DNA from: an archaeon GW2011_AR15
GTDB taxonomy: Archaea; Nanobdellota; Nanobdellia; Woesearchaeales; GW2011-AR15
Assembly (NCBI GenBank): GCA_000830295.1
Contig: CP010425.1
Coordinates: 320,001-384,000 of the forward strand
Reading direction: 5' to 3'
Length of the DNA stretch: 64,000 bases
A program made the position numbers and the translations under genes. The notes below the pieces were generated by a model, which was not told the DNA's origin, searched no databases, and saw only the letters and a list, made by a program, of their open reading frames with translations. The first letter of the stretch is position 1. The number at the start of each line of letters is the position of its first letter. Below are positions 1 to 64,000 of this stretch, in pieces.

Positions 1-1
1 A

Positions 2-328
2 CAGGGCGGAGTGCTTGTCATAGAACCATGGATAACAAAAGAAACATACAGCGGAGACCTGCCTTTCATGAGGACATATGATTCTGACAATCTAAAGATA
101 GCGAGGCTCAATGTCTCAAAGAAAAAAGGAGACATGTTCATACTTGAAGTGCACTACCTTGTCGCAGAGAGGGGCAAAGGCGTCAGCTATTTCAGGGAAA
201 CCAGCAGACTGAAATTCTCCGAAACCGGGAAGATGCTGAAATACATGAAAAAATATGGTATTAAGGCAAAATTCCTGAAGAACGGGCTTATGAAAGGCAG
301 GGGTTTGTTTGTCGGTGTGAAATTGTAA
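2..328 (+). CDS. class I SAM-dependent methyltransferase, C-terminal part (5' end outside window)
   Basis: Frame is open to the window edge; begins QGGVLVIEPW, the typical (L-x-P)GG-x-L-x-I-E post-motif-III segment of class I MTases. Confidence 0.65.
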   Translation, partial: QGGVLVIEPWITKETYSGDLPFMRTYDSDNLKIARLNVSKKKGDMFILEVHYLVAERGKGVSYFRETSRLKFSETGKMLKYMKKYGIKAKFLKNGLMKGRGLFVGVKL

Positions 329-372
329 TCCATGCGATATCTTTATAAAGCAAACGTTTTTTCCAAGACACT

Positions 373-573
373 ATGATTATACCCGTAAGATGCTTCAGCT
401 GCGGCAAGCCAATTGGCCACCTGTGGGAAGATTTTGTTTCTAAGACCAACAACAGGACACAGAAAGTAAAGGAAACACTGGATGACCTTGGCGTGGAAAG
501 ATATTGCTGCAGGGCAATGTTCATGGGCCAGGTAGACCTTATGGACACAGTTTCTGCTTTCAAGAAATTCTAG
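373..573 (+). CDS. rpoN: DNA-directed RNA polymerase subunit N (Rpo10)
   Basis: MIIPVRCFSCGK...LGVERYCCRAM zinc-binding signature; TATA (tttataaa) ~25 nt upstream. Confidence 0.97.
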   Translation: MIIPVRCFSCGKPIGHLWEDFVSKTNNRTQKVKETLDDLGVERYCCRAMFMGQVDLMDTVSAFKKF

Positions 574-1169
574 TTTTCTGCAATAACTGTAAAATACTTC
601 AGGGTCCACATCGGATAGTGCTTCTTATACCCTATTATTCTGAATCTCTTCTGCTTCAGGAATCCTATAAATTCATCGCGGCCGAACATAGTATCATACG
701 GCCTGTCAAACAGCATTTTCATAATCCTCCCTATTGGTGTCCTGAATGTTTCTCTTGATAATTCCTCAGCCACTAAATAGCCTCCGGGCTTCAGGACCCT
801 CCCCAGCTCTTTTATGCATTTTTTCCATTCTGTGATATGGTTTATCACCCCAAAGCTGAATACGACATCAAAAGAATTAGCAGGATATTTCAGCCTTGTT
901 GCATCCCCTTTTTCAAAGACTATTGCCGGGTTCTTTATTTTTTTCCTGGCAATGGCTATCATTTTCTCATCCAGGTCAACAGCATATAATTTTTTGAGGG
1001 AGAAATATTCCAGCAGCGCTTTTGACTCAGAGCCGTTGCTGCATCCTATGTCCAGCGCAACTGCATCCTTTGGCAGGCTGAGCCTGAACTGCCTGGCCTT
1101 TGTTTTTCCCTGCAGAAAATCTGCAAAGGGATTGCTTACAACCGCAAACTCAAGCTTATTTAGCTTCAT
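570..1169 (-). CDS. class I SAM-dependent methyltransferase (UbiE/Methyltransf_11-like)
   Basis: Motif I ALDIGCSNG, VDLD, GDATRL, FDVV, RVLKPGG; start moved to MKLNK, just after the upstream stop. Confidence 0.85.
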   Translation of the reverse strand: MKLNKLEFAVVSNPFADFLQGKTKARQFRLSLPKDAVALDIGCSNGSESKALLEYFSLKKLYAVDLDEKMIAIARKKIKNPAIVFEKGDATRLKYPANSFDVVFSFGVINHITEWKKCIKELGRVLKPGGYLVAEELSRETFRTPIGRIMKMLFDRPYDTMFGRDEFIGFLKQKRFRIIGYKKHYPMWTLKYFTVIAEN

Positions 1170-1170
1170 T

Positions 1171-2163
1171 TTACCTGAAAATAGCATACCTGCTGTTTTT
1201 CATAATAATCTTTTTTCCCAGTCTTGCTTCTGCGACAGAGATTGTAGGCTGCATGTCTTCTGTATACACATAATCCTGGTGCCATACATTCTCCCTGTGC
1301 TTAAAGCTCTTTACCCCGTAGCTCCCACCGAAATGGTCATTCCTCCCGAGCGCTATGTGCATGCCAAGCTTCTCATCAAGCAGCACTTTCCCTGAGCTCT
1401 TTAGGCCATACTGCCCAAGGACACCGAAAGCCAGCTCTGCTATATTGCCCACTGCAGGGTCTTCCCTTATTTTCTTCATTAGTTTGGTTTCCCTGTCTGC
1501 ATCAGTTATTTTGTTTCCACTGACTTTGTAGACCGTAACCTTGCCTTTTTTTTCCTGTATTGGAAGAAACCCTTCTGTCCTGCTTCCCCCTGTATCGACA
1601 GGAGTGATGAATGCCTCTCCGCTCGGCAGGTTTATTATCTTGCCTCTTGCCTTGCAGAGCCCGTCATCCTTTAGCGGCTTTCTTTCCTTCAAATCAACAA
1701 ATAACCGGTGTTTTTTTCTTCCTACCCTGAAAATAATTTCCGCAGAATTCTCTTTAAGCATGATGTCATAAATCTTAGAGACCTTTTTTGCAACATCCTT
1801 ATAGTCCACTTCCATTGCAGGCAACATTTTTTCATTGAAGCCGGGCATGCTTGCTCCCCTGAACCCGTATTTCCTGGCGGCCCTTGACAATGGGGCAGTT
1901 GCTGAGTATCTTGTCAGGGCAATAACTATGTCTGCTTTTGAGACTTCAGAGATTGCCTGCACAGGGATGTCTGCATTGTTGGAGCCTGTGGCAGGATAGC
2001 TTATCAGTTTTGCCCTGTATCTTTTTAGCTCGGCATGCCATTTTTTTGCCAGCTTTTTCCTGAATTTCCAGTCTGCATCCTCTTCTTTGGAAGTATCAAA
2101 AAGAATGGCTATTTTTTCGCCTTTCTTGTAGCCGAAAACATCCCTCATCAGGCCGGTTATCAT
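1171..2163 (-). CDS. M29-family (aminopeptidase T-like) metallopeptidase
   Basis: NLPSGEAF, AELAFG, LDEK, HIALG and HQD metal-ligand motifs. Confidence 0.75.
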   Translation of the reverse strand: MITGLMRDVFGYKKGEKIAILFDTSKEEDADWKFRKKLAKKWHAELKRYRAKLISYPATGSNNADIPVQAISEVSKADIVIALTRYSATAPLSRAARKYGFRGASMPGFNEKMLPAMEVDYKDVAKKVSKIYDIMLKENSAEIIFRVGRKKHRLFVDLKERKPLKDDGLCKARGKIINLPSGEAFITPVDTGGSRTEGFLPIQEKKGKVTVYKVSGNKITDADRETKLMKKIREDPAVGNIAELAFGVLGQYGLKSSGKVLLDEKLGMHIALGRNDHFGGSYGVKSFKHRENVWHQDYVYTEDMQPTISVAEARLGKKIIMKNSRYAIFR

Positions 2164-2241
2164 AGGCCTGCTAATCCTGGCCTGCTTAAATAGTTAACTG
2201 GGCCATATACCTTTTTATATACAATTTTTCTACTGCCTTAA

Positions 2242-2727
2242 ATGACATCAATAGGTCTTGATTCGCGGCTTGAGAACTATCTGGAAAGATATGACTTAAT
2301 CAATGATCCGCTCTATGCACTAAGAATCAGTTTGCTATATGACAAGGGAGTAGAAATGAATTCTGAGGTAAATCACAAAATGGCTGTAGCCACAAGTAGC
2401 CTGGTCAAAACAATAATCCACTCCTCTGGATTAGTAATGGCAGGAGTGCCTAGGGAGGATGTCATGAATATACTTGGTGATATTATAGACAATAATCGCC
2501 TTCCCCCTGTTTTTTTTCATATAGCAAACTCAGTTACCAGAACTTATGAGGATTGCATTAAAACTGAGCCTGACCTGCAGAAAAGGCAGCATAAAATGGC
2601 CATGCTCCATGCAGCATATCTGATTGGAAGCAACCTTGACCCTGAGGCATATTTAAGAAAAATGGAAGAGACGTTCAGGTATGTAGATTATGTCAGCAGG
2701 ATAATAGATTCCGCTAAACTGAATTAA
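2242..2727 (+). CDS. hypothetical protein
   Basis: 161-aa ORF filling the gap between genes, TATA-like tttttatata upstream; no motif recognised. Confidence 0.6.
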   Translation: MTSIGLDSRLENYLERYDLINDPLYALRISLLYDKGVEMNSEVNHKMAVATSSLVKTIIHSSGLVMAGVPREDVMNILGDIIDNNRLPPVFFHIANSVTRTYEDCIKTEPDLQKRQHKMAMLHAAYLIGSNLDPEAYLRKMEETFRYVDYVSRIIDSAKLN

Positions 2728-2774
2728 CTGGCCAATCCACAATCTTTTTATATAGATAGACCATTCTTTAAACC

Positions 2775-3587
2775 ATGTGCGCACGCATACTTTTTCTGGG
2801 AACAGCAGGGGATGCTATGGTTGCGGGAAAGCAGCACAGGGCATCCGGCGGAGTAATCCTGGATTTTGACGGAACGCAGTTCCATGTTGACCCCGGCCCT
2901 GCTTCATTGCTCATGGCCAAGGCAGCCAGCGTCAATCTCAGGGAAAATACAGCAGTGTTTATTACAGGTAATGACATGCTGAGGGCCAATGACGTGAATG
3001 CCGTCATAAGTGCAATGACCCATGAGGGCCTGGACAAAATCGGCGTTCTTGTCTGCCCATCTTCTGTTGCAGAAGAAAAAGAGAACAGCCAGCCTTTCCT
3101 TAACAGGGAGCATAAGAATTTCCTTGAAAGGATGATTATTATCGACAATACAGAGAAAATCGGAATCAATGATATTGACATAGAGATCATAAAGCTGAAA
3201 GAGCCTGTCGGAAAGACCTGCGGATACAGGTTCATAACCCAGAAATTCAGCATAGCCTACCTTCCCCAGACACCTTATTCCAGCCTGATAGTCGATGCCC
3301 TGAAAGATACAGACATAATCATAATAGGACTGAAAACGCCTGGGGAATCAAAAGAGAATGAGCCGATGTCCACAAAAGATGCTGAGAAGCTGATCAATAT
3401 TGTGAAGCCCCAGCTCGCTGTGGTCACATCATTCGGCGTCAAGATGCTCCAGGCAGACCCGCTGTATGAGGCAAGGGAAATACAAAGAAATACAGGCATC
3501 CAGGTTATTGCAGCAAAAGACGGCATGACCATAAACCCAATGTCATTCACAACAACAGTCAGGCAGAAGAGCCTGAAGGGATTCTAG
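2775..3587 (+). CDS. metallo-beta-lactamase-fold protein with degenerate metal site
   Basis: FLGTAG, RASGG and VDPGP match the archaeal MBL-fold hydrolase family, but HxHxDH is replaced by GNDMLRAND. Confidence 0.75.
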   Translation: MCARILFLGTAGDAMVAGKQHRASGGVILDFDGTQFHVDPGPASLLMAKAASVNLRENTAVFITGNDMLRANDVNAVISAMTHEGLDKIGVLVCPSSVAEEKENSQPFLNREHKNFLERMIIIDNTEKIGINDIDIEIIKLKEPVGKTCGYRFITQKFSIAYLPQTPYSSLIVDALKDTDIIIIGLKTPGESKENEPMSTKDAEKLINIVKPQLAVVTSFGVKMLQADPLYEAREIQRNTGIQVIAAKDGMTINPMSFTTTVRQKSLKGF

Positions 3588-3626
3588 CAATTGCTTTAAG
3601 AATAAGCTAATTTTCTCTGCCTCTTT

Positions 3627-4250
3627 ATGGGTGGGGAAGATATTGCAGGCGTGCTGAAGTTTTATTATCATTCCCCGCGCTCAGAACTGCCTATTCCTGA
3701 TTTTGCGGGAGATAGGAACGACAAAGGGTCAAAAAAAACAGAGCCGCATTTTCTTCCTGATAATATGGTAGCTGAGAATTTTCTCAAGACATGCTACCCC
3801 AGGAACATAAAAGCAGTAATTGACATGGATCTGCCATATCTCTTCTGGGTGACAAGGAAACAGGAGGAAAACTCAAAAATCAAGAATTCACAGGTTGTGA
3901 TAGGCTATCTGGAAGTCGCCTCCCACGAGATGAGAGAGGATACTGTCTCCGGAACTGAACTTACCGGAAAACCGCATCACACCATATACGGAAAAGGACA
4001 CCTCTATGCTTTTGACAACGCAATAGAAACAAGGGAAATATTCGGGAAGGTGTTGACAAGGGTTGATTTCACTCACAGGTTCCATGTGAGCCATGCGCAG
4101 GCAGAGAGGATGCTGGACCATTTCTCAGAGCTTGATGATATTGTGCATCAATGCGCAGATGAAATAGCTAGATTAGATGTGAAAGGCTACACATGTTTCC
4201 CTGAGATATGCCCTGTAAAGCAGGGCTGCGCACTCTATCATAATCTTTAA
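3627..4250 (+). CDS. hypothetical protein
   Basis: 207-aa ORF, C-terminal Cys cluster (C...CFPEICPVKQGC). Confidence 0.65.
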   Translation: MGGEDIAGVLKFYYHSPRSELPIPDFAGDRNDKGSKKTEPHFLPDNMVAENFLKTCYPRNIKAVIDMDLPYLFWVTRKQEENSKIKNSQVVIGYLEVASHEMREDTVSGTELTGKPHHTIYGKGHLYAFDNAIETREIFGKVLTRVDFTHRFHVSHAQAERMLDHFSELDDIVHQCADEIARLDVKGYTCFPEICPVKQGCALYHNL

Positions 4251-4304
4251 TCTAGTATTTTCACAACAGTAATTTTTTTAAATCAGTGTGAATTACAAAA
4301 AAGA

Positions 4305-4640
4305 ATGCTTTTTGCAACCCTGGGGAAACTTGACCTTATAACCGTACTCATACTCTTAGGGGCTGCTATACTCCCGTCAAAGCTGCTGATGTATGCTGCT
4401 CTCTATCTTATTGTGAAGGGCGGGCTGTTCGTACTGATGAACAGGGACCTTGCAAGCTATGGCGACCTTTTCTCGGGAATCTACATTCTTGTCCTTTCAT
4501 TCGGCATAAAAATACCCTATCTTCACCAGATCGTCTTCTTCTGGCTGCTCCAGAAAACCATTCTGACATTCATAGGAATCGGCCTGAAGCTGTTCCTGTT
4601 CTATCAGGAAAGCAAAGACGGGCTTCCTTTTTCAAGATAG
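4305..4640 (+). CDS. small multi-pass membrane protein
   Basis: 111 aa, 3-4 hydrophobic segments. Confidence 0.65.
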   Translation: MLFATLGKLDLITVLILLGAAILPSKLLMYAALYLIVKGGLFVLMNRDLASYGDLFSGIYILVLSFGIKIPYLHQIVFFWLLQKTILTFIGIGLKLFLFYQESKDGLPFSR

Positions 4641-4676
4641 ATAAATTATTTATAGGACCGGTCCTTTAAAATTTTA

Positions 4677-5627
4677 ATGGAAGTTCTTGCTCTTGATATA
4701 GGAGGCACAAATGCCAGGATAGGGCTGCTGGAAGCCAAAGGCAAAAAAATATCATTAAAGGAGAAAAGGATATTCTCCACAAAGAATGTCTATAATATCC
4801 CTAAACTGATAAACGGATTCGGGAAGAATGCAGAAAGAGCATGCTTTGCAGTTGCCGGCCCTATAGCAGGAAAAAAGGCAAAGCTGACAAATGCAGACCT
4901 GACTATTGACATATCAAAAGTAAAAAAAGAAACAAGGCTGAAGCATGTCGCTCTTGTAAATGATTTCCATGCAAATGCTGCTGCACTGCCCTTCCTGAGA
5001 AAATCAGACATTTTTGCACTGAACAAGGGCTCTGCAAAAGACGGGATAAAGATGGTAATTGGGGCAGGGACCGGGCTGGGCAAGTCATATGTTATTGACG
5101 GGAAAATATTCCCAAGCGAAGGAGGCCACACCATTGTCGGAGTAGAGGATATTGATGAATACGCCCTTGTTGACTATATCAAGAAGAAGATAAAAGGCAC
5201 TGTCTGCTATGAAGATGTTCTATCTGGCCGGGGCATATCAGCGATATATGAGTATCTTGAGATAAAATCCAACCTTACAATGAACGGCAGGATGCACAGG
5301 CTGATACAGGAAGCAAAGTACAAGCCGGAGATAATAACAGAGAACTACAAAAAGGACAAACTGTCGGGCCTGGCAGTCCGGCTGTTTGTGAAATTCTATG
5401 CCAGGTTTGCCAGGGACTCCGCCCTTAATACGCTTTGCTCTGAGATATACCTTGCCGGCGGAATAGCAAAAGCCATAAAGGACCCTATGAAGGAGGGATT
5501 CATGAAAGAGTTCCTGAATCACAGGCATTACAGCAGCCTATTGAAGAAAATGAAAGTGGCCCTAGTCATGAACCCTGATATCGGGCTCATCGGCGCAGGA
5601 GCAATAGCTGCCGGCTTACAGAAGTAA
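4677..5627 (+). CDS. glk: ATP-dependent glucokinase (bacterial Glk family)
   Basis: LDIGGTNARIG, AVAGPI, LVNDF, GAGTGLG, SEGGH, EDVLSGRG, YLAGGI. Confidence 0.85.
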   Translation: MEVLALDIGGTNARIGLLEAKGKKISLKEKRIFSTKNVYNIPKLINGFGKNAERACFAVAGPIAGKKAKLTNADLTIDISKVKKETRLKHVALVNDFHANAAALPFLRKSDIFALNKGSAKDGIKMVIGAGTGLGKSYVIDGKIFPSEGGHTIVGVEDIDEYALVDYIKKKIKGTVCYEDVLSGRGISAIYEYLEIKSNLTMNGRMHRLIQEAKYKPEIITENYKKDKLSGLAVRLFVKFYARFARDSALNTLCSEIYLAGGIAKAIKDPMKEGFMKEFLNHRHYSSLLKKMKVALVMNPDIGLIGAGAIAAGLQK

Positions 5628-6530
5628 TACTATGCCGTAGCCTATAAAACAGCCTATGCTTATGAAGGGCATTGCAGGATAGAATTTCCCCTTCTCGCTT
5701 TTTATGAACAGCAAAAACAGCGCTGCGCCTGCAAACAGTGATATGGGCAGGGTCCTGAAGAATGCCATCTCTTTTGAGATTCCTGCCTCAATAAGGAAAG
5801 TCATGACGCTTCCTGCAAATATCATGGGGAATGCGACGTCTCCCCCGCCAAGTATAGCTGAAGTTGTCTTTCCTCCCTTGATGTTTTTTGAAATTTTTAT
5901 CTTAACTTCTGCTTTCTTTGTCTTTGTTTCGCTCTTATACGGGATCATAAGCCCTGCAAACATCTCATTATCCGACTGGGCCTCTGCCAAAGTTATCATA
6001 TGCTTGCTTTTCCATACTGCTATCATATCATAGATGGATATCGCAATCAGGAGCATTGCCGCCCAGAACAGGTTGAACATAGGGGAGATTATTATCGCTA
6101 TTCCCGGATATATAAGAACCTCTGTCATGTTGTGTATGACTGCGTTCGGTTTGTAAATCTTGATATATGCAAGGACAAATGAAATTATTGCAGACAGCAT
6201 GTCATCAAGGAATACTGAAAATGAGATTGACAGGGCCCCCCATATTGCAAGGAAAAACCACAGCTTCCACAGCCTGAAAAGCCTGAGCTTTATTATAACA
6301 AGAAGTATCGCAGTTCCTACAAGCACCATGGCCAGGATATAACTAAAAGATGACTGGCCTTCCAGTTCCGGCCTGCCTGTAATGGGTTGGCTGTACACCA
6401 CCTCTATGTCCCCTTCCGGAGTCTGCTCAACTGTCTCTATGCTCTGGTTCAGAAGATAGAGTCCGACTATCTGTGTCGTGAAAAAAAGAACCATGAGATA
6501 TGCGATTATCCTAAGATTGTGCTTCATCAT
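5616..6530 (-). CDS. presenilin/SPP-family intramembrane aspartyl protease (PSH)
   Basis: Multi-TM protein with YD (IYDMIAVW), GxGD (LGGGD) and PAL-type (PAMPF) motifs. Confidence 0.9.
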   Translation of the reverse strand: MMKHNLRIIAYLMVLFFTTQIVGLYLLNQSIETVEQTPEGDIEVVYSQPITGRPELEGQSSFSYILAMVLVGTAILLVIIKLRLFRLWKLWFFLAIWGALSISFSVFLDDMLSAIISFVLAYIKIYKPNAVIHNMTEVLIYPGIAIIISPMFNLFWAAMLLIAISIYDMIAVWKSKHMITLAEAQSDNEMFAGLMIPYKSETKTKKAEVKIKISKNIKGGKTTSAILGGGDVAFPMIFAGSVMTFLIEAGISKEMAFFRTLPISLFAGAALFLLFIKSEKGKFYPAMPFISIGCFIGYGIVLLL

Positions 6531-6606
6531 CCCTTAACTGTGGCCCATTATTAAAAACTCTTTGTTTTCATAATATTTTAATAGTCCAGACAAAATAACA
6601 GGGTAT

Positions 6607-7863
6607 ATGAGGGTACTTCATGTGGTTGACGGCACCTTCCTTCCAAAGATGGATGGCGTTGTCGTATCTCTGCTCAACAATGCAAATTATATGGCGGGCA
6701 AAGGCCATGCCGTTGCCATCGCCGCCCCCGAATACAAAGGGTATAGGGATAAGAAGCAGAAAAACATAACAGTGCATAGGTTCAGTGCCTTCTCTTTCCC
6801 TTCATACCCTGAAATGAGAGTTCCCCATCTTAACCTGGCAGCCTTCAGGAAGCTGGTCCTTGACTTTAAGCCGGATATAATGCATACGCATGCCCCCGGA
6901 ACACTTGGAATACTCGCCCTTCTGCTTGGAAAACGCTACAATATCCCTGTCGTGACAACATACCACACTTCCTTCCCTGACGTGCTGATGTATCTCAGCC
7001 CGTCAAAACTGCTGAAACTTGATGAGTTTGCCGAAAGGCTGTCAGAAAAAGGCCAGACAGAGAGCCTCGAGAGCATCCAGCAGGCACTTCATGATATCCT
7101 GGCCAGACTGAAAAACAGTGATGCAGAAGAGAGACGGAGGGAATTTTCAAGAAGCGCTGTGCTTTCGCTGACAAATGTATTCTACAATAAGCACGAGGTG
7201 GTGATTTCCCCTTCAGAAGGCATCAGGAAAGATCTCAAGAGGCACCATCTTAAATCTAAAGTTGTTGTCATATCAAATGGCATAGAGATAGACAAGTTCA
7301 GGAAAAAGGGGAAATACAGAAAATTTCCTAAGTTCCTGCATGTCGGAAGGATTGCCTTTGAAAAAAAGATAGATATTATACTGGAGGCGCTGGCAATTGT
7401 CTGCAGAAGATATCCTAAGGCTCAGCTGACCATTGTAGGAAAGGGGCCTGCGCTAGGGCGTCTTAAAAGGCTCTCAAGGAAGCTCAGGCTCACCAGGAAT
7501 GTAAAGTTTGCCGGCTTTGTAAAGAGAGACATGCTTCCGCGAATATACAGGAGCCATGATGTCTTTGTGACTGCCTCTGAGATGGAAACTCAGGGTATTG
7601 TGCTGCTTGAGGCAATTGCTTCAGGCTTACCTGTTATAGGGGTAAATGTGCTGGCAATCCCCGATGTTGTCCACAATAAAAAAACCGGCTTTCTTGTGAA
7701 AAGGAGAGATTATAAAGGGATGGCAAAAGGCATGTTAAGGCTTATTGAGAATCCTGAACTGATTTCTAAATACGGAAAAAATGCCAGGGCTGAGGCAGAA
7801 AAGCATAATCTTGCCGAATCCTGCAGGAAGATGGAAAGGCTATACGAAGAAATTATACACTAG
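6607..7863 (+). CDS. glycosyltransferase family 4 (GT-B)
   Basis: P-x-x-DGV N-terminus, TYHT, VGRIAFEK, ETQGIVLLEAIASGLPV (EX7E). Confidence 0.9.
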   Translation: MRVLHVVDGTFLPKMDGVVVSLLNNANYMAGKGHAVAIAAPEYKGYRDKKQKNITVHRFSAFSFPSYPEMRVPHLNLAAFRKLVLDFKPDIMHTHAPGTLGILALLLGKRYNIPVVTTYHTSFPDVLMYLSPSKLLKLDEFAERLSEKGQTESLESIQQALHDILARLKNSDAEERRREFSRSAVLSLTNVFYNKHEVVISPSEGIRKDLKRHHLKSKVVVISNGIEIDKFRKKGKYRKFPKFLHVGRIAFEKKIDIILEALAIVCRRYPKAQLTIVGKGPALGRLKRLSRKLRLTRNVKFAGFVKRDMLPRIYRSHDVFVTASEMETQGIVLLEAIASGLPVIGVNVLAIPDVVHNKKTGFLVKRRDYKGMAKGMLRLIENPELISKYGKNARAEAEKHNLAESCRKMERLYEEIIH

Positions 7864-8695
7864 TTTTTTTTCTTTTGAAGAAACTCATCATGGCAAACAG
7901 TGCCCTCATTCCGTAGAATACCCCTTTTTTCAGCTTGTTGCGGTCTTCCCCGAACCCGAAATTCTCCACCGGCCTTGAATAGTCATATCTTCCGGCATTA
8001 TGCACGATAGGGATTTTTTCACCATCCTTGAAATAAAATACGCCCTTTTCAATGCGGAATTCCCTTGACGAAGTTGTTATGACAAAATTGTATTTTCTGT
8101 CAAGCTTTACAAAGCCGTCCCTGTAGAGTATGTAGTTTATGGCAAGCTGGTCCGGTCCGAACTTGTCCATGCCCTTTATCATTTTTATTGTCTCTTCTGA
8201 AAGGCTGGCAAATTTTTTTGCAGGACCCAGCACGACCCCCACGTTTACCATCTGCGTCCCTTCAAGCATCTTCTTTATTTTCTTCTCATCTTCCTCGAAG
8301 AAAGCGTCTTTCATGAAAAGGTCTTCAAAAACATGCTGGATATCCTCGCATGCCGCCCTCATCTGGTCCTTGTTCTCCTCAAAAAGAGGGCTTATGTCTG
8401 TCTGGAATATCAGGTCACCACCATCTGTTATCATCACCTGGTCATATTCCTTTTCTTTCAGGAAGCTTGCTGCATCCCTGAACCTTATATTGTTGACGAG
8501 GTTGTCTTTCACGCATTTGTAGACTATGACTCCTTTCTTTTTGAGTTCTTCAACCTGCTCTTCACTAAGCCCGTAGTCGAATATGGCGACATCTATATTG
8601 CTCAGATTGACATTTGCCTGGAGCGATTTCAGCCAGTGGTTGTAGACAAAATCCTCGAATCTCGCATCAGAAGTGGTTATTATAACATGCTTCAT
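7853..8695 (-). CDS. putative GT-A-fold glycosyltransferase
   Basis: IFDYGL, TDGGDLIFQ (DxD-like), NVGVVLG, DQLAIN, IVHNAG. Confidence 0.6.
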   Translation of the reverse strand: MKHVIITTSDARFEDFVYNHWLKSLQANVNLSNIDVAIFDYGLSEEQVEELKKKGVIVYKCVKDNLVNNIRFRDAASFLKEKEYDQVMITDGGDLIFQTDISPLFEENKDQMRAACEDIQHVFEDLFMKDAFFEEDEKKIKKMLEGTQMVNVGVVLGPAKKFASLSEETIKMIKGMDKFGPDQLAINYILYRDGFVKLDRKYNFVITTSSREFRIEKGVFYFKDGEKIPIVHNAGRYDYSRPVENFGFGEDRNKLKKGVFYGMRALFAMMSFFKRKKTSV

Positions 8696-8773
8696 TGGCC
8701 TATTGGTTCATATATTAGTATAAAAAACTTATGCTAAAAAAATTTATATAGACAGCCTGCAGATTATATTGGC

Positions 8774-9700
8774 ATGGATGAATTAAGGAAGGATTATTTT
8801 CTTGACAGGTATGTCCTTATCTCTCCCGTGAGGTCAAAAAGGCCCCATCTTGTAAGGCATGAGAAAAAGAAAAAAGATTCAAGGTGCAGCTTCTGCATAG
8901 GGAACGAGGGAAAAACGCCGCAGGAGCTCTACAGGTATCCTCACACCAAGGAATGGCAGCTGAGGGTTTTCTATAACAAGTATCCTGTTGTCACGCCAGG
9001 CAAGAATCCTGAAATGAAAAGAAAAGGCTCACTGGTATCTTCAGGCTCTTTCGGATATCATGAAGTTATAGTTGATACTCCCGGGCATGACGAAGAATTG
9101 TGGGATCTGCCTATAGAAAGGATTGCCGATGTCTTAAGGGTGTATAATGAAAGGATAGAAGCCAACATGAAAAAAAGAGGGATAAAATATGTATCGCTGT
9201 TCAAGAACCACGGCGGGCTTGCCGGAGCATCGCTGCACCACAGCCATTCCCAGCTTGTTGCCTACAGCCAGATCCCGGAGATTATAAAAGAAAAAGAGAA
9301 GGCTATTGCAAGTCGTGATAATCCGTATGGGCATCTCATTAAGGGTGAGATGGATTCCAGCAGGAGATGCTTTGAGAACATCCATTTTGCCGCTTTCTGC
9401 CCTTTTGCCTCAAGATTCCCCTATGAGATAGTCGTATTCCCGAAAAGGCATATCCTGAATGCAACTGAACTTACAGAGGATGAGATAATCTCGCTCGCAG
9501 AAATCATGAGAATCATTTTGCTGAAACTGAGGGTGGTTGGGGAAAACTACAATTTCTATTTCCAGAACGGCATAAAAAACATGAGGTTCCATATAGAAAT
9601 GATGCAGAGGAAAGGGACTCTTGCAGGATTTGAGCTGGCGACAGACTGCCTCATAAACACGGTCAGGCCGGAAGATGCTGCCAAGTTTTACAGGGAATAA
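8774..9700 (+). CDS. galT: galactose-1-phosphate uridylyltransferase (GalT/HIT family)
   Basis: ELRKD, RSKRP, CSFC, NKYP, HEVIV, GASLHHSHSQ (HxHxQ). Confidence 0.88.
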   Translation: MDELRKDYFLDRYVLISPVRSKRPHLVRHEKKKKDSRCSFCIGNEGKTPQELYRYPHTKEWQLRVFYNKYPVVTPGKNPEMKRKGSLVSSGSFGYHEVIVDTPGHDEELWDLPIERIADVLRVYNERIEANMKKRGIKYVSLFKNHGGLAGASLHHSHSQLVAYSQIPEIIKEKEKAIASRDNPYGHLIKGEMDSSRRCFENIHFAAFCPFASRFPYEIVVFPKRHILNATELTEDEIISLAEIMRIILLKLRVVGENYNFYFQNGIKNMRFHIEMMQRKGTLAGFELATDCLINTVRPEDAAKFYRE

Positions 9701-9730
9701 TTATTTTATTACCCTTTAATTCCACAGAAA

Positions 9731-10189
9731 ATGAAATACGCTCACAACATCGAGATGCGGGTTTTTTCTAAAGAGGGTGAGGATGACGAGGAAAAGATAA
9801 TTGGAAAAGTGCATGAACTCTTCCCTTTTGATTTTGAAAAAGAGAAGGTTGAATTTAAGTCAAAAATATCTTATGGTTTTGAGGACAACAAGATAAAAGT
9901 TATCACTGTTTTCGTGAAAAAAGAAAGGCACACAAAGAAAGTGCTGAAGAACCTCATGTCCCGGCTTAGTGAAGATCAGAAAGAGATGCTATTGCGGCAG
10001 ATGGATAGCAGGCTGGACAATGGACTGCATTTCTACATGAGGCTGGATAAAGAGAAACTGCTGAACGGAGAATACCGGATAACAGACTCGGGGAACTGCT
10101 TCTGGCTCAAGATATGCATTGCTGCTTACCCGCATAAAAGGGAAACTGCAGAGAAAATTGTGAGAGCGATGCTGAAGCACCAAAGTTAA
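9731..10189 (+). CDS. archaeal DUF54-like putative RNA-binding protein
   Basis: SRLD...FYMRLDKEKL and C-terminal I-x-AYP pattern. Confidence 0.7.
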   Translation: MKYAHNIEMRVFSKEGEDDEEKIIGKVHELFPFDFEKEKVEFKSKISYGFEDNKIKVITVFVKKERHTKKVLKNLMSRLSEDQKEMLLRQMDSRLDNGLHFYMRLDKEKLLNGEYRITDSGNCFWLKICIAAYPHKRETAEKIVRAMLKHQS

Positions 10190-10279
10190 TGGTATGCCCT
10201 CCGGATATAAAAACATTTTGCAGACAGGATTTCCTTTCATGAATATATTTTTATATAACTTTATATTAACTAATTAGGG

Positions 10280-10885
10280 GTGGTCAAAATGGGAAGCTTT
10301 GACCAGCTTGCAGATACATTAGAACATAGGAAAGCATATTATGGGGAGGACCAGCTTGCGCTGGTAGACCGCATCATAGCGACAACCCAGAATCATTTCA
10401 GCAGGATAAAAGACAGTGAAGAGCCGTCTTATATGGCTGCAAACCTGTATGCAGTAATGGCCCACGTCTACCTTGTTCTTGAAGGGCTGTCAGGGATAAA
10501 AACAGAATTCTCGCAATCCGTCCATCCGAGGCTGGAAAAGCTGGAAGGCCTGCTTGGGCAGTATGTGCAGGATGAAAAAAGATATAGAGAGATTTCCGGA
10601 GAAGGGCTGGACTTTACTCCTGTAGAAGACCTTGGGTCTGTGCATGTCCCGCACTGGAAAGGCTACAAGGGGCTGGAGGATGAAAAAAAGGCTTTTGCGG
10701 AATATTTCTCTGATGTTTCATCCAGGGTATCATCTCTTATGAAAGAACATACATGCATAGGGGAATACCTTAGCCAGAGGAAAGAGAAGCTCTGGAATAT
10801 CGGCTATGTTATGAACAGGCTAAAAGGATTTAAAACCGATGGCCAGAAGGCCGTGCGGAGACTCGAAACAGCGCTGCAGCGCTGA
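10280..10885 (+). CDS. hypothetical helical protein
   Basis: 201-aa ORF with upstream TATA (ttttatata); no motif recognised. Confidence 0.6.
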   Translation: MVKMGSFDQLADTLEHRKAYYGEDQLALVDRIIATTQNHFSRIKDSEEPSYMAANLYAVMAHVYLVLEGLSGIKTEFSQSVHPRLEKLEGLLGQYVQDEKRYREISGEGLDFTPVEDLGSVHVPHWKGYKGLEDEKKAFAEYFSDVSSRVSSLMKEHTCIGEYLSQRKEKLWNIGYVMNRLKGFKTDGQKAVRRLETALQR

Positions 10886-10910
10886 TTTTCTTTTTATTTT
10901 TTCAGATATA

Positions 10911-10935
10911 TTTATTAATAATAAGTTTATACCTT
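10911..10935 (+). promoter_or_regulatory. TATA-like promoter of leader unit 1, with shared aataagtt(t)atac motif
   Basis: tttattaa 23-30 nt before ATG 10941; downstream aataagtttatac closely matches aataagttatac in promoter 2. Confidence 0.55.
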
Positions 10936-10940
10936 GCATT

Positions 10941-10973
10941 ATGAGCGCTGGTGATTCACGCTGGACTTTGTAA
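10941..10973 (+). CDS. putative Trp-containing leader peptide 1, MSAGDSRWTL (not in ORF track)
   Basis: atg agc gct ggt gat tca cgc tgg act ttg taa at the leaderless-start distance from a TATA; shares G-x-S-R-W with peptide 2. Confidence 0.55.
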   Translation: MSAGDSRWTL

Positions 10974-11062
10974 TTTCTTGCTTAGGTTAACCTGTAATAA
11001 AGATCTGCTGTTCGGATGCTGGCGATATTGTAAAATGTATTCTGAAAAATTTAGTTGTTTTA

Positions 11063-11081
11063 TTAAGGGGCTTCCCCTTAA
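11063..11081 (+). terminator. perfect hairpin ttaagggg-ctt-ccccttaa, possible terminator/processing signal of leader unit 1
   Basis: 8-bp perfect inverted repeat; a second cccctt at 11085-11090 offers an alternative pairing; pyrimidine-rich tail. Confidence 0.45.
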
Positions 11082-11132
11082 AATCCCCTTTCAATTTAGC
11101 TTCAGCTAGGATATATTCTGTAACATATATTT

Positions 11133-11157
11133 CGGAAACTATATAAATAAGTTATAC
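11133..11157 (+). promoter_or_regulatory. BRE-TATA promoter of leader unit 2 / tRNA-Trp operon
   Basis: cggaaac-tatataaa, TATA 24-31 nt before ATG 11171. Confidence 0.7.
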
Positions 11158-11170
11158 TTTCCCTTTCCGC

Positions 11171-11215
11171 ATGAGAAACACAAAAGGCGGTTCACGTTGG
11201 CGTTCTTTCAATTAA
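11171..11215 (+). CDS. putative Trp-containing leader peptide 2, MRNTKGGSRWRSFN (not in ORF track)
   Basis: 14 codons with Trp at codon 10, ATG at expected TSS, 75 nt upstream of tRNA-Trp. Confidence 0.6.
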   Translation: MRNTKGGSRWRSFN

Positions 11216-11290
11216 GTTAGATAATATTACATTAAATTTTTCTGCGGGCTCTTGGTGGCAGCCCTGAGTTCATTGTTTTAAACCAGATAC

Positions 11291-11361
11291 GGGGCTGTAG
11301 TTTAACGGGAAAATTCTTGGCTCCAGACCAAAAGATTCAGGTTCGACTCCTGATAGCCCCA
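11291..11361 (+). tRNA. tRNA-Trp (anticodon CCA), intronless, CCA end not encoded
   Basis: Acceptor GGGGCTG/TAGCCCC+A73, D stem GTTT/AAAT, anticodon arm CTTGG-CTCCAGA-CCAAA (C27.A43 mismatch), T arm TCAGG-TTCGACT-CCTGA. Confidence 0.92.
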
Positions 11362-11383
11362 TCAAAAACCTTAGGAGGCAAAA

Positions 11384-12064
11384 ATGAAAAAACAAAATGA
11401 ACCTGAAAACGAAGATGAGATATTAAGAAGGCTTGGCCTGGATCCTGTAAAAGATTACCAGCTGATACATGACACTCTGAGCCTGTATTATGCAAAGCCA
11501 AGGCCTGAAAAAATTAGGATTATAGAGTTCCGGCCAAGTGACTTAACAGACAGGATGAAACAGGGCATCATCGATATAGGACTGGTGGCGTTCGGCCCCG
11601 GCATGACTCCTGAAGAAATTATAGAACATGTTATGCCAACTGACAGAGTCTATATGGGATTCAAAGGAACAAGGGCAATTGGATTTGCAACTGCCAATAT
11701 TCAGGAAAACGCCGTTGATTTTGTCGGCGCTGCTGTTGAACCCCAATACCAGGGGGATGGCCTTTACAATGAGTTTGTGATGAGGCGCGTCAGCCTCGCA
11801 TTCGAGCATGGCAAAAACACAGTAAAGCTGAGGACTCAGAACCCTGTTGTCTATCTCGGTGTGACAAGGTCTCTTGACAATCTTGCGGAAATAGGCGCAA
11901 TAAATAGCTACACAGAGAAAAGGGAGCATGTGAAAGGGATGTATGGCAGGATGCTGACTGAAAAAAGGCCTCTTTCAAACATCGGGGAGATTAACCGTAT
12001 CTTTGATGTTCTGGATTATGAGAAAGGAGATACGTTCTCTTTGGAATTCAGGATGGTGAGATGA
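11384..12064 (+). CDS. GNAT-family N-acetyltransferase
   Basis: Motif A AAVEPQYQGDGLY; LRTQNP; AGGAGG SD 22 nt after the tRNA end region. Confidence 0.75.
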   Translation: MKKQNEPENEDEILRRLGLDPVKDYQLIHDTLSLYYAKPRPEKIRIIEFRPSDLTDRMKQGIIDIGLVAFGPGMTPEEIIEHVMPTDRVYMGFKGTRAIGFATANIQENAVDFVGAAVEPQYQGDGLYNEFVMRRVSLAFEHGKNTVKLRTQNPVVYLGVTRSLDNLAEIGAINSYTEKREHVKGMYGRMLTEKRPLSNIGEINRIFDVLDYEKGDTFSLEFRMVR

Positions 12065-12065
12065 A

Positions 12066-12773
12066 ATGAGGATCTCAAAAACCGGTTCAGGAAATCCGAA
12101 AGTTGCCTTTGTTGCCTGTGTCCATGGAGATGAAAAAATAGGTGAGAAAGCAATAGAAAAGCTGAAGAACATCCGTCTGGCAGGGGGGACTCTTTTTTTT
12201 GTCCTGGCGAATGAGAAAGCAGCGCAGGAAAACAAGAGATTCACTGAATCAGACCTTAACAGGGTGTTTCCGGGCAATCCGGAGGGAGATCATGAGGAAA
12301 AGCTTGCGCATCAACTACTGCATGAGCTAAGGCAAGCGGATGTTGTGATAGATATACATTCAACAGAAGCTGACACAGAGGATTTCATAATTCTCACAAA
12401 AAAAGAGCAATTCAGAATTGCTGAAAAAGTTCCAATTGAGAAATGTGTATTCATGGAAAAGTCTATTGCCAAAGGAAAGGCATTGATTGATCATGTAAAT
12501 CTCGGGATTTCCATTGAGTTCAATAAAGATAGGGGAGATGTAAGCGGAATCCTGAGACAGATTCTCATCAATCTCGGCATGGTTAAGGGAAGAAAAAGGA
12601 TTGCCAGTCAGGTGGGCTACAGTGTCTACGGCATCATTGAAAAAAAAGATTATAGCGGCCTGCTTGTCAATTTCAGGGAAACAGAAATCAACGGGGAATT
12701 GTTTTTTCCCCTTTTTTATGGCTCAAAAAATTATGAAAATGTTGCCTGCCTGAAAGCAAGGAGGGTGAGATGA
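12066..12773 (+). CDS. succinylglutamate desuccinylase/aspartoacylase-family (M14) Zn hydrolase
   Basis: HGDE, DLNRVFPG, IDIHS, catalytic SIEF. Confidence 0.88.
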   Translation: MRISKTGSGNPKVAFVACVHGDEKIGEKAIEKLKNIRLAGGTLFFVLANEKAAQENKRFTESDLNRVFPGNPEGDHEEKLAHQLLHELRQADVVIDIHSTEADTEDFIILTKKEQFRIAEKVPIEKCVFMEKSIAKGKALIDHVNLGISIEFNKDRGDVSGILRQILINLGMVKGRKRIASQVGYSVYGIIEKKDYSGLLVNFRETEINGELFFPLFYGSKNYENVACLKARRVR

Positions 12774-13318
12774 TTAATGCTTCACTGCCTGCTGTAAAAA
12801 ACCTGGATATGCTCCGGAATATTGTAGCTTCAGGCCTTGGGCTCTTGCTCTCATTTTTCATATTCAGGGAGCATTTTGTAATCGTGCTTTCCATACTTGT
12901 CTCTATCCTTGTGATGCTTCACAAGAGATACATCGGCATTGTGCTGGGGATAGATGTCTGCATGGTGTTTGTTATGCTTTCAGCTTCAAGATACGGCGCA
13001 TTTGCAGGCGCAGCTATAGGCGGAATATCATTTCTTGGAGGGATGCTTGCCTCCCTGGAATTCAGCAAAAGCCCGATGGTGACTTTCTACGGCACGTTTT
13101 TTTATATCATCCTTGGGCTGGCTTATTCCCTGATGCCAACCGGCATAATATATGCCCTGCCTCTGCTTCATATCCTGATAGCAGGCCTTCTGTTTTCGAT
13201 TGGCGCTTTTTTTGTCGGTGCCCCTCTCCAGTTCCTGATGAAATATGCAGCAACAAATATAATCACAAATTTATTATTCATAAGAATATTCGAAAGCTTG
13301 CTGAGGCTGATGTTCTGA
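12770..13318 (+). CDS. membrane protein, ECF S-component-like
   Basis: 182 aa, ~6 TM, YGAFAGAAIG resembles the S-component G-x-x-x-G-A-x-x-G helix; ATGA overlap with the upstream gene. Confidence 0.5.
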   Translation: MINASLPAVKNLDMLRNIVASGLGLLLSFFIFREHFVIVLSILVSILVMLHKRYIGIVLGIDVCMVFVMLSASRYGAFAGAAIGGISFLGGMLASLEFSKSPMVTFYGTFFYIILGLAYSLMPTGIIYALPLLHILIAGLLFSIGAFFVGAPLQFLMKYAATNIITNLLFIRIFESLLRLMF

Positions 13319-13962
13319 TGATAAGGCAGAAAATAAGGGAAATACTGGAAGAGATAGGGAATGCAGAGCTTGTCACAGTCACAAAATCAAGGAGCATCGA
13401 GGAAATTATAGAAGCAATCGAGGCAGGAGCAAGAATAATCGGGGAAAACAGGGTTGATGAAGCGAGAAAAAAATACGGCATGCTGAAGGATTGCCTGAAA
13501 AAATACAATGTGGGATACCATTTCATAGGCCATCTCCAGTCGAACAAGGTGAACAAGGCAGTGGGGTTTTTTGACCTGATACAGTCAGTCGATTCTGTAA
13601 AGCTGGCTGAAAAAATAAACAAACGGGCAGAAGAGCTGGAGATAGTCCAGGACATTCTCGTGCAGGTGAACATAGGGGAAGAAGAGCAGAAATACGGGGT
13701 ACCTCCTGGCGAGGTAAGCAGCTTCATAGGGAGCCTGTCCGGCCTGGGAAACATAAGGATAAAAGGGCTGATGTGCATTGCCCCTTACTCAGAAAACCCG
13801 GAAGACGCAAGGCCGTATTTCAGCAGGATGAAAAAGATATACCGCACTTTTGATTTTGAATATCTGTCAATGGGCATGACAAATGATTACCGGATAGCAC
13901 TGGAAGAAGGCTCAAATATGGTGAGAATAGGGACAGCCATCTTCGGCGAGAGAAAATATTAA
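13318..13962 (+). CDS. yggS: YggS/PLPBP family PLP-binding protein
   Basis: VTK (PLP Lys), GENRV, HFIGHLQSNK, QVNIG.E..KYG, GLMCI, LSMGMTND, MVRIGTAIFG. Confidence 0.95.
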   Translation: MIRQKIREILEEIGNAELVTVTKSRSIEEIIEAIEAGARIIGENRVDEARKKYGMLKDCLKKYNVGYHFIGHLQSNKVNKAVGFFDLIQSVDSVKLAEKINKRAEELEIVQDILVQVNIGEEEQKYGVPPGEVSSFIGSLSGLGNIRIKGLMCIAPYSENPEDARPYFSRMKKIYRTFDFEYLSMGMTNDYRIALEEGSNMVRIGTAIFGERKY

Positions 13963-13989
13963 ATAGTATGCATGATAAAGTGAGAAACA

Positions 13990-15120
13990 ATGACAAAAAA
14001 TGATTTCATAGTCACACCATGGAGCGTTAAGGGAGATATAGACTATGACAAATTAGTAAAGCAGTTCGGGACAAAAAAGCTGGATGAAAAACTGCTGAAA
14101 GAGCTTAAAAGCATTACAGGAGGAACCCACCATTACCTCAGAAGAAAGATATTCTACTCCCACATGTATTTAGATGAGGTATTAAAAGATTACAGGAAAG
14201 ACAATAAATTCTATCTTTACACAGGAAGGGCTCCAAGCGGGCCCGTGCATCTGGGGCACATGATCCCATGGATATTCACGAAATGGCTTCAGGACAACTT
14301 TGATGCCCATCTGCTGTTCCAGATTCCTGATGAGGAAAAATTCCTTTTCAAGAAAGACCTGACTCTGGAAGAGACAAGGAAGTGGGCTTACGACAACATA
14401 CTGGACATAATCGCTGTAGGGTTTGACCCAAAGAAAACCCACATATTTTTGGATACTGAGTACGCCGGCCATATGTATAAGCATGCTGTCCAGGTAGCCA
14501 AGAAGATAAATTTCTCAACAATAAAGTCAACATTCGGGTTTGACAACGACAAGAACATCGGGGAGATTTTCTATACTGCAATGCAGTCTGTTCCTGCAAT
14601 ACTGCCAAGCGTCCTTGAAGGAAAGAAAACCCGCGTTTTAATTCCATGCGCAATTGACCAGGATGTGCATTTCAGGCTGACAAGGGATGTCGCTGAATCA
14701 CTTGGGTATTACAAGCCCGCAACAATATTGTGCCGGTTCCTGCCCGGGCTGCAGGGTATGAGTGGAGAGGGCAAGATGTCCTCCTCCGTCGAGAGCACTG
14801 CAATATACACAACTGATGATGCCAAGACAGTAAAAAATAAAATTCTCAAGTATGCATTCTCAGGAGGCCGTGATACTTTAGAAGAGCACAGAAAGCACGG
14901 CGGCAACCCTGAAGTAGATGTTTCATACCAGTGGCTAACATTCTTTGAGGAGGACGATGCAAAGCTTGAGAAAATCTATAAAGATTACAAGTCAGGAAAG
15001 CTGCTTTCAGGAGAGCTGAAGATGATTCTTGTAGACAAGCTGAACAGTTTCCTTGCTGAGCACCAGAAGAGAAGGAAGGAAGCAGAGAAAATAATTGAGA
15101 AATTTATGCTGCGGGACTAG
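13990..15120 (+). CDS. trpS: tryptophan--tRNA ligase (archaeal/eukaryotic type)
   Basis: VTPW, YLYTGRAPSG, HLGH, AIDQD, KMSSS, AFSGG, SGELK. Confidence 0.97.
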   Translation: MTKNDFIVTPWSVKGDIDYDKLVKQFGTKKLDEKLLKELKSITGGTHHYLRRKIFYSHMYLDEVLKDYRKDNKFYLYTGRAPSGPVHLGHMIPWIFTKWLQDNFDAHLLFQIPDEEKFLFKKDLTLEETRKWAYDNILDIIAVGFDPKKTHIFLDTEYAGHMYKHAVQVAKKINFSTIKSTFGFDNDKNIGEIFYTAMQSVPAILPSVLEGKKTRVLIPCAIDQDVHFRLTRDVAESLGYYKPATILCRFLPGLQGMSGEGKMSSSVESTAIYTTDDAKTVKNKILKYAFSGGRDTLEEHRKHGGNPEVDVSYQWLTFFEEDDAKLEKIYKDYKSGKLLSGELKMILVDKLNSFLAEHQKRRKEAEKIIEKFMLRD

Positions 15121-16052
15121 GCTGCTTTCAGTTTCCTGACCATTTCTATTGACCACAGCCTGAAGAATGCTGCTACAGGGACAAATATTACGGATATTGC
15201 ATATATAATCAGCAGGATGACAACCGCTGCGTATGTAGCAGTCACAATTATGGCTGCTGTCTGGGATGCCATCAAAAGCAGGAAATAAATCCCCAGGCCT
15301 ATAAGGGCAAATGGTATCAAGAGGATTATTGCCACGAATATGGCCAGGATAATTGTTGCTATGTTAAGCGCAATGGAAAGCCCGACTTTTATAAGCCAGT
15401 AAAGGCCTATCTCCCCTTTCCTGTCCCTGATTTTCTTAATAACGTGGTGCCATGCCCTTGCAAACCTGTAATTTTTCAGGTACATTACCGGCATTACAAA
15501 GTCATAGACTATGAACCAGAATATGATAAGTGCCAGGAAGAATATGAAGAATCCGAGGAACATCGGCACAAACAGCCAGTAGTTGAAACTTGATAATGTG
15601 CCGTTGAGGAGGGCTATTATGACCGGTGACAATATAACGGCAATGCCTGCAATGGTTATCATGCCTGTAATCAGCTTGACGAAAAATATGTTCAGGCCCA
15701 ATGAATGGTTTGCCCTGAAGCTTTTCCTTATCTTTATGCTTTTATGGAGCACCCCTTCAATGAACATGAACGTGAAGACGCTGTTTAGATAGGTGAAAAA
15801 GAGCATGAGCACGAAAAAGGCAATAAAGGCTATCCCAAGCAGGAGGCCGTATCTGGTTATAAAACTGGCAAAATTCACATCAGGCGACTCTGAGGAGGTA
15901 CTATAGCTATTTCCTCCTGAGAACCCGTTCCCGGGCCTTCCGCCAAACAGGTTAATGAACCCCATGCGGAGCCAGTATGCCCTGTCTATCGGAAAAAATA
16001 GTTTCTTTGTTTTGCTGAAAGCAGAATTCAGAGTATCAATTGCCACAGTCAT
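15117..16052 (-). CDS. conserved archaeal multi-pass membrane protein
   Basis: 311 aa with ~6 long hydrophobic helices. Confidence 0.7.
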   Translation of the reverse strand: MTVAIDTLNSAFSKTKKLFFPIDRAYWLRMGFINLFGGRPGNGFSGGNSYSTSSESPDVNFASFITRYGLLLGIAFIAFFVLMLFFTYLNSVFTFMFIEGVLHKSIKIRKSFRANHSLGLNIFFVKLITGMITIAGIAVILSPVIIALLNGTLSSFNYWLFVPMFLGFFIFFLALIIFWFIVYDFVMPVMYLKNYRFARAWHHVIKKIRDRKGEIGLYWLIKVGLSIALNIATIILAIFVAIILLIPFALIGLGIYFLLLMASQTAAIIVTATYAAVVILLIIYAISVIFVPVAAFFRLWSIEMVRKLKAA

Positions 16053-16084
16053 GGGATATTTTTGGGCGTCCTAGTATAAAAATA

Positions 16085-16774
16085 TTATTGTTTCAGGCAG
16101 AAATTTACAGTGCTTTCGGCAAAAATCTTCATTGTATCATATATTTCAAGTTTATCATGCTCAGGCATCAGCAGCTGCAGGTCTGTGCACGCAAGAATCA
16201 CCGCATCTGCTTTTCCTTCAAATTTATTTATCATAGTTACAAGCTTTCTTTTATCTTTTTCAGCATGCCTGCTCAGGACAATGTTGTTTATAATCTCTCC
16301 GAGCATCGCCTGGTCTTTATCATGCGGAACAATCTGTGATATGCCTTCTTTTTTGAGGGCTGTCTCGTATAACCCGGATTTAAGGGCTGTCCTTGTTGCC
16401 AGCAGCCCAACATTACGGAACTTCTTCTCCCTGAGGAATTTTGCAGTCTCTTCCACTATGCTCAAGACCGGGATTTTGACTGCTTTCCTTATATCTTCTA
16501 TAAATATGTGAAGGGAATTGCATGGCATGACAATAAAATCCGCTCCCCCTCTCTCGAGCTTTTTCGCTCCGGCAACAAGATAGGGTATGTATCTTTCCTC
16601 TCCCTTTGAGCTCCTTATCAGGTCTTCTTCTATATCATATCTCAGGGGGACATTCCATATTAGTATCGGCGGCCGCTGCTGCTTATTCTTCTTATAGCTG
16701 CCAAACACAATCTCAAGGTAGAATTCCGCTGTTGTTTCAGGCCCTAATCCCCCTATAACACCTATTGTTTTCAT
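16085..16774 (-). CDS. aspartate/glutamate racemase family protein
   Basis: IGVIGGLGP, MPCNS and LACTD two-cysteine catalytic motifs. Confidence 0.9.
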   Translation of the reverse strand: MKTIGVIGGLGPETTAEFYLEIVFGSYKKNKQQRPPILIWNVPLRYDIEEDLIRSSKGEERYIPYLVAGAKKLERGGADFIVMPCNSLHIFIEDIRKAVKIPVLSIVEETAKFLREKKFRNVGLLATRTALKSGLYETALKKEGISQIVPHDKDQAMLGEIINNIVLSRHAEKDKRKLVTMINKFEGKADAVILACTDLQLLMPEHDKLEIYDTMKIFAESTVNFCLKQ

Positions 16775-16872
16775 CTGGGCTAGGAGTATCCCGGTTATTA
16801 TAAAAACATTATCATATTTTTCCTATAAATTTAAATAGTTAAAGTGCAGAATTGGTATACAGAGGTGTTTTT

Positions 16873-17097
16873 ATGGCAAAGAGAGTATTCAAATTCGCTC
16901 CCTTGAATGGCGCATTTATGGCAACATCAATACTTGGAGTGCTGATTTCGCTTATGTATGTCTACCCAAGGTCAAGTGACTGGGGTGTCACATTTACACT
17001 GGTGTTCGGGGCTATGTTCCTTGCTGCCATGGCTTCCATGACCCACGCTGATCCTGACACCTTCGTGGAGATTGAGACCAAGAACAGAAGAAAGTAA
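16873..17097 (+). CDS. small 2-TM membrane protein
   Basis: GAGGTG SD before ATG 16873; two hydrophobic helices. Confidence 0.7.
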   Translation: MAKRVFKFAPLNGAFMATSILGVLISLMYVYPRSSDWGVTFTLVFGAMFLAAMASMTHADPDTFVEIETKNRRK

Positions 17098-17400
17098 TTA
17101 TTTTTTGAATTCTTTATCAAACTTTTCCTTAGCCTTGTTTTCCTTGTAGAATATCTCGTGGCTTGCCCTCTTGTCAAATAAGGAAAGTGCCATGTTGACC
17201 ATGTCTGTCTGGTAGGGCTTCAGCCCTTTGGATTTCATTATCTCCCTTGCATCATCTATGCTTTCCTTCATCCTCTGGATATTTTCCTTCCTTGCAAGGA
17301 CTTCCTGCTCTTTCTCCTCTGCCTCGCTTAGCTCTATCTCTTCCCATCTGGGATAGACGGATTTGTCAGTTGTCCTCGGGAATGATTTATTGAATGCCAT
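17098..17400 (-). CDS. hypothetical protein
   Basis: 100-aa charged ORF (AFNKSFPRT...YPRWEEI). Confidence 0.7.
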   Translation of the reverse strand: MAFNKSFPRTTDKSVYPRWEEIELSEAEEKEQEVLARKENIQRMKESIDDAREIMKSKGLKPYQTDMVNMALSLFDKRASHEIFYKENKAKEKFDKEFKK

Positions 17401-17454
17401 AAAGATAGCTAATGAAAGAAGCTTTAAAAAGATTATGCAGATTATTGCGGAAAA

Positions 17455-18774
17455 TCAGAAATTGAATATTTTCTTGTCTGCAGGCAGCGCGACAGGAGCC
17501 TCTCCGCCGTGCCATGTGAACCTCGGCCTTACACGCATAGGATACATCTTTTCGTTGTTGTCATCCAGTATTATCGCTGCCCCTGCCTCTCTCGGCAGGT
17601 CATCAAGATATTTGTCAAGCCCCTGCCTCATGTAGGACTGCATCAGCATTCCCAGGGCATCTGTGTCCAGCTTTGCTGTTATCCTGTGGGAGATTATTAC
17701 GTCAGACTGGGTCATGACATCTGTATGTATCTTTCCTGGCTGCTGGCTCGCCAGCACAAGTGATATTCCCGGTTGCCTTCCTTCCCTCAGTATAGTAACC
17801 AGGGCGTCTGTTGCGGCTGTCTTGCCTGATGCAGGAAGGAACTCGTGCGCCTCGTCAATTATTATCCATACCATCGGGTATTCCATCTTCTCCTTTTCCT
17901 CTTCTGAAAAGAAGTGCACTGATTCGTGCACTGACTCAAACTCCTCCTCCCTTCTTGAGACCATTCTCTGGACAAAAAGTTTTTTTGAGACAAGTCCCGT
18001 AACAAGGGATTTTACGTCCCAGCCTCCGGGAGCTGTCGCATAGATGCTGACATCAAGGATTGATATCCTGCCTGGCTTTATTATTTCTGTCAGAGGCGTC
18101 CCTTCTTCATCAAAAAGCCCCCATGATTCCGCGCTGGCAAATAAGTTGGTTGCCTTGTCCTTTGCTCTTTGGGAGACTTTCGCATCCTTCTCCACACATG
18201 CTTTTATGTCTTTAAGCGAAAAGTCTTTTCCTGTGTCTTTCAGCTGGGTTATAACCCTCTCGAGAAGCACACCTTCTTCAGAATTCTTGTCCATGCCCAA
18301 TGTCAGTATCCAGTCATCGATATCCAGCTCGCTGGGCTTTATTGAGAACGGATAATCAACAGGGATTCCCTTCTCTTTGAAACTTGCGAAATAGCCCTTC
18401 GGCGTGAATACTGTAACATCAAGAGGCTTTGGCTTTATGCCCCATTCATCCAGTAAATCGCGCTCCTTCTGGTTTGGGTATTTCATGGTCCAGTAGATTC
18501 CCATTGTGTCCATTATAAGGACTGATATATTTGACCTTATTTCAGGAGGCAGGTCTGAAATCCCTTCTGCAATGACCCCCATTGTGAAGGATTTTCCTGA
18601 GCCTCTCTTGCCGCAGACAAAAACAACGTGGCTCCTTATCACATCAAGAAGTATGCTGCTTGACAGGGAAGTTTCCTGCCCCATCTTGACATAGTGCTTT
18701 CCCAGGAAAATTGTTCCGCTCAGCCCGTATTTCTGCAGGTCAGATTTATTCCTGCCAATGACGATATCATACAT
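17455..18774 (-). CDS. HerA/VirB4-like P-loop ATPase (DUF87 family)
   Basis: Walker A GKRGSGKS, Walker B IIIDEAHEF, REGRQPGISLVLASQQP. Confidence 0.85.
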   Translation of the reverse strand: MYDIVIGRNKSDLQKYGLSGTIFLGKHYVKMGQETSLSSSILLDVIRSHVVFVCGKRGSGKSFTMGVIAEGISDLPPEIRSNISVLIMDTMGIYWTMKYPNQKERDLLDEWGIKPKPLDVTVFTPKGYFASFKEKGIPVDYPFSIKPSELDIDDWILTLGMDKNSEEGVLLERVITQLKDTGKDFSLKDIKACVEKDAKVSQRAKDKATNLFASAESWGLFDEEGTPLTEIIKPGRISILDVSIYATAPGGWDVKSLVTGLVSKKLFVQRMVSRREEEFESVHESVHFFSEEEKEKMEYPMVWIIIDEAHEFLPASGKTAATDALVTILREGRQPGISLVLASQQPGKIHTDVMTQSDVIISHRITAKLDTDALGMLMQSYMRQGLDKYLDDLPREAGAAIILDDNNEKMYPMRVRPRFTWHGGEAPVALPADKKIFNF

Positions 18775-18826
18775 AAGGATTAATGCTGGCTTAGAAGTTT
18801 ATATAATTTGTTGTTTAAATAGGGAA

Positions 18827-19450
18827 TCAGCCCAGCAGAGCCATTGCCCTGTTCATATTGGTCTCAGCCGCAACTTCATATTTATTCCTGAAGAATTCTG
18901 TCTGGTATATTGAGGGCCTTTTTTGCTTGTTCATGAAGCCCTCAAATATTTTCCTTGTCCCTGCAGCGAAATTTTCGTAAGGGATACGGGAGTATTCCTC
19001 TCTTATGTTTTTTCTGTTCCTGTTAAATTTTTCCCATGGCTGGCCTAATGTAGCAAGGTCAATATCTGCCATGAGCTTTGCATCGCCCTCCTCAGGGATA
19101 GTTTCATGTTTTGTTGCCATTATCAGATACCTTACTTTTTCAGCAAATGCCTCTGAAACTCCTGCTTTTACAAGAGTGCTATAAGCAAGATCTGCACTCT
19201 CTTTTTCATTATCTGCGCTGCCATCTGTCTCATAAATTACATCATGGTACCATATTGCCATTTCAAGAGCAAGCGGATCGCTGGCGAGATGCTTTGCAGT
19301 ATCAAATTCCGCCAGGCAGTCTTCAATATGCCAGATATTGTGGTATGCCCTGTGAGACTCAGTGTATCTTGCGTATAATTCTTCAAACTCTCTTTCGCCG
19401 CTTCCCTCTGCGCCTATCCTGCTCCATAAATCAAGAAATCTCTCCTTCAT
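18827..19450 (-). CDS. HD-domain metal-dependent phosphohydrolase
   Basis: RAYHN..H, WYHDVIY, DIDL. Confidence 0.82.
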   Translation of the reverse strand: MKERFLDLWSRIGAEGSGEREFEELYARYTESHRAYHNIWHIEDCLAEFDTAKHLASDPLALEMAIWYHDVIYETDGSADNEKESADLAYSTLVKAGVSEAFAEKVRYLIMATKHETIPEEGDAKLMADIDLATLGQPWEKFNRNRKNIREEYSRIPYENFAAGTRKIFEGFMNKQKRPSIYQTEFFRNKYEVAAETNMNRAMALLG

Positions 19451-19535
19451 AGAAAAAGGTAATTTCCGCTTATTTTAATACCTATTTAAATCAACAACAA
19501 CCTTTTTATATCCTGTTGAATTTTGTATACTTCTC

Positions 19536-20309
19536 ATGGCTAAGAAAATTCCGAGAAAGAAGAAAAGCAGTTCTAAAAAGGAAAAAGCCAAAGTCCCTGA
19601 TATGAAGAAAAGGCAATATGCCACCATAGCGCTTGGCGGCGGAGTGGCTCTGCTTGTATTATTTGTTCTCGGCATGCTCTACGCCAACTCAGTTGAAGTT
19701 TCAGAGAACTCCCCTGCTCCTGTAAAATTTTTCAAGGGCATAAATAATGCCATCTTCCAAAAAAATAATGAAGTGGCTGCAGTTGTAAATGACGAAACAA
19801 TAACAATGGAAGAGCTTGACACCCTCTACGACCGGCTGCCTGAAGATTCAAAACAGTTTACAACAAAAAGCGACGTGCTGGAAAGCCTAATTGACGAGCG
19901 TGTGCTGCTGCAGGAGGCAGAAAAAAGAGGCTATACTGTTAGTGAGGAAGAGGTTGATCAGACTTTAAACAGGATACTTGAACTGAACAGCCTGACAGTC
20001 GAGCAGTATTCAGGCATGCTGGAGAGCGTCGGCTCCTCGCTGGAGGAGGCAAGGAATTATTACAGGAAAAGCCTGATGCTTAACAAATTGCTGAATGAAA
20101 CAGTCTACAGCAGGGTGCAGGTGACTGCAATAGAGATAAGGGACTACTACCTTGAAACCGTGAAGCCTGTATCCAATGCCACTTACGAGGAAGCTTATGA
20201 CCTGATAAATGAGACACTGACAGCAGACCAGCAGTCTGAATTGTTCTTTGAGTACCTTGATGAGGTAAAGAACAATTCAAACATAATCATATTCTATAAG
20301 GAAGAATAA
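19536..20309 (+). CDS. membrane-anchored SurA N-terminal-domain chaperone
   Basis: N-terminal TM, AAVVNDETIT, LIDERVLLQEAEKRG; no parvulin domain visible. Confidence 0.8.
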   Translation: MAKKIPRKKKSSSKKEKAKVPDMKKRQYATIALGGGVALLVLFVLGMLYANSVEVSENSPAPVKFFKGINNAIFQKNNEVAAVVNDETITMEELDTLYDRLPEDSKQFTTKSDVLESLIDERVLLQEAEKRGYTVSEEEVDQTLNRILELNSLTVEQYSGMLESVGSSLEEARNYYRKSLMLNKLLNETVYSRVQVTAIEIRDYYLETVKPVSNATYEEAYDLINETLTADQQSELFFEYLDEVKNNSNIIIFYKEE

Positions 20310-20325
20310 ATTAAAAATAAAATTA

Positions 20326-21540
20326 TTAAAAGTCTTCAACAGTCATCAGATTGACCTTTGTGCTCCTGCCCTTTACTTTGTTGTCCATTCCTATAAGGAA
20401 GTCAACTCTTGCTTTTTCTGCTGCTTCAAGAAGGTCCTTTTCTATTGCTCCGTCAAATATCACTGCATGGACGCCTGTATTGAGGGATTTCAGCGTTGTG
20501 TTCAGCTCTGAAATCGGGACTTTTCCGAGGATATTGAGCTTGCTGTCCAGCACATATGCCCCTCTTGTCCCTACAAGGTCTTCAAGCATCTCACTGAAGG
20601 TATCTTTCTCTGCCGTTGTTATTTTTGAATGAGTCTCTTTCTCTTCCGGCTTTGGCATCTGCCTGCCCTGCACCGGCTTTGGCCTTTCAATGGCCCTCCT
20701 TGGAGCTGATGCTGATTCCATCTTCATCTGCTCTGCAGATACCTTGCTCCTAAGGGCCTTATGTATCTCCTTCTTTGTCAGTTCCTCAACTTCCTTTCCG
20801 TCAGGGGCTCTTGCCACAAAATCAACCTCTGTAACGCTCATAAGCTCCTGCACTATGAGGTTTCCTCCCCTGTCTCCGTCAACAAAAGCTGTAAGCACCT
20901 TTGATTTCCCAAGCTCTATAATCTCAGGAGGGACTGATGTGCCGTTAAGCGCTATGACATTCTTGAATCCGTGCTTAAGAAGTGTCAGGACATCCGCCCT
21001 TCCTTCCACAACAACGACTTCCTCTGACTCATCGACTGACGGGCCAGCTGGCAGCCTGCCGCGGCCATACTCCTGTATTTCCATAACTCTTACAGAATAG
21101 GCCACTTCATCGCTCAGCTCCTGGGAATCAGGCATGGTCTCTTCCATCATCTGCCTTAGCAGGGTCTTGGCCCTGTCAATGACATGGTTTCTCTTTGATA
21201 TCCTTATGTCTTCTATCTTGCTGACTTCAATCTTGGCAGTGCAGGGGCCTATCCTCTGGATGACTTCCAAAGCAGCGCCGACTATTGCTGTCTCTGCCTT
21301 GTCAAGGCTTGAAGGTATCAGTATTGAGCCTACTGTCTTCCCTGATTTTGTCTCTGTGTCTACCTCTATCCTTCCTATCCTGCCTGATCTCTGAAGCTCT
21401 CTCAGTTCAAGCTCACTTCCGAGAAGCCCTTCTGTCTGGCCGAAGACAGCGCCTATTACGTCCGGCCTGTCTACAACGCCGTCTATGTTTATGCCTGCGT
21501 GAATGATATATTTAGCTGATACTGGGCTTATTTTTCCCAT
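20326..21540 (-). CDS. dnaG: archaeal DnaG (TOPRIM; exosome-associated)
   Basis: DVIGAVFGQTEGLLG, ELQRSGRIGRI, VVEGRADV, DGDRGG; GGAGG SD. Confidence 0.95.
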   Translation of the reverse strand: MGKISPVSAKYIIHAGINIDGVVDRPDVIGAVFGQTEGLLGSELELRELQRSGRIGRIEVDTETKSGKTVGSILIPSSLDKAETAIVGAALEVIQRIGPCTAKIEVSKIEDIRISKRNHVIDRAKTLLRQMMEETMPDSQELSDEVAYSVRVMEIQEYGRGRLPAGPSVDESEEVVVVEGRADVLTLLKHGFKNVIALNGTSVPPEIIELGKSKVLTAFVDGDRGGNLIVQELMSVTEVDFVARAPDGKEVEELTKKEIHKALRSKVSAEQMKMESASAPRRAIERPKPVQGRQMPKPEEKETHSKITTAEKDTFSEMLEDLVGTRGAYVLDSKLNILGKVPISELNTTLKSLNTGVHAVIFDGAIEKDLLEAAEKARVDFLIGMDNKVKGRSTKVNLMTVEDF

Positions 21541-21925
21541 TGTTATCTCCTCCTCTAAAGCCCGGCATAAGAAATATCGGTTATATCAGGTTCTTCAAAA
21601 ATCTCCTGCAATCTGCTGAATGAAATGATGAACATGATTGTTTCTCCTTATGCCTTGGCCATTGTAATGATTTGTTTAATAAGAACAAGCAATGTCTGCT
21701 TTACCCTAACTTACTTATGTGATGAATGTGATGAGTGTGAGCTTACTTGTCCTTATTCGTTGAGCGTAATAAAATATTGTCGCCCGAGACACTAACTCCC
21801 AGGTTCATAGCTTGTCTTTGACGTATGCTTCCCCGGGTACTCTCGTGACGGGCTGTATTACGCAAGAGTGTCTCAAACTCATTGAGTTCCCTACAAGGGA
21901 ATCTCATAAGAGGACCCATTTGTGT
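21541..21925 (-). ncRNA. putative structured RNA / long 5' leader of dnaG
   Basis: Several 7-10 bp helices including a crossing 8-bp pair (gcgtaata/tattacgc); G-U pairs valid only on the minus strand; TATA at ~21940-21960. Confidence 0.55.
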
Positions 21926-22024
21926 AATTAGGAAAAGGGATATAAAAAGGCTTTATAAAGGTTTGTGTCATAATATAAAAAATTGCAAAATTTTTAAATA
22001 TCCTATGATGTTCTTTCATCTGAA

Positions 22025-22732
22025 ATGAGTTTAATAGAGAATGTTCCAAGGCACCTTGGGATAATCATGGACGGGAACAGGAGATTTGCCAGAAGGCTGA
22101 CTGCAAAGCCCTGGAAAGGCCATGAATGGGGCGCAAAAAAACTTGCGTCTGTGCTTGAATGGTGCAGGGAATACGACATAAAAGAACTTACAGTCTATAC
22201 TTTTTCTATCCAGAACTTCAACAGGCCGAAAGAGGAGTTTGACTTCCTCATGGCTATTTTTGACAGGAATTTCGAGGAGCTGAAGAAAGACAAGAGGATA
22301 TACGAGAAGAGGATAAGGATAAATGTCATAGGAAGGCTCTGGATGTTCCCTGAAAGCATACAGAAACGAATGAAAGAGATAATGGAGCTAACAAAAGAGC
22401 ATGACCAGTATATTATAAATTTCGCAATGGCCTACGGCGGCAGGGAAGAGGTCATTGACGCTGCCATGAAGATAGCCAGGAAAGCTGTTTCAGGCGAGAT
22501 TAAGGTGGATGACATAAACGAGGAAGTTTTCAAAAACAGCCTTTACATCAAATCAGAGCCCGACCTGATAATAAGGACCGGCGGGGAAAAGAGAAGCTCT
22601 AATTTCCTTGCATTCCAGAGCGCTTATTCCGAGTATATTTTCATAGAAAAGATGTGGCCTGAGTTTGAGAAAGAGGATTTCGTGGCCTGTCTTGAGGAAT
22701 ATTCACAGAGAAAAAGGAGATTTGGGGTTTAG
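22025..22732 (+). CDS. uppS: cis-prenyltransferase (polyprenyl diphosphate synthase)
   Basis: HLGIIMDGNRR, FSIQNFNRP, YGGREE, PDLIIRTGGEKRSSNFL, RRFG. Confidence 0.95.
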   Translation: MSLIENVPRHLGIIMDGNRRFARRLTAKPWKGHEWGAKKLASVLEWCREYDIKELTVYTFSIQNFNRPKEEFDFLMAIFDRNFEELKKDKRIYEKRIRINVIGRLWMFPESIQKRMKEIMELTKEHDQYIINFAMAYGGREEVIDAAMKIARKAVSGEIKVDDINEEVFKNSLYIKSEPDLIIRTGGEKRSSNFLAFQSAYSEYIFIEKMWPEFEKEDFVACLEEYSQRKRRFGV

Positions 22733-23196
22733 GAAACTGTCGCCCTTATCTTTCCTGTTGCTGTCCTTTCTATCTGGCTTCCTACTGTGTAGAAAGTTAG
22801 GGTTATGTCTCCCTGTATTTTCTTGCCGGAAGGGACCTGGATATCGCAGTCAAGGGTTACTACATCGCTCAATACTCCGTTTACAAGAATCCCTGTAACA
22901 TTTGCAGGAGAGCATCCCCACAATCCCTCATTATCCCCCTCGCCTTCTATAGTAACTGTGAAGCCATCTATATTTTTGCCGAGGGTGTTCCTCAGCTCAA
23001 GCTGGACGCTGTCCTGGAGGACCGCATAATTCTCGCATGTAAATGCATTTGAAATATCGCATCTGTCAGGAAGAAGCCTTCCGAGGTCAATCACTCCGAA
23101 GCCTATCAGTGCTCCTATTGCAAGCATGACTATAAGTATTGTAACTCCGTATATAAGCAGCGTTTCAACTGCTACCTGCGCCTTTCTTGTTCTCAT
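22729..23196 (-). CDS. type IV pilin-like protein with class III signal peptide
   Basis: RKA/QVAVE (E at +5) followed by a hydrophobic helix; paired Cys. Confidence 0.85.
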   Translation of the reverse strand: MRTRKAQVAVETLLIYGVTILIVMLAIGALIGFGVIDLGRLLPDRCDISNAFTCENYAVLQDSVQLELRNTLGKNIDGFTVTIEGEGDNEGLWGCSPANVTGILVNGVLSDVVTLDCDIQVPSGKKIQGDITLTFYTVGSQIERTATGKIRATVS

Positions 23197-23848
23197 TTTT
23201 ACCCTTTTTTAGCTTTTCTGCTATTGATGATAATTCATTGATATTTTCTGTAAATCTGGGAAGCACTTTTGAGAATACTTTTTCCATTGCCTGTATCTCT
23301 GAGCCGACTTCCTGTATGTGCTTGTCATAGTCATTTACCTTGCTGAGGATTGCCCTCTGCAAGTCTGAAAAATTCTCCCTGAGCCCTGCCAGAGTTACTT
23401 CCATCTCCGAAACTCTTGACTCAACCTTGTTTTTCCAGTCAACAATCTTGTTGACATCCTTGACAAGCTCTTCCCATTTCTCTTCAATGACAGCCTCGAC
23501 CAGTTCCTCAACCTTGACCTGGTTTTCATCAAAACTTGTATCCTGCTGTGGTGCCTGGTAATTACTGCTCTGCTGCTGTCTTTCCTCTTCCATCGGCGGC
23601 TGCGTGAATATCTCCTGGTCCAGTTCAGACTCCTGCTGTGGCATTGGATATGACTGCCTTGGCGGCTGGCCGCCGCTGATAGGCTGCATGTTCCCCTCAA
23701 CTGCTATTTTTGTATCCGCCTGGCTCATCGCATCAAATATCTGCGTATTGGAGTATCCCTGCCTCTGCAGGTTCTGGATTATCTCGTTGTTGGAGAGCCC
23801 TCTCTGTTTCATTTCCATTATATCATTCATAGGAGAACCGCTTGCCAT
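23165..23848 (-). CDS. coiled-coil protein (pilus-locus associated)
   Basis: N-terminal small helical domain (RGLSNNEIIQNLQRQGY), Q-rich linker, C-terminal heptads. Confidence 0.7.
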   Translation of the reverse strand: MASGSPMNDIMEMKQRGLSNNEIIQNLQRQGYSNTQIFDAMSQADTKIAVEGNMQPISGGQPPRQSYPMPQQESELDQEIFTQPPMEEERQQQSSNYQAPQQDTSFDENQVKVEELVEAVIEEKWEELVKDVNKIVDWKNKVESRVSEMEVTLAGLRENFSDLQRAILSKVNDYDKHIQEVGSEIQAMEKVFSKVLPRFTENINELSSIAEKLKKGKNENKKGAGSS

Positions 23849-23892
23849 TTTCCAGTATCAGCTAAGAATATTAGCATATATATAACTTTCGT

Positions 23893-24345
23893 TCATTTTT
23901 TCTCTCTAATGAGCTTCTCTGCCTCTGCCCTTGTAATGAAATCAAGGGGCTGCCAGTAATCAAGATATTTTGATATGACATTGAGGTCTGCCTTGCTGAC
24001 CGCCTGGCTCACTTCCTCACTAAGCTTTGACAACTTGTCAGCCATTTCCGCCATTGAATTCCTCAGCTCTGATATAGATTCATTGAGGGCATTTATTTCG
24101 CTGAAAATCTCTTTTGTGTCATCCAGCATATTTTCCTCAGTGAACTGGGCCTTCTTCCTTATCTGGGAATATCTCTCTTCAAGAAGCCTTATTCTCCTCA
24201 TTATTTCCTCCATCTGCCTTGAGACTTCCTCGGGGACTGCGGGGGCCTTTTTTGGCTGGGGCTGGGGAACCGGAGAAGGCGGCGGTGCGGAAGCTGGAAA
24301 TTGCTGCGGATTTCCCTGGCTATCGGCCTGTTTTTTATCTGCCAT
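23893..24345 (-). CDS. coiled-coil protein
   Basis: Pro-rich N-terminus, heptad repeats, KYLDYWQP C-terminus. Confidence 0.7.
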   Translation of the reverse strand: MADKKQADSQGNPQQFPASAPPPSPVPQPQPKKAPAVPEEVSRQMEEIMRRIRLLEERYSQIRKKAQFTEENMLDDTKEIFSEINALNESISELRNSMAEMADKLSKLSEEVSQAVSKADLNVISKYLDYWQPLDFITRAEAEKLIREKK

Positions 24346-24418
24346 TCTAAAAGAGGAATTTTTTTAAAGTATAGAACAATTGTTTATGCCTATACTATAT
24401 AAAATTTGCTAGACTAAA

Positions 24419-26692
24419 ATGGATGACATCAATTTCTCTGTAGAAAGGCTGGGGGAGGATACAATACTGAAATGCGATTTTGCAGGCAGCCCGCTTGTGC
24501 CTTCGCTTGAAGACAATGATATCACCATGTCAAAGGTCATGGAGAAGCTTGCGGAGACCAGCGGCATAACAAAGGTTGTGTTTTCCCAGAAGCGTGAGTA
24601 TGAATATGACTTCCAGCAGACTTCCATGCTGAATGAAATAGCAATGATTTACAGGAAGCTGTCAAGGGAAAAGGACAGGTTCAGCATAACCTCTCTTACA
24701 TTAGACAGGTGCGCGAATTACGCCAATATCTGGTATACCCAGCTGAAGAATATAACTTCAAACCTCCTGCTCAGGGATCCGCTCGGCGCCTATGTCGAGC
24801 TGAAAAGAATAAGGAGAAGAGAAAGAATCCTTTTAGACAAAAGCGGGGAGGATGCTGCTGTCTGCATCAGGCACTACCTTTCAATCCTTGATTACCTTAT
24901 TGTCATGCTTGACGAGACAAAGCTGGTCATTATCGCTACCCCATATCTTGCAGGCTACAGCACAGATGACAGGTCTGTCTACAGGACTCTTTTCAGCCCT
25001 ACAATAAAGCCTGATTTCATGTATACAAAACTCATGTCTTCCTATCCGAAGAACAGCAAGGAAATAGACAGCTTTACAATCGGGGAAACTGAGATTACCA
25101 TCTTCAAGATTGCCGATTCAGTCCAGACCCTTTATCATATCCTTCCGCCTGAATTCAAGCTTTCAGAAGAGAAATACGAACTGCTTGACACGGCCAGGAA
25201 CATAATGGCAGAGCACAAGCCGAAAAGGGAAGATTTTGTTGACCCAAAGAGGATGAGGGAAGTTTTCTACAATGTAGGGAAAGACCTCATTGAAGAGCTG
25301 GCAAATTACAGGAGGATAAAATTAAGGGAGAAGGAAGTCGATGAGCTTACAAGGATACTTGTGAGGTATACTGTGGGCTTCGGGCTGATTGAGGTCCTGC
25401 TTCAGGACGAGGAGATACAGGACATTTCAATAAACAGCCCCATGGGAAGGATGCAGATATTCATTGTCCACGGGAAATATGACGACTGCATGACCAACAT
25501 TATACCGACTGTCCAGGAGGCAGAAAGCTGGGCCTCCAAACTAAGGATGATCTCAGGCAGGCCGCTGGACGAGGCCAACCCTATACTTGACACTGAACTT
25601 GAGCTCCCGGGGGTATCAACAAGGGTTGCTGTGATAAACAGGCCGCTTAACCCTACGGGTCTTGCATTTTCTTTCAGGAGGCACAGGGACAAGCCGTGGA
25701 CCCTTCCTCTATTTGTCCATTACAAGATGATAAACCCTCTTGCAGCAGGCCTCATAAGCTTTTTTATTGACGGGACCAGGACAATGATGGTATGCGGTAC
25801 CAGGAGCAGCGGTAAATCCTCCTTCCTTTCAGCAATCATGGTAGAGATTATGAGAAGGTACAGGATGATAACTATTGAAGATACTCTGGAATTGCCTATC
25901 CCCCAGCTGAGAGCACTGGGTTTTAATGTCCAGTCGATGAAAGTGGCATCTTCCCTTACGCAGACAGGCAGTGAGGTTGACGCAACAATTGGGATAAGGT
26001 CAACGCTTAGGCTCGGAGATTCCTCCCTTATTATTGGGGAAGTGAGAAGCAAGGAAGCAGTTGCATTGTATGAGGCAATGAGGGTTGGGGCAGCCGCAAA
26101 CGTGGTTGCAGGAACTATTCACGCTGACTCACCCTATGGCCTGTATGACAGGGTGGTGAATGACATCGGCGTGCCGAAAACAAGCTTCAAGGCAACTGAC
26201 ATTGTCATAGTTGCTGCACCCATAAAATCAGCTGACGGCCTGCATAAGAACAGGAGAGTCATACAGATAACAGAAGTCCAGAAGCACTGGGAGCAGGACC
26301 CTCTTCTTGAAAAAGGCTTTGTTGATTTGATGAAATATGATGCAAAAAAAGACGAGCTTGTGCCCACGGATGACCTTGTCAACGGTGAATCTGAGATATT
26401 GAAAATAATAGGAAGCAAGATAGCTGATTATGCGGGCAACTGGGATGCAATCTGGCAGGATATACTGACGAGGGCAAAGATGAAAGAGGCTCTTGTAAAA
26501 AAGGCCGTGGAGAACAAGGACATGGACATGCTTGAGGCTCCTTTTGTGATACTTTCAAATGACATGTACCATGTATTCAATGAGAAAGTCAGGAAAAAAT
26601 CCAAAAAGCTCGACCAGAAGCTCATCTACCAGGAATGGGAGGCGTGGCTCAACCAGGAAATAAGGAAAAGGAAATACAAGACAGAAAAATAG
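24419..26692 (+). CDS. type II/IV secretion system ATPase (VirB11/TadA-like) with long N-terminal extension
   Basis: Walker A GTRSSGKS, TIEDTLEL, LRLGDSSLIIGEVRS.EA, GTIHA. Confidence 0.9.
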   Translation: MDDINFSVERLGEDTILKCDFAGSPLVPSLEDNDITMSKVMEKLAETSGITKVVFSQKREYEYDFQQTSMLNEIAMIYRKLSREKDRFSITSLTLDRCANYANIWYTQLKNITSNLLLRDPLGAYVELKRIRRRERILLDKSGEDAAVCIRHYLSILDYLIVMLDETKLVIIATPYLAGYSTDDRSVYRTLFSPTIKPDFMYTKLMSSYPKNSKEIDSFTIGETEITIFKIADSVQTLYHILPPEFKLSEEKYELLDTARNIMAEHKPKREDFVDPKRMREVFYNVGKDLIEELANYRRIKLREKEVDELTRILVRYTVGFGLIEVLLQDEEIQDISINSPMGRMQIFIVHGKYDDCMTNIIPTVQEAESWASKLRMISGRPLDEANPILDTELELPGVSTRVAVINRPLNPTGLAFSFRRHRDKPWTLPLFVHYKMINPLAAGLISFFIDGTRTMMVCGTRSSGKSSFLSAIMVEIMRRYRMITIEDTLELPIPQLRALGFNVQSMKVASSLTQTGSEVDATIGIRSTLRLGDSSLIIGEVRSKEAVALYEAMRVGAAANVVAGTIHADSPYGLYDRVVNDIGVPKTSFKATDIVIVAAPIKSADGLHKNRRVIQITEVQKHWEQDPLLEKGFVDLMKYDAKKDELVPTDDLVNGESEILKIIGSKIADYAGNWDAIWQDILTRAKMKEALVKKAVENKDMDMLEAPFVILSNDMYHVFNEKVRKKSKKLDQKLIYQEWEAWLNQEIRKRKYKTEK

Positions 26693-27367
26693 TCACTTCT
26701 CCAGTATTATTATGTTGCCCCTTCCCTTTTTTATTTTCTTTACTTTTCCGAGGGATTCAAGCTCTGCAACCATAAGGCTGATCTTTGCTTCTGACAGCGG
26801 AAGTTCTTTCCTGAGCTCCCTCTGCGTCATCCTGCCGTCATTTTTCTCCAGAAGTGAGATTATTCTGGAAAGGTCAGGCTTTGCTTTCTGGATTTTCTCT
26901 TTACTGTATTCTGTTTTGCTTTCTCCTTTATTCTTCCTGGCCCGGAAAAAAAAGAAAGCAGCAGCCAGGATTAAAAGAAGTGCAGCTCCAATCAGCCATG
27001 AAAACTTTCTGTCAGGATATGGATTCTCTATATCTAAATTGAGGTCGTCAAACAGCTCATCATCAATATCCGGGTAGAGAAAAAGGTCAAGCACATAGTC
27101 GCCATTCTGCACTATGGTTATGTTTTCGGCGACTGCCATTGGCTGGCCATTCCTGTAATATGCCAGAATTGTGTATTTGCCAGGAGGCACTTCAATGCTG
27201 TATGTCCCGTTTACAGCCACGAATCTCTGCATTGGATTTGTATTGATCTCAACAACTGCTCCCTCAACCCTGTCAAGCGAAAGGTCATATATGTTGCCGT
27301 ATATTGTTGCTGCTGACGCTGTATAAATCAGTATAAGAAATACTGCAAACATCAACGGCCCCCTCAT
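26693..27367 (-). CDS. membrane-anchored regulator: extracellular beta-sandwich, TM, C-terminal winged HTH
   Basis: Signal peptide, carboxypeptidase-regulatory-like domain (GTYSIEVPPGKYTI), TM, QRELRKELPLSEAKISLMVAELE..G.V.K.KKGR. Confidence 0.8.
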   Translation of the reverse strand: MRGPLMFAVFLILIYTASAATIYGNIYDLSLDRVEGAVVEINTNPMQRFVAVNGTYSIEVPPGKYTILAYYRNGQPMAVAENITIVQNGDYVLDLFLYPDIDDELFDDLNLDIENPYPDRKFSWLIGAALLLILAAAFFFFRARKNKGESKTEYSKEKIQKAKPDLSRIISLLEKNDGRMTQRELRKELPLSEAKISLMVAELESLGKVKKIKKGRGNIIILEK

Positions 27368-27418
27368 TGAAGGTGGGTTGCCTTTCCGACTATAAAAATA
27401 TTTCCCTGCGACGCCTGT

Positions 27419-27473
27419 GGAAAAACAGGATATAAAGCTTCTAAAGCCTGTTTTCCGGGAATATAAAGCTTCT
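27419..27473. promoter_or_regulatory. candidate operator: 13-bp direct repeat plus inverted repeat
   Basis: atataaagcttct at 27430-27442 and 27461-27473; ggaaaaacagg...cctgttttcc flanking the first copy. Confidence 0.55.
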
Positions 27474-27552
27474 GACGGTCAAATCTGAAAAGTTTCTTTA
27501 TAAGAAAACCGCAATATCTTAACTGTAAAATAAAATAGCGAGGTGGCTATTC

Positions 27553-28758
27553 ATGGAAATGAAAAAGATTATGGCTTTGTCCATGCTGCTCATATTTTTG
27601 ATGAGCGCATTTTCTGTGTTCGCACAGGAAGTCAGGACAGAGGCAAACACACAGGCAAGCGTAAGGGCAAATGCCGGCTCTGCCAATGCAGACGCTGAGC
27701 AGAATGCTTCAGTAAATGCAAGGATTAGCCTGAGAGACAGGCTGCTGGAAATCAATGAGCGGCACAGGGCTAAATTAGAATCACTTACCGATGCTCAGGT
27801 GGAAAAGCTGGAGAGTCTTAATAAGACACAGCTTGAGGTGCTTTCCATTCTTGGAAGAGCCAGAATGAATGCTATTGTCAATTCAGGCAATGCCCCAATG
27901 GCTCTTGCTAAACTGGAAGTCAGGACATTCGCTACAAAGGCTGACATGTTCAGGGAAAGAGTTGTGGAAAACTTCCAGGGCATCAGGGCAAGGATAGAGA
28001 GCCTCAGGGAAGAGCATGCCGAAATAAGGGCAGAGCTTTCAGAAGAGAGGGCTGAATTCAGGGCTGCTGTTGAAGCCGGGAATGAAGAAGATGCAATTGC
28101 TCATGCAAAGGCATATCTTATCAGGGTTGCAGATATTATAATAAACAATCTTGAGAAGATAAAGGCACATGTCGAGGAAAATGACGACCTTACAGAGGAA
28201 GAGGCTGCCAATATCACTGCAGACATTGATGCAAAGATAGAGCTTATGACAGAGGCAAAAGCTGATGTCGAGGCTGCTGAGACAAAAGAGGAGGTCAAGG
28301 CTGCAGGAGCCGCCATAACAGAAGCATGGCACAGCATGAGATTCGGCCTGAGGCTGCATGCTGACGCACTGCTGAGGTTAAAGGTAACCGACATCCTGAA
28401 GAGAGCTGAATACCTTGAAAACAAGTTCGAAAGCGCCCTCGCCAGGCTTGAAGAGGAAGGCCATGATGTAAGTGACGCCAATGCTCTTCTTGACAGCTAC
28501 AGCGAGGCAGTTGCTGAAGCCCGGGTAGAGCTCAGGGAGGCCCATTCACTGCTTGTCGAAGCATATGCTTCAGAAGACAGTGAGGAGATGGTAGAGCAGG
28601 CAAAGGAGCTTATCAGCCAGGCACATGAGCACCTGAGAGAAGCCCATGACTTTTCAAAGCAGATAATTGCTGAGATAAGGGAAATTTCAGGCTCAATAGA
28701 TATTGTGCTTGAGGAATCTTCAGATGCATACGTGCTTGTTGAGGAGGGGGAGGCATAA
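27553..28758 (+). CDS. secreted alpha-helical/coiled-coil protein
   Basis: Sec signal peptide (SVFA/Q), Ala/Glu-rich heptads; GAGGTGG SD. Confidence 0.8.
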   Translation: MEMKKIMALSMLLIFLMSAFSVFAQEVRTEANTQASVRANAGSANADAEQNASVNARISLRDRLLEINERHRAKLESLTDAQVEKLESLNKTQLEVLSILGRARMNAIVNSGNAPMALAKLEVRTFATKADMFRERVVENFQGIRARIESLREEHAEIRAELSEERAEFRAAVEAGNEEDAIAHAKAYLIRVADIIINNLEKIKAHVEENDDLTEEEAANITADIDAKIELMTEAKADVEAAETKEEVKAAGAAITEAWHSMRFGLRLHADALLRLKVTDILKRAEYLENKFESALARLEEEGHDVSDANALLDSYSEAVAEARVELREAHSLLVEAYASEDSEEMVEQAKELISQAHEHLREAHDFSKQIIAEIREISGSIDIVLEESSDAYVLVEEGEA

Positions 28759-28973
28759 TGAAAGAGAAAAGGGCATTTGCCATTGTGGTCTCTCTGATGC
28801 TTCTTTCAGCATTCATACTTGGCTGCTCAAACCAAGAAGCAAGCACAGGGGACAATGCTGATGAAGACCTTGAAGAGGGCATCAGCGAAGTCGACAGTGC
28901 TAAAGAGGATTTCAATCAGGAAGAGGTAGACTCTGGAGTCAATGCTTTAGAGGGAGACTTCTCTGACTGGTAA
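28758..28973 (+). CDS. small acidic lipoprotein
   Basis: Lipobox ILGC; TAATG coupling with upstream gene. Confidence 0.7.
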   Translation: MKEKRAFAIVVSLMLLSAFILGCSNQEASTGDNADEDLEEGISEVDSAKEDFNQEEVDSGVNALEGDFSDW

Positions 28974-29719
28974 GATTTATTTTTTATTTTTTTTATTGCG
29001 TACTCTGCTATTTTCTTGAGATTGATTACGTCTTCCTCATTGTATTCAACCAGCAGGTCAAGATAATATTTGTCGCCTGTTGCCCTGAACATTCTCCATA
29101 GTTTAATAGGGTCACCGCCATACATCCTTTCAACAATAACATTGTTTCTTGTTATGCCAATCTGCTTCTCTATTTCCTTCAGCCCGCCTTTCAGCCCTGC
29201 TTTATTGCAGAGGTGCCTCACATCAATATGCGGGATATCCGGGATTAGGCCGGGAAATTTCTTGTTCAGATAAGGAAGGTCAAATGAGGAACCGTTGAAT
29301 GTCACAATCAGCTTGTATTTTTTCAGCTCGTTTTTCAGGGCAGCAGGATTCAGGTTTATGCCTTTCACCATTGTCTTTGTGTCAATGCCATCATACAAGC
29401 CGATAACTGTAAGATATGATTCCATGCTTGTTGAGGATGAAGTCTCTATATCCAGGAAAACTATTTCGTCTTTGAAGAATTCATATAATCGCCATGTCTC
29501 TGTTGTTGGCACTTTGTCTGTAAAATATGCAGAGTTCCCCTCATAAAGCTCTTTCTTTGCCTCAAGTATCTTCCGGTCATAGAATGCTTTTGTCTTTTTT
29601 GAAATGCCTTTAATATCTCTCTCCAGGAAATCATCCCAGTCATTTATTCCCTGCTCCCTTATTATAAATTCTTTTTTCAGCCCGACTTTGGGGAGGTGAA
29701 TATAGGTATTTCTGATCAT
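28916..29719 (-). CDS. YprB/RNase H-like 3'-5' exonuclease
   Basis: N-terminal HhH (LPKVG), FLDIET, TFNGSSFDLP, GGLKEIE, YNEEDV. Confidence 0.88.
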   Translation of the reverse strand: MIRNTYIHLPKVGLKKEFIIREQGINDWDDFLERDIKGISKKTKAFYDRKILEAKKELYEGNSAYFTDKVPTTETWRLYEFFKDEIVFLDIETSSSTSMESYLTVIGLYDGIDTKTMVKGINLNPAALKNELKKYKLIVTFNGSSFDLPYLNKKFPGLIPDIPHIDVRHLCNKAGLKGGLKEIEKQIGITRNNVIVERMYGGDPIKLWRMFRATGDKYYLDLLVEYNEEDVINLKKIAEYAIKKIKNKSYQSEKSPSKALTPESTSS

Positions 29720-29836
29720 GGAAATTTTGTTTTTCAGAAGTTTAAAAGGGTTGCGTGGGGATGTCCAGTGAACAATAGCTTATGCACCAGCCATATCTAC
29801 CAAAACTTTAAATATTCCAGTTTATAAGTAAATAGG

Positions 29837-30055
29837 ATGGCAAAGAAAGAAGCAAAAAAGAAAGAAGAAGTCAGGAAATTATTCAGGTCAAAGAGCAACA
29901 GGGTAATCGCCGGTGTGTGCGGCGGTATAGGTGAATATTTTGCAGTTGATCCTGTTGTCGTAAGGCTCGCATGGGTGCTGTTCACCCTGCTTAGCTTCGG
30001 AACCGGAATCCTGATTTATATCATAGCCTGGCTTATAATACCTGAGAGAAAATGA
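29837..30055 (+). CDS. pspC: PspC domain protein
   Basis: KLFRSKSNRVIAGVCGGIGEYFAVDPVVVRL...YIIAWLIIP. Confidence 0.92.
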   Translation: MAKKEAKKKEEVRKLFRSKSNRVIAGVCGGIGEYFAVDPVVVRLAWVLFTLLSFGTGILIYIIAWLIIPERK

Positions 30056-30057
30056 TT

Positions 30058-30966
30058 TTATTCTGATTTTATCTCTACTACGTATTTCGCATCAGAGCTT
30101 GGCGTATAAAGGGGGCATGGCTCTTCATAGCAGGGAGGCACATTCTCAAATGTATCGACAATCTCCATGCCCTCATCAAGGAAGATTATATCTATAGGGA
30201 ATCTCATGTTCTTCATCCAGAAGCCATATCTCCCCGGCTCTTCAAAGACAAAAAGCATTGCCCCTTCAAAATCATTTCTGTACATCAGCCCCAGCTGCCT
30301 GCCCGGCGGCGTGTTCCTTATTTCTGCTGGATAGCATGTGTCATCGATGCATACCTCTGTATCATTGACAGGGAGAATGTAAAGCGCACCCACAATCAGC
30401 AGCACTATTGCCGCAAAATATATTTTTGTTTTCAGGGATTTTACCAGGAAAACTGACCTATGCGCTGACCTGCCAACCTTGAGAAAGAGCTTTTCAGTCA
30501 GGCTGTATGCTGTCAGGATCCCGTAGAGCCACAGCAGCAGTTTACTCTCAAATACAAGGGAAACAAGGACCAGCACAGGGAAAACAACTGCTGCTGCCAG
30601 CGCTGCATAGTTCCTCATGAAGACCGGCTCTTTTGTATGGTAATAGCTGAGTGCCTGCACAAGCAGGTAATATGACACCAGGAATATGGCCTGGTAGATG
30701 TATTTTTCAAGCACATAGATGCCGAAAAGATAGAGGCTCAGCACAACGCATACAACAATGAAATTGTCAGTTATAGCATCAAATTTCGCCCCGAATTCTG
30801 TCTCCTGCTTTAGTTTTCTCGCCAGGAAGCCGTCAAGGAGGTCAGTGGCAAGCGCAAGAAGGTAAAAAACCACAAAAGCAAAGGAATGCGCATACGCAGA
30901 CCATACCATGAGGCCACCGAAAATAACCCTGAGAAATGTAACAGAATTCGGGACATTCAGTTTCAT
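30058..30966 (-). CDS. CDP-alcohol phosphatidyltransferase fused to C-terminal DUF192
   Basis: PNSVT, DLLDGFLAR(x8)GAKFDAITD; C-terminal GLMYR...MLFVF...FWMKNMRFPIDIIFLD...YVVE. Confidence 0.85.
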   Translation of the reverse strand: MKLNVPNSVTFLRVIFGGLMVWSAYAHSFAFVVFYLLALATDLLDGFLARKLKQETEFGAKFDAITDNFIVVCVVLSLYLFGIYVLEKYIYQAIFLVSYYLLVQALSYYHTKEPVFMRNYAALAAAVVFPVLVLVSLVFESKLLLWLYGILTAYSLTEKLFLKVGRSAHRSVFLVKSLKTKIYFAAIVLLIVGALYILPVNDTEVCIDDTCYPAEIRNTPPGRQLGLMYRNDFEGAMLFVFEEPGRYGFWMKNMRFPIDIIFLDEGMEIVDTFENVPPCYEEPCPLYTPSSDAKYVVEIKSE

Positions 30967-31018
30967 CCATCATATGAATTCAGTAATGTTTTTAAATCAT
31001 CCTCCTTTTCCATCATTT

Positions 31019-31195
31019 ATGGCAAAGGACAACAGGATAAGCATGCCTGCTTCGGGAGCAGGGATAACAAGGTATTTTGATGACTATAAGTCAAAGATAG
31101 AATTTTCACCGGGCCATGTTGTTTTTCTTGCAATAGTCGTAATGCTTCTTGTCATAATTCTTAACATCTGGGGCGGCAGCATCCTTGGAATATAA
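31019..31195 (+). CDS. preprotein translocase subunit Sec61beta
   Basis: MPASGAGITRYFDD...FSP plus one C-terminal TM; start moved to ATG 31019. Confidence 0.9.
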   Translation: MAKDNRISMPASGAGITRYFDDYKSKIEFSPGHVVFLAIVVMLLVIILNIWGGSILGI

Positions 31196-31279
31196 GAACT
31201 TCCGGCTTTATAGTCTTTAACAAAAGAAAAGATTTAAAAGAGTCATCATCTACTTCTTTCTCTAAAAAAGAGGGTTAAA

Positions 31280-32767
31280 TTGGAAACTAAGGCAATTGAT
31301 TCTTACAAGATATACTCAGAGAAGATACCTCTGCAGATACATATCTACAGCCAGAGGGGCCAGCCCGTGCCATTTTATCACCTTTCCCTGCTCAATATTA
31401 CCCCTGAGACAAAAAGGACAATCGAGAGAATAAGAAATGACATAATCACAGGGCTGAGCTTTGACATAAGCCAGAAGCAGGGTAAGCAGGGGGAGGAAGA
31501 GATAAAGGAGCAGTTCAGGGAAAAGCTTTCTGCCCTGATAGAGGGGCAATTCGCAGGCGCTGACCAGGATACTGTTGAGCTGATAACCGACTACATAATC
31601 ACAACAAGCCTTGGCCTTGCTGAGCTGGAGTTCCTGCTGAATGACCAGCAGCTTGAGGAGATTGTAATAAACGGCGCAGGAATCAATGTGTGGGTCTACC
31701 ACAAAAAATACGGCTGGCTTAAGACAAACATTGTTTTCAATGACGAGAATAAAATAAGGCATTTTGCAACAATAATAGGGAGGAACGTGGACAGGGGAAT
31801 AAGCCTCCTTGATCCGCTGCTGGATGCCCACCTGAAGACAGGTGACAGGGTGAACGCCACTCTTGCTCCTATAACAACTGCAGGAAACACCCTCACCATC
31901 AGGAAATTTTCAAAGGTGCCGTGGACAATAACAACTTTCCTGAAAAACAAGACAATCGATTACAATGCCGCTGCTTTAATATGGCAGGCAATGCAGTATG
32001 AGCTGTCAATCCTTGTTGTCGGGGGAACAGGCTCCGGTAAAACCTCTTTCATGAATGTAATTTCAGGATTTTTCCCGCCAAACCAAAGGATAATTTCAAT
32101 TGAGGATACAAGGGAGCTGCAGCTGCCCGCAACCCTTCACTGGGTGCCTATGCAGTCCAGGCTTCCGAACCCTGAAGGAAAGGGTGAAATAACAATGCTT
32201 GACTGCATGATCAACGCACTGAGGATGAGGCCGGACAGGATTATAGTCGGAGAAGTAAGGAGAGAAAAGGAGCTTGAGGTCATGTTTGAAGCCCTGCACA
32301 CCGGCCATTCTGTATACAGCACTTTCCACGCAAGCAATGTAAATGAGACCATTGCCCGTCTTGCAAATCCCCCTATAAATCTTGCAAGGCAGCTGCTCGC
32401 ATCGCTTGACCTGATTGTTGTCCAGCACAGGAACAGAAGGACTGGAGTAAGGAGGACATTCCAGGTAGCTGAGCTTGACGAATCCGGGAACCCAAAAATC
32501 ATAATGCAGCATAATAACATGCAGGACAGGATGTCCCAGACAGCCCTTCCGCAGAGGACAATGGCCACTCTCATGCTTTACAGCGGGATGAGCCAGGAGC
32601 AGATAAGCACCGAGCTGCAGGAGAAGATATCTGTGCTTAAATGGCTTGTTGCAAGGGACATAGAAGAGATAGGCAAAGTCGGGCTTATCATAAGCGATTA
32701 CTACACAGAAAAGCAGCACCTTCTCGACCTTGTCAAAAAGAATAAAGATTATGTGGCTGTGAAGTAA
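31280..32767 (+). CDS. CpaF/TadA family pilus assembly ATPase
   Basis: GGTGSGKT, SIEDTREL, ALRMRPDRIIVGEVR, TGHSVYSTFHA. Confidence 0.92.
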   Translation: METKAIDSYKIYSEKIPLQIHIYSQRGQPVPFYHLSLLNITPETKRTIERIRNDIITGLSFDISQKQGKQGEEEIKEQFREKLSALIEGQFAGADQDTVELITDYIITTSLGLAELEFLLNDQQLEEIVINGAGINVWVYHKKYGWLKTNIVFNDENKIRHFATIIGRNVDRGISLLDPLLDAHLKTGDRVNATLAPITTAGNTLTIRKFSKVPWTITTFLKNKTIDYNAAALIWQAMQYELSILVVGGTGSGKTSFMNVISGFFPPNQRIISIEDTRELQLPATLHWVPMQSRLPNPEGKGEITMLDCMINALRMRPDRIIVGEVRREKELEVMFEALHTGHSVYSTFHASNVNETIARLANPPINLARQLLASLDLIVVQHRNRRTGVRRTFQVAELDESGNPKIIMQHNNMQDRMSQTALPQRTMATLMLYSGMSQEQISTELQEKISVLKWLVARDIEEIGKVGLIISDYYTEKQHLLDLVKKNKDYVAVK

Positions 32768-33562
32768 ATGAGAAATATATTTTCAAAGGAATATACAAAA
32801 ATCCTGAAGAAGACACAGACAAATCCTGAGAGGTTTTCAAAACTGGCCGTGGCTTCAAGCCTTATTGTTGCCCTTCTTATTTCCGGCATAGTGCTGGCGC
32901 TGCTGATTTTCAGGGGCTTGCCGCCGTATTATGCAGTTATAGTTTTCCTGGCTGCGTTTTTTTTGGCATTTGAGATGATAAAACTGATTCCGGCAATGAG
33001 CCTCAGGAGCCGGAAGGCAATGCTTGAATCAGACCTTCTGTATTCCGCAAGGCACCTTCTTCTGAAGCTGGAAAGCGGCTCATCACTTGTGAATTCCCTG
33101 GAGAGCGTAAGCACACTCAATACAAAGTCAAGCGCATATTTCAAGAAGCTCATGCTGGATATCTCGCTTGGGACACCAATAGAAGATGCCATAGAAAAAG
33201 CAATAGCCTACAGCCCTTCCCTTGCATATTCAAAGATACTGAGTGAGATAAAGACCTCACTGGAAACAGGCTCTGACCTGCGGAAGACAATAAAGAATAT
33301 TGTTGAGGATGTCACAAGAAACCACCTTATCCATATACAGGAATACGGCAAGAAACTGAATCCCATGTCAATGTTCTATATGATCCTGGGGACTGTTTTC
33401 CCGAGCATTGGCACTGCCCTTATAATAGTAGCTGCAAGCCTTCTTCCCGGAGTCCTTGTAATAAACTTCACCGTGCTTATGTTCCTCCTGTTTATGCTGC
33501 TGGTAGTCCAGCTGTTTTTCCTGTTCTCATTCAGGTCGCTTAAGCCAGGGGTGATGGAATGA
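32768..33562 (+). CDS. type II secretion system F family (TadB-like) protein
   Basis: TM pairs flanking a cytoplasmic helical domain (LESGSSL, LGTPIEDA, ETGSDL); directly after the ATPase. Confidence 0.82.
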   Translation: MRNIFSKEYTKILKKTQTNPERFSKLAVASSLIVALLISGIVLALLIFRGLPPYYAVIVFLAAFFLAFEMIKLIPAMSLRSRKAMLESDLLYSARHLLLKLESGSSLVNSLESVSTLNTKSSAYFKKLMLDISLGTPIEDAIEKAIAYSPSLAYSKILSEIKTSLETGSDLRKTIKNIVEDVTRNHLIHIQEYGKKLNPMSMFYMILGTVFPSIGTALIIVAASLLPGVLVINFTVLMFLLFMLLVVQLFFLFSFRSLKPGVME

Positions 33563-34563
33563 GTTTTTTCTATAACCTCGGGAAAAGCATCCTGCCTGAA
33601 AGGATAAGGCAGAGAATAGGCATATATCTTGAAAAGACCGGAAAATATGAGGTTCCTTTTGATACATATGGGAAAGTTTTTGTGTTCTCTTTTGCAATAA
33701 GCATCCTTGCCTATGCCTTGCTCCTTTACTCTTATCTTAAGTCTGCAGGGCTTGCGCTTTTCCTGATACTCTCCTTCCTGAGCCTGACAGCGCTCCAGCT
33801 CGGCCTTGTTTTTGTCATGCTTATAGGCTTCTGGCTTTATTATGAGTTCGTGATATTCAGAAGGACGAGAGAAATAGAGGAAGTCCTGCCTGATTTTCTT
33901 GAGCAGGTCTCTGTAAATCTAAGGGCAGGAATGAGCTTTGACAGGGCTCTCTGGAATTCTGTAAACCCCGACTTCGGAGTGCTTGAAAGAGAGATAGAGA
34001 TTGTCTCAAAGAAAGTTATGACCGGAGACGATACAGAGCAGGCCCTGAAGGAATTTGCGAACAAGTACAATTCAACATTGCTGCAGGAATCAATGGATAT
34101 GATAATAATAGGAATACGGGCAGGCGGCAACATATCTGAGCTTATAGACAGGGTCGTGGCAAATGTAAAGGAAGCCCACTACCTCAATGAAGAGCTTATA
34201 GCAAGCGTAACCAGCTATGTGATATTCATAAGCGTCATAGCCGTCGTGATTTCCCCTGTGCTGTTTGCACTGTCATTCAACCTGATGCAGATAATACAGG
34301 GGCTTGGGGACAAGCTTACTGTGACAAATTACGGAAATGTGCTGAATTTCGGGGATAACCTGCTTAACCCAAAGGATTTCATACTCTTCTCAAAGATAGC
34401 CATAGTCATCATCGCAGGCATATCCTCCCTTATAATTGCTGACCTGAGGGAAGGCAGCATAAAGGCAGGGCTCAAATACATTGTGCTGTTTGCGCCTATA
34501 GCGTATATTATCTATCTTGTTGCGCTTGCAGGATTGTCAGGGGCGTTTGGCGTTGTCGTCTAG
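33559..34563 (+). CDS. type II secretion system F family (TadC-like) protein
   Basis: IEEVLPDFL...NLRAGMS, FGVL..EI, RAGGNI. Confidence 0.85.
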   Translation: MSFFYNLGKSILPERIRQRIGIYLEKTGKYEVPFDTYGKVFVFSFAISILAYALLLYSYLKSAGLALFLILSFLSLTALQLGLVFVMLIGFWLYYEFVIFRRTREIEEVLPDFLEQVSVNLRAGMSFDRALWNSVNPDFGVLEREIEIVSKKVMTGDDTEQALKEFANKYNSTLLQESMDMIIIGIRAGGNISELIDRVVANVKEAHYLNEELIASVTSYVIFISVIAVVISPVLFALSFNLMQIIQGLGDKLTVTNYGNVLNFGDNLLNPKDFILFSKIAIVIIAGISSLIIADLREGSIKAGLKYIVLFAPIAYIIYLVALAGLSGAFGVVV

Positions 34564-34904
34564 AACATAATAAAATCGCCTATTTCTGTCCCGCTCCTCT
34601 TTACTGCACCGTCAGGAAGCTCCAGCACGTATTTTGCTTTCTCTCTGGGATAATAAACTGTAAAGGGGAGGAAGTGCTCCTTTATTTCTATAATTCTTTT
34701 CCTGTTATCAAGAAAGACAAGGTCTATGGGAAAAAATACGAAAAGCATATGCAGTCCCCTTCTCTCTGCCTTGTCAAAGACAAAGACAAGCCCCGTGTCT
34801 GTTATTTTTCTTGAAAACATCAGGCCCCTGAGCTTTGAGGGAATGCTTCTGCAAACCCTCATTTCTGCTGTAATCACTATGTTTTTGGTCTTATTCAGTA
34901 TCAT
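34560..34904 (-). CDS. DUF192 family protein
   Basis: RGLMF, LHMLFVFFPIDLVFLD, AKYVLELP. Confidence 0.85.
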   Translation of the reverse strand: MILNKTKNIVITAEMRVCRSIPSKLRGLMFSRKITDTGLVFVFDKAERRGLHMLFVFFPIDLVFLDNRKRIIEIKEHFLPFTVYYPREKAKYVLELPDGAVKRSGTEIGDFIMF

Positions 34905-35005
34905 AACCTAATTTGATATAATTTGGAATTTAAAAAAATTTATATATAGAAGGCATAATTGATATAGTACAGGGGTAGGTAGAAATCAGCAGCAAATCTT
35001 TCAAC

Positions 35006-35512
35006 GTGGATATGGATGCTTATCTTTCCAGAAGGACGAAGGATAAGCCTAAAAAAGAGGATAAGGAAGAGAAGAAGAAAGAGGTAGAAGTAGTTGAAGT
35101 GGAGGAGATAGTGGAAGAGGTTGAAATTACCCCCAGAAAAAGAAAGGTCTCTTTTTTGAAAAGATTTTTTGATTCCCTTTTCGGGGATGCTGAAGAATAT
35201 CCTGAAGTAGGAGAGGTAGAGAGGATGAAAGAAGAGAGGGAATTTGAGGATATGGAACAGAAGCCAAAGAAAAGGAAGAAGGATCTGCTTTCAAAATTAT
35301 TCGGATGGCTCGGCGGGGAAGAGGATACTGCTGCTGAAGAGGTTGCTATTCAGGCGCATGCTGAAGTGAATGAAGACCTCAAAGATGCGCTTAAGATACA
35401 GAACAAGTGGCTCCAGAAACTGCCTGCCCAGAGCATAAGGGATTTCAAGGCATCAGAAGATTACAAAAGATACAGAGAGATACTTGAAAAGTATAAGCTG
35501 CTGAAGAAATAA
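35006..35512 (+). CDS. hypothetical highly charged protein
   Basis: K/E-rich, amphipathic FF..LF segments; start uncertain. Confidence 0.65.
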   Translation: MDMDAYLSRRTKDKPKKEDKEEKKKEVEVVEVEEIVEEVEITPRKRKVSFLKRFFDSLFGDAEEYPEVGEVERMKEEREFEDMEQKPKKRKKDLLSKLFGWLGGEEDTAAEEVAIQAHAEVNEDLKDALKIQNKWLQKLPAQSIRDFKASEDYKRYREILEKYKLLKK

Positions 35513-35597
35513 TAAAAATTTTTATCTGTTTTTATGCCTATTGCCCAATATAACCTATTGGAAAGGTATTTATACTTATTATCCGGCATATTAATAT

Positions 35598-36326
35598 ATG
35601 AATTTAGGCTATATTCTTTCAGGCATTTGGTTCTATTTTATAGATTCATTCGTGCTCTGGCTGAAAGCTATATTTGTCGCTCCGTTTACCAATCCTGACA
35701 TGCTCTGGATACTTATTCCTATCTGGGTCGGCTGGATTTTTGCTGATTTTTTCCAGGAGAAGAAAGGAACATCACTGGGAAACGCGATATCAAACGGAGT
35801 GCTTGCCCTGTGGGCCGGGTTAGACTGGATCCGCACCAGCATAAGGGCAGTGCAGGCAGGTGATAGCGCGCACTGGCTGAGCTGGCTCGGGAAATCTGTT
35901 GTTGCCCTATTTGTGCTGTCATACGGCTGCTGGATAATATACCTCGGTGTCAAGGGAAAGCAACTTACAAAATATCTGGGCAGAATAAGGGAAGTCACCT
36001 ATGTTGTAATAATATTCAGCCCATTGTTTTACAGGAACCCTGTAATCAGCGGGCTGTCCTTCCAGCTTCTGTTTTCAGCAGTTATTTTCTTTCCCGTATT
36101 CTACTATTTTACAGAATTCCTGAACTGGATAATACCGGACCCTGAATCAATAAAGCAGGATGATAAGAAAGCAGCAGGCATTCCTGCGGGTCCGCAATCG
36201 TGGAGCCCATCTGGCCACAGAAATGAGGGATATAACCATAACCCCTATTCATCCCATTACCCATATCACCATATTGCCACAATGGGAATGAGAAACCAAA
36301 GAAAGCCTGATTACAAATTAAGGTAG
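35598..36326 (+). CDS. hypothetical membrane protein
   Basis: Multiple TM, QEKKGTSLGNAISNG motif. Confidence 0.7.
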   Translation: MNLGYILSGIWFYFIDSFVLWLKAIFVAPFTNPDMLWILIPIWVGWIFADFFQEKKGTSLGNAISNGVLALWAGLDWIRTSIRAVQAGDSAHWLSWLGKSVVALFVLSYGCWIIYLGVKGKQLTKYLGRIREVTYVVIIFSPLFYRNPVISGLSFQLLFSAVIFFPVFYYFTEFLNWIIPDPESIKQDDKKAAGIPAGPQSWSPSGHRNEGYNHNPYSSHYPYHHIATMGMRNQRKPDYKLR

Positions 36327-36347
36327 ATTATAGAATAAATAAAAAAA

Positions 36348-36698
36348 TCAGCAGACGCTCTTTCCGCATCCGCATGTGCTTGTCGCGTTTGGGTTGTCTA
36401 TCTTGAATCCTGAGCCGTGCAGGGAATCTACAAAGTCTATTTTGACTCCTTTAAGGAACTCCACGCTGTCCTTGTCAACAAAGATTTTTACCCCGTGCTG
36501 CTCCATAACCAAGTCTGTCTTTTCAGGATTTTCCTCAAAATCCATGCCATACTGGAATCCTAAGCATCCGCCTGGAAACACATAGAGCTTAAGTCCGTGC
36601 TTTTCCTTGTTGTCCTGTTTGGCAAGCTCCATTATTTTGCCTGCAGCTTTCTCTGTGATTGTAACAACCTGTTTTACTTCGGTTTTTTGCTTAGCCAT
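36348..36698 (-). CDS. A-type Fe-S carrier (IscA/ErpA/HesB)
   Basis: GGCLGFQY, GFKIDNPN, CGCGKS. Confidence 0.92.
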   Translation of the reverse strand: MAKQKTEVKQVVTITEKAAGKIMELAKQDNKEKHGLKLYVFPGGCLGFQYGMDFEENPEKTDLVMEQHGVKIFVDKDSVEFLKGVKIDFVDSLHGSGFKIDNPNATSTCGCGKSVC

Positions 36699-36747
36699 GA
36701 TGTCCTCACCTTGTTTAATGAATCAAACTTTGATTATAAATCTTTCT

Positions 36748-37476
36748 CTATGCTCCCCAGACATCCCGCTTTATGTTCTGCCTGTCTGCTCCAAGCTCCT
36801 TCAGTGTTGCCCCTATGTCCCTGATGAAAGGTATCGGGCCGCAGATATAGAAAAGTTTTTTCGGGCTGAAATTCCCCTCAAGCAGCTGCCTGTCAATCCT
36901 CCCTGCCCTCCCGTCCCATCCTTCTGTCTGCCTTGTAATCGTATATAGAACTGTGATGTTCCTGTTTTCATCTGCCAGCCTGTTGAGCTCTTCCCTGTAG
37001 ATTATTCTGTCAACTGTCTTGGCGCTGTAAAGCAGCGTAATTTTAGTATCCAGCTTCTTCTGTGTGCAGTATTTCATTATGGACCTGAAAGGCACGACTC
37101 CTGAGCCGCCTGCGATAAGAACAATCTCATTGCCCATCTCTTCTGTATATGTGAAATGCCCTTTAGGCTGGCTTATCTCAAATTCATCCCCAACTTCAAC
37201 TTTTTTGTGGAAGAAAGGCGTCAGCCTTCCGTCAGGGGTCAGCTCTATGGTCAGCTCAATGGATCCCTTATCCAGAGGAGACGATGCTATTGAGTATGCC
37301 CTGCCCACTTCCTCGCCATCTATTTTTGCATAGAGCATGACGAACTGGCCGGGTGTAAACACTATTTCTCCTTCTGCAAGTATGAGTTTGAATGTTTTTA
37401 CATTGCCCGTTTCGCACCTTATTTCAGAAACTTTCACTTTTATCCTTGGCTCATCCATGGAAAATCCTGAAATCAT
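36748..37476 (-). CDS. ferredoxin-NADP reductase-like FAD/NAD(P) oxidoreductase
   Basis: PGQF, RAYSIAS, GRLT, IAGGSGVVP, YICGP. Confidence 0.88.
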   Translation of the reverse strand: MISGFSMDEPRIKVKVSEIRCETGNVKTFKLILAEGEIVFTPGQFVMLYAKIDGEEVGRAYSIASSPLDKGSIELTIELTPDGRLTPFFHKKVEVGDEFEISQPKGHFTYTEEMGNEIVLIAGGSGVVPFRSIMKYCTQKKLDTKITLLYSAKTVDRIIYREELNRLADENRNITVLYTITRQTEGWDGRAGRIDRQLLEGNFSPKKLFYICGPIPFIRDIGATLKELGADRQNIKRDVWGA

Positions 37477-37539
37477 GATGTTTTAAATAGTTATTCCTTT
37501 AAACAAAATTTTAAAAACAAAGTATGTTTCCGTGTAGAT

Positions 37540-38130
37540 ATGGCTGAGTTTGCATACCAGGTAAAAATCCCGAAGGAAAGGGTTGCCGTGCTTATAGGCA
37601 AGAAAGGGGAAGTCAAGAAGCAGATAGAGGAGACTACAGGCATAGCCATGGAGATTGACTCAAAAGAGGGAGAGGTTAATGTCATAGGGGATGATGCCCT
37701 TATGCTCTATTCCACAAGGGAGATAATAAAGGCCATTGCCCGGGGATTCAACCCGGAAATTGCCATGCTCCTGCTGAAGCAGGACTATGCTTTCGAGGTA
37801 ATCAGCCTGCCTGACTTTGAGAAAAAAAGCCAGTTCATGAGGATAAAGGGAAGAATTATAGGCGCTGAAGGAAAGACAAGGAGAATCATTGAAGAGCATA
37901 CAGAATGCTTTGTCTCTGTCTACGGCAAGACCGTTGCCATAATAGGAAGGAGCGACTCAATTCATATTGCAAGGAAAGCTGTCGAGATGATAATAAAAGG
38001 AAGCCCGCACTCAACTGTCTACCAGTGGCTCGAGAAGATGAAGAGGCAGCTGAGAAGAAGAGAACTGGAAGATAATTTTGAAGATCATCTAAGATATCCT
38101 AAAGACGATAAAAAGTTAGACAATCTTTAA
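37540..38130 (+). CDS. KH-domain pre-rRNA processing protein (aDim2/Pno1)
   Basis: LIGKKG, AIARGF, RIKGRIIGAEGKTR, GSPHSTVY. Confidence 0.92.
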   Translation: MAEFAYQVKIPKERVAVLIGKKGEVKKQIEETTGIAMEIDSKEGEVNVIGDDALMLYSTREIIKAIARGFNPEIAMLLLKQDYAFEVISLPDFEKKSQFMRIKGRIIGAEGKTRRIIEEHTECFVSVYGKTVAIIGRSDSIHIARKAVEMIIKGSPHSTVYQWLEKMKRQLRRRELEDNFEDHLRYPKDDKKLDNL

Positions 38131-38166
38131 ATATCCGTCTGCTATTGCTATTCCTGGTGAGGACCA

Positions 38167-38586
38167 ATGGCTTACATCATAACAGAACTCTGTCTTAGGG
38201 ATGGCGCATGCGTAGAGGTGTGCCCTGTTGACTGCATCAGGCCGGGAGAGCCGCAGGAAGAGCATCCCACATTTTACATAGACCCTGCTACCTGCATTGA
38301 CTGCAATGCCTGCCTTCCGACATGCCCTTATGAGGCAATTTTTGAAGGCCTTGAGGTTGATGCTATGAAAAATTTTGTGGCAAACGGCGGCGAGCATCTT
38401 GCGGCAAAACTTGGAACGCCCGGTTTTAATGAGGTATATGAAGGGCATGACGCAAAAGGAAACCCCGTAAAGCTGGAAGCGACAAGGACTTTGCAGAAAG
38501 GGGAGGCAGTTGACCTTACAACCGCGATAGAGCAGAACGAGAAGTACTTCACAGAAGGGCTGGGATATAACGCCAAGAAGTTTTGA
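38167..38586 (+). CDS. FdxA-type (7Fe-like) ferredoxin with C-terminal extension
   Basis: C-x5-C-x3-CPVDC and C-x2-C-x2-C-x3-CP motifs; GGTGA SD. Confidence 0.88.
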   Translation: MAYIITELCLRDGACVEVCPVDCIRPGEPQEEHPTFYIDPATCIDCNACLPTCPYEAIFEGLEVDAMKNFVANGGEHLAAKLGTPGFNEVYEGHDAKGNPVKLEATRTLQKGEAVDLTTAIEQNEKYFTEGLGYNAKKF

Positions 38587-39060
38587 ATGATGGCAGAAAC
38601 AGCAACTTTTGGTGCCGGATGCTTCTGGGGAGTTGAGCACGAGTTCTCAAAAGTCAAAGGTGTACTCTCTACAGAAGTCGGCTTCATGGGCGGAGATGCT
38701 GAGAACCCTTCTTACCAGCTTGTCTGCACCAATACAACAGGCCATGCAGAAGTCGTGCATGTAAAATATGACCCGAAGAAAGTTCCGTATGAAAAGCTGC
38801 TTGAGGTTTTCTGGAGAGTACACGACCCGACTCAGCTCAACAGGCAGGGCCCCGATGTGGGAACACAGTACAGGTCTGTGATATTCTATTATAATGAAGA
38901 ACAAAAGAAAAAAGCTGAGAAATCCCTGAAGGAGGAGCAGAAAAAGCACAGCAAAAAGATTGCGACTGCAATTGTGGAAGCTGAGGAGTTCTACAGGGCA
39001 GAGGAATACCACCAGAAATACTACGAGAAAAAAGGATGCATTGAAAACCTTTTTAAATGA
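38587..39060 (+). CDS. msrA: peptide-methionine (S)-S-oxide reductase
   Basis: GCFWG, HAEVV, HDPTQLNRQGPDVGTQYRS, AEEYHQKY. Confidence 0.97.
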   Translation: MMAETATFGAGCFWGVEHEFSKVKGVLSTEVGFMGGDAENPSYQLVCTNTTGHAEVVHVKYDPKKVPYEKLLEVFWRVHDPTQLNRQGPDVGTQYRSVIFYYNEEQKKKAEKSLKEEQKKHSKKIATAIVEAEEFYRAEEYHQKYYEKKGCIENLFK

Positions 39061-39162
39061 ACTAAGACTCCCTCATTCTATGGAAAGCAGCGTCCGGAAA
39101 AAAGGCGTGTAAATCTGTTCTTAATATCATTAGCTTTCAATATACTTATTTGGTGAATATCT

Positions 39163-40101
39163 GTGGAAAAAGTAAAAGACTTCAGGTGGAAAAAAGGAAT
39201 ATCTGTGAATGAATTAGTTGAATCGCTGGGAAATGTGGGGTTCCAGAGCAGCGAGATGAAGAAAGCTGTTGATGTCATTGTCAAGATGAAGAAGGATGGG
39301 GCAAAGATCTTTTTCACATACACCAGCAACATGGTTACTTCCGGGTTAAGGGGGTTCTTTGCCCAGCTTATAGAATTAGGCATGGTGGATGTGGTTGTAA
39401 CTACTGTCGGCGGGATTGAAGAGGATATCATGAAGGCAGAAGGCGAGAAATTCATAATAGGCAGATTCAGCGCTGACGATATCGAGCTTTATGAGAAAGG
39501 CGTCAACAGGGTGGGCAACCTTTTCATAAGGAATGAGTCATATCTTAAATTTGAAGATACAATAGGGAAGATGCTCCTTGAACTCTATAAGAAAAAGCCG
39601 CGATGGACTCCCTCCGAATTAATACATGAGCTTGGGAAAAGGCTGGATGACAGGAATTCAATATTATACCAGGCATCAAAAAATAATGTCCCCATTTTCT
39701 GCCCGGGAATAACAGACGGCTCATTCGGGTTCCATCTGTTCATGCTGCAGCAGAAGCATCCTGATTTTGTTATAGATGTTGTCCAGGATTTTAGGAACAT
39801 ATTATTCTGCACAAGCCATGACGACAAAAAAGGCCTTGTCTCGCTGGGAGGAAGCATTTCGAAGCACCATGCAATACTTGCCTGCCTTCTCAACGGGGGG
39901 CTGGATTATGCTGTGTATCTTACAACTGCGCATGCAAGCTCAGGCAGCATGTCCGGAGCAACAACAGAAGAGGCAAAGAGCTGGGGAAAAGTCAAAGATG
40001 ACTCTGATGTCTCCACTGTAATCGGTGATGTGACCTTCACTTTCCCGCTTATAATGGTCAAGGCTCTTGAGACGCTTGAGAAGGACGGCATGCTGAAATG
40101 A
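39163..40101 (+). CDS. deoxyhypusine synthase family protein
   Basis: YTSNMVTSGLR, NRVGN, DGSFG, GGSISKHH, GSMSGA..EEAKSWGK; GGTGA SD before GTG. Confidence 0.92.
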   Translation: MEKVKDFRWKKGISVNELVESLGNVGFQSSEMKKAVDVIVKMKKDGAKIFFTYTSNMVTSGLRGFFAQLIELGMVDVVVTTVGGIEEDIMKAEGEKFIIGRFSADDIELYEKGVNRVGNLFIRNESYLKFEDTIGKMLLELYKKKPRWTPSELIHELGKRLDDRNSILYQASKNNVPIFCPGITDGSFGFHLFMLQQKHPDFVIDVVQDFRNILFCTSHDDKKGLVSLGGSISKHHAILACLLNGGLDYAVYLTTAHASSGSMSGATTEEAKSWGKVKDDSDVSTVIGDVTFTFPLIMVKALETLEKDGMLK

Positions 40102-41117
40102 AGGCCCGTTTTGTAATATCAAAAAAGAAAGTCCTTGGACAGTATCAGGAAATAAAAAAATACGCTGACGCTGTTTCCTACAGCTACAAGACCAATGTTG
40201 ATGTCGGGAAAATCCTTGAGGAAAATACAGACACGATGTTCAGCATCCATACACTAGAAAGCCTTGATGACTTAAAGGACATGAAAAGGGTATGGTTTTT
40301 CTCCCAGGCATGGAATGATAAAGATTTAGGGATGCTGTTCAAAAAAGGAGTCAATAAATTTGTTGTTGACAATGACACAGACCTGAAAATACTGCTGGAT
40401 TATGCAAAAGAAAAAAAGAAAAAACTTTCTCTGCTGCTGAGGATGAGGCTGAAAGAGCACACAGTACACACGGGGAAGCATTTTGTCTATGGGTTTTATT
40501 CGGGCAGGGTCAACGAGCTTCTTCCTGAGCTGAGGAAAAACAAAAATATTGATCGGCTGGGGATACATTTCCACAGAAAAACCCAGAATGTCAGCGAGTG
40601 GGATCTCAAAGAAGAGCTAGAAGACACTATACTGCACTGGGATAAAATAGATATTGTGAATATCGGCGGCGGGCTTCCTGCTGAATACAAGAACTACAGC
40701 CAGGGCGTGCTGAAAGGGATATTTGAGAAAATAGCAGAGCTGAAGAAATGGCTCAACAAGCAGGGGATAAAAATGGTAATAGAGCCCGGGAGGTTCATAG
40801 CCGCCTCTCCTGTAAGACTTGAGACTGAAATACTCAATGTGATTGAGAATAACGTGATAATAAACTGCTCGGTCTATAATTCCGCCATGGACACTTTTGT
40901 GGCGCACATAAGGCTGATTGTTGAAGGGGAAAAGGAAAACGGCCGGGCATATACGATAAAAGGCTGCACACCTGACTCCATGGACATATTCAGGTATAAA
41001 GTGTTCCTTGAAAAGCCGAAAAAGGGCGGGAAAATAATATTCCTTAATGCGGGAGCATACAATTATGCCTCAGATTTCTGCAATCTTCCTAAACTGGAAA
41101 CTGCTGTTGTGGATTAG
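40098..41117 (+). CDS. fold-type III PLP-dependent ornithine/arginine/DAP decarboxylase family
   Basis: YSYKTN (PLP Lys), HFH, NIGGG, EPGRF, GCTPDSMD, NAGAY; ATGA overlap with DHS. Confidence 0.85.
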   Translation: MKARFVISKKKVLGQYQEIKKYADAVSYSYKTNVDVGKILEENTDTMFSIHTLESLDDLKDMKRVWFFSQAWNDKDLGMLFKKGVNKFVVDNDTDLKILLDYAKEKKKKLSLLLRMRLKEHTVHTGKHFVYGFYSGRVNELLPELRKNKNIDRLGIHFHRKTQNVSEWDLKEELEDTILHWDKIDIVNIGGGLPAEYKNYSQGVLKGIFEKIAELKKWLNKQGIKMVIEPGRFIAASPVRLETEILNVIENNVIINCSVYNSAMDTFVAHIRLIVEGEKENGRAYTIKGCTPDSMDIFRYKVFLEKPKKGGKIIFLNAGAYNYASDFCNLPKLETAVVD

Positions 41118-41269
41118 ATTGCGAACTCCCTTCTTGCAACTGCCCTGTTAAGCTCGTATAATTCAGCATAATCCTTCTCAGTTACGTACCTTATGAGAGC
41201 GCTAATTTCTCTCCTTGTGTAAAAAACTCCCACGAGCAATGTTGACAGTAACACAATGATTTTTATCAT
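41114..41269 (-). CDS. 51-aa single-TM small protein (below ORF-track cutoff)
   Basis: MIKIIVLLSTLLVGVFYTRREISALIRYVTEKDYAELYELNRAVARREFAI; AGGTGA SD 5 nt before ATG; stop overlaps the decarboxylase stop. Confidence 0.6.
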   Translation of the reverse strand: MIKIIVLLSTLLVGVFYTRREISALIRYVTEKDYAELYELNRAVARREFAI

Positions 41270-41346
41270 GCAAATCACCTCTTTAAGAAAAAGAGGGCAG
41301 TTTTGTTTAAATAGCTCACAAGAGGATGTCTACTGTGTCCAGTGGC

Positions 41347-42231
41347 TTATAGGCTGATAAGGACCAGCCCTAAAAGAATTGTGAGTATTCCAACTTTCTG
41401 GTTAAGGACAAGCTTCTCTTTGTAGAATATCATGGCAAGCGTAACAATTATTGCGGGATAAAGCGAGCTTATGGGCGTTATTATTGCAGCATCGCCCACT
41501 GTGAACCCGTAAGTAAGCACGAGCCATGCAAGAGTGTAGAGGACTGTAGAGCAGAAAAGTATGAAAAATGGCATCTTGTCTTTAAACTCTGATTTTTTCG
41601 GGATGCCTTTGTTATAGAGCGCAAACAGCATCAGGAAACTGCCGAAGGATATGTTTGAGAAAAAGAATACTGATATGTAGTGGGTTGCAGGAAAGTTGAC
41701 TCCGAATAAGGTTATATCATTGGAAACAAGCTCCAGTATGAAAAAGTAGATTCCCCACATCATAAGTGTTATCAGGGATTCCTTCACTCCCCTTACTGCA
41801 TGCATGCTTTTTATTTTTTTCAGGTCTGTTGACACAAGCACGACGCCTGACACGAGCATCAGGATAGCTATGAATGTAAAGAGGCTTATGCTCTGCCCCA
41901 GGAACAGCACAAGCAGCAATACAGTTATTACAGTATATGATGCTGAAATGGGCGTTACTATTGAAACCTCTCCTATCTCCAGCGACCTGTAGAAATTATA
42001 GATGGCTATTGTCTGGCAGATTCCGCCGATTACAAGCAGCATCAGGTTTGGGAGGGCGATGCTTACGCTGAAAAACAGCAAGAAAGGCAGTGTAAAGGCC
42101 AGCCCGAAAAGATTGGCAATGAACATAGTCTTGTATGTCCCAAGTTTTCTTATCACAACACTCTGAATAAAATCAGCAATTCCCCATGAGAACATGGGAA
42201 TAAGTCCTGCGAGTATGCTTATAGGCAACAT
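41347..42231 (-). CDS. DMT/EamA family transporter
   Basis: Two EamA halves (GEVSIVTPISASY; GDAAIITPISSLYP; KEKL). Confidence 0.9.
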   Translation of the reverse strand: MLPISILAGLIPMFSWGIADFIQSVVIRKLGTYKTMFIANLFGLAFTLPFLLFFSVSIALPNLMLLVIGGICQTIAIYNFYRSLEIGEVSIVTPISASYTVITVLLLVLFLGQSISLFTFIAILMLVSGVVLVSTDLKKIKSMHAVRGVKESLITLMMWGIYFFILELVSNDITLFGVNFPATHYISVFFFSNISFGSFLMLFALYNKGIPKKSEFKDKMPFFILFCSTVLYTLAWLVLTYGFTVGDAAIITPISSLYPAIIVTLAMIFYKEKLVLNQKVGILTILLGLVLISL

Positions 42232-42256
42232 AATCTCCGGGAGTTTTAGGTTTATT

Positions 42257-43009
42257 TTAAGCTTTCCTAATTATATCCTGTATCAGGCGGGCTCCTTTCC
42301 ATATTCTTGGCCCCGGCCTGTTCAGGAACGTGTCATCAACTGCAAAAACCTTTTTTTCTTTTACAGCCCGCAGATTTCTCCACCCTCTTTTTAGTAAATC
42401 TTCCTTTTTTGATTTATCATGGAAGCCGCACCAGTGCAGGAGGATTATATCGGGGTCAAATTTCTCGACCTGTTTCAGTGTGACTTCCGGGCTCAGCTTT
42501 CCTTCTTTTATCATGGGAATCCCGCCCGCTGCCTTTATCAGCTCAGGCACCCAGTTCCCTGCAACTGTCGGAGGCCTGTGAAATTCCTCTGTGTATATTT
42601 TTGGTCTTTTTCTTTGTGCTAATTCCTGTATCCTGCCTATCTCAAGTTTAACATCAGAAACAATTTCCTTTGCTTTCGTGCCTGTTCCTGTAAGCACCCC
42701 TATCATCATGAAGCTGTCATATACGCCCTTCAGTGTCTGTGGAAACAGGTTTACAAGCCTGACATTGTTTTTTTCAGCCCATTCCTTTACAGCGGGCGGC
42801 ACATACATGGAGGTGAGGATTAAATCCGGGTTGAGTTTCCTGATTTTTTCCATGTCCCTGACATGTATCCATGAGCCTGCTTTGGGGATTTTTCCGGCTG
42901 CCCCAGGATAGTCGCAAAAAGTTGTTACCCCGGCAATCCTGTCTCCCAATCCCAGTGCAAAGAGTATTTCAGTGTTGCTCGGTGCCAAAGATAAAATTCT
43001 ATTGTACAT
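42257..43009 (-). CDS. BtuF/cobalamin-binding-like helical-backbone protein, no signal peptide
   Basis: RILSLAPSNTEILFALG, GVTTFCDYP, NPDLIL, LNRPGPR. Confidence 0.85.
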   Translation of the reverse strand: MYNRILSLAPSNTEILFALGLGDRIAGVTTFCDYPGAAGKIPKAGSWIHVRDMEKIRKLNPDLILTSMYVPPAVKEWAEKNNVRLVNLFPQTLKGVYDSFMMIGVLTGTGTKAKEIVSDVKLEIGRIQELAQRKRPKIYTEEFHRPPTVAGNWVPELIKAAGGIPMIKEGKLSPEVTLKQVEKFDPDIILLHWCGFHDKSKKEDLLKRGWRNLRAVKEKKVFAVDDTFLNRPGPRIWKGARLIQDIIRKA

Positions 43010-44285
43010 TTTTCCAGGATGATCCTGATATAGGGTATGGATCTGTCCTTAATAATGCTTCTCCTTCATCCGCTCTGAGGTTCCACATTCCCTCCCAGTA
43101 AACATAATCAATCACCTGCTGGGATTTTTTCAGCAGGAGGATGCCCTCAGAATTTTTCAGAGCAAACGATGGCTCTATTTTAGTTGTACCCCCGGGCCCT
43201 AATTTTCCCGAAAGCCTTGAATTAGTCTTGCTGTTGCTGAGAAAATAATAGCCTAGATCAATTGTACTGTTTCCGGTGTTTTTTATTTCTACATATTCTT
43301 TTCCTTCGTCAGCGCCTTCTGCGTCATACATTATGCGGTATAATATTATGCCGCCTGCTGCATTCGGCATAGTTTCCTCAAACTCATATAATCTTTCAAA
43401 CTCTGCAATAAATTTTTCAGCGGTTTTTTCATCATGGATTATCAGTATGTTCTCGTCATTGTTCTCGTTTGCGTTTTCTGTCGGGTTGTATGAGCCTGTA
43501 ATCACAATTTTCCTGTCGATTATGAAAACCTTGTGGTGCATTGTATACGGATTATTGTCCAGTATTGTAAACTCTCTCAGGTCATCATATCTTGAATAGT
43601 CCGCTGCCTGCCTTGTCTCCATTATGCCTTTCACATCAAGGCCTTCATAATCCTTGTTCCAGAGCAGGTTGCCTATATCCTCATCAGTGAAGCTGAAATC
43701 CATGAAATATACTGAGCTGTTTGCCCCTCTTAATGCATTAATCACGTGCAGCTTGCAGCTGTCCTCGGGACAAAAATAATTCTCAATCTTTATTTCTCCT
43801 GAAAAAATAGCAGGATATTTTACTTCATCTCCCTTCCCGTAAATTCCATTGTCAAACTCTTCAAATTCAGCAAGATAATTTTCTGCAAGGTGGTCTGATT
43901 CTATGAAAACAATGTTGTTATTGTTGCTGTAGTTATCCCTTTCAGTCGGATTCATGCTTCCTGTCATGACTGTCCTGTTGTCAAAAACGCAGAACTTGTT
44001 GTGCATAAGGGCATAGGAACGGCCTGTTCTGAATTCGCCTTCTGATGTGCTGTCCTCTATGATAACTTCTGCATTTTTCTCCTTCAGCTTTGATATCAGC
44101 TCTGGAAGGTTAAGCTCATAGAAAGCGCACTTTATTTCTGATGAATTATCAATCTGCTCCATAATCCTGTCAAGGCACGCATCTTCAGGGCAGAAATAGA
44201 CTTTGATTTCAGAATAGGGCTCCCTTATCTCTGATGGTGTGCACGATGCAATGAACAGAAGAACCAGGATAACCTGCCATCTCAT
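42999..44285 (-). CDS. phospholipase D/Nuc-family lipoprotein with C-terminal lamin-tail domain
   Basis: Lipobox IASC; two HKD motifs (HNKFCVFD, HHKVFIID) with TGS.N; IMYDAEG.D..EYVEIKN. Confidence 0.85.
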   Translation of the reverse strand: MRWQVILVLLFIASCTPSEIREPYSEIKVYFCPEDACLDRIMEQIDNSSEIKCAFYELNLPELISKLKEKNAEVIIEDSTSEGEFRTGRSYALMHNKFCVFDNRTVMTGSMNPTERDNYSNNNNIVFIESDHLAENYLAEFEEFDNGIYGKGDEVKYPAIFSGEIKIENYFCPEDSCKLHVINALRGANSSVYFMDFSFTDEDIGNLLWNKDYEGLDVKGIMETRQAADYSRYDDLREFTILDNNPYTMHHKVFIIDRKIVITGSYNPTENANENNDENILIIHDEKTAEKFIAEFERLYEFEETMPNAAGGIILYRIMYDAEGADEGKEYVEIKNTGNSTIDLGYYFLSNSKTNSRLSGKLGPGGTTKIEPSFALKNSEGILLLKKSQQVIDYVYWEGMWNLRADEGEALLRTDPYPISGSSWKNVQ

Positions 44286-44857
44286 CTTGAGAATTCCCTT
44301 GAGCTCTTCAGCAGGCTGAATTTCGCTTCAGGGTATTCTTCTTCAAGCTTATCCATCATCTCCCTTATGGGGCTTTTATCTTTTTTCTCTGTGTAGCTGA
44401 AGTTCCTTATTTTTGCAAGCTGCTCTGCCTCAGAAGAAAGCACAGGAAGGAGAAGCTTCACATATGTCTTGCTGCTGGTTGTATAGTGCCCGAGGAATTC
44501 CGCTTCCCTGTTCTGCATGACGCAGCTGAGAAAATATTCATCCTCAAGGTCAGCATTCCACGGCACAACAACCTTATTGTAGTCTCCCTTAATTTCCATG
44601 CCCGGCTCAAACTCCTTTTGTTTTATCTCTATCTGCACAGGCATGCCTTTTATTATCTTTTTCAGCAGATATCCGGAAACTTTTCCGGACGCAGAGCCGT
44701 CATCTATAACAAGAATCTTATCATTTTTCTCTATGAGGCCGGCTGTCCTTACCTCTTTTCTCACTCTTTTTTCTATGATTTTCTGGAAGCAGCTCCCGCA
44801 TGTATCAAGGTTCTGCACGTGGACAGTTGAGGGCTTCCCGCACTTGACGCATTTCAT
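44282..44857 (-). CDS. degenerate TtuA/Ncs6 (Ctu)-like protein
   Basis: N-terminal CxxC...CxxC finger, F...IEKRVRK, LIEKNDKILV, C-terminal R..L..LE..YP..KFS; PP-loop eroded. Confidence 0.65.
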   Translation of the reverse strand: MKCVKCGKPSTVHVQNLDTCGSCFQKIIEKRVRKEVRTAGLIEKNDKILVIDDGSASGKVSGYLLKKIIKGMPVQIEIKQKEFEPGMEIKGDYNKVVVPWNADLEDEYFLSCVMQNREAEFLGHYTTSSKTYVKLLLPVLSSEAEQLAKIRNFSYTEKKDKSPIREMMDKLEEEYPEAKFSLLKSSREFSR

Positions 44858-45011
44858 GACTTAGAGAAGCAGGAGTTGGTTTAAAAAGATTGGCCATAGA
44901 CGAGAAATTATTTGTCACCACTCTGAAATTTATACAAAAAAGAAAGCTTTAAATATTGTGTAACCATTCTGAAATGAGTACAATTTAACAAATTTACTTT
45001 CACCTCTTTTT

Positions 45012-45052
45012 CCCTGGAAGGGTCTCCCTCGGGAGATCTTTCTGGGGTTTTA
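45012..45052 (+). terminator. GC-rich hairpin followed by T-tract
   Basis: ccctggaagggtctcc-ctcg-ggagatctttctgggg then tttt; G-U pairs fit the plus strand. Confidence 0.5.
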
Positions 45053-45095
45053 AAATCCTAAACATTTATATAACACGTTTCAATCATCTCTCCTG

Positions 45096-46859
45096 ATGGC
45101 TAAGAGGAAATCCGGGGGAGAGGATGCTGATTTTTTCCAGACGCTTAAGAAGTATAAGATAGGTGTGGCTTTCGCTGTCCTCATTGCAATTCTCCTGCTG
45201 GGCTTCTGGCTTAGACTCTATCATATCGATTACCCTGTCGCAGGCTATCATAACTGGAAGACTGCGCATTATATTACAGAGGCAAGGAATTTTGCTGAAA
45301 GGGGTTTTTTTGAGGATGGCCTGTTTATCCCTATGAGGGACACAATGGAAGCTGTTACTGAACCGCCTGACGGGGCCCACAGCGACACTTTCCCTACGAT
45401 AGCAATAATTGTCGGGTTCTTATTCAGATTTTTTGGAGCCTCCCTTGTTTTGGCCAGGCTTGTTGGGGTAATATTTTCAGTTGCCGCTGTCGCGGTGTTC
45501 TATTATCTGGTAAAAGAGCTGTTCGGGAGCGAAAGCCTTGCCCTGCTCGCTGCCTTCCTTGCGGCAATAAACCCATTATATGTATTTTTCAGCCACAATG
45601 TCCAGCTTGATAACCCTGCATTATTCTTCATGCTTTTCGGCTCCCTGTATTATGTAAAATGGCTGAACTCGCTGGAGACGCACAAGTATCTTTACATTGC
45701 TGTCCTGTTTGTAATGCTGGGAGCTATAACAAAGTATTCATTCTCGCTCATCGGCATACCAATACTGTTCACGCTTCCATACAAAAAACTGCTTAAAGAT
45801 AAAGAGAAATTTATGAAGCCTTTGCTGGTTGCGGGCATTATACTTGCTGCATTCCCTGCGTGGGCGCTCTATTCTGAAGTCTATGTCAGGTCAAAAATCC
45901 TGGCAAGCGGCGTTACCCTTAACTCTGAATCAAATTTCGGCGGCCTTATTGATTTCAGCATGGTCGCTGACCCGGGTTTCTGGCAGGTCATGAAAAGCTA
46001 TGTTGCGGATAACTTTACCCTCATAGGGATATTTTTTGCAGCCATCGGCCTTGGGCTGCTGCTGATGCTTTATTTTACAAAAAACAAGGACGACACCGGA
46101 TACAGGTTCATGGTCGGCTACTCAGTAGGGCTTGTTGCATTCCTGTTTGTCATGGGATACAAATTAAGCGGGCACAATTACCACCAGTTCCCTGCTGCCC
46201 CCCTCATAATCTTCCTTATTGCCTATTTCATTGAGGTTGTCTCAAAGAATGTGCTGAGGCTTGTCAAGCTTGAGAAAAACCTGAAATCTGCTGCATATAT
46301 AGGTATAGTGCTGGTTATACTATTTGCCCCTCTTGCCGGAGGAAGTTTCATGACGCAGAGCAGGGAAGCAAGGGACAGGATGTTCAACACACAGTTCCCC
46401 GGGCTTGATATTGCAGGGGAATACATAAACACACACAAAAATCCGGGCGACAGGATGTTCCACTCTTCCCACCAGAGCTTTGGTGTGCTGTGGCATGCTG
46501 ACGTGCCGGGATATAAGCCGCCTGCAAGCATAGATGCTTTCAGGAAAGGCGAAGAACTCGGTGTGGAATGGGTATTCGTCTACCAGTGGGGAATGCAGAA
46601 TTACTGCATACTTGACACTTCCGGCTGCAATGAGCTGGAGACTGAAAGAGGGGACTATATCAGAAATAATTACCGGCTGGTCCAGATTGCCATGTTCCAG
46701 AACGGCCAGCAGCTGCAGCCTGTCTATTTCCTTTTCAGGAAGGGAGGCACTTTCAATGAATCAGACCTAAACTCCCTTATAGGCGGAAAAGCTCCCCTAA
46801 AGCAGCAATATGAAATGACAACAGGAACTTATGAGCTGCTGTATATAAACATAGAATGA
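45096..46859 (+). CDS. GT-C glycosyltransferase (family 39/ArnT-PMT-like)
   Basis: LRL after TM1, ARL..V, LAAINP..VFFS, TKY; ~12 TM plus extracellular C-domain. Confidence 0.85.
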   Translation: MAKRKSGGEDADFFQTLKKYKIGVAFAVLIAILLLGFWLRLYHIDYPVAGYHNWKTAHYITEARNFAERGFFEDGLFIPMRDTMEAVTEPPDGAHSDTFPTIAIIVGFLFRFFGASLVLARLVGVIFSVAAVAVFYYLVKELFGSESLALLAAFLAAINPLYVFFSHNVQLDNPALFFMLFGSLYYVKWLNSLETHKYLYIAVLFVMLGAITKYSFSLIGIPILFTLPYKKLLKDKEKFMKPLLVAGIILAAFPAWALYSEVYVRSKILASGVTLNSESNFGGLIDFSMVADPGFWQVMKSYVADNFTLIGIFFAAIGLGLLLMLYFTKNKDDTGYRFMVGYSVGLVAFLFVMGYKLSGHNYHQFPAAPLIIFLIAYFIEVVSKNVLRLVKLEKNLKSAAYIGIVLVILFAPLAGGSFMTQSREARDRMFNTQFPGLDIAGEYINTHKNPGDRMFHSSHQSFGVLWHADVPGYKPPASIDAFRKGEELGVEWVFVYQWGMQNYCILDTSGCNELETERGDYIRNNYRLVQIAMFQNGQQLQPVYFLFRKGGTFNESDLNSLIGGKAPLKQQYEMTTGTYELLYINIE

Positions 46860-47839
46860 ATCTCAAAAATATTCTTAAGTGGACAATGGCTGTCGCTATG
46901 TCGGTTTTTCTTGTCTTCATCATGCTGTCAAGGGTGAAAATTGAGGATATAATATCGACGCTCGCAAATGCCAACCTTCTTTATCTGGCAATATTCTTCC
47001 TGCTCTACGTGCTGCTTATGGTCCTGCGGACTGTAAGGTTCACTATGGTGCTGAAGAATAAGATGTCTTTCAGGCAGATGCTTCCGGTTGTATTGCTTCA
47101 GAACCTGCTTCTTAACCTTATCCCCTTCAGGATCGGCGAGCTGAGCTACATCTATTATGTGAAAAAAATAGGGAAGCAGTCATATCACAAAGGGATTTCC
47201 ACGCTTGTCATCACAAAAGTCTTTGATTTATCCATCCTCATCATATTTTTCGTAATCTCTGTCTTCTCCCTTCACCTTGCCTCTTCCGGGTTCGGGCAGT
47301 CAGTACCTTACCTTGTTGCTTTACTGGCCCTGATGTCTCTTGCCCTTATCCTCCTTATTTACCAGCAAGGGATTATTATCCGTATTGTCGAAGTATTTGA
47401 AAAGATTGCACTGAAAATAAGCACCAGGCTCAGTTTTTTTACAGAGCAGGTAAAAACACTTGTAAATTCATTTGAGGAATTCAAATCCCCGAAAATGCTT
47501 GCCGCCATATTCATCCAGTCTGTGCTTATAATGAGTGTCAGCATGGCGTGCTTTTATTTCACAGTCAATGCCCTTGGATTTTCCATACCCCTTAATGTCC
47601 TTATCATAGGCTCAACTTTCGGCGTGCTTTCAAACCTTATCCCTGTCAACGGGATAGCGGGGTTCGGGACTGTCGAGGGTGTCTGGGTCCTTGTGCTGAC
47701 GTTCTTCGGCTATCCTCTTGAATCAGCCATTGTGCTTTCCTTCAGCCTACATATAATACAGCTTATATCAATAAGCATAATGGGTTCTGTAGGATGGCTA
47801 AAGCTGAATGCTCTGCAGTCATCAGAAAAAGCTAGATGA
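46856..47839 (+). CDS. lysylphosphatidylglycerol-synthase TM / flippase-like protein
   Basis: R..RF, NLIPFRIGE, KVFD, IPV.GIAGFGTVE. Confidence 0.85.
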   Translation: MNLKNILKWTMAVAMSVFLVFIMLSRVKIEDIISTLANANLLYLAIFFLLYVLLMVLRTVRFTMVLKNKMSFRQMLPVVLLQNLLLNLIPFRIGELSYIYYVKKIGKQSYHKGISTLVITKVFDLSILIIFFVISVFSLHLASSGFGQSVPYLVALLALMSLALILLIYQQGIIIRIVEVFEKIALKISTRLSFFTEQVKTLVNSFEEFKSPKMLAAIFIQSVLIMSVSMACFYFTVNALGFSIPLNVLIIGSTFGVLSNLIPVNGIAGFGTVEGVWVLVLTFFGYPLESAIVLSFSLHIIQLISISIMGSVGWLKLNALQSSEKAR

Positions 47840-48761
47840 TTTTTTCAACTGCATAGTTTCTTTTTTTTCCGCTGTAATACATCTTAAGAAGTATGTCTGC
47901 GATAAGGCCGAATATCAGGAACTGTATCCCGATTATCACCAGGAGAACTGACAGCAGGAGCAGCGGCCTGTCTGCTATAGGCTCTGCATAGAAAAATTTC
48001 CTGAAGACCAGATAGCCTCCTGCAAGGAATCCAAGGAATGAAGATAATATTCCCACTCCCCCGAACAGATGTATGGGCCTGTTGGAATATCTCTGCCAGA
48101 AAGCTACAACAAGGAGGTCAAGAAAGCCTTTTGGCAGCCTGAGCAGCCCGTATTTTGTCTTTCCTTTTTTCCTCGGAAAATGATTTATTTTAACTTCCGC
48201 AACTTTGTATCCTTTAAGCACGAGGATATCCACTATATACCTGTGCATTTCCCCATCCATCTCAAGATCTTCCAGGCATTCTCTCCTGTAGGTTTTCAGG
48301 GAGCATACGGGGTCCTGGAATTTCCCTTTTATTATGATCCTCCTTAAAATTCTTGAAATTACAGAGAAAGCCCTTTTTGAGAAGCTGTCTTTTCTGTTAT
48401 ATCTCCATCCTGAAACAGCATCATACCCCTCGTTAATTTTGCTTATAAGTTTGGGGATGTCTGCAGGGTCATTCTGCAGGTCTGCATCCATTGTAACTAC
48501 AAGCTCTCCCTTTGCATTCCTGAAACCCATGTCCAGTGCGGCAGTCTGGCCGAAATTCCTCCTGAATTTTATTACGCGGACATTCCTGTCAGATTTAGCG
48601 GCTTTTTCAAGCTCTTTGAAGGTATTATCTGTTGAGCCATCATCTATGAAGATAATCTCGTATTTTTTCCCGAGCTTTTTCATTACTCCGGTTACTTTTT
48701 CATGGAGCTCTCTTATATTGTCCTGCTCGTTGTATGCTGGGATTATGACTGATATGTCCAT
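47832..48761 (-). CDS. GT2 polyprenol-phosphate glycosyltransferase
   Basis: IPAYNE, DDGSTD, RNFGQTAA, MDADLQNDP, two C-terminal TMs. Confidence 0.92.
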   Translation of the reverse strand: MDISVIIPAYNEQDNIRELHEKVTGVMKKLGKKYEIIFIDDGSTDNTFKELEKAAKSDRNVRVIKFRRNFGQTAALDMGFRNAKGELVVTMDADLQNDPADIPKLISKINEGYDAVSGWRYNRKDSFSKRAFSVISRILRRIIIKGKFQDPVCSLKTYRRECLEDLEMDGEMHRYIVDILVLKGYKVAEVKINHFPRKKGKTKYGLLRLPKGFLDLLVVAFWQRYSNRPIHLFGGVGILSSFLGFLAGGYLVFRKFFYAEPIADRPLLLLSVLLVIIGIQFLIFGLIADILLKMYYSGKKRNYAVEKII

Positions 48762-48840
48762 GGCGGCTGTTAAACTGGCTCTTTATTTAAAAGTTGCTGA
48801 TTTCACTAATTTTAAATATGCCATAGCTTTTGTTTTTTCC

Positions 48841-49533
48841 ATGGCCTACACTGTTTCTCCAAACACTGATGTTATCGGAAAACTCATAGGCGATTATGAG
48901 TCGGGGAAAATAACAATGGTCTACGGGAATTCCGCTTCAGGAAAAACAACGCTGTGCCTGCTGGCTGCAATATCCGCTGCTGAAAAGGGAAAGGTTATTT
49001 TTGTTGATGCTGAAAAAGGCTTTAATCCTGAAAGGCTAAAGCAGCTGTACGGAAAAGACATCGGGAAACTGCTTGACAATATATTTTTGATCCAGCCCAA
49101 ATCATTCAGAGAGCAGCATGATACAATACTGAAAGTGAAAAAAATATGCAGCGGCGAAAAGATAAAGCTGGTTGTCGTAGATACCGTCGGCCACTATTAC
49201 AGGAATGTTCTCAACGAGACGCCGAAGGAAGTCAATGAGGCAATGGCTGAGCTCATGGCCAACCTGATAAGGATTGCAAGGGACTATGACAAGGTTGTGC
49301 TGCTTACAAATCCGGTATATGCAAGAATGGATTCTCCTGACGGGATAAAAATGGTCGGCGGCTCGCTCATGGAAAGGATGTGCAAAGTGATTGTTGAGCT
49401 CCACAGAAAAGATGACAAGAGGACTGCAACCCTAAAGAAATACAAGAGAGATGATGAATCTGAGCATCCGAATATAGGAAAAGAGATCAGTTTTGAGATA
49501 AGAGAGAACGGTTTGTTTTCTTTAGAACATTAA
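48841..49533 (+). CDS. radB: RadB/RecA-family ATPase
   Basis: Walker A GNSASGKTT, FVDAEKGF..ERL, VVVDT, LTN; start moved to ATG 48841 behind a TATA (upstream extension is antisense to GT2). Confidence 0.75.
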   Translation: MAYTVSPNTDVIGKLIGDYESGKITMVYGNSASGKTTLCLLAAISAAEKGKVIFVDAEKGFNPERLKQLYGKDIGKLLDNIFLIQPKSFREQHDTILKVKKICSGEKIKLVVVDTVGHYYRNVLNETPKEVNEAMAELMANLIRIARDYDKVVLLTNPVYARMDSPDGIKMVGGSLMERMCKVIVELHRKDDKRTATLKKYKRDDESEHPNIGKEISFEIRENGLFSLEH

Positions 49534-50367
49534 TTTAGCAGCCATCCTCAGTTTTTCTTTAAGGGGCAATGCTATCCCTGCTTCATGCATATCCTCTTTT
49601 AGCCTGACCTGCATCTTCTCACTTGTCTTTTTTGCCTGGTAGAATGCTTTCATAAAATAATGCTCTGCCTGTCCTTTATCTCCAAACCTGCCAAAAGCCA
49701 GCGCCACTATTCTGCTTCTTCTGGAATCCCTTGTAGCATTCTCAAGGTATTCTTCAGGCTGTTCAGCAAACCATCTCAAGGCCCTGCCACAAAGCTTCCC
49801 AAGATTAACCTTGCTGTCTGGGCTGCTGTATATTTCCTTCCAGCTTTCAGAAAAATATTTCGCCCAATAGGGATTATTAATCAGCTGCCTGTACGTATGG
49901 GCAAGGTCCATGTGATAATCAAAAGCTATATCCCTGAAAACAGGATTATGCATCTCAGCAAAATATTCCCACATTGCTGTCTTTGCTTCTTTTAGCTGCA
50001 TTTCCGCGGGGTGTATTGCTGATGAAAAATTCCTTAGTATCCCGCTGAGATATTCGTAATCGTTTTTTTCTTTTTTGCCTGCCTGCCTGTTCGGTTTTTT
50101 TCCTGTAAGATATCTTATGTATCCCCATTCAGCTGCATTGAAGGAATCCGCAATGTCAGAATAGCTGCTGTATGAGAACATCCTGCCATATTCTGCAATA
50201 GCCTTGCTTACTGATGTCCTGTCCCTAAGTTTTTTCTCCGGCAATTCAAGCACATCATCTACAAGAGATTCCATGCCTTCCTGTGGAAATCCGCACTCAA
50301 CAGTAAGCTCCAGCCTGCTCTTTACCCTGTCAGCAAGCTCTGATTTTACGCCCATAAATAAGGGCAA
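49522..50367 (-). CDS. hypothetical helical protein
   Basis: 281-aa ORF, no motif recognised. Confidence 0.6.
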   Translation of the reverse strand: MPLFMGVKSELADRVKSRLELTVECGFPQEGMESLVDDVLELPEKKLRDRTSVSKAIAEYGRMFSYSSYSDIADSFNAAEWGYIRYLTGKKPNRQAGKKEKNDYEYLSGILRNFSSAIHPAEMQLKEAKTAMWEYFAEMHNPVFRDIAFDYHMDLAHTYRQLINNPYWAKYFSESWKEIYSSPDSKVNLGKLCGRALRWFAEQPEEYLENATRDSRRSRIVALAFGRFGDKGQAEHYFMKAFYQAKKTSEKMQVRLKEDMHEAGIALPLKEKLRMAAKLMF

Positions 50368-50396
50368 CCTGAAGTTATATTTAAAGTTAAAAGGAA

Positions 50397-51017
50397 TCAG
50401 TAAGTAAGAGAGGCATGCTGAAGAGTTATGGTATTGTTTCTGACTACAACGTCTTTTAATTTTTCCAGAGGAGAAAGAGGGCCGTAAATAATGCCGCTAA
50501 GCTGGTACCTTTTGTGTGTCACCGCCCGAACTACATCCATGGTATGCTTAACACCTTTTTCTTTATACGTATCCTCTATAAGATCTCTGAGGTGCTGGGC
50601 ATATTTCTCCGGAATGTCCTGGGTATAATACCACTCTGACGAGAAAGTAAGTGTTGCTGTATCTATGATTTTTGCTTTTTCTACCATCACCGGAAGTTTT
50701 GTTATGTACTCGTTAACTGTATCCATATCATCTACTGTGCCTGAAAGGACCATTTCCAGCGTGCCTTCCTGTGCTGATCTTTTGAATAATCCGGGAAAAT
50801 GCCTTGCCCTATCCAGGCTATACCTTAGTATCTCAAATTCTCTTGACAACGGAAGCTGGGACCTCTCTGCATATTTGGCTACATTCTCTCCGGAAAATAT
50901 ATTTTCCAGCAGTGCAACTTCTGATACTTTTTCAAGGTTGTCTTCTGATTCCTCTATAGAAAGGATATATTCCCTGGCCATAATCCCGTTATCTGCGAGC
51001 ATAGAAGCCGGGAACAT
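50397..51017 (-). CDS. hypothetical protein
   Basis: 206-aa ORF, no motif recognised. Confidence 0.55.
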   Translation of the reverse strand: MFPASMLADNGIMAREYILSIEESEDNLEKVSEVALLENIFSGENVAKYAERSQLPLSREFEILRYSLDRARHFPGLFKRSAQEGTLEMVLSGTVDDMDTVNEYITKLPVMVEKAKIIDTATLTFSSEWYYTQDIPEKYAQHLRDLIEDTYKEKGVKHTMDVVRAVTHKRYQLSGIIYGPLSPLEKLKDVVVRNNTITLQHASLTY

Positions 51018-51044
51018 TGAATTAATTTATAAAATTATTCAGTA

Positions 51045-51878
51045 TCACAGTTTTTCAGCAGTAACTCCGTTGAACACCCTCTGCATGTTCCTGAAGCCTG
51101 CCTTCTCAAGCCTTTTTATTATGCCCGCCCGTATGTCCATGCCTCTTTTCTTGCTGCCCGGATCTCCTGTGTAATGGTATAGTTTCCCTCCGGGTTTCAT
51201 TACCCTGTAAAGCTGGTTGTAGAACTCCTGGGAATAAAGCAGCGTGGACAGTGCAAGCCTTGGCGGGTCATGTATCACCCTGTCAAAAAAAGCATTCGGG
51301 AATTTCTTTATCTCCGCAAACGCATCCCCTATTATCATTTTTATTTTCTTATTGTCAAACAGTTCCTTTGACCACGGGTTGATTTTCTGCAGCTCAGCCA
51401 CGTTCGGGTCTATCTCTATGGTATAGACTATTTCTGCTGTCTCTGCTGCCTTTATTGCCGTATAGCCGAGGCCGCAGCATGTGTCAAGCACTGTCCCGGT
51501 GCATGGCGCAACAAAATTAATTTTCTGCTTCGTGTCTTCCAGGGGTGAAAATTTTTTGGTGACGTGCATCCTTATTCCTGATATCTCTATTGTCGGCGGA
51601 GTCCTGTACCCTGTCGGGACGAGCTTGTAGTATCTCTGCAGCTCTTCTGAGAATATTGCGACCTGAATTATCGAGCTGTTCTCAACCAGAAAGCACATAG
51701 TGTCTTTTTTTATTATTTTTTTTATATCCGCAATGCCAAGCTTCTGGCCGTCGGGAAATATGAAGTACTCTCCTTCCCTTCTTATTTCTGATTCTGTCAG
51801 GCCGAGGTCAAGCGATGCCGTGGCCTTGTCTCCCGCCGGGAGGAATTTCCTGGCCTGGTATGCTGAAAGAAGTATCAT
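51045..51878 (-). CDS. archaeal SAM-dependent methyltransferase (COG2521-like)
   Basis: PTIEISGIRMH, VLDTCCGLGYTAI, NPWS, HDPPR, LYSQEFY; start moved to MILLS after the rps2 stop. Confidence 0.82.
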   Translation of the reverse strand: MILLSAYQARKFLPAGDKATASLDLGLTESEIRREGEYFIFPDGQKLGIADIKKIIKKDTMCFLVENSSIIQVAIFSEELQRYYKLVPTGYRTPPTIEISGIRMHVTKKFSPLEDTKQKINFVAPCTGTVLDTCCGLGYTAIKAAETAEIVYTIEIDPNVAELQKINPWSKELFDNKKIKMIIGDAFAEIKKFPNAFFDRVIHDPPRLALSTLLYSQEFYNQLYRVMKPGGKLYHYTGDPGSKKRGMDIRAGIIKRLEKAGFRNMQRVFNGVTAEKL

Positions 51879-51909
51879 AAGGAAAAAGAAAATAGCGGAA
51901 AATAAAAAC

Positions 51910-52503
51910 TTATTCAGACGTGAAGTCCTCAATTGTGTACTTGAAGTCCTTCTCCTTGAATTCGCCTCTCTGCTTGAGGTATTCCCTTGTAACAATGTAG
52001 AACAGCAGCCCCAGGCTCTTCTTTCCTTTGTTGTTGCATGGGACAACGAGGTCAATGTTGTTTGCCTGGTTGTTTGTATCGCAGAGTGCAATTACGGGTA
52101 TGCCTACCTTCATTGCATCCAGCACAGCGTTCCTGTCGGGCCATGCGTCTGTGACCACAAGTATCTTTGGCTCAGTGTAGTTCTTCAGCTTTGGGTTTGT
52201 CATTATTCCCGGCGGATACCTGCCGGCAAAGAATTTTGCACCTGTTATCTTCCCGAAAATCTTTACAGGAAGCCAGCCGTTCTCTCTTCTTGACACAATA
52301 AGTATGTCTTCAGGAGCATATCTGGCAAGCATGTTTGCCATCATCCTTATTCTTTCATCTATCTTCTGGACATTCAGCACTGATAGTCCGTCCGGCCTTG
52401 TTTTGTAGATGAAGTTTTCCATAAACCTTGTCTTGAATTTTGTTCCTATGTGTATACCTGCCTTAAGGTAAGTGTCGTTGTCAACAAGCAATTCTTCAGT
52501 CAT
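51910..52503 (-). CDS. rps2: 30S ribosomal protein S2 (uS2)
   Basis: YLKAGIHIGTK, GRYPPGIMTNP, GIPVIALCDTNN, PCNNKG. Confidence 0.97.
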   Translation of the reverse strand: MTEELLVDNDTYLKAGIHIGTKFKTRFMENFIYKTRPDGLSVLNVQKIDERIRMMANMLARYAPEDILIVSRRENGWLPVKIFGKITGAKFFAGRYPPGIMTNPKLKNYTEPKILVVTDAWPDRNAVLDAMKVGIPVIALCDTNNQANNIDLVVPCNNKGKKSLGLLFYIVTREYLKQRGEFKEKDFKYTIEDFTSE

Positions 52504-52608
52504 CTTAATTTCCTCCTATGCAACAGTAAAGAAACAATCTTTACTGCATCTTTATCGCCTCAGCAGTGTGTTAAAGGTCCTTTCGCTTTCCCTTTAACGT
52601 CGGCAATA
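52504..52608 (-). promoter_or_regulatory. structured ~100-nt 5' leader of rps2
   Basis: Helices gttaaagg/cctttaac (8 bp) and cagtaaaga/tctttactg (9 bp) next to the AGGAGG SD; TATA tttataaa at 52630-52637. Confidence 0.6.
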
Positions 52609-52638
52609 TATTACTGGATAAAGAAGCCATTTATAAAA

Positions 52639-54309
52639 TTATCTCCCTCTTCTCTTTTTCCTGCTCATGACGAGCACAGCAAACGACGCTCCTGCGACAG
52701 CTCCTAGGCCAAAGAGGAGGAGATACCTGTAGTTTATTATGGGGAATCTGAATCCCTTCTCCTCAAAATATATATCAAGGCTCCCGAGCTCAAGGGCATA
52801 TTCAAGATAGAGCAGTGCAGAGCCTTTGTCTGTTTCTCTCAGGGAACCCCCGTATTCATAATAGCTGTAGGCTGCTATGGGAAACATGCCCCTGGCTGTC
52901 TGCTTTGCTATGAGCGACTTCACTATGCTGAGCCTGTCCTCTATTATTTTTTCATCATATTCAGGGTCGACTGACATTGTATTAAGTATGACGTCAACCC
53001 TTGCTTTTGCTATGCTGGCCTCATAGAGGCAGATTTCAGGGTTCCCGTTGTTATATTCCGTGTTTGACCTCACAATCGCTTCCCTTGCCTCATTGCCTCC
53101 TTCCGGAAGGTAGAGCTCAAGATACTGTATTCTCTCCTCAACCTCGGATATTTTCTCAAGGCAGGATTCATTGAGTGCTTCTTTGTCAATATTGAATTCT
53201 GTCCCGAAGGTGTTGAAGAAGCCTGACCACGACCTTGCTGTGTTCAGCCTCTCTGTTGCGTATGCAATGCTGTATATTGTCGAATTGTCAAATTCTCCCC
53301 TGCTGATTCTCCTGGATACGTCGCTGAGGCCTGCCTCTGCCTCTGAAATCCTGGAGGAGACTATCATATAAGTCTCAAGGTCCGTAAGCGTATCTATAGG
53401 GTTATTCTCTATGTTTGCCCTGAAAAGTATTGCATCTGCCTTTATCTGATCTATTTTTTCCCTTGCTTCCCTTACTGTCAGGTTCTGCCTCATAAACTCC
53501 TCATACTTCAGGTTGACATTTGCAACAAAGCAATAGCTGGCTGCGCTGTAGTATCTCCCGCTTTCCTGCGCAGCTCTTGCAAGGCTGTAATATTCCTCCT
53601 CGACACCCAAGCTGAGAAGAAGCTTCTCTGCCTGGCTGCATATGTCGTCTGAGAGGCGCTGCATGACTTCAACATATTCCTGGCTAAGCTCTATATCTGC
53701 TTCTGTCGCATATTCTTTTCCTGTTATCTCTTTTACCGCATCGCTGAGGTGCGAGATCTCTATTATCTCAACAGTATTGTTTCCTGTCCCGTTTGTCAGG
53801 TTGAGCTGCATGTATTTCGGGATAAGGACTTTTGCTATGCCGTTTTTTGCTGCCGCATCCAGTTTCGTTGTTATGCCGCCCACCTGCCCTATTATACCTC
53901 CTGAATTTATCGTCCCTGTTATTGATACGCTCTGGTCTATTGCCAGGCCTTCAAGGACGGCAACTGTAAGCACTGCTGCCCCTGCCCCTGCGCTCGGGCC
54001 GCCTACAAGCCCGCTCGTCGACCTTATCCTGTAGAAAAAATCATACCTGCTGCAGTCCCTCTCAAGGAAATTGCAGGCAACCTCTTTTGCAAATCTTGTG
54101 GATATCTGCGTGTCAAGTCTTGAGAGCGGCAGGGAGTCTATGAATACCCTTCCTGTGCCTTCCTTTATCTCCAGCTCCATGTCAGCGACGCTGCCTATGA
54201 GCTCTTCTCCTGTATTTGTCACGGCAAGCAGCTTTATGCTGCCTGATTTTGCCATGGCTGCGGGCATAAGGATCAGCACCAGCACAATCATGAAATATTT
54301 TTTGAGCAT
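52639..54309 (-). CDS. secreted, membrane-anchored S16 (Lon C-domain) serine protease
   Basis: Signal peptide, GPSAG and downstream Lys (GGITTK), TGTI...G.IGQVGG, C-terminal TM plus basic tail. Confidence 0.88.
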   Translation of the reverse strand: MLKKYFMIVLVLILMPAAMAKSGSIKLLAVTNTGEELIGSVADMELEIKEGTGRVFIDSLPLSRLDTQISTRFAKEVACNFLERDCSRYDFFYRIRSTSGLVGGPSAGAGAAVLTVAVLEGLAIDQSVSITGTINSGGIIGQVGGITTKLDAAAKNGIAKVLIPKYMQLNLTNGTGNNTVEIIEISHLSDAVKEITGKEYATEADIELSQEYVEVMQRLSDDICSQAEKLLLSLGVEEEYYSLARAAQESGRYYSAASYCFVANVNLKYEEFMRQNLTVREAREKIDQIKADAILFRANIENNPIDTLTDLETYMIVSSRISEAEAGLSDVSRRISRGEFDNSTIYSIAYATERLNTARSWSGFFNTFGTEFNIDKEALNESCLEKISEVEERIQYLELYLPEGGNEAREAIVRSNTEYNNGNPEICLYEASIAKARVDVILNTMSVDPEYDEKIIEDRLSIVKSLIAKQTARGMFPIAAYSYYEYGGSLRETDKGSALLYLEYALELGSLDIYFEEKGFRFPIINYRYLLLFGLGAVAGASFAVLVMSRKKRRGR

Positions 54310-54405
54310 CCTGTCTGGGAATTCAGGAGGGTATATAAGTTTTTTTTAAATTCTGACCACAATCTTTTAATAGGACTGTAATATATTCTATGCTGGGTGA
54401 TATGA

Positions 54406-55050
54406 ATGGAATTTTTCGTTGATACTGCAGATGTTGACATGATTAAGAAGCTTAATGATATGGGTCTTGTGGACGGGGTTACAACAAATCCCACGCTGAT
54501 TATGAAAGCCGGGAAAGGGCACAAGGAAACCATCCAGAAGATAAGCTCCATTGTGAAAGGCCCGATAAGCGTTGAGACGCTTAGCACTGATGCAGAGGGC
54601 ATGGTGAAAGAGGCCCTTGAGTATGTAACCTGGGGTAAAAACATTGTTGTAAAAATTGTGATGACTCCTGAAGGCATGAAGGCTGTAAAGATACTCTCAA
54701 AAAAAGGCATAAAGACAAATGTGACTGTTACTTTCTCCCCGCTGCAGGCCCTGATAGCTGCAAAGGCAGGCGCAACTTATGTGAGCCCTTTTGTAGGAAG
54801 ACTGGATGATGTCGGCCACTTCGGCATGGATACTGTTGCGCAGATAAAGGAGATATATGAAAACTACGGCTACCAGACAAAAATACTTGCGGCAAGCCTG
54901 AGGCACCCAACGCATGTCCTTGAAGCTGCTCTTATGGGAGTAGATGTTGCAACAATCCCTCCTGATGTGATGCTGAAGCTGTTCAATCATCCGCTGACAG
55001 ATGCAGGGATAAAAAGCTTCCTTGATGACTCAAAGAAGTGGAAGAAATAG
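54406..55050 (+). CDS. transaldolase / fructose-6-phosphate aldolase (MipB/TalC family)
   Basis: [36 protein letters not shown]. Confidence 0.93.
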
Positions 55051-55105
55051 GCCTTCCGATATCTTTATATATTTACAGGAAAACAAGAGGAACAGGTGAT
55101 AGCAA

Positions 55106-55525
55106 ATGACACTTTTGGGATTCCACTTTAAGAAAATGTCTGTCGAAAAAAACAAGAATGCGACAGGCAGCATTAACATAAAAAACAACATGACTGTTAC
55201 AAAAGTCAGGGAAGCAAAGCTGAACCTTGGCAAGGACAGGCAGACTGGCATCGAGTTCTCATTCACATTCCATGTCGGCTATGAGCCGGGAATTGCCTCA
55301 ATCGACCTTGAGGGCGGTGTGCTCTATGTATCCAACACAAAGCAGGCAGAGGAAATCCTGAAAAACTGGGAAAAGAAAAAGCAGCTTCCTGAAGACCTCA
55401 TGAAAGAGGTATCACTTCATGTAGTGTCAAAGTGCAACGTGCAGGCAATTGTGCTTGCAAAAGAGATGCAGCTTCCGCCTCACATCGCTATGGTTAAGAT
55501 AAGCGATGAGAAAAAGAAGAAATAA
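55106..55525 (+). CDS. conserved archaeal hypothetical protein
   Basis: 139 aa; GGTGA SD; LPP C-terminal motif. Confidence 0.7.
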   Translation: MTLLGFHFKKMSVEKNKNATGSINIKNNMTVTKVREAKLNLGKDRQTGIEFSFTFHVGYEPGIASIDLEGGVLYVSNTKQAEEILKNWEKKKQLPEDLMKEVSLHVVSKCNVQAIVLAKEMQLPPHIAMVKISDEKKKK

Positions 55526-55541
55526 AAATTAATTTCCTAAT

Positions 55542-56108
55542 TTATTTTTTGCCCATTCTTTCTGACAGTGCGTAGAAATTAGCAGCTGCTATCCCTGCCG
55601 GCACAAGAGGGTTTGGCGGCACTCCGTATGCCTGCATGATTGTGCTGTCTAAATTTGCGCTTGTGCCTGGTCCGAGTGTTGAGTCCAGGGCAGTTCTCAT
55701 GATTCCTCCTGTCAGAGGCGTGTAGTATAATGCGGCAAGTGCATTGCCTGCTACAATCACTGCCTGAAGGGCTGTGGTAGCATATTCAAGAATCTGTGCG
55801 CCTTTCTTTGGCTGGCCTGATGCTGCGTCCCTGCTGCGGAGAGAGTCTGACATAAGCTCCATAACATATGGCAGGGCTGTCTGCGCAAGAACAACAGGGT
55901 TTCCCCAGTTTGGCTCCTGGCCTTCAATCCCGACATAGCTGGCATTATGGCCATATGCTGCATTTGCATATGCTGCCAGGTAAGCCAGCGGCTCGGTAAA
56001 AAACCTTGTTACCGGAGATCTTATGCTCTCTCTGGCTCTGCTTGTAAATCCTCTTATTTTATCTTCCAGAAAGCCTTTTTTCTGGGGTGCGATTGGTGTG
56101 TTGTTCAT
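55542..56108 (-). CDS. hypothetical protein
   Basis: GAGGT SD before ATG 56108; Ala/Gly-rich hydrophobic segments. Confidence 0.6.
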   Translation of the reverse strand: MNNTPIAPQKKGFLEDKIRGFTSRARESIRSPVTRFFTEPLAYLAAYANAAYGHNASYVGIEGQEPNWGNPVVLAQTALPYVMELMSDSLRSRDAASGQPKKGAQILEYATTALQAVIVAGNALAALYYTPLTGGIMRTALDSTLGPGTSANLDSTIMQAYGVPPNPLVPAGIAAANFYALSERMGKK

Positions 56109-56232
56109 TTTTTCATACCTCTTAAGTGTTATTACTCTGCGGTAACACATTTTATTTATAAATCTTTTGGATTCCCTCGTTTTCGATAGCTTTATTTATC
56201 TTTTCTTATTTTTATGGCATAGGTGGTTTATC

Positions 56233-58512
56233 ATGGTCAATGAACTAAAACTCAAAGTTGCAGAGGCTATCCAAGATGACGTAAACAAGGGAATCGTCAG
56301 GATAGACAGCAGTTTCATGCACGACCTCGACATAAGGCCGGGTGATATTATAGAGATAGCAGGGGAGAGGAAGACTGTTGCAATCGCAGACAGGGCATAT
56401 CCCGGGGATATCGGGCTGAACATAATAAGGATGGACGGGCTGATAAGGAGAAATGCAAAGGCAGGAATAGGGGAGCTTGTATCCATAAAAAAAGCAGGCG
56501 TCATAGAAGCAAAAAAAGTAATAATTGCGCCGCAGAGAAAGGGCATTGTCATAAGGGCCAACCCGATAATATTCAAGCAGGGGCTTCTGGGAAGGGCTGT
56601 CGTGAAAGGAGATATTGTTTCGCTGGGAGGGACAAGGAGGAGAAGGACCACAATGTCCTCAAATCCGCTGTTTGGAGATGATTTCTTTAATATGCTTGAC
56701 GAGGGCCTGATGGGGTTCGGGCTCGGCGACCTGAAGTTTGTCGTCGTATCAACAAACCCGAAGCAGCCTGTGCTCATCACAGAGCAGACAGAGGTTGAGT
56801 TCAACCCTGAGGCCACAGAAGTTTCGGAAGAAAGGGTCCTTGAAGTCACTTATGAGGATATCGGCGGGCTGCAGGACGAGATAAGGAAGGTCAGGGAAAT
56901 GGTAGAGCTGCCATTAAAGCACCCTGAAATATTTGAGGCACTGGGAATAGAGCCGCCAAAGGGTGTTTTGCTGCATGGCCCTCCGGGAACAGGAAAGACT
57001 TTACTGGCCAAGGCTGTCGCAAACGAAACAGACGCTAATTTCAGTCTCATAAACGGGCCTGAAATCATGAGCAAGTACTACGGCCAGAGCGAGGAGAACC
57101 TGAGGAAGAAGTTTGAGGAAGCCGAGAAAAACGCCCCGTCAATTATTTTCATAGACGAGATTGATGCAATAGCAAGCAAGAGGGAAGAGAGCAGGGGAGA
57201 AGTTGAGAGAAGGGTTGTAGCACAGCTGCTTGCGCTTATGGACGGGCTGAACACAAGGGGAAGGGTCATTGTAATAGGAGCGACCAACATCCCGAATGAG
57301 CTTGACCCTGCACTGAGAAGGCCGGGAAGATTTGACAGGGAGATGGAAATCGGAGTCCCTGATAAAGAAGGAAGGCTCAATATCCTGAAGATCCATACCA
57401 GGAACATGCCTCTTGCAAAGAATGTCAACCTGAAAGAATTTGCAGAGATAACGCATGGTTTTGTCGGCGCAGATCTGTCTGCACTGGCAAAAGAGGCTGC
57501 TATGACCCTGCTGAGGAGGATTTATCCTGATTTAAAGCTTGAGGAAGACCAGCCTATTCCGAAAGAAGTCCTTGAGAAGCTCAAGGTTTCCAAGATAGAT
57601 TTTATCGAGGCGCTGAAAGTCGTAAGGCCTTCTGCATTGAGGGAGGTCTTTATTGAAGTCCCTAATGTAAAATGGGAGAATGTCGGCGGGCTGGAGAATG
57701 TAAGACAGGAGATTATCGAGGCTGTTGAATGGCCGCTGAAGCATCCCGATGCTTTCACGAAGATGGGAATAAAGCCGCCCAAGGGAATTCTTTTATACGG
57801 CGCTCCCGGAACTGGTAAAACTTTATTGGCCAAGGCTGTCGCAAATGAGAGCCAGGCAAACTTCATACTTGTAAAAGGCCCTGAGCTTTTGAGCAAATGG
57901 GTTGGCGAGTCAGAAAAAGCTGTAAGGAAAGTTTTCGAGAAGGCAAGGCAGACATCGCCTACAATCATATTCTTTGACGAGATTGATTCCCTTGCACCGA
58001 GAAGGGGAATGGGCTCTGACAACCAGGTTACTGAGAGGGTCGTCAACCAGCTGCTTACAGAGATGGACGGCTTAATCGAGCTGGATAATATTGTGATACT
58101 GGCAGCAACCAACAGGCCGGACATGCTTGATACTGCATTATTGAGGCCGGGAAGGTTTGACAGGATCGTGCTTGTGCCTGCCCCTGACGAAAAATCAAGA
58201 GAGGAGATATTCAAGATACACACAAAAGACATGCCTCTTGATAAGGGAATATCAATCAAGGAGATGGCAAAAGAGACTGAGGGCTATGTCGGAGCGGATA
58301 TTGAATCTGTTGCCAGGGAGGCAGCAATGCTCGCCCTGAGAAAAGACATGGCTGCAAAGAAAGTCACAAAGGAAAATTTCAATGCCGCGCTGAAGAAAGT
58401 CTCTCCGAGCGTGACAAAAGAAGTTGCGGACGCCTACAAGGACCTGCTGAAGCAGTTCAGCTCTGCCCGCGGCAAAGAGATGAAAGAGACCAAGCCGGAG
58501 TATTATGGTTAA
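56233..58512 (+). CDS. cdc48: CDC48/p97 family AAA ATPase
   Basis: N-domain plus two AAA modules ([14 protein letters not shown]; [14 protein letters not shown]), [12 protein letters not shown]; C-terminal YYG HbYX-like tail; AGGTGG SD. Confidence 0.97.
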
Positions 58513-58531
58513 ATACGTTGTTTGAGTAAAC

Positions 58532-58753
58532 TTAGGTATATTTCAAAGAATCTGGTGTTGGTCTCGGCCCACCGGAATGTAATTTACCTTGATGTTTGCC
58601 TTGACAATTATGATTGTAAACATTAAAGTGAGATTCACAGAAAGTCCCACCGCAATAAATACACATATTATTTCTTGATGGCTTCAACTTGGATTTACAT
58701 AATAAACAAGAATCTCTTAATTTATAGGTTTTATATTTTGGAGTTTTTTTCAT
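58532..58753 (-). CDS. AN1-type zinc finger protein
   Basis: C-x2-C-x11-C-x2-C-x4-C-x2-H-x5-H-x-C. Confidence 0.75.
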   Translation of the reverse strand: MKKTPKYKTYKLRDSCLLCKSKLKPSRNNMCIYCGGTFCESHFNVYNHNCQGKHQGKLHSGGPRPTPDSLKYT

Positions 58754-58777
58754 AATTCTTCGGAGTTGTTTATCAAT

Positions 58778-59659
58778 CTATTTCTCAACTTCATGCCCCC
58801 CAAATTCCTTCCTCACTGCGGCAATTGTCCTTTTTCCTAATGCAAACTTCCTGCTCTTGTCTTTCCTTATCTTCACAGCAGCATCAAATGCAGGAGCATA
58901 TCCCTTGACTGCGTTTTTCGTCCTGATGAGCTCATCTATTGTAACGCTTCCGATTGCAGGCTTTATCTTGCCAAAATCTTTCCTTGAAACTGCCTTCACT
59001 GTCAGGTCAAGCAGCCAGCTGTTTATCACAGAAGCAGGCTGCCACACAGAAACCGCTTTTTTTATGTCGATATTAAAATCATCCAGCAGCTCAACTCCCT
59101 CTGCCAATCCTTCTAAATAAACATATTCGATTATGTTATGCACACTCTTGACATAATGTCCGCTTCCGGCCGGCCCGAAATATCCGTAGCCGTTTTTAGG
59201 AGAAAGCGCTTTGCAGAAAGGCTCTATGTGCCTAAACTCTGATTTAGGCCCACCAATCATTAAAGTATATCCGTTCTGAAGCCCCCATACCCCTCCTGAA
59301 ACCCCGCAGTCAAAGAAATGAACTCCCTTTTTCCTGCACCACTTGTCGTGCTTCTCTGCATTCCCGTAGAAATCATTTGCACCATCTACAATAATGTCCC
59401 CTTTCTTCAGAAGGGGAAGAAGCTGCCTTATCATGCCATCAGTTACCCTGCCTGCGGGAAGCATCAGCCATATTATCTTTCTTGAAGAAAGCTTCCCAAC
59501 AAATTCATTTAAGTTATAGGCAGGTATTGCGCCTTTTCCTGCAATGCTTTTAGTTTTTGAGGCTGTCCTGTTCCAGACAACAACTTCTTTTCTATGGAGG
59601 AGAAGCCTCTCGACCATGCCATGCCCCATCCTTCCCAGGCCGATGAATCCTATTCTCAT
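58778..59659 (-). CDS. gnd: 6-phosphogluconate dehydrogenase (decarboxylating, short type)
   Basis: IGLGRMG, WLMLPAG, GVSGG, GHYVKSVHN.IEY, R.EFGGH. Confidence 0.9.
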   Translation of the reverse strand: MRIGFIGLGRMGHGMVERLLLHRKEVVVWNRTASKTKSIAGKGAIPAYNLNEFVGKLSSRKIIWLMLPAGRVTDGMIRQLLPLLKKGDIIVDGANDFYGNAEKHDKWCRKKGVHFFDCGVSGGVWGLQNGYTLMIGGPKSEFRHIEPFCKALSPKNGYGYFGPAGSGHYVKSVHNIIEYVYLEGLAEGVELLDDFNIDIKKAVSVWQPASVINSWLLDLTVKAVSRKDFGKIKPAIGSVTIDELIRTKNAVKGYAPAFDAAVKIRKDKSRKFALGKRTIAAVRKEFGGHEVEK

Positions 59660-60330
59660 TTTAGATCAGTAACCACTACCACTTTTCTTATCCTCTGCAC
59701 AAGTTTTGCAGGGCAATCATCTGTTGATACCTTCGGATTATTAAATTTTTCATATGCCTCCCTTTTCCCCTCGCCAAAAAACAATACAACTGCCATCCTC
59801 GACCTTTCCAGTAGTTTCCTGCTGGAAGTCATCCTGTCCTTCGGGGGCTTGGGAGATTCGTGGGTTATAAGGAAATAATCTGAATTGTCTTTTACTGTCA
59901 GATTCGGAAACAATGCGCCGACATGCCCGTCCTCCCCTGCACCTAAAACTATGATGTCATAATTTTCTTTTATCATCCTCAGGTTTATTTCATATTCCCT
60001 TATGCCGTAGTCCGGCATGTCCTCGTCCATTATGAAAGGATGGATGTTCTGCGGAAGCAGTCCCCCTTCATCAACAAGCCATGAAAGCAGTCCCCTGTCA
60101 ACCAGCCTGAAATTGCTCTCTTCATCATCAACAGGAACAAGCTTCTCATCAATCATGAATATGTGGACCCTGTTCCAGGGTATGTTCACTTCTTTCAGTG
60201 CCGGGAACAGCTTGGTTATGCTCCTCCCTCCCGGAAATGCCATTGTAACATTGTCATGGCTCTCAAGCAGGAAATTTATCTCTTTTGCAATCATCTCTGC
60301 AGCTTCGTTAGCATTGTCTGTCGTGTGCAT
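59656..60330 (-). CDS. pgl: 6-phosphogluconolactonase
   Basis: PGGRS, DEKLVP...ESN, LGAGEDGH..LFP, SPKPP.DRMT. Confidence 0.9.
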   Translation of the reverse strand: MHTTDNANEAAEMIAKEINFLLESHDNVTMAFPGGRSITKLFPALKEVNIPWNRVHIFMIDEKLVPVDDEESNFRLVDRGLLSWLVDEGGLLPQNIHPFIMDEDMPDYGIREYEINLRMIKENYDIIVLGAGEDGHVGALFPNLTVKDNSDYFLITHESPKPPKDRMTSSRKLLERSRMAVVLFFGEGKREAYEKFNNPKVSTDDCPAKLVQRIRKVVVVTDLK

Positions 60331-60331
60331 T

Positions 60332-61795
60332 TTACATGTGCTCCAGGCCCCAGTGGTGGCCGTTTTTCTTCACAAGCCTGTCAGCTGCTTCAGGCCCCGG
60401 ACTTCCTGAGCTGTAATAATGCAGCCTGATTTTTTTCTTTTTCGCAATTACCGGGTCAATCACTTTCCATGCTGCCTCTACTTCATCCCACCTTGTGAAC
60501 AGGGTCGGGTCTCCAAGAAAGATATCATGCAGCAGTTTTTCATATGCCTCGGGGGTATTTATGACGAAAAGGCAGCTATGGCAGAAGTCCATGCTTACAT
60601 TTTCTATTTCAAAATTATTCCCGGGCGTCTTTATGTTCATCCTGAGGTATATGCCTTCATCAGGGAATAATTTTATTATAAGCGCGTTCGGGTGTATGCC
60701 GCCTGAAAACTTTGACAGCAGTGATGTGTTCCTGAAATAGACAATAATCTGGACGAGCTTCCTGTCAAGGTTCTTGCCTGTCTTGAGATAAAAAGGGACG
60801 CCTTTCCACCTTTCATTGTTTATGCAGAATTTTATTGCCGCGAACGTCTCTGTCCTTGAGTCTTTTGCAACACCCTCTTCATCTTTGTAATCAACAGAGC
60901 CTTTCAATGCCCCTTTCCTGTACTGGCCTATGACAATATCATTTTTTTTCGGGATTGATATTTCCCTCAGCACTTTTACCTTGCTGTCCTTTACTTCACC
61001 GGGGTTGAAATTCTTGGGCGGGGACATTGCTATAAGGGACAGTATCTGCATCATGTGGTTCTGCATGACATCCTTTATTGCTCCGTACCTGTCATAGAAT
61101 CCTCCCCTTGTGCCGATTCCCGTGTTTTCCAGGAGGGTTATCTGGACATTTTCTATGTTCCTCTCCCCCCATGCAGGCTCGAATATCTTGTTTGCGAACC
61201 TCAGCGCAAAAAGGTTCTGCACTGCCTCTTTCCCGAGGTAATGGTCTATCCTGAAAATCTGGTTTTCTCTGAATGCCGTATTTATTATTTTATTCAGCTT
61301 CCTGGCAGATTTCAGGTCGTCCCCGAAAGGCTTCTCTATTATCAGCCTGTGGTCTTTTCCCTTTGCAAGAAACTTCTGCTTCCTGAGATTCTTTATTATG
61401 GGCTCGAATTTGTCCGGGAGAGTGGCAAGGTAAAAAATCCTGTTTCCTGCTGTCCTGTATTTTTTATCTGTATCTTCAAGGAATTTTTTCAGCCCTGCAT
61501 AGGAATCCGCTGTATCAAAATCATTCCTGTAATAGAAGACTCCTGAAAGGAACTTGTCCAGCCTGTCAAATTTTTCTTTTGGCAGGAATTCTGCCATTGA
61601 TTTTTTTACATCCTGCCTGAAATCATCATGGGTCTTGTCTTTCCTGGCAACCCCCACTACTGCAAAATTCTTCGGCAGCTCATTTCTTACATAGAGCCTG
61701 TAAAGCGCGGGCATCAGCTTCCTGTGCGTTAAATCTCCTGTGGCTCCGAATATGACGAAGATGCAGGATTCAAGCATTTTAAGTTGTCCCCCCAT
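60332..61795 (-). CDS. zwf: glucose-6-phosphate 1-dehydrogenase (bacterial type)
   Basis: FGATGDL, EKPFG, RIDHYLGKE, DVMQNH, RWKGVPF; true start may be 61777. Confidence 0.96.
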   Translation of the reverse strand: MGGQLKMLESCIFVIFGATGDLTHRKLMPALYRLYVRNELPKNFAVVGVARKDKTHDDFRQDVKKSMAEFLPKEKFDRLDKFLSGVFYYRNDFDTADSYAGLKKFLEDTDKKYRTAGNRIFYLATLPDKFEPIIKNLRKQKFLAKGKDHRLIIEKPFGDDLKSARKLNKIINTAFRENQIFRIDHYLGKEAVQNLFALRFANKIFEPAWGERNIENVQITLLENTGIGTRGGFYDRYGAIKDVMQNHMMQILSLIAMSPPKNFNPGEVKDSKVKVLREISIPKKNDIVIGQYRKGALKGSVDYKDEEGVAKDSRTETFAAIKFCINNERWKGVPFYLKTGKNLDRKLVQIIVYFRNTSLLSKFSGGIHPNALIIKLFPDEGIYLRMNIKTPGNNFEIENVSMDFCHSCLFVINTPEAYEKLLHDIFLGDPTLFTRWDEVEAAWKVIDPVIAKKKKIRLHYYSSGSPGPEAADRLVKKNGHHWGLEHM

Positions 61796-61871
61796 TCCAT
61801 TAAATCAATCGGGATTCTTATATTAAGCTTTCGATACAATCTTTAAATATAACCTGCTGTTAGAAACCAGG

Positions 61872-62666
61872 ATGCTAAGGTCAGATATCAACAGGATGAT
61901 AGAGGAGGCAATGCGGGAATTTGAGAAAAAAGGGCTTATCCTGCCTGCGTGGGCCTATTGGGATGTCAAGGAGTGGTATAAGAATCCTGGGCTTGGAAAT
62001 GAGATAAGGAAAGATGGGCTTGGGTGGAGAGTGAGCGATTTCGGGCTTGGAGATTTTGATTCTTATGGCGGAGTGTTCTTTACAATGTCTAATTCACAGG
62101 TTGAGGCTGGCAGCAAAGAAAGCATAGATCAGCTGCATTCACTGAAATATATTTACAGAAGAAATGGGCAGGGAGCCCCTCCGCATTTCCACTGGTCAAA
62201 AAGGGAGGAATATCTTAATCTGGGAGAAGGTATAACAACTGTGGCAGTGTACAACAAGACTGATAAAAACATGATTGATTATTATTCCCCCATAAGGATA
62301 AAGATAAACCACGTCTGGGCTGAGATTTCTGCCGGAGAGCCGCAGAGAATACCTCCGGGCAGTTCAGTCTACATTCCCGACAGGATAATACATTCATACA
62401 GCGCAGAAGGCAATTCTACTGTTGCCATGGAGATTGCAAGCAGGAACAATGATGATACAGACAACTACTGGGATGTTACAGAGGATAATAAATCAGGAAC
62501 TTACACACAAACCGAAGAGAACATTATTGTTCCCTGCGACAGGACGGCCGTTGCAATATTCCCGCAGCTGAATGAGCTTCCCGGAAGCGAGACGTTTGAT
62601 ATTCTTACCCTTCTCTACTCCCCTTATATCCCCCGCTCTTTGGCAAATTATAAAAAGTCCTCCTGA
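61872..62666 (+). CDS. D-lyxose/D-mannose isomerase family cupin
   Basis: MLRSDIN, LGW.VSDFG, PHFHWSK.E, EIASRNNDDTDN. Confidence 0.8.
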   Translation: MLRSDINRMIEEAMREFEKKGLILPAWAYWDVKEWYKNPGLGNEIRKDGLGWRVSDFGLGDFDSYGGVFFTMSNSQVEAGSKESIDQLHSLKYIYRRNGQGAPPHFHWSKREEYLNLGEGITTVAVYNKTDKNMIDYYSPIRIKINHVWAEISAGEPQRIPPGSSVYIPDRIIHSYSAEGNSTVAMEIASRNNDDTDNYWDVTEDNKSGTYTQTEENIIVPCDRTAVAIFPQLNELPGSETFDILTLLYSPYIPRSLANYKKSS

Positions 62667-62678
62667 TTTTTGTATTGC

Positions 62679-63515
62679 ATGAAATTCAGCAAGCTTCTTT
62701 TCGGCCCTGCCGGCATCCCCCTGTCAACAAAAGACAGGAATACGCCAAACGGGATAGCAAGGACAAAAGAGCTCGGGCTGGGATGCATGGAGCTGGAGTT
62801 TGTAAGGAATATAAACGTGAGCAGGGAAAAAGCTCCTGAAATAAAGAAAAAGGCTGAAAAGGAAGGGATAGTGCTGACATGCCATGCCCCATATTACATA
62901 AACCTTAATTCTGAAGAGCCGAAGACAAAATATGGCAGCATGAGCTACATAACAAAATCTGCTGAGATACTCAACCTGTGCGGCGGCTGGTCTGTCTGCT
63001 TCCATCCCGGCTATTACCTGAAGATGGAGCCTGAGAAAGTGTACAGCACAATAAAGGAAAGGATTGTGGAAATGAGAAAGAAGCTGGACGGCGAGGGCAA
63101 CAGTGTCTGGATAAGGCCTGAGACAACAGGGAAGCCCACGCAGTTCGGGAATTATAAGGAATTACTGAAGATATCGCAGGAAGTGGAAAGAGTGATGCCT
63201 GTTTTTGATTTCTCCCATTTGCATGCAAGGACTAACGGAAAATACAATACTGAAGCAGAATTCAGGAAAATTCTGGAGGATGTGGAAAAGGCTCTTGGAA
63301 AAGAGGGCCTGCACAACATGCACATCCATCTTTCAGGCATTGAGTACGGAGAGAAAGGGGAGAAAAACCACCTCATACTTGAAGAGTCTGACATGAATTA
63401 CAAAGAGCTGCTGAAAGTGTGGAAAGAGTTTGATATCCGCGGCTGCGTCATTTCTGAGAGCCCGAACATAGAGGAAGATGCGCTGCTTATGAAGAAGTAT
63501 TACGAGAGCCTATAA
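62679..63515 (+). CDS. endonuclease IV-like TIM-barrel protein
   Basis: HAPYYINL, FHPGY, PETTGK, DFSHLHAR, HIH, ESP. Confidence 0.88.
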   Translation: MKFSKLLFGPAGIPLSTKDRNTPNGIARTKELGLGCMELEFVRNINVSREKAPEIKKKAEKEGIVLTCHAPYYINLNSEEPKTKYGSMSYITKSAEILNLCGGWSVCFHPGYYLKMEPEKVYSTIKERIVEMRKKLDGEGNSVWIRPETTGKPTQFGNYKELLKISQEVERVMPVFDFSHLHARTNGKYNTEAEFRKILEDVEKALGKEGLHNMHIHLSGIEYGEKGEKNHLILEESDMNYKELLKVWKEFDIRGCVISESPNIEEDALLMKKYYESL

Positions 63516-63516
63516 T

Positions 63517-63999
63517 CTATCTCTCATACATTTTTGCATTTTCTGTAAACCCTGTAACCTCTGACGCATCTTTTCCCGGAAATGCTTCAAACCTGATTTT
63601 TCTTTCTTCTGTCATCTGCACGAGGACAACGCCTTCTACCTGATCATATCCCTCTGTATAGATTCCTTTTGCAAGGAATTTTCTGTCCCAGTAATCCCCG
63701 TCTGCTGTAAAGTAATCATATTGGACAAGCTCATATTCTACAACTCCTGTTTCTGCGCTGAGATCCGCAGGATCGGGGGTATTTCCTTTGACTGCATACT
63801 GCCTGGAATTTTCCCCGTCATAATTACCGATTGATAGGACTATCCTGTCAGGGTCCAGATAATCATATGCAAAAGCAAGATGGCCCAGCCAGTATCTTCC
63901 GGGCCCTCCGGCGTAGCCCTTTGTTCCCTCCAGGAACCAGTTGCCAACAAGCCTGCCATCAATATCATAATCAATCTTTCCTGATATCGGCTCGGCTGT
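63517..63999 (-). CDS. hypothetical protein, C-terminal part (5' end outside window; not in ORF track)
   Basis: Uninterrupted 160-codon frame ...GKIDYDIDGRLVGNWF...FEAFPGK...YER*. Confidence 0.7.
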   Translation of the reverse strand, partial: TAEPISGKIDYDIDGRLVGNWFLEGTKGYAGGPGRYWLGHLAFAYDYLDPDRIVLSIGNYDGENSRQYAVKGNTPDPADLSAETGVVEYELVQYDYFTADGDYWDRKFLAKGIYTEGYDQVEGVVLVQMTEERKIRFEAFPGKDASEVTGFTENAKMYER

Positions 64000-64000
64000 A

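Follow-up and report, generated by a model that had tools for sequence, protein, structure and literature searches.

The window analysed here is a 64,000-nt stretch of the genome of the archaeon GW2011_AR15 (G000; CP010425.1:320001-384000), in which 498 nt separate the end of an upstream ORF at 10885 from the start of the first downstream gene at 11384. A first-pass annotation had described in this gap of about 500 bp two Trp-containing mini-ORFs and a tRNA-Trp gene, followed by an AGGAGG motif, four close-set genes (GNAT-like, AstE, membrane protein and YggS) and, 27 nt further on, trpS, and each of these elements was recovered at its coordinates. Its "twin leader peptides" are thus both present, but a longer ORF overlapping each of them in the +1 frame had been missed. 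We call the mini-ORFs S and the overlapping ORFs L, and list the features below.

10911-10918, + strand: TATA-like box of unit 1, TTTATTAA, with its 3' end 22 nt before the S1 ATG
10941-10973, + strand: S1, MSAGDSRWTL, a member of the S family, Trp codon at 10962-10964
10951-11109, + strand: L1, +1 frame of S1, first codon GTG, supported by codon-difference counts and a shared KDLLFGCW end
11061-11088, + strand: 28-nt hairpin-containing repeat between both units, core AAGGGGCTTCCCCTT
11142-11149, + strand: TATA-like box of unit 2, TATAAATA, with its 3' end 21 nt before the S2 ATG
11171-11215, + strand: S2, MRNTKGGSRWRSFN, Trp codon at 11198-11200
11187-11267, + strand: L2, +1 frame of S2, ending in ..KLDNITLNFSAGSWWQP, homologous to the L ends of many families
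11291-11361, + strand: tRNA-Trp (CCA), no intron (ARAGORN; Rfam 59.6 bits)
11373-11378, + strand: AGGAGG Shine-Dalgarno sequence of the first operon gene
11384-12064, + strand: GNAT-fold acetyltransferase-like gene, 226 aa (weak Pfam match, E 0.022; rimI, E 4e-4)
12066-12773, + strand: AstE/AspA-family deacylase, 235 aa (PF24827, E 3.7e-18)
12770-13318, + strand: membrane protein, 182 aa (structural likeness to S components, Atlas)
13318-13962, + strand: YggS-family PLP-binding protein (TIGR00044, 176 bits)
13990-15120, + strand: trpS, tryptophan--tRNA ligase, 376 aa (NF008927, 529 bits, cut-off 478)

The tRNA-Trp gene is the only one that ARAGORN detected in the whole genome, whose 16S rRNA ends in ..GGATCACCTCCT. 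Among the initial gene labels, TrpRS, YggS and AstE stand; the GNAT label is weak by Pfam and backed by the Atlas (0.94, TM 0.67 against GNAT clusters), and the S-component label is a structural lead only. The membrane protein matched no Pfam or NCBIfam family, and on the basis of TM scores of 0.58-0.64 to S components it may be an ECF S-component-like transporter. The window TrpRS is 80% identical to residues 231-598 of a longer TrpRS in G004, and yggS adjoins trpS also in G003, G004, G007, and G008. No trp biosynthesis genes were found in the window genome, which makes tight control of tRNA-Trp, TrpRS, and salvage plausible; in a genome of the same genus, trpEGDCFBA occupies the slot held in the window by the GNAT-like, AstE, and membrane protein genes. 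The 28-nt repeat has one more exact copy in the genome, and a related element lies at the matching place in G004.

We then followed the S/L unit across genomes, measuring 35 units from 32 genomes or contigs (two further units lie outside the measured set). Thirty-four sources are labelled Candidatus Woesearchaeota and at least 24 families are represented, the related genomes among them not being independent samples. S is about 8-15 codons long and follows the pattern M-x(1-8)-[SVG]-[DG]-C/S-[RPL]-W-x(0-8)-stop, with a single Trp codon in the context [S/V/G]-[D/G]-C-[R/P/L]-W. In 35/35 units the S-frame TGG lies inside an ATG-started ORF whose stop follows 0-8 codons later, the universal presence of TGG itself reflecting the motif that located the units and demanded it. 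When run against the 1.16-Mb window genome, the motif profile returned two copies only (E ~5e-4 each; next match 2.1), and of the 1025 intergenic ORFs there that start with ATG and encode 8-35 aa, only 44 have a W within the last four residues. The shared block reads GGT GAT TCA CGC TGG in one window unit and GGC GGT TCA CGT TGG in the other, and this comparison confirms the ggt/ggc and cgc/cgt synonymous differences pointed out in the first pass. Across units, the codon preceding the S TGG is CGC (10), CGG (9), or CGT (1) for Arg, CCG (5) or CCC (5) for Pro, CTT (4), or GGC (1), and the one before it is TGT in 17 units and TGC in 11. By sequence comparison, S is under selection up to its UGG, as codon changes in this part are synonymous in S and non-synonymous in L.

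The units precede tRNA-Trp, trpEGDCFBA, a lone trpB, or trpS, and in two families an AstE-type deacylase gene. Besides the window, 31 other measured genomes or contigs and two unmeasured ones carry a unit ahead of Trp genes. The first-pass annotation had proposed conservation of Trp mini-ORFs beside Trp genes as a test, and this conservation is found: all 11 first-found loci have tRNA-Trp, trp biosynthesis genes, or trpS directly downstream, and among the 21 loci found later with only a 40-nt motif model, 10 have one within 1.5 kb. In G004, the unit is followed by tRNA-Trp, trpEGDCFBA, yggS, and trpS; trpE comes directly after it in L076, G054, G084, G028, and G119, and G069 has a complete trp operon and trpS behind its unit. 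Elsewhere, trpB (G015, G009, G117), trpS (G291, G106, G007), or tRNA-Trp (G157, G409) lies behind the unit. Four members of the window genome's family (G002, G010, G016, G018) have no S/L unit within 600 nt upstream of their tRNA-Trp gene. The suggested "Trp supply module" does not hold as a set, since the GNAT-like, AstE, and membrane protein genes have no homologue in the 10 other loci compared; its AstE component does recur, with a homologue directly behind an S/L leader in another family (G047; 38% identical over 239 aa, E 2e-54).

The strongest coding signal was found in L, which shifts the picture from twin leader peptides to a two-frame leader. From the S TGG onward, the +1 frame stays open for a median of 24 codons in the 14 first-found units and 22 in the 21 later ones, compared to 6 and 7 codons for the +2 frame, and it outlasts the +2 frame in 35/35 units. 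In most units, L has about 20 codons and finishes with a conserved terminal peptide carrying one to three Trp codons just before the stop; a Trp-x(0-3)-stop end was found in 27/35 units, and Trp near the L end is absent from the other 8. The conserved part of L1 runs to 11025 (..NKDLLFGCWR, Trp codon 11020-11022), its KDLLFGCW end is common to 10 genomes, and the usual TAG stop is lost in the window so that the frame continues to 11109. Counted from the S2 Trp codon, L2 stays open for 22 codons; it carries two Trp codons (11253-11258) before its TGA stop (11265-11267), and is homologous to the ..FLDxxIFKISxGFW[RC]-stop ends of many families. It contains no ATG, GTG, or TTG, and GCG stands at the usual start position.

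We evaluated coding selection on L through codon-type differences. For the L1 ends of the five tRNA-anchor loci, 31 synonymous and 44 non-synonymous differences were counted in the L frame, compared to 5/63 and 12/58 in the other two frames, and differences by codon position were 34/31/59. Since 5 of the 10 L1 sequences in the wider set came from codon-aware or protein-aware searches, only this five-sequence count is unbiased. In 15 L ends located via S alone, every GGN codon is represented at the conserved Gly, and TCT, TCA, and AGT all occur at the conserved Ser; divergent L ends display a weak synonymous excess (108/750 vs 56/803 and 77/742 in the other frames). Judged from these substitutions, L evolves as coding sequence. 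Its end is also placed tightly. In the seven tRNA-linked loci examined, 19-34 nt separate the end of the proximal ORF from the tRNA (23 nt in the case of L2). In four units, an L without a Trp codon has its stop overlapping the start of trpE (G028, as ATGA; G084; G069) or trpS (G106), and a fifth overlap, with the start of a second S-type ORF, occurs in G087; other L stops fall shortly ahead of the Shine-Dalgarno sequence of the next gene.

The mini-ORF ATGs had been described as sitting shortly after a TATA box, and this agrees with the octamers ending 22 and 21 nt upstream. Thirty-two units have a box matching at 7-8 of 8 positions, and 27 of these show a box-to-ATG gap of 20-24 nt, tied matches having been settled by the script towards a 22-nt spacing. 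This spacing fits leaderless S transcripts with predicted start sites. Within the genus, the promoter region of unit 2 shows DNA-level conservation (query positions 227-281, 85-90% identical in G003 and G004). Distal units (window unit 1, G291, G069) have another TATA-like box between unit and gene, so that some units may be separate transcription units. No stable RNA switch was predicted, with fold z-scores of -0.33 to +1.35 for 7/8 leaders, in line with the earlier failure to find a classical terminator/antiterminator pair. T-runs of ≥5 occur within 40 nt past the L stop in 14/35 units, inside L in 13/35, and in an upstream control in 6/35, i.e., they are not enriched after the stop relative to the L interior.

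Taken together, we propose, with a probability of roughly 0.7, that the S/L unit is a cis-acting translated leader through which the genes behind it respond to the supply of charged tRNA-Trp. In the window, these would probably be tRNA-Trp, the three salvage or uptake candidates, YggS, and TrpRS. Each unit would be transcribed from its own TATA box, with S beginning at or a few bases from the predicted transcript start. When Trp-tRNA is plentiful, ribosomes would complete S and depart, leaving the leader untranslated, and little transcription or translation would reach the downstream genes. When Trp-tRNA is scarce, ribosomes would wait at the S UGG and translation would go on in L, where they would either park at the Trp codons that closely precede the tRNA or gene, or carry translation on to the next start codon, both outcomes raising downstream expression. 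For tRNA-linked units, including those of the window, the output would have to act on RNA synthesis or survival. Because no RNA switch structure is predicted, a likely route is that the leading ribosome keeps the archaeal termination factor FttA/aCPSF1, which is encoded in the window genome (865.6 bits, cut-off 580), off the polymerase. The available text of one study proposes that, on the archaeal polymerase, ribosome and FttA are mutually exclusive (PMC11616081).

How translation would pass from S to L is less certain. We lean tentatively towards a +1 shift at the starved UGG, and consider it somewhat doubtful, if a serious contender, that S starts at the 5'-terminal ATG and L at its own GTG or TTG without any frameshift. 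Under such independent starts, L would act as a normal leader peptide in which Trp codons close to the stop hold up a starved ribosome and allow read-through, and S would be an auxiliary or competing ORF. L indeed opens with GTG in 26 units and TTG in 6, both valid start codons (GCG in 3), and the AGC Ser codon, which would abolish the GTG, is not among the unit sequences displayed. The L1 GTG of the window is preceded, at a distance of ~20 nt, by a second TATA-like hexamer (10926-10931). Moreover, ATG-started ORFs ending in Trp but lacking an S partner occur in second units (G003, MLTNNNLNIESWC; G004, ..NVNWCWWL; L076, ..SLWTWC; and likewise G039 and G332), so plain leader peptides seem to suffice in some places. 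However, 4/35 units could not start L at this position, with GCG in unit 2 of the window, unit 2 of G015, and G040, and a TAG between GTG and TGG in unit 1 of G004, and yet these four retain an open L with a conserved Trp-containing end. The five units whose Trp-less L overlaps the next start codon would sense nothing through L. The GTG is also internal, ~7-25 nt from the 5' end with no Shine-Dalgarno sequence ahead, and ribosomes stalling 9 nt further on, at the S UGG, should block it, which would give the wrong sign for a biosynthetic operon.

If S and L were instead genes for small peptides acting in trans, e.g., a hydrophobic peptide of ~25 aa or a dual-function leader product like Sinorhizobium peTrpL, conservation of the L peptide well past the Trp codon (..FLDxxIFKISxGFW.., KDLLFGCW) and the additional TATA-like box behind distal units with their own promoter would be readily understood. 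A leader peptide acting in trans has been reported (PMC7298713, as far as the source was available). We nonetheless regard this as unlikely: a trans-acting product would not need stops 19-34 nt before tRNA-Trp at seven loci or five stop-start overlaps, and in units whose L bridges to the following gene, the frame is kept open but its sequence is unconserved (22 codons in G084, 42 in G106, 59 in G028, and 69 in G069).

A still more improbable reading takes the conserved motif (..GTGATTGYCSNTGGC..) as a T-box- or TRAP-like site in RNA or DNA, recognised by a regulator or by tRNA-Trp itself, with the ORFs incidental. In the core around the S TGG, all three codon positions are conserved and no frame is in synonymous excess (16/136, 15/105, 37/111), UGG is complementary to the CCA anticodon, and at least eight loci have a PF01877 "RNA binding" gene on their upstream side (G000, G003, G004, L050, L076, G007, G054, G106). 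Against it, the Rfam search returned no family besides tRNA (other matches E ≥4.7), 7/8 leaders fold no better than shuffled sequence, and a binding site accounts neither for the ATG start and the position of the stop nor for the open frame in 35/35 units and the codon-type substitutions downstream. Finally, the suggestion that the S peptides are substrates of the GNAT and an M14-type hydrolase was rejected, because units almost everywhere occur without these enzymes.

We found no earlier description of such an S/L leader in the literature searched, and compared the proposed cis-acting leader with known systems. The enterobacterial trpL leader is a leader-peptide transcription attenuator of a bacterial amino-acid operon, and the initial comparison with TrpL is retained as an analogy only. 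In both cases a short ORF with cognate codons precedes trp biosynthesis genes and the ribosome would sense charged tRNA, and some units have tandem Trp codons (WW in window L2, WCWW in G004). Unlike trpL, however, the S/L host is archaeal, its transcripts are apparently leaderless, two frames overlap, most ORFs have just one Trp codon, folding predicts no terminator/antiterminator hairpins, conservation of the L peptide extends past the Trp codon, and control would extend to tRNA-Trp and TrpRS.

Programmed +1 frameshifting has an autoregulatory role in the bacterial release factor 2 gene and in antizyme. As in these cases, a slow A-site codon would open the +1 frame at a site conserved at the nucleotide level. 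Shift-prone P-site codons (CCC or CTT, then the T of TGG) are present in 9/35 units, and a GTGAT complementary to the 16S 3' end stands 3 nt before the P-site codon. Unlike known cases, the slowly read codon would be a sense codon whose own tRNA is in short supply, 32/35 units have a possible start codon for the +1 frame, and 25/35 P-site codons (CGN or CCG) are unable to re-pair in that frame. The natural role of hungry-codon shifting is described as unclear in the consulted part of a review (PMC5009743).

The parking proposed for L resembles another bacterial case. TnaC, the arrest peptide of the E. coli tna operon, a system with factor-dependent termination, senses free tryptophan and induces a catabolic operon. 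A conserved Trp peptide directly before a stop, and a parked ribosome that may bar a termination factor, are common to TnaC and L; unlike TnaC, the S/L logic would have to be induction on shortage. T-box leaders and TRAP control trp and trpS genes in Firmicutes. Similarly, one signal, uncharged or scarce tRNA-Trp, would serve biosynthesis, uptake, and synthetase, but through translated ORFs with no Rfam match rather than a structured RNA or protein sensor. T-box control of a Trp uptake gene is described in the available part of one source (PMC9382623).

The mycobacterial "ribulon" consists of leaderless polycysteine short ORFs that form the first cistron of cognate amino-acid operons, according to the accessible text of a preprint (bioRxiv 10.1101/834739). 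As described there, it shares with S/L leaderless sensory short ORFs and several loci on one ribosome-based signal; a stalled ribosome opens an RNA duplex hiding the next ribosome-binding site, whereas no stable duplex is predicted for S/L, whose output would include a tRNA gene and whose single sensory codon sits at a two-frame junction. If our reading is correct, these small groundwater archaea would possess a ribosome-based control of Trp supply, a type of control so far known mainly from bacteria.

Two units occupy the 498-nt gap between an ORF ending at 10885 and a gene starting at 11384, upstream of tRNA-Trp, as the first-pass annotation had described, and the synonymous differences it had pointed out between the two mini-ORFs (ggt/ggc and cgc/cgt) are real. 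Each unit combines S, a short ATG-started ORF with a Trp codon, and L, an overlapping ORF in the +1 frame of S, unit 1 (u1) being distal and unit 2 (u2) proximal:

10911–10918, + strand: TATA-like box TTTATTAA of unit 1, 22 nt to the ATG at 10941
10941–10973, + strand: S1, MSAGDSRWTL
10951–11109, + strand: L1
11142–11149, + strand: TATA-like box TATAAATA of unit 2, 21 nt to the ATG at 11171
11171–11215, + strand: S2, MRNTKGGSRWRSFN
11187–11267, + strand: L2
11291–11361, + strand: tRNA-Trp(CCA), 3' of unit 2
11373–11378, + strand: AGGAGG, between tRNA-Trp and the first of five genes

The five genes encode a GNAT-fold protein (Pfam match weak at E 0.022; Atlas 0.94), an AstE/AspA-family deacylase (E 3.7e-18), a 182-aa membrane protein without a sequence family, YggS, and TrpRS. 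The predicted structure of the membrane protein resembles ECF S components (TM 0.58–0.64), which we treat as a lead only. None of the seven trpEGDCFBA genes was found in the window genome (G000) by tblastn with the proteins of a relative (G004), and the three genes after its tRNA therefore occupy the slot of the relative's trp operon. A motif profile recovered only these two units from the 1.16-Mb genome, and a crude screen upstream of its 38 other predicted tRNA genes revealed no comparable leaders for other amino acids.

Several neighboring features were recorded. A 201-aa ORF without a Pfam or NCBIfam family at permissive thresholds (10280–10885) adjoins the leader upstream, as does a PF01877 (“RNA binding”) gene (9731–10189); eight or more loci from several families have a PF01877 gene directly 5' of the leader (the window and L021, L022, L050, L076, L104, L110, and L125). 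Between the two units lies a 28-nt exact repeat (11061–11088; hairpin core AAGGGGCTTCCCCTT then AAAATCCCC), with exactly one other copy in the genome (G000:C1:7727-7754, minus strand), there after a T-rich stretch, and a related, longer hairpin element sits at the equivalent place in G004 (L022, about 3590–3680); the repeat could serve as a terminator or be bound by a protein. DUF7544 and Asp/Glu-racemase genes (15117–16774, minus strand; also noted at L087 3663–6910) converge on trpS, likewise in G008.

Within the same family, the unit 2 promoter is 85–90% identical in two genomes of the window's genus. A tRNA-Trp DNA query returned only the window's own copy in the family at E up to 1e-5; tRNA-Trp genes in the family's 20 genomes were located using a covariance model built from four tRNA-Trp genes, with hits confirmed by ARAGORN. 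A TATA box and a short ATG-started ORF with one Trp codon precede an intron-less tRNA-Trp in full in G000, G003, G004, G008, and G015, and as a fragment at a contig start in G009, with S peptides such as MTIKSGCPWRT, MQEKSDLGWHL, MQRVDCRWH, MKSGDCRWQY, and ..KKGDCRWQELHFS. No S/L unit was found in the 600 nt upstream of tRNA-Trp in G002, G010, G016, and G018, three of which have an intron in this tRNA (~31–50 nt; L029 1522–1645, L032 3970–4092 on the minus strand, and L033 3190–3310 on the minus strand); all leader-linked tRNA-Trp genes seen were intron-less. Behind tRNA-Trp, G004 carries trpE-G-D-C-F-B-A, YggS, and TrpRS; G015 carries TrpB (TIGR00263, 584 bits), an HD protein, and TrpRS; G009 carries a 97-aa ORF and TrpB; and G003 and G008 carry unknown small genes, YggS, and TrpRS. 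The presence of trpB without trpA behind the leader in G015 (L024 1618–2781) and G009 (L010 448–1623), and of a TrpB-like gene in G040 (L119 1621–2862), suggests indole salvage in otherwise reduced genomes. The relatives' TrpRS proteins measure about 590–600 aa (L021 5694–7484, L022 11315–13111, L023 1850–3652, L024 3548–5317), with an N-terminal extension of ~230 aa weakly matching a B3_4 domain (E 1e-4 to 1e-8); the window TrpRS (376 aa) lacks this extension, of which tblastn found no separate copy in the genome.

When viewed in three frames, the sequence 3' of each S proved to be conserved as protein one base further on, i.e., as L. The L1 peptides end in ..LIAAGTSKLVLFSSYNFKDLLFGCWR-stop (G008), ..VVVRGVHNLVFSSYNSKDLLYGCWR-stop (G003), ..FISFKCFLFGCWH-stop (G015), and ..KKDILFGGWQY-stop (G004), and in the window the corresponding stretch reads MIHAGLCNFLLRLTCNKDLLFGCWR, with the stop lost and the frame continuing to 11109. 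Among the five anchor-found L1 sequences, synonymous and non-synonymous codon differences numbered 31/44 in the L frame, versus 5/63 and 12/58 in the other two frames, and differences were distributed 34/31/59 over the three codon positions; KDLLFGCWR is identical at the protein level between G000 and G008 despite five synonymous base differences. A ten-sequence count gave 152/133 versus 21/276 and 29/249, and since five of these ten came from codon-aware or protein-aware searches, our coding claim for L1 is based on the five-sequence count. Built the same way, unit 2 of the window keeps its +1 frame open over 22 codons from the S2 TGG at 11198 (..KLDNITLNFSAGSWWQP), with two Trp codons at 11253–11258 and a stop at 11265–11267, 23 nt 5' of the tRNA. 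A common L end has the form ..N-F-(F)-L-D-x-x-I-F-K-I-S-x-G-[FLY]-W-[RC]-stop, as in G061 (..NFLLDINIFKISVGFWR), G064 (..NFLDITIFKVSQGLWC), and G164 (..FFLDITIFKISKGLWR). Across 15 such ends, the conserved Gly is written GGT, GGA, GGG, or GGC and the conserved Ser TCT, TCA, or AGT, and both other frames are full of stops; the synonymous excess is weak overall in these divergent sequences (108/750 versus 56/803 and 77/742).

Additional units were recovered in several ways. A degenerate L1-end pattern matched 12 metagenome sequences, two of them real: L050, a new contig with two complete S/L units and tRNA-Trp, and L051, which matches G003. The other ten were rejected: no tRNA-Trp was nearby, and most fell within apparent coding regions. 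A pattern of this kind retrieved seven loci from the genome collection, six of them real and five of these known, the seventh being a chance match in a bacterial gene; the new one, L076 (Candidatus Woesearchaeota), has its units directly before trpE, with no tRNA. Searching 401 genomes of the order with an L1-peptide profile brought in family f21, in which the leader is followed by a 121-aa gene, tRNA-Trp, a radical-SAM-like gene, and TrpRS (G039); by a Shine-Dalgarno-led 142-aa ORF without a Pfam family, tRNA-Trp, a 188-aa ORF, and the contig end (G332); or, after a single unit, by TrpRS with no tRNA (G291). Upstream of TrpRS in 16 other families, we found no tRNA-Trp within 7 kb and a single S unit (MISDCPWQN, in G069), located before a full trp operon and trpS. 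Finally, a 40-nt sequence-only model around the S TGG, built from 14 units and blind to the L end and to downstream genes, had hits in 58 of 151 genomes from the order (E ≤ 0.05). We inspected the best 26 new loci, leaving out known loci and one unpublished genome: 21 displayed the full architecture, and five were chance matches (three inside genes, two without an S ORF). A phylum-level sample of 151 genomes, which overlaps the order sample and from which the best two loci were inspected, added G409, where tRNA-Trp follows, and G467, a genome of another order.

In all, 35 units from 32 sources were measured, of which 14 were first-found and 21 model-found; related genomes among the sources are not independent samples, and genomes flagged as unpublished carry none of the conclusions. 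An S-frame TGG, which the locating motif requires, is present in 35/35 and lies each time in an ATG-started ORF, and S stops 0–8 codons past its Trp. Counted from the TGG, the median open length in the +1 frame is 24 codons for first-found and 22 for model-found units, versus 6 and 7 codons in the +2 frame, and +1 is longer than +2 in every unit. Trp is among the last four L residues in 27 units (15/21 among the model-found). The codon before the S TGG encodes Arg in 20 units (CGC 10, CGG 9, CGT 1) and Pro in 10 (CCG 5, CCC 5), the others being CTT (4) and GGC (1), and the second codon before it is TGT in 17 and TGC in 11. Since these wobble changes are silent in S and residue-changing in L, selection reads S up to the TGG and L thereafter. 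A TATA-like box with 7–8 of 8 positions precedes 32/35 units and in 27 of them has its 3' end 20–24 nt before the ATG (ties broken towards 22 nt), a spacing that fits a predicted start of S at the transcript 5' end; the 20 sequencing runs found for the locus are all of DNA. In the four units where the gap is longer, S is shorter, which keeps the box-to-TGG distance at ~42–51 nt. Distal units, having another promoter-like box downstream, may be separate transcripts.

L comes in two forms. In form B, which includes most units and both of the window's, L ends in one or more Trp codons and a stop, located 19–34 nt 5' of the tRNA for proximal units at the seven tRNA-linked loci examined, and otherwise some tens of nucleotides 5' of the Shine-Dalgarno sequence of the following gene. 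In form A (five units), L lacks both a Trp codon and sequence conservation, and its open frame extends far enough to overlap the following start codon. It spans 59 codons in G028, where the stop falls within the ATGA at the trpE start; 22 codons in G084, ending 4 nt into trpE; 69 in G069, ending just past the trpE ATG; 42 in G106, ending 14 nt into trpS; and 36 in G087, where it overlaps a second S-type ORF (..GGCLWR..) in an ATGA. From its layout, form A looks like an arrangement in which the S UGG would be the only Trp sensor and L a conveyor to the next start codon. In G087 (L116, about 1490–1700), the second S-type ORF (MTEDTRGGCLWRPCR..) is preceded by GGAGG, and the arrangement looks like a putative cascade of two sensor ORFs.

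One reading, with a probability that we put at roughly 0.38, is that the S-frame UGG is a starvation-operated frame switch feeding L. It would close a feedback loop on charged tRNA-Trp, one found widely within a single archaeal lineage. As long as Trp-tRNA is ample, the ribosome would decode UGG and S would end a few codons later; when Trp-tRNA is scarce, the ribosome would slip +1 onto the GGN codon and translate L. Translation of L could then bring the ribosome to the trpE or trpS start codon by translational coupling, or alternatively park it at a second Trp checkpoint just before tRNA-Trp, thereby preventing polymerase termination.

As for how ribosomes reach L, a +1 shift at the starved UGG is a credible link that we would place somewhat short of an even chance. 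The pattern of frame openness, form A, nucleotide-level conservation of the site, P-site codons (those preceding the TGG in S) that can re-pair (CCC in five and CTT in four, then T; 9/35), and a GTGAT with complementarity to the 3' end of 16S rRNA, located 3 nt upstream of that codon, were all counted for the shift; the 25/35 units whose P-site codon cannot re-pair (CGN in 20, CCG in five) were counted against it, with GGC in one. A slightly less likely possibility is that L starts independently at its own GTG or TTG. Such a codon stands first in L in 32/35 units, and plain ATG-started leader ORFs ending in Trp, with no S partner, occur as u2 of G003, G004 (..NWCWWL), and L076. However, L is intact in four units where it could not begin at the usual codon, which is replaced by GCG in G000 u2, G015 u2, and G040, or separated from the TGG by a TAG following the GTG in G004 u1.

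A hairpin-based attenuator is unlikely, since leaders had neither a stable fold nor an enrichment in T-runs. No fold more stable than shuffled sequence was found in seven of eight leaders (z-scores of +1.35, +0.90, +0.05, +0.48, +0.52, +0.32, and -0.33), with G004 u2 alone reaching -2.33; small hairpins near Trp and stop codons occur in about four of seven proximal regions and are not conserved. Strong individual T-runs do follow L (T10 in G015; T7 in G003 and G004), yet a T-tract terminator is unlikely as a general feature: runs of at least five T are not enriched within 40 nt after the L stop (14/35) over the inside of L (13/35), with 6/35 upstream. If a tRNA comes next, only transcription or RNA survival can be the output. 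The window genome encodes the archaeal termination factor FttA/aCPSF1. U-tracts together with aCPSF1 are reported to set archaeal termination efficiency (PMC8716108), and the ribosome and FttA are proposed to be mutually exclusive on the polymerase (FttA structure paper, PMC11616081). Given such exclusion, a ribosome held at the L end, or moving through L, could protect read-through.

The genes behind the leader are consistently related to Trp in the first-found set, with tRNA-Trp, trp genes, or trpS downstream in all 11 sources. Among the 21 model-found loci, a Trp gene was present within the 1.5 kb examined in 10, namely trpE (G054, G084, G028, G119), trpB (G117), a TrpB-like enzyme (G040), a TrpD-family enzyme (G112), TrpRS (G106, G007), and tRNA-Trp (G157); in G061, TrpRS lies 2.7 kb downstream of the unit on the same strand. 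Other first genes encode an AstE/AspA deacylase (G047; 38% identity with the window gene across 239 aa, E 2e-54), a class I/II aminotransferase (G133), an Asp/Glu-type racemase (G045), NIF3 (G089), PPDK_N-like proteins (G061, G087), and small Cys-rich proteins (G101, G164, G064). The latter (81–121 aa, no Pfam match, three families; L107 1669–2034, L132 1683–1928, and L113 1120–1380 on the minus strand) share in two of three cases a ..DGG.A.GG..(R/K)SIP.G.. stretch, and may be unrecognized members of a Trp regulon. The putative regulon is readable from the motif, which predicts Trp-related roles for unannotated genes, among them the AstE-type deacylase, lone TrpB, the aminotransferase, and the small Cys-rich proteins; the S-component-like membrane protein may have such a role too.

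The alternative offered by the first-pass annotation, that the peptides are substrates of the GNAT and hydrolase, was not borne out, as none of the 10 other loci compared carries those genes. A C/D-box or other small RNA was rejected, as a permissive Rfam search of 10500–11800 returned only the tRNA plus three chance-level hits (E ≥ 4.7; SNORD111, E 4.7), and a tRNA-fragment or integration-site reading (15-nt T-arm likeness, 80%) was set aside because the motif proved to be coding and linked to Trp genes.

Ribosome sensing of amino-acid supply via leader ORFs is a textbook bacterial mechanism. We found no description of an archaeal Trp leader peptide, or of “Woesearchaeota” together with “leader peptide”, in full-text searches of the open literature. 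For archaeal trp genes, control by protein regulators is described, namely TrpY and the TK0271 activator (PMC6737238). Ribosome-based Trp sensing by a leader ORF would fill a gap in archaeal gene control. Recurring across 24 or more families of uncultured DPANN-type archaea, S/L is a compact element that would bring tRNA-Trp and TrpRS, together with biosynthesis and salvage genes, under a common signal, and it raises the question of how archaea couple translation to transcription termination. According to a review, hungry codons promote +1 shifts, and their natural use is unclear (PMC5009743); the frame switch, if it holds, raises that very question and would represent a natural regulatory use of hungry-codon +1 frameshifting.

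Compared with known attenuators, S/L shares with the trpL type a short ORF with cognate codons upstream of an operon, whereas the mutually exclusive terminator and antiterminator hairpins over the leader ORF were not found. The mycobacterial leaderless Cys short ORF involves an RNA duplex hiding the next ribosome-binding site; no such duplex was predicted in S/L leaders, and the next element in the window is a tRNA instead of a ribosome-binding site. A T-box riboswitch would give a covariance match with specifier loop and antiterminator, and Rfam gave none at 10500–11800. Like a programmed +1 frameshift site, S/L has a coding +1 frame open from the shift codon (longer than +2 in 35/35), but unlike such a site its downstream frame does have a potential start of its own (GTG/TTG, 32/35). 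If true, the frame switch would be the sense-codon counterpart of release-factor-2 autoregulation.

Follow-up and report, generated by a model that had tools for sequence, protein, structure and literature searches.

A probable two-hairpin box H/ACA guide RNA gene directly upstream of dnaG in the archaeon GW2011_AR15

The locus that precedes dnaG in the 64,000-nt stretch of the GW2011_AR15 genome analyzed here (the window) is very probably the gene for a two-hairpin archaeal box H/ACA guide sRNA of ~155 nt with its own TATA box (Table 1). This assignment is based on features computed here, namely a covarying fold, the boxes, a unique target complementarity, co-variation of guide and target, the genes for the partner proteins and a homologous locus that has been described. 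What we infer is that the RNA is expressed in this organism and that the pseudouridines are actually formed, as well as its origin, either made alone or cut from the dnaG transcript. Already known are the box H/ACA guide class as such and a homologue in Nanoarchaeum equitans (PMC3491384). The original prediction had placed a structured non-coding RNA on the minus strand, just past a TATA element and directly upstream of dnaG; the sequence strings that it quoted were all found on this strand, and homologue comparison upheld the proposal. From its ~175-nt pseudoknotted domain, the structured RNA was retained with a length of ~155 nt, but the pseudoknot and the long-range closing helix gave way to two independent hairpins. 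Likewise, the suggestion of an undescribed ncRNA, riboswitch or ribozyme is superseded by what is in all probability a box H/ACA pseudouridylation guide RNA.

Table 1. Positions in the window of the sRNA gene, its structural parts and the neighbouring dnaG features.
Feature	Position	Strand	Remarks
sRNA gene	about 21930-21775	minus	two hairpins, hinge ACA, terminal ACA
TATA-like box cTTTATAAAg	21951..21960	minus	~23-32 nt upstream of hairpin 1; conserved alignment block
Hairpin 1 (5' H/ACA motif)	21857..21928	minus	alignment, covariation
Hairpin 1, lower stem	21928-21920 with 21865-21857	minus	8/9 pairs compensatory (27 homologues)
Hairpin 1, pocket 5' strand AUGGGUC	21919-21913	minus	
Hairpin 1, pocket 3' strand ACACUC	21871-21866	minus	
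Hairpin 1, upper stem	21912-21906 with 21878-21872	minus	5/7 pairs compensatory (27 homologues)
Hairpin 1, K-turn	GA 21905-21904, bulge AAU 21883-21881, GA 21880-21879	minus	
Hairpin 1, variable apical stem-loop	21903-21884	minus	
Hinge ACA (box of hairpin 1)	21854..21856	minus	sole separator of the hairpins
Hairpin 2 (3' H/ACA motif, universally conserved core)	21782..21853	minus	44-homologue alignment
Hairpin 2, lower stem	GCCCGU 21853-21848 with UCGGGC 21787-21782	minus	
Hairpin 2, lower-stem extension	CAC 21847-21845 with GUG 21792-21790; 2-nt bulge 21789-21788	minus	
Hairpin 2, pocket 5' strand GAGAGUA	21844-21838	minus	GAGAGU-A in 39/44
Hairpin 2, pocket 3' strand AGUUA	21797-21793	minus	AGUUA 34/44, GGUUA 8/44
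Hairpin 2, upper stem	21837-21832 with 21803-21798	minus	
Hairpin 2, K-turn strands	21831-21827 and 21811-21804	minus	
Hairpin 2, apical hairpin GUC-AAA-GAC	21822-21814	minus	
3' ACA box	21778..21780	minus	1 nt past the hairpin-2 lower stem
dnaG leader/spacer	21541..21777	minus	between sRNA and dnaG
Leader long-range helix	21754-21744 with 21692-21681	minus	covarying
dnaG (archaeal DnaG, Toprim protein)	20326..21540	minus	downstream neighbour, outside the RNA

Both hairpins share the same form, a lower stem, a pocket-like internal loop and an upper stem. In an alignment of 27 sequences carrying both hairpins (this genome and 26 others), the two-hairpin fold has 90.6% of its cells paired, with compensatory changes in 23 of 38 pairs, values reached in none of 500 shuffles; shifting the structures by 1-3 columns reduced the paired fraction to just 28-43%. 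RNAalifold independently recovered the same helices, including the lower stem of hairpin 1. For hairpin 2 alone, 44 homologues were available, with 93.6% of the cells paired, compensatory changes in 12 of 20 pairs and, again, no shuffle out of 500 as high. The fold energy alone is unremarkable (minus strand, z = -1.84; plus strand, z = -1.58).

The homologues separate the helices that had been proposed from this one sequence into conserved and non-conserved ones. The hairpin gag(a)ttccct/agggaactc was recovered as the variable apical stem of hairpin 1, the pairing cccggg/cctggg as the upper stem of hairpin 2 (4/5 pairs compensatory) and gtc-aaa-gac as a further covarying element (2/3 pairs). 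The remaining pairings did not withstand the comparison. The 10-bp helix ttgagacact/agtgtctcgg had no compensatory change in any of nine tested pairs, and its 79% paired cells are explained by the fact that both strands are conserved pocket sequences; cata/tatg was paired in just 54% of cells, and tcttg/cgaga showed compensation in only one of five pairs. The 8-bp pseudoknot gcgtaata/tattacgc is complete (8/8) here only, with 4-7 of 8 pairs in the 26 other homologues; the conserved partner of gcgtaat is instead the upstream attacacaa (21928-21920), with compensatory changes in 8 of 9 pairs. As to the closing helix gtcct(ct)tat/ataaggac, its 3' arm overlaps a different conserved helix that belongs to the downstream leader. 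The long-range helices and the pseudoknot are specific to this genome.

Beyond the stems, the element carries the hallmarks of archaeal H/ACA RNAs. Judged by sequence pattern, the two tandem GA steps of hairpin 1 are present in 25 and 27 of the 27 sequences, together with a 3-nt bulge, and most of the 44 hairpin-2 homologues display a (G)GAGC / GC-WAU-GA pattern; the K-turns of both hairpins are putative L7Ae sites. The box at the 3' end reads ACA in 36 of 44 homologues, the remainder having AAA, CCA, UCA or a shifted box. The hinge reads ACA in 17, UCA in 6, CCA in 3 and AAA in 1 of the 27 sequences, i.e., NCA in 26/27; since nine of the 27 carry UCA or CCA, which do not conform to ANA, the hinge is the weaker of the two boxes. 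All 27 two-hairpin homologues have a TATA-like box 24-40 nt upstream, which taken alone is weak evidence because the background is AT-rich. For Pyrococcus H/ACA RNAs, PMC2377435 gives an upper stem (H2) of 5-6 bp below the K-turn and a distance of 14-15 nt between the ANA box and the target U. In hairpin 1, the distance between the ACA and the pocket top (measured at the 3' pocket strand) is 15 nt, and 7 positions, 2 of them often unpaired, separate the pocket from the GA pairs. The upper stem of hairpin 2 comprises 5-6 Watson-Crick pairs before the K-turn, and the distance from the guide-target duplex to the ACA is 16-17 nt including the 2-nt bulge, compared with the canonical 14-15 nt.

The pocket nucleotides match two sites in 23S rRNA. 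In this genome, the sequence of helix 69 is GGGAG-UAACUAUAA-CUCUC. When the two strands of the 1.16-Mb genome were scanned for pairing to the hairpin-2 pocket with UNUN left unpaired, no site except helix 69 gave 10/10 Watson-Crick pairs; with G-U pairs permitted, the number of 10/10 sites rises to 72. Earlier scans with hairpin 2, which required only two unpaired target bases, had returned no rRNA target, and the helix-69 match was obtained once four unpaired target bases were permitted, following PMC7075261. Hairpin 1 has a single 12/12 site in the genome, the 23S A-loop, among 28 sites at or above 11/12, in a register (one guide C unpaired) that was chosen after the match was known. In three of the 27 homologues the 3' guide of hairpin 1 is ACACAA, leaving just 4 pairs on that side. 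We take the helix-69 uridines targeted by hairpin 2 to be those at E. coli positions 1915 and 1917, and the A-loop uridine targeted by hairpin 1 to be E. coli U2555 or U2554.

Guide and target of hairpin 2 vary in step across orders. This genome and 19 of 20 same-order relatives with a readable 23S sequence combine CUCUC in helix 69 with GAGAG in the guide, nine genomes of other orders combine UUCUC with GAGAA, and G107, a genome of another order in the same class, again has CUCUC and GAGAG; all 30 of 30 genomes are concordant. Among the relatives the A-loop hardly varies, so that a corresponding co-variation is not demonstrable for hairpin 1. Hairpin 2, the universally kept one, is predicted to serve the two pseudouridines that are most conserved in the ribosome, those in helix 69.

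By analogy with characterized archaeal H/ACA RNPs, the sRNA would be transcribed from its own TATA box, and L7Ae would bind the K-turns and Cbf5-Nop10 the ACA boxes and lower stems. In each pocket, the two strands would form duplexes with the 23S rRNA flanking the target uridine, and Cbf5 would convert this uridine to pseudouridine. On the helix-69 loop, the 3' guide GUUA of hairpin 2 would pair with UAAC and the 5' guide GAGAGU with ACUCUC, with UAUA remaining unpaired; this 'UNUN' arrangement would correspond to the one that yields both helix-69 pseudouridines in Haloferax volcanii. Hairpin 1 would act on the A-loop (helix 92), with the target arranged as GGGUGU / UC / ACCCAU. In line with such an RNP, the genome encodes Cbf5 (413.7 bits), Nop10 (61.1 bits) and L7Ae (102.8 bits), each above its cut-off. 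Gar1 was not found in the genome with Pfam PF04410, a search that passed the cut-off in only 2 of 4 archaeal control genomes. In yeast, a single H/ACA pocket of snR191 directs the two helix-69 pseudouridines that are most conserved, and snR10 is an A-loop guide; these eukaryotic guides are snoRNAs with H and ACA boxes and without a K-turn, and we claim no homology.

Known RNA families do not account for the element. At the gathering score, tRNA-Trp was the sole Rfam match in the window, no riboswitch or ribozyme family being among the matches, and the element itself had none; a local scan up to E = 10 gave a best value of only E = 0.22 and no credible riboswitch or ribozyme. HgcG (RF00064) aligned to 21774-22009 with 8.5 bits and E = 9.3, far below its gathering score of 77, which places the element outside the HgcG family, and no other Rfam H/ACA family appeared at the locus up to E = 10. 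The initial view that the locus is not an RNase P RNA, SRP RNA, tRNA or known riboswitch thus held in genome and Rfam searches: RNase P and SRP RNAs are both encoded elsewhere in the genome and score above their cut-offs, and neither a tRNA nor a tmRNA was detected at the locus. An rRNA mimic for a ribosomal protein was also considered, but same-sense likeness to 16S/23S rRNA was confined to chance words of 7-12 nt. The element is single-copy in this genome, and a covariance model of hairpin 2 (R1) found one copy in 140 and two copies in one of 151 genomes in a sample of the class, whose reduced genomes appear to retain a single H/ACA RNA. In this way, a name and a proposed mechanism are given to a conserved non-coding element that goes unrecognized by Rfam and is present once in nearly all sampled genomes of this large class; the covariance model and the alignments could seed an Rfam family and improve the annotation of small-genome archaea.

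Among described RNAs, a close counterpart is the single H/ACA sRNA of N. equitans, an organism with a tiny genome, in which this 159-nt RNA adjoins the tyrosyl-tRNA synthetase gene (Randau 2012, PMC3491384). As described there, it consists of two extended K-turn hairpins separated by ACA only, with no proper H box, just as the present element. Model R1 has one match in G107, located beside that genome's best tyrS-like gene. By position and architecture, this match probably corresponds to the published N. equitans sRNA; unlike in GW2011_AR15, dnaG is not downstream of the sRNA in G107. In Haloferax, a single pocket in the 3' stem-loop of sR-h45 directs the two pseudouridines of helix 69 (Hv 1940 and 1942), for which the stem-loop requires its ACA box (PMC7075261). 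The likeness considered here is one of architecture and pairing scheme: sR-h45 is also a two-hairpin archaeal H/ACA RNA with K-turns, and its 3' stem-loop, like hairpin 2, leaves four target bases (UVUN) unpaired, an atypical mode for which the experimental demonstration so far comes from Haloferax. The two RNAs differ in that the stem-loops of sR-h45 are joined by a linker of 56 nt that includes an H box (AUAGCU), those of our element by ACA alone, and in that the 5' stem-loop of sR-h45 guides Hv 2605, whereas hairpin 1 matches a different site, the A-loop. The base that we take to be the equivalent of Hv 2605 appears to be a C in this genome (GGGUUCAGAAC). Pyrococcus H/ACA sRNAs (PMC2377435) resemble the element in being multi-hairpin RNAs with K-turns or K-loops and an ANA box, and in having their rRNA targets concentrated in 23S domains IV and V. 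One of them, Pab40 / Pf7, corresponds to Rfam HgcG (RF00064); Pab40 has three motifs, compared with two hairpins here, and position 1932 of 23S is the site of its motif 2.

Other explanations of the conserved sequence have to be weighed against an H/ACA guide. The interval 21919-21743 is an open frame of 58 codons with an ATG start (MGPLMRFPCRE...), and its G+C content of 0.49 is coding-like and exceeds that of the flanks (0.29-0.35), so that the conservation might reflect a small translated protein. Yet the frame that begins at the aligned ATG is open for 58 codons here only, extends over 0-51 codons in the 26 homologues and stops after at most 14 codons in 14 of them; the loops contain insertions of many lengths, substitutions are paired across helices and lack codon periodicity, no Pfam family matches the ORF, and its ATG belongs to the guide sequence AUGGGUC. 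We consider a protein gene extremely improbable, in keeping with the original suggestion that the ORF may be a chance one. Processing of the dnaG transcript by a new catalytic RNA, for instance a self-cleaving ribozyme, might be invoked in view of the highly conserved internal-loop nucleotides and of a position at the 5' end of a possibly long transcript. This has next to no likelihood in our judgement, as no ribozyme family scores, no conserved tertiary pairing or pseudoknot survives comparison and guide function accounts in full for the conserved loops.

The arrangement with dnaG gives more weight to a cis-acting mRNA leader domain, be it a riboswitch, a protein-binding element or one sensing DnaG or the exosome, which would control dnaG expression and not act as a guide. 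The downstream gene, identified as dnaG by NCBIfam NF003108 ('DNA primase DnaG'; 481.3 bits, cut-off 300) and by detected Toprim domains, follows directly on the same strand at 47 of 49 loci within the order and at 21 of 22 from other orders (68/71 in total), and the gene upstream of the sRNA varies. The spacer to dnaG (~100-240 nt across loci) contains further conserved motifs and a covarying helix. Moreover, a run of at least 4 T within 20 nt past the 3' box occurs at only 5 of 37 loci, making read-through into dnaG possible. Against this stands that the invariant 'loop' nucleotides are exact complements of helix 69 and the A-loop, the former co-changing in 30/30 genomes, that K-turns and ACA boxes constitute an H/ACA signature, that no known riboswitch model scores, and that the G107 homologue is not beside dnaG and sits at a locus matching a described stable sRNA. 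A leader domain in place of a guide RNA is accordingly very unlikely. From the autoregulatory or exosome-sensing leader proposed at the outset, the position before dnaG has been substantiated, but we found no sign that DnaG, the exosome or a ligand is sensed.

For the H/ACA guide RNA, the fixed linkage to dnaG has no explanation in guide function; we met no description of an sRNA position before dnaG in the searchable literature. DnaG in other archaea is an RNA-binding partner of the exosome, and the near-invariant site might reflect co-expression of a guide RNA with a protein of RNA metabolism. Although rather unlikely, guide RNA and dnaG might form one expression unit conserved throughout the class, in which the sRNA would be the 5' module of a long structured leader and would be set free from it by processing, and either the RNP assembled on the leader or the processing step would couple DnaG output to ribosome modification and biogenesis. 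If true, the H/ACA guide would be embedded in an mRNA and have a cis-regulatory role in addition. As regards the spacer itself, antisense C/D-box sRNAs were considered as the source of its TCATCA repeats (TGATGA on the other strand) and dismissed, as inspection revealed no D boxes at the right spacing. A leader peptide encoded by the small ORF (MFI...) before dnaG was likewise rejected: 23 of 34 leaders contain an ORF of at least 15 codons, of which only the first residues recur. Apart from its long-range helix, the leader of this genome includes UCAU/UCAC-type repeats, a second inverted repeat and a Shine-Dalgarno-like GGAGG.

Homologue comparison identifies the minus-strand element upstream of dnaG (about 21930-21775) as a real, strongly conserved structured RNA and, very probably, a box H/ACA pseudouridylation guide, a known kind of RNA. 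It lies in a 484-nt intergenic gap (21541-22024) between divergent genes, with a G+C content of 0.49 at 21775-21924 versus 0.29–0.35 in the flanks. The sequence of archaeon GW2011_AR15 (G000) alone would not prove a structured RNA. Folding it as a single sequence gives unexceptional z scores of -1.84 (minus strand) and -1.58 (plus strand). At gathering score, Rfam matched tRNA-Trp alone in the whole window, concordant with ARAGORN, and left the element unmatched, as the original prediction had anticipated; a permissive local Rfam scan returned six matches, all at chance level, among them the H/ACA family HgcG (8.5 bits versus a gathering score of 77). The gap sequence is single-copy within the genome, and its core (21853-21777) shares 72–88% DNA identity (BLASTN) with most of 60 relatives from about 40 families of the order, which is far above the expectation for an ordinary leader. 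The RNase P and SRP RNAs of the genome map to other loci. In an alignment of the 49 homologous loci collected, a TATA-like block precedes two hairpins whose stems change by paired substitutions while the internal loops are near-invariant. Two K-turn hairpins separated solely by an ACA and followed by a terminal ACA are the plan on which archaeal box H/ACA guide RNAs are built. The apical hairpin above the K-turn of hairpin 2 carries insertions of ~25–45 nt in a minority of genomes (loci L048, L049, L052, L053, and L055, with 105–130-nt matches to R1, our covariance model of hairpin 2); these look like additional stem-loops.

Features of the dnaG upstream region, with RNA elements in order of transcription
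Feature	Coordinates	Strand	Details
Undecaprenyl-diphosphate-synthase-type prenyltransferase	22025-22732	plus	Pfam PF01255, 248.8 bits
TATA-like box	21960-21951	minus	alignment block
Hairpin 1 lower stem	21928-21920 with 21865-21857	minus	AUUACACAA with UUGCGUAAU
Hairpin 1 pocket	21919-21913 and 21871-21866	minus	AUGGGUC and ACACUC
Hairpin 1 upper stem	21912-21906 with 21878-21872	minus	
Hairpin 1 K-turn pattern	21905-21904 facing 21883-21879	minus	GA facing AAU bulge and GA
Hairpin 1 apical stem		minus	variable
Hinge	21856-21854	minus	ACA
Hairpin 2 lower stem	21853-21848 with 21787-21782	minus	GCCCGU with UCGGGC
Hairpin 2 extension		minus	CAC/GUG, 2-nt bulge
Hairpin 2 pocket	21844-21838 and 21797-21793	minus	GAGAGUA and AGUUA
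Hairpin 2 upper stem		minus	CCCGGG/CCUGGG
Hairpin 2 K-turn pattern		minus	second K-turn pattern
Hairpin 2 apical hairpin		minus	small, GUC-AAA-GAC
3' ACA box	21780-21778	minus	
ACA box-dnaG spacer	21541-21777	minus	conserved; same spacer in L011-L059; 100–240 nt across loci
Spacer long-range helix	21754-21744 with 21692-21681	minus	AAGGACAAGUA with UUGCUUGUUCUU; core sequence conserved
Second inverted repeat	21554-21640	minus	GCAUAAGGAG ... UUUCUUAUGCC; flanks 26-codon ORF
DnaG, archaeal	20326-21540	minus	404 aa; NCBIfam NF003108, 481.3 bits (cut-off 300); Toprim domains

On an alignment of the 27 homologues carrying both hairpins (A1), the H/ACA structure leaves 90.6% of cells paired and shows compensatory changes at 23 of 38 pairs, a count equalled in 0 of 500 column shuffles; when the 3' partners are slid by 1–3 columns as a control, paired cells fall to 28–43%. 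RNAalifold, given A1 without a structure, recovered, for hairpin 1, the lower stem and part of the upper stem and, for hairpin 2, both stems, the extension, and the apical hairpin. For hairpin 2 alone, 93.6% of cells are paired and 12 of 20 pairs are compensatory among 44 homologues, a set that leaves out the five with 25–45-nt apical-loop insertions and locus L019, truncated at a contig end. Neither the pseudoknotted fold of the original prediction nor its riboswitch or ribozyme reading finds support. Its 10-bp long-range helix pairs because both arms are conserved pocket strands, and none of the nine tested pairs is compensatory; cata/tatg is paired in 54% of cells, and tcttg/cgaga contributes one compensatory pair. 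The 8-bp crossing pair is perfect in G000 alone and reaches 4–7 of 8 pairs in the 26 other homologues, its 5' strand having a covarying partner upstream instead, and the 3' arm of the supposed closing helix belongs to another helix in the downstream leader. A protein-coding reading fares no better: the frame from the aligned ATG is open for 58 codons in G000 and for 0–51 codons in the 26 homologues, no Pfam family matches the peptide, and the ATG is merely the first bases of the guide strand AUGGGUC, so that the earlier suspicion of a chance ORF was justified.

Our first target scans followed the canonical model of two target bases left unpaired; hairpin 1 then matched the 23S A-loop best of all sites in the genome, and hairpin 2 matched no target. 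With four target bases unpaired, hairpin 2 fits helix 69 of G000 (GGGAG-UAACUAUAA-CUCUC) exactly, GUUA pairing with UAAC and GAGAGU with ACUCUC while UAUA stays free. On helix 69, the element would act like Haloferax sR-h45 (PMC7075261). Helix 69 is the sole site with 10/10 Watson–Crick pairs to hairpin 2 on both strands of the 1.16-Mb genome; once G-U pairs count, 10/10 is attained at 72 sites and 9/10 at 840. For hairpin 1, the A-loop (GGGUGU / UC / ACCCAU) is the sole 12/12 site among 665,818 uridine positions (28 sites reach 11/12), in a register, with the guide C beside the upper stem unpaired, that was chosen after the A-loop match was already known. We take the predicted targets to be U1915 and U1917 in helix 69 and U2555 or U2554 in the A-loop (E. 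coli numbering). In 3 of 27 homologues, C replaces A at the top of the hairpin 1 3' guide, which would leave U2554 unpaired. The Pyrococcus H/ACA rules (PMC2377435) specify an upper stem of 5–6 bp and an ANA box 14–15 nt from the target. In hairpin 1 the distance to the ACA is 15 nt; in hairpin 2, with 5–6 Watson–Crick pairs below the K-turn, it is 16–17 nt if the 2-nt bulge is counted. At the hinge, 17 of 27 homologues carry ACA and nine carry UCA or CCA. Departures from these rules are mild, and the Haloferax helix-69 guide is itself termed atypical.

Within the order of G000, all 20 guides read GAGAG. The helix-69 3' strand is CUCUC in G000 itself and, among 20 relatives whose 23S is assembled, in 19; the 23S piece examined from the twentieth, G057, lacks the helix-69 motif. 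In other orders, nine genomes with a readable helix 69 combine UUCUC with a GAGAA guide, and genome G107 combines CUCUC with GAGAG; the 23S piece from G179 lacks the motif. Guide and target are concordant in 30 of 30 genomes at the single position where the target varies. As related genomes are not independent, this represents one or more switches between orders, together with the case of G107. Over 17 nt, the A-loop is identical in 12 of 16 readable relatives and, in G006, in the 3' half that alone is readable; it differs in G028, G034, and G036, all three without a recognizable hairpin 1. The A-loop therefore gives no co-variation test. The 23S of G006 (locus L099) also carries a ~35-nt insertion after the A-loop hairpin (after ...CACCCAUUAAAAG). 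The helix-69 loop varies as well: G107 has UAACUGUAA, whereas G133 and G110 have UAACUAUGA. The differences fall among the four bases unpaired in the proposed guide–target complex, positions at which Haloferax tolerates V and N. Right after helix 69, the 23S of at least seven genomes (G051, G026, G044, G034, G153, G084, and G146) no longer follows the conserved ...CUCUUAAGGU/AGCGAAAU; for three of these genomes, the matches on either side are ~300–730 nt apart. This suggests a 23S intron or insertion within a few bases of the site targeted by the guide.

G000 encodes Cbf5 (413.7 bits), Nop10 (61.1 bits), and L7Ae (102.8 bits), each above cut-off. Gar1 gave no PF04410 match in the genome, in a search that passed cut-off in just two of four archaeal control genomes; G000 Gar1 is either too divergent for this profile or missing. 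R1 matched 141 of 151 phylum genomes that are at least 95% complete, all labelled as the same order or class, each with a single match apart from one, where a second, weak match also appears. In G107 the match lies 145 nt from the genome's best tyrS-like gene. According to Randau 2012 (PMC3491384), Nanoarchaeum equitans has a single H/ACA sRNA of 159 nt adjoining tyrosyl-tRNA synthetase and, like the G000 element, composed of two K-turn hairpins with an ACA as sole separator. By position and architecture, the G000 element is homologous to this sRNA, and the family thus already has a described, RNA-seq-supported member. The 5' hairpin is evolutionarily labile. Other orders have an RNA of one hairpin, preceded by a TATA box of its own: in the 21 such loci in front of dnaG the 5' hairpin is absent and the TATA box immediately precedes the helix-69 hairpin. 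In the order of G000, several families replace the 5' hairpin by one with a different pocket (e.g., L038, L047), presumably with another target. Loci affected by this lability are L034, L036-L038, L040-L043, L045-L047, L050-L057, L059, and L164-L183. Overall novelty is modest and resides in the class-wide single-copy distribution of an H/ACA RNA, the explicit assignment of targets in helix 69 (where guide and target co-vary) and in the A-loop, the lineage-dependent 5' hairpin, and the unexplained linkage to dnaG.

As to this linkage, the next gene downstream on the same strand is dnaG in 47 of the 49 loci from the order (a contig end and a locus without dnaG account for the other two) and in 21 of 22 from other orders, G107 being the exception; the gene upstream changes between loci. 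Our literature search found no paper pairing an ACA sRNA with DnaG. A T4 run follows the ACA box within 20 nt in just 5 of 37 loci. The sRNA may be transcribed by itself or released from a dnaG precursor. In the spacer, the long-range helix (AGAACAAGUA/UACUUGUUCU; two inner-end pairs covary among 15 sequences) encloses UCAUCA/UUCAUCAC repeats, and both of its arms occur in 20 of 34 leaders. YCAY words (UCAU, UCAC) cluster there, with 254 observed versus 95.6 expected in 34 leaders (2.7-fold). The 26-codon ORF (MFIISFSRLQEIFEEPDITDISYAGL), preceded by AAGGAG, ends 14 nt before the dnaG start and could be a leader peptide or merely inverted repeats read in frame; ORFs of at least 15 codons occur in 23 of 34 leaders, often starting MFI, MII, or MIL, and just their ends recur. 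The motif (A/G)GAACAAG is also found downstream of the hairpin in other orders.
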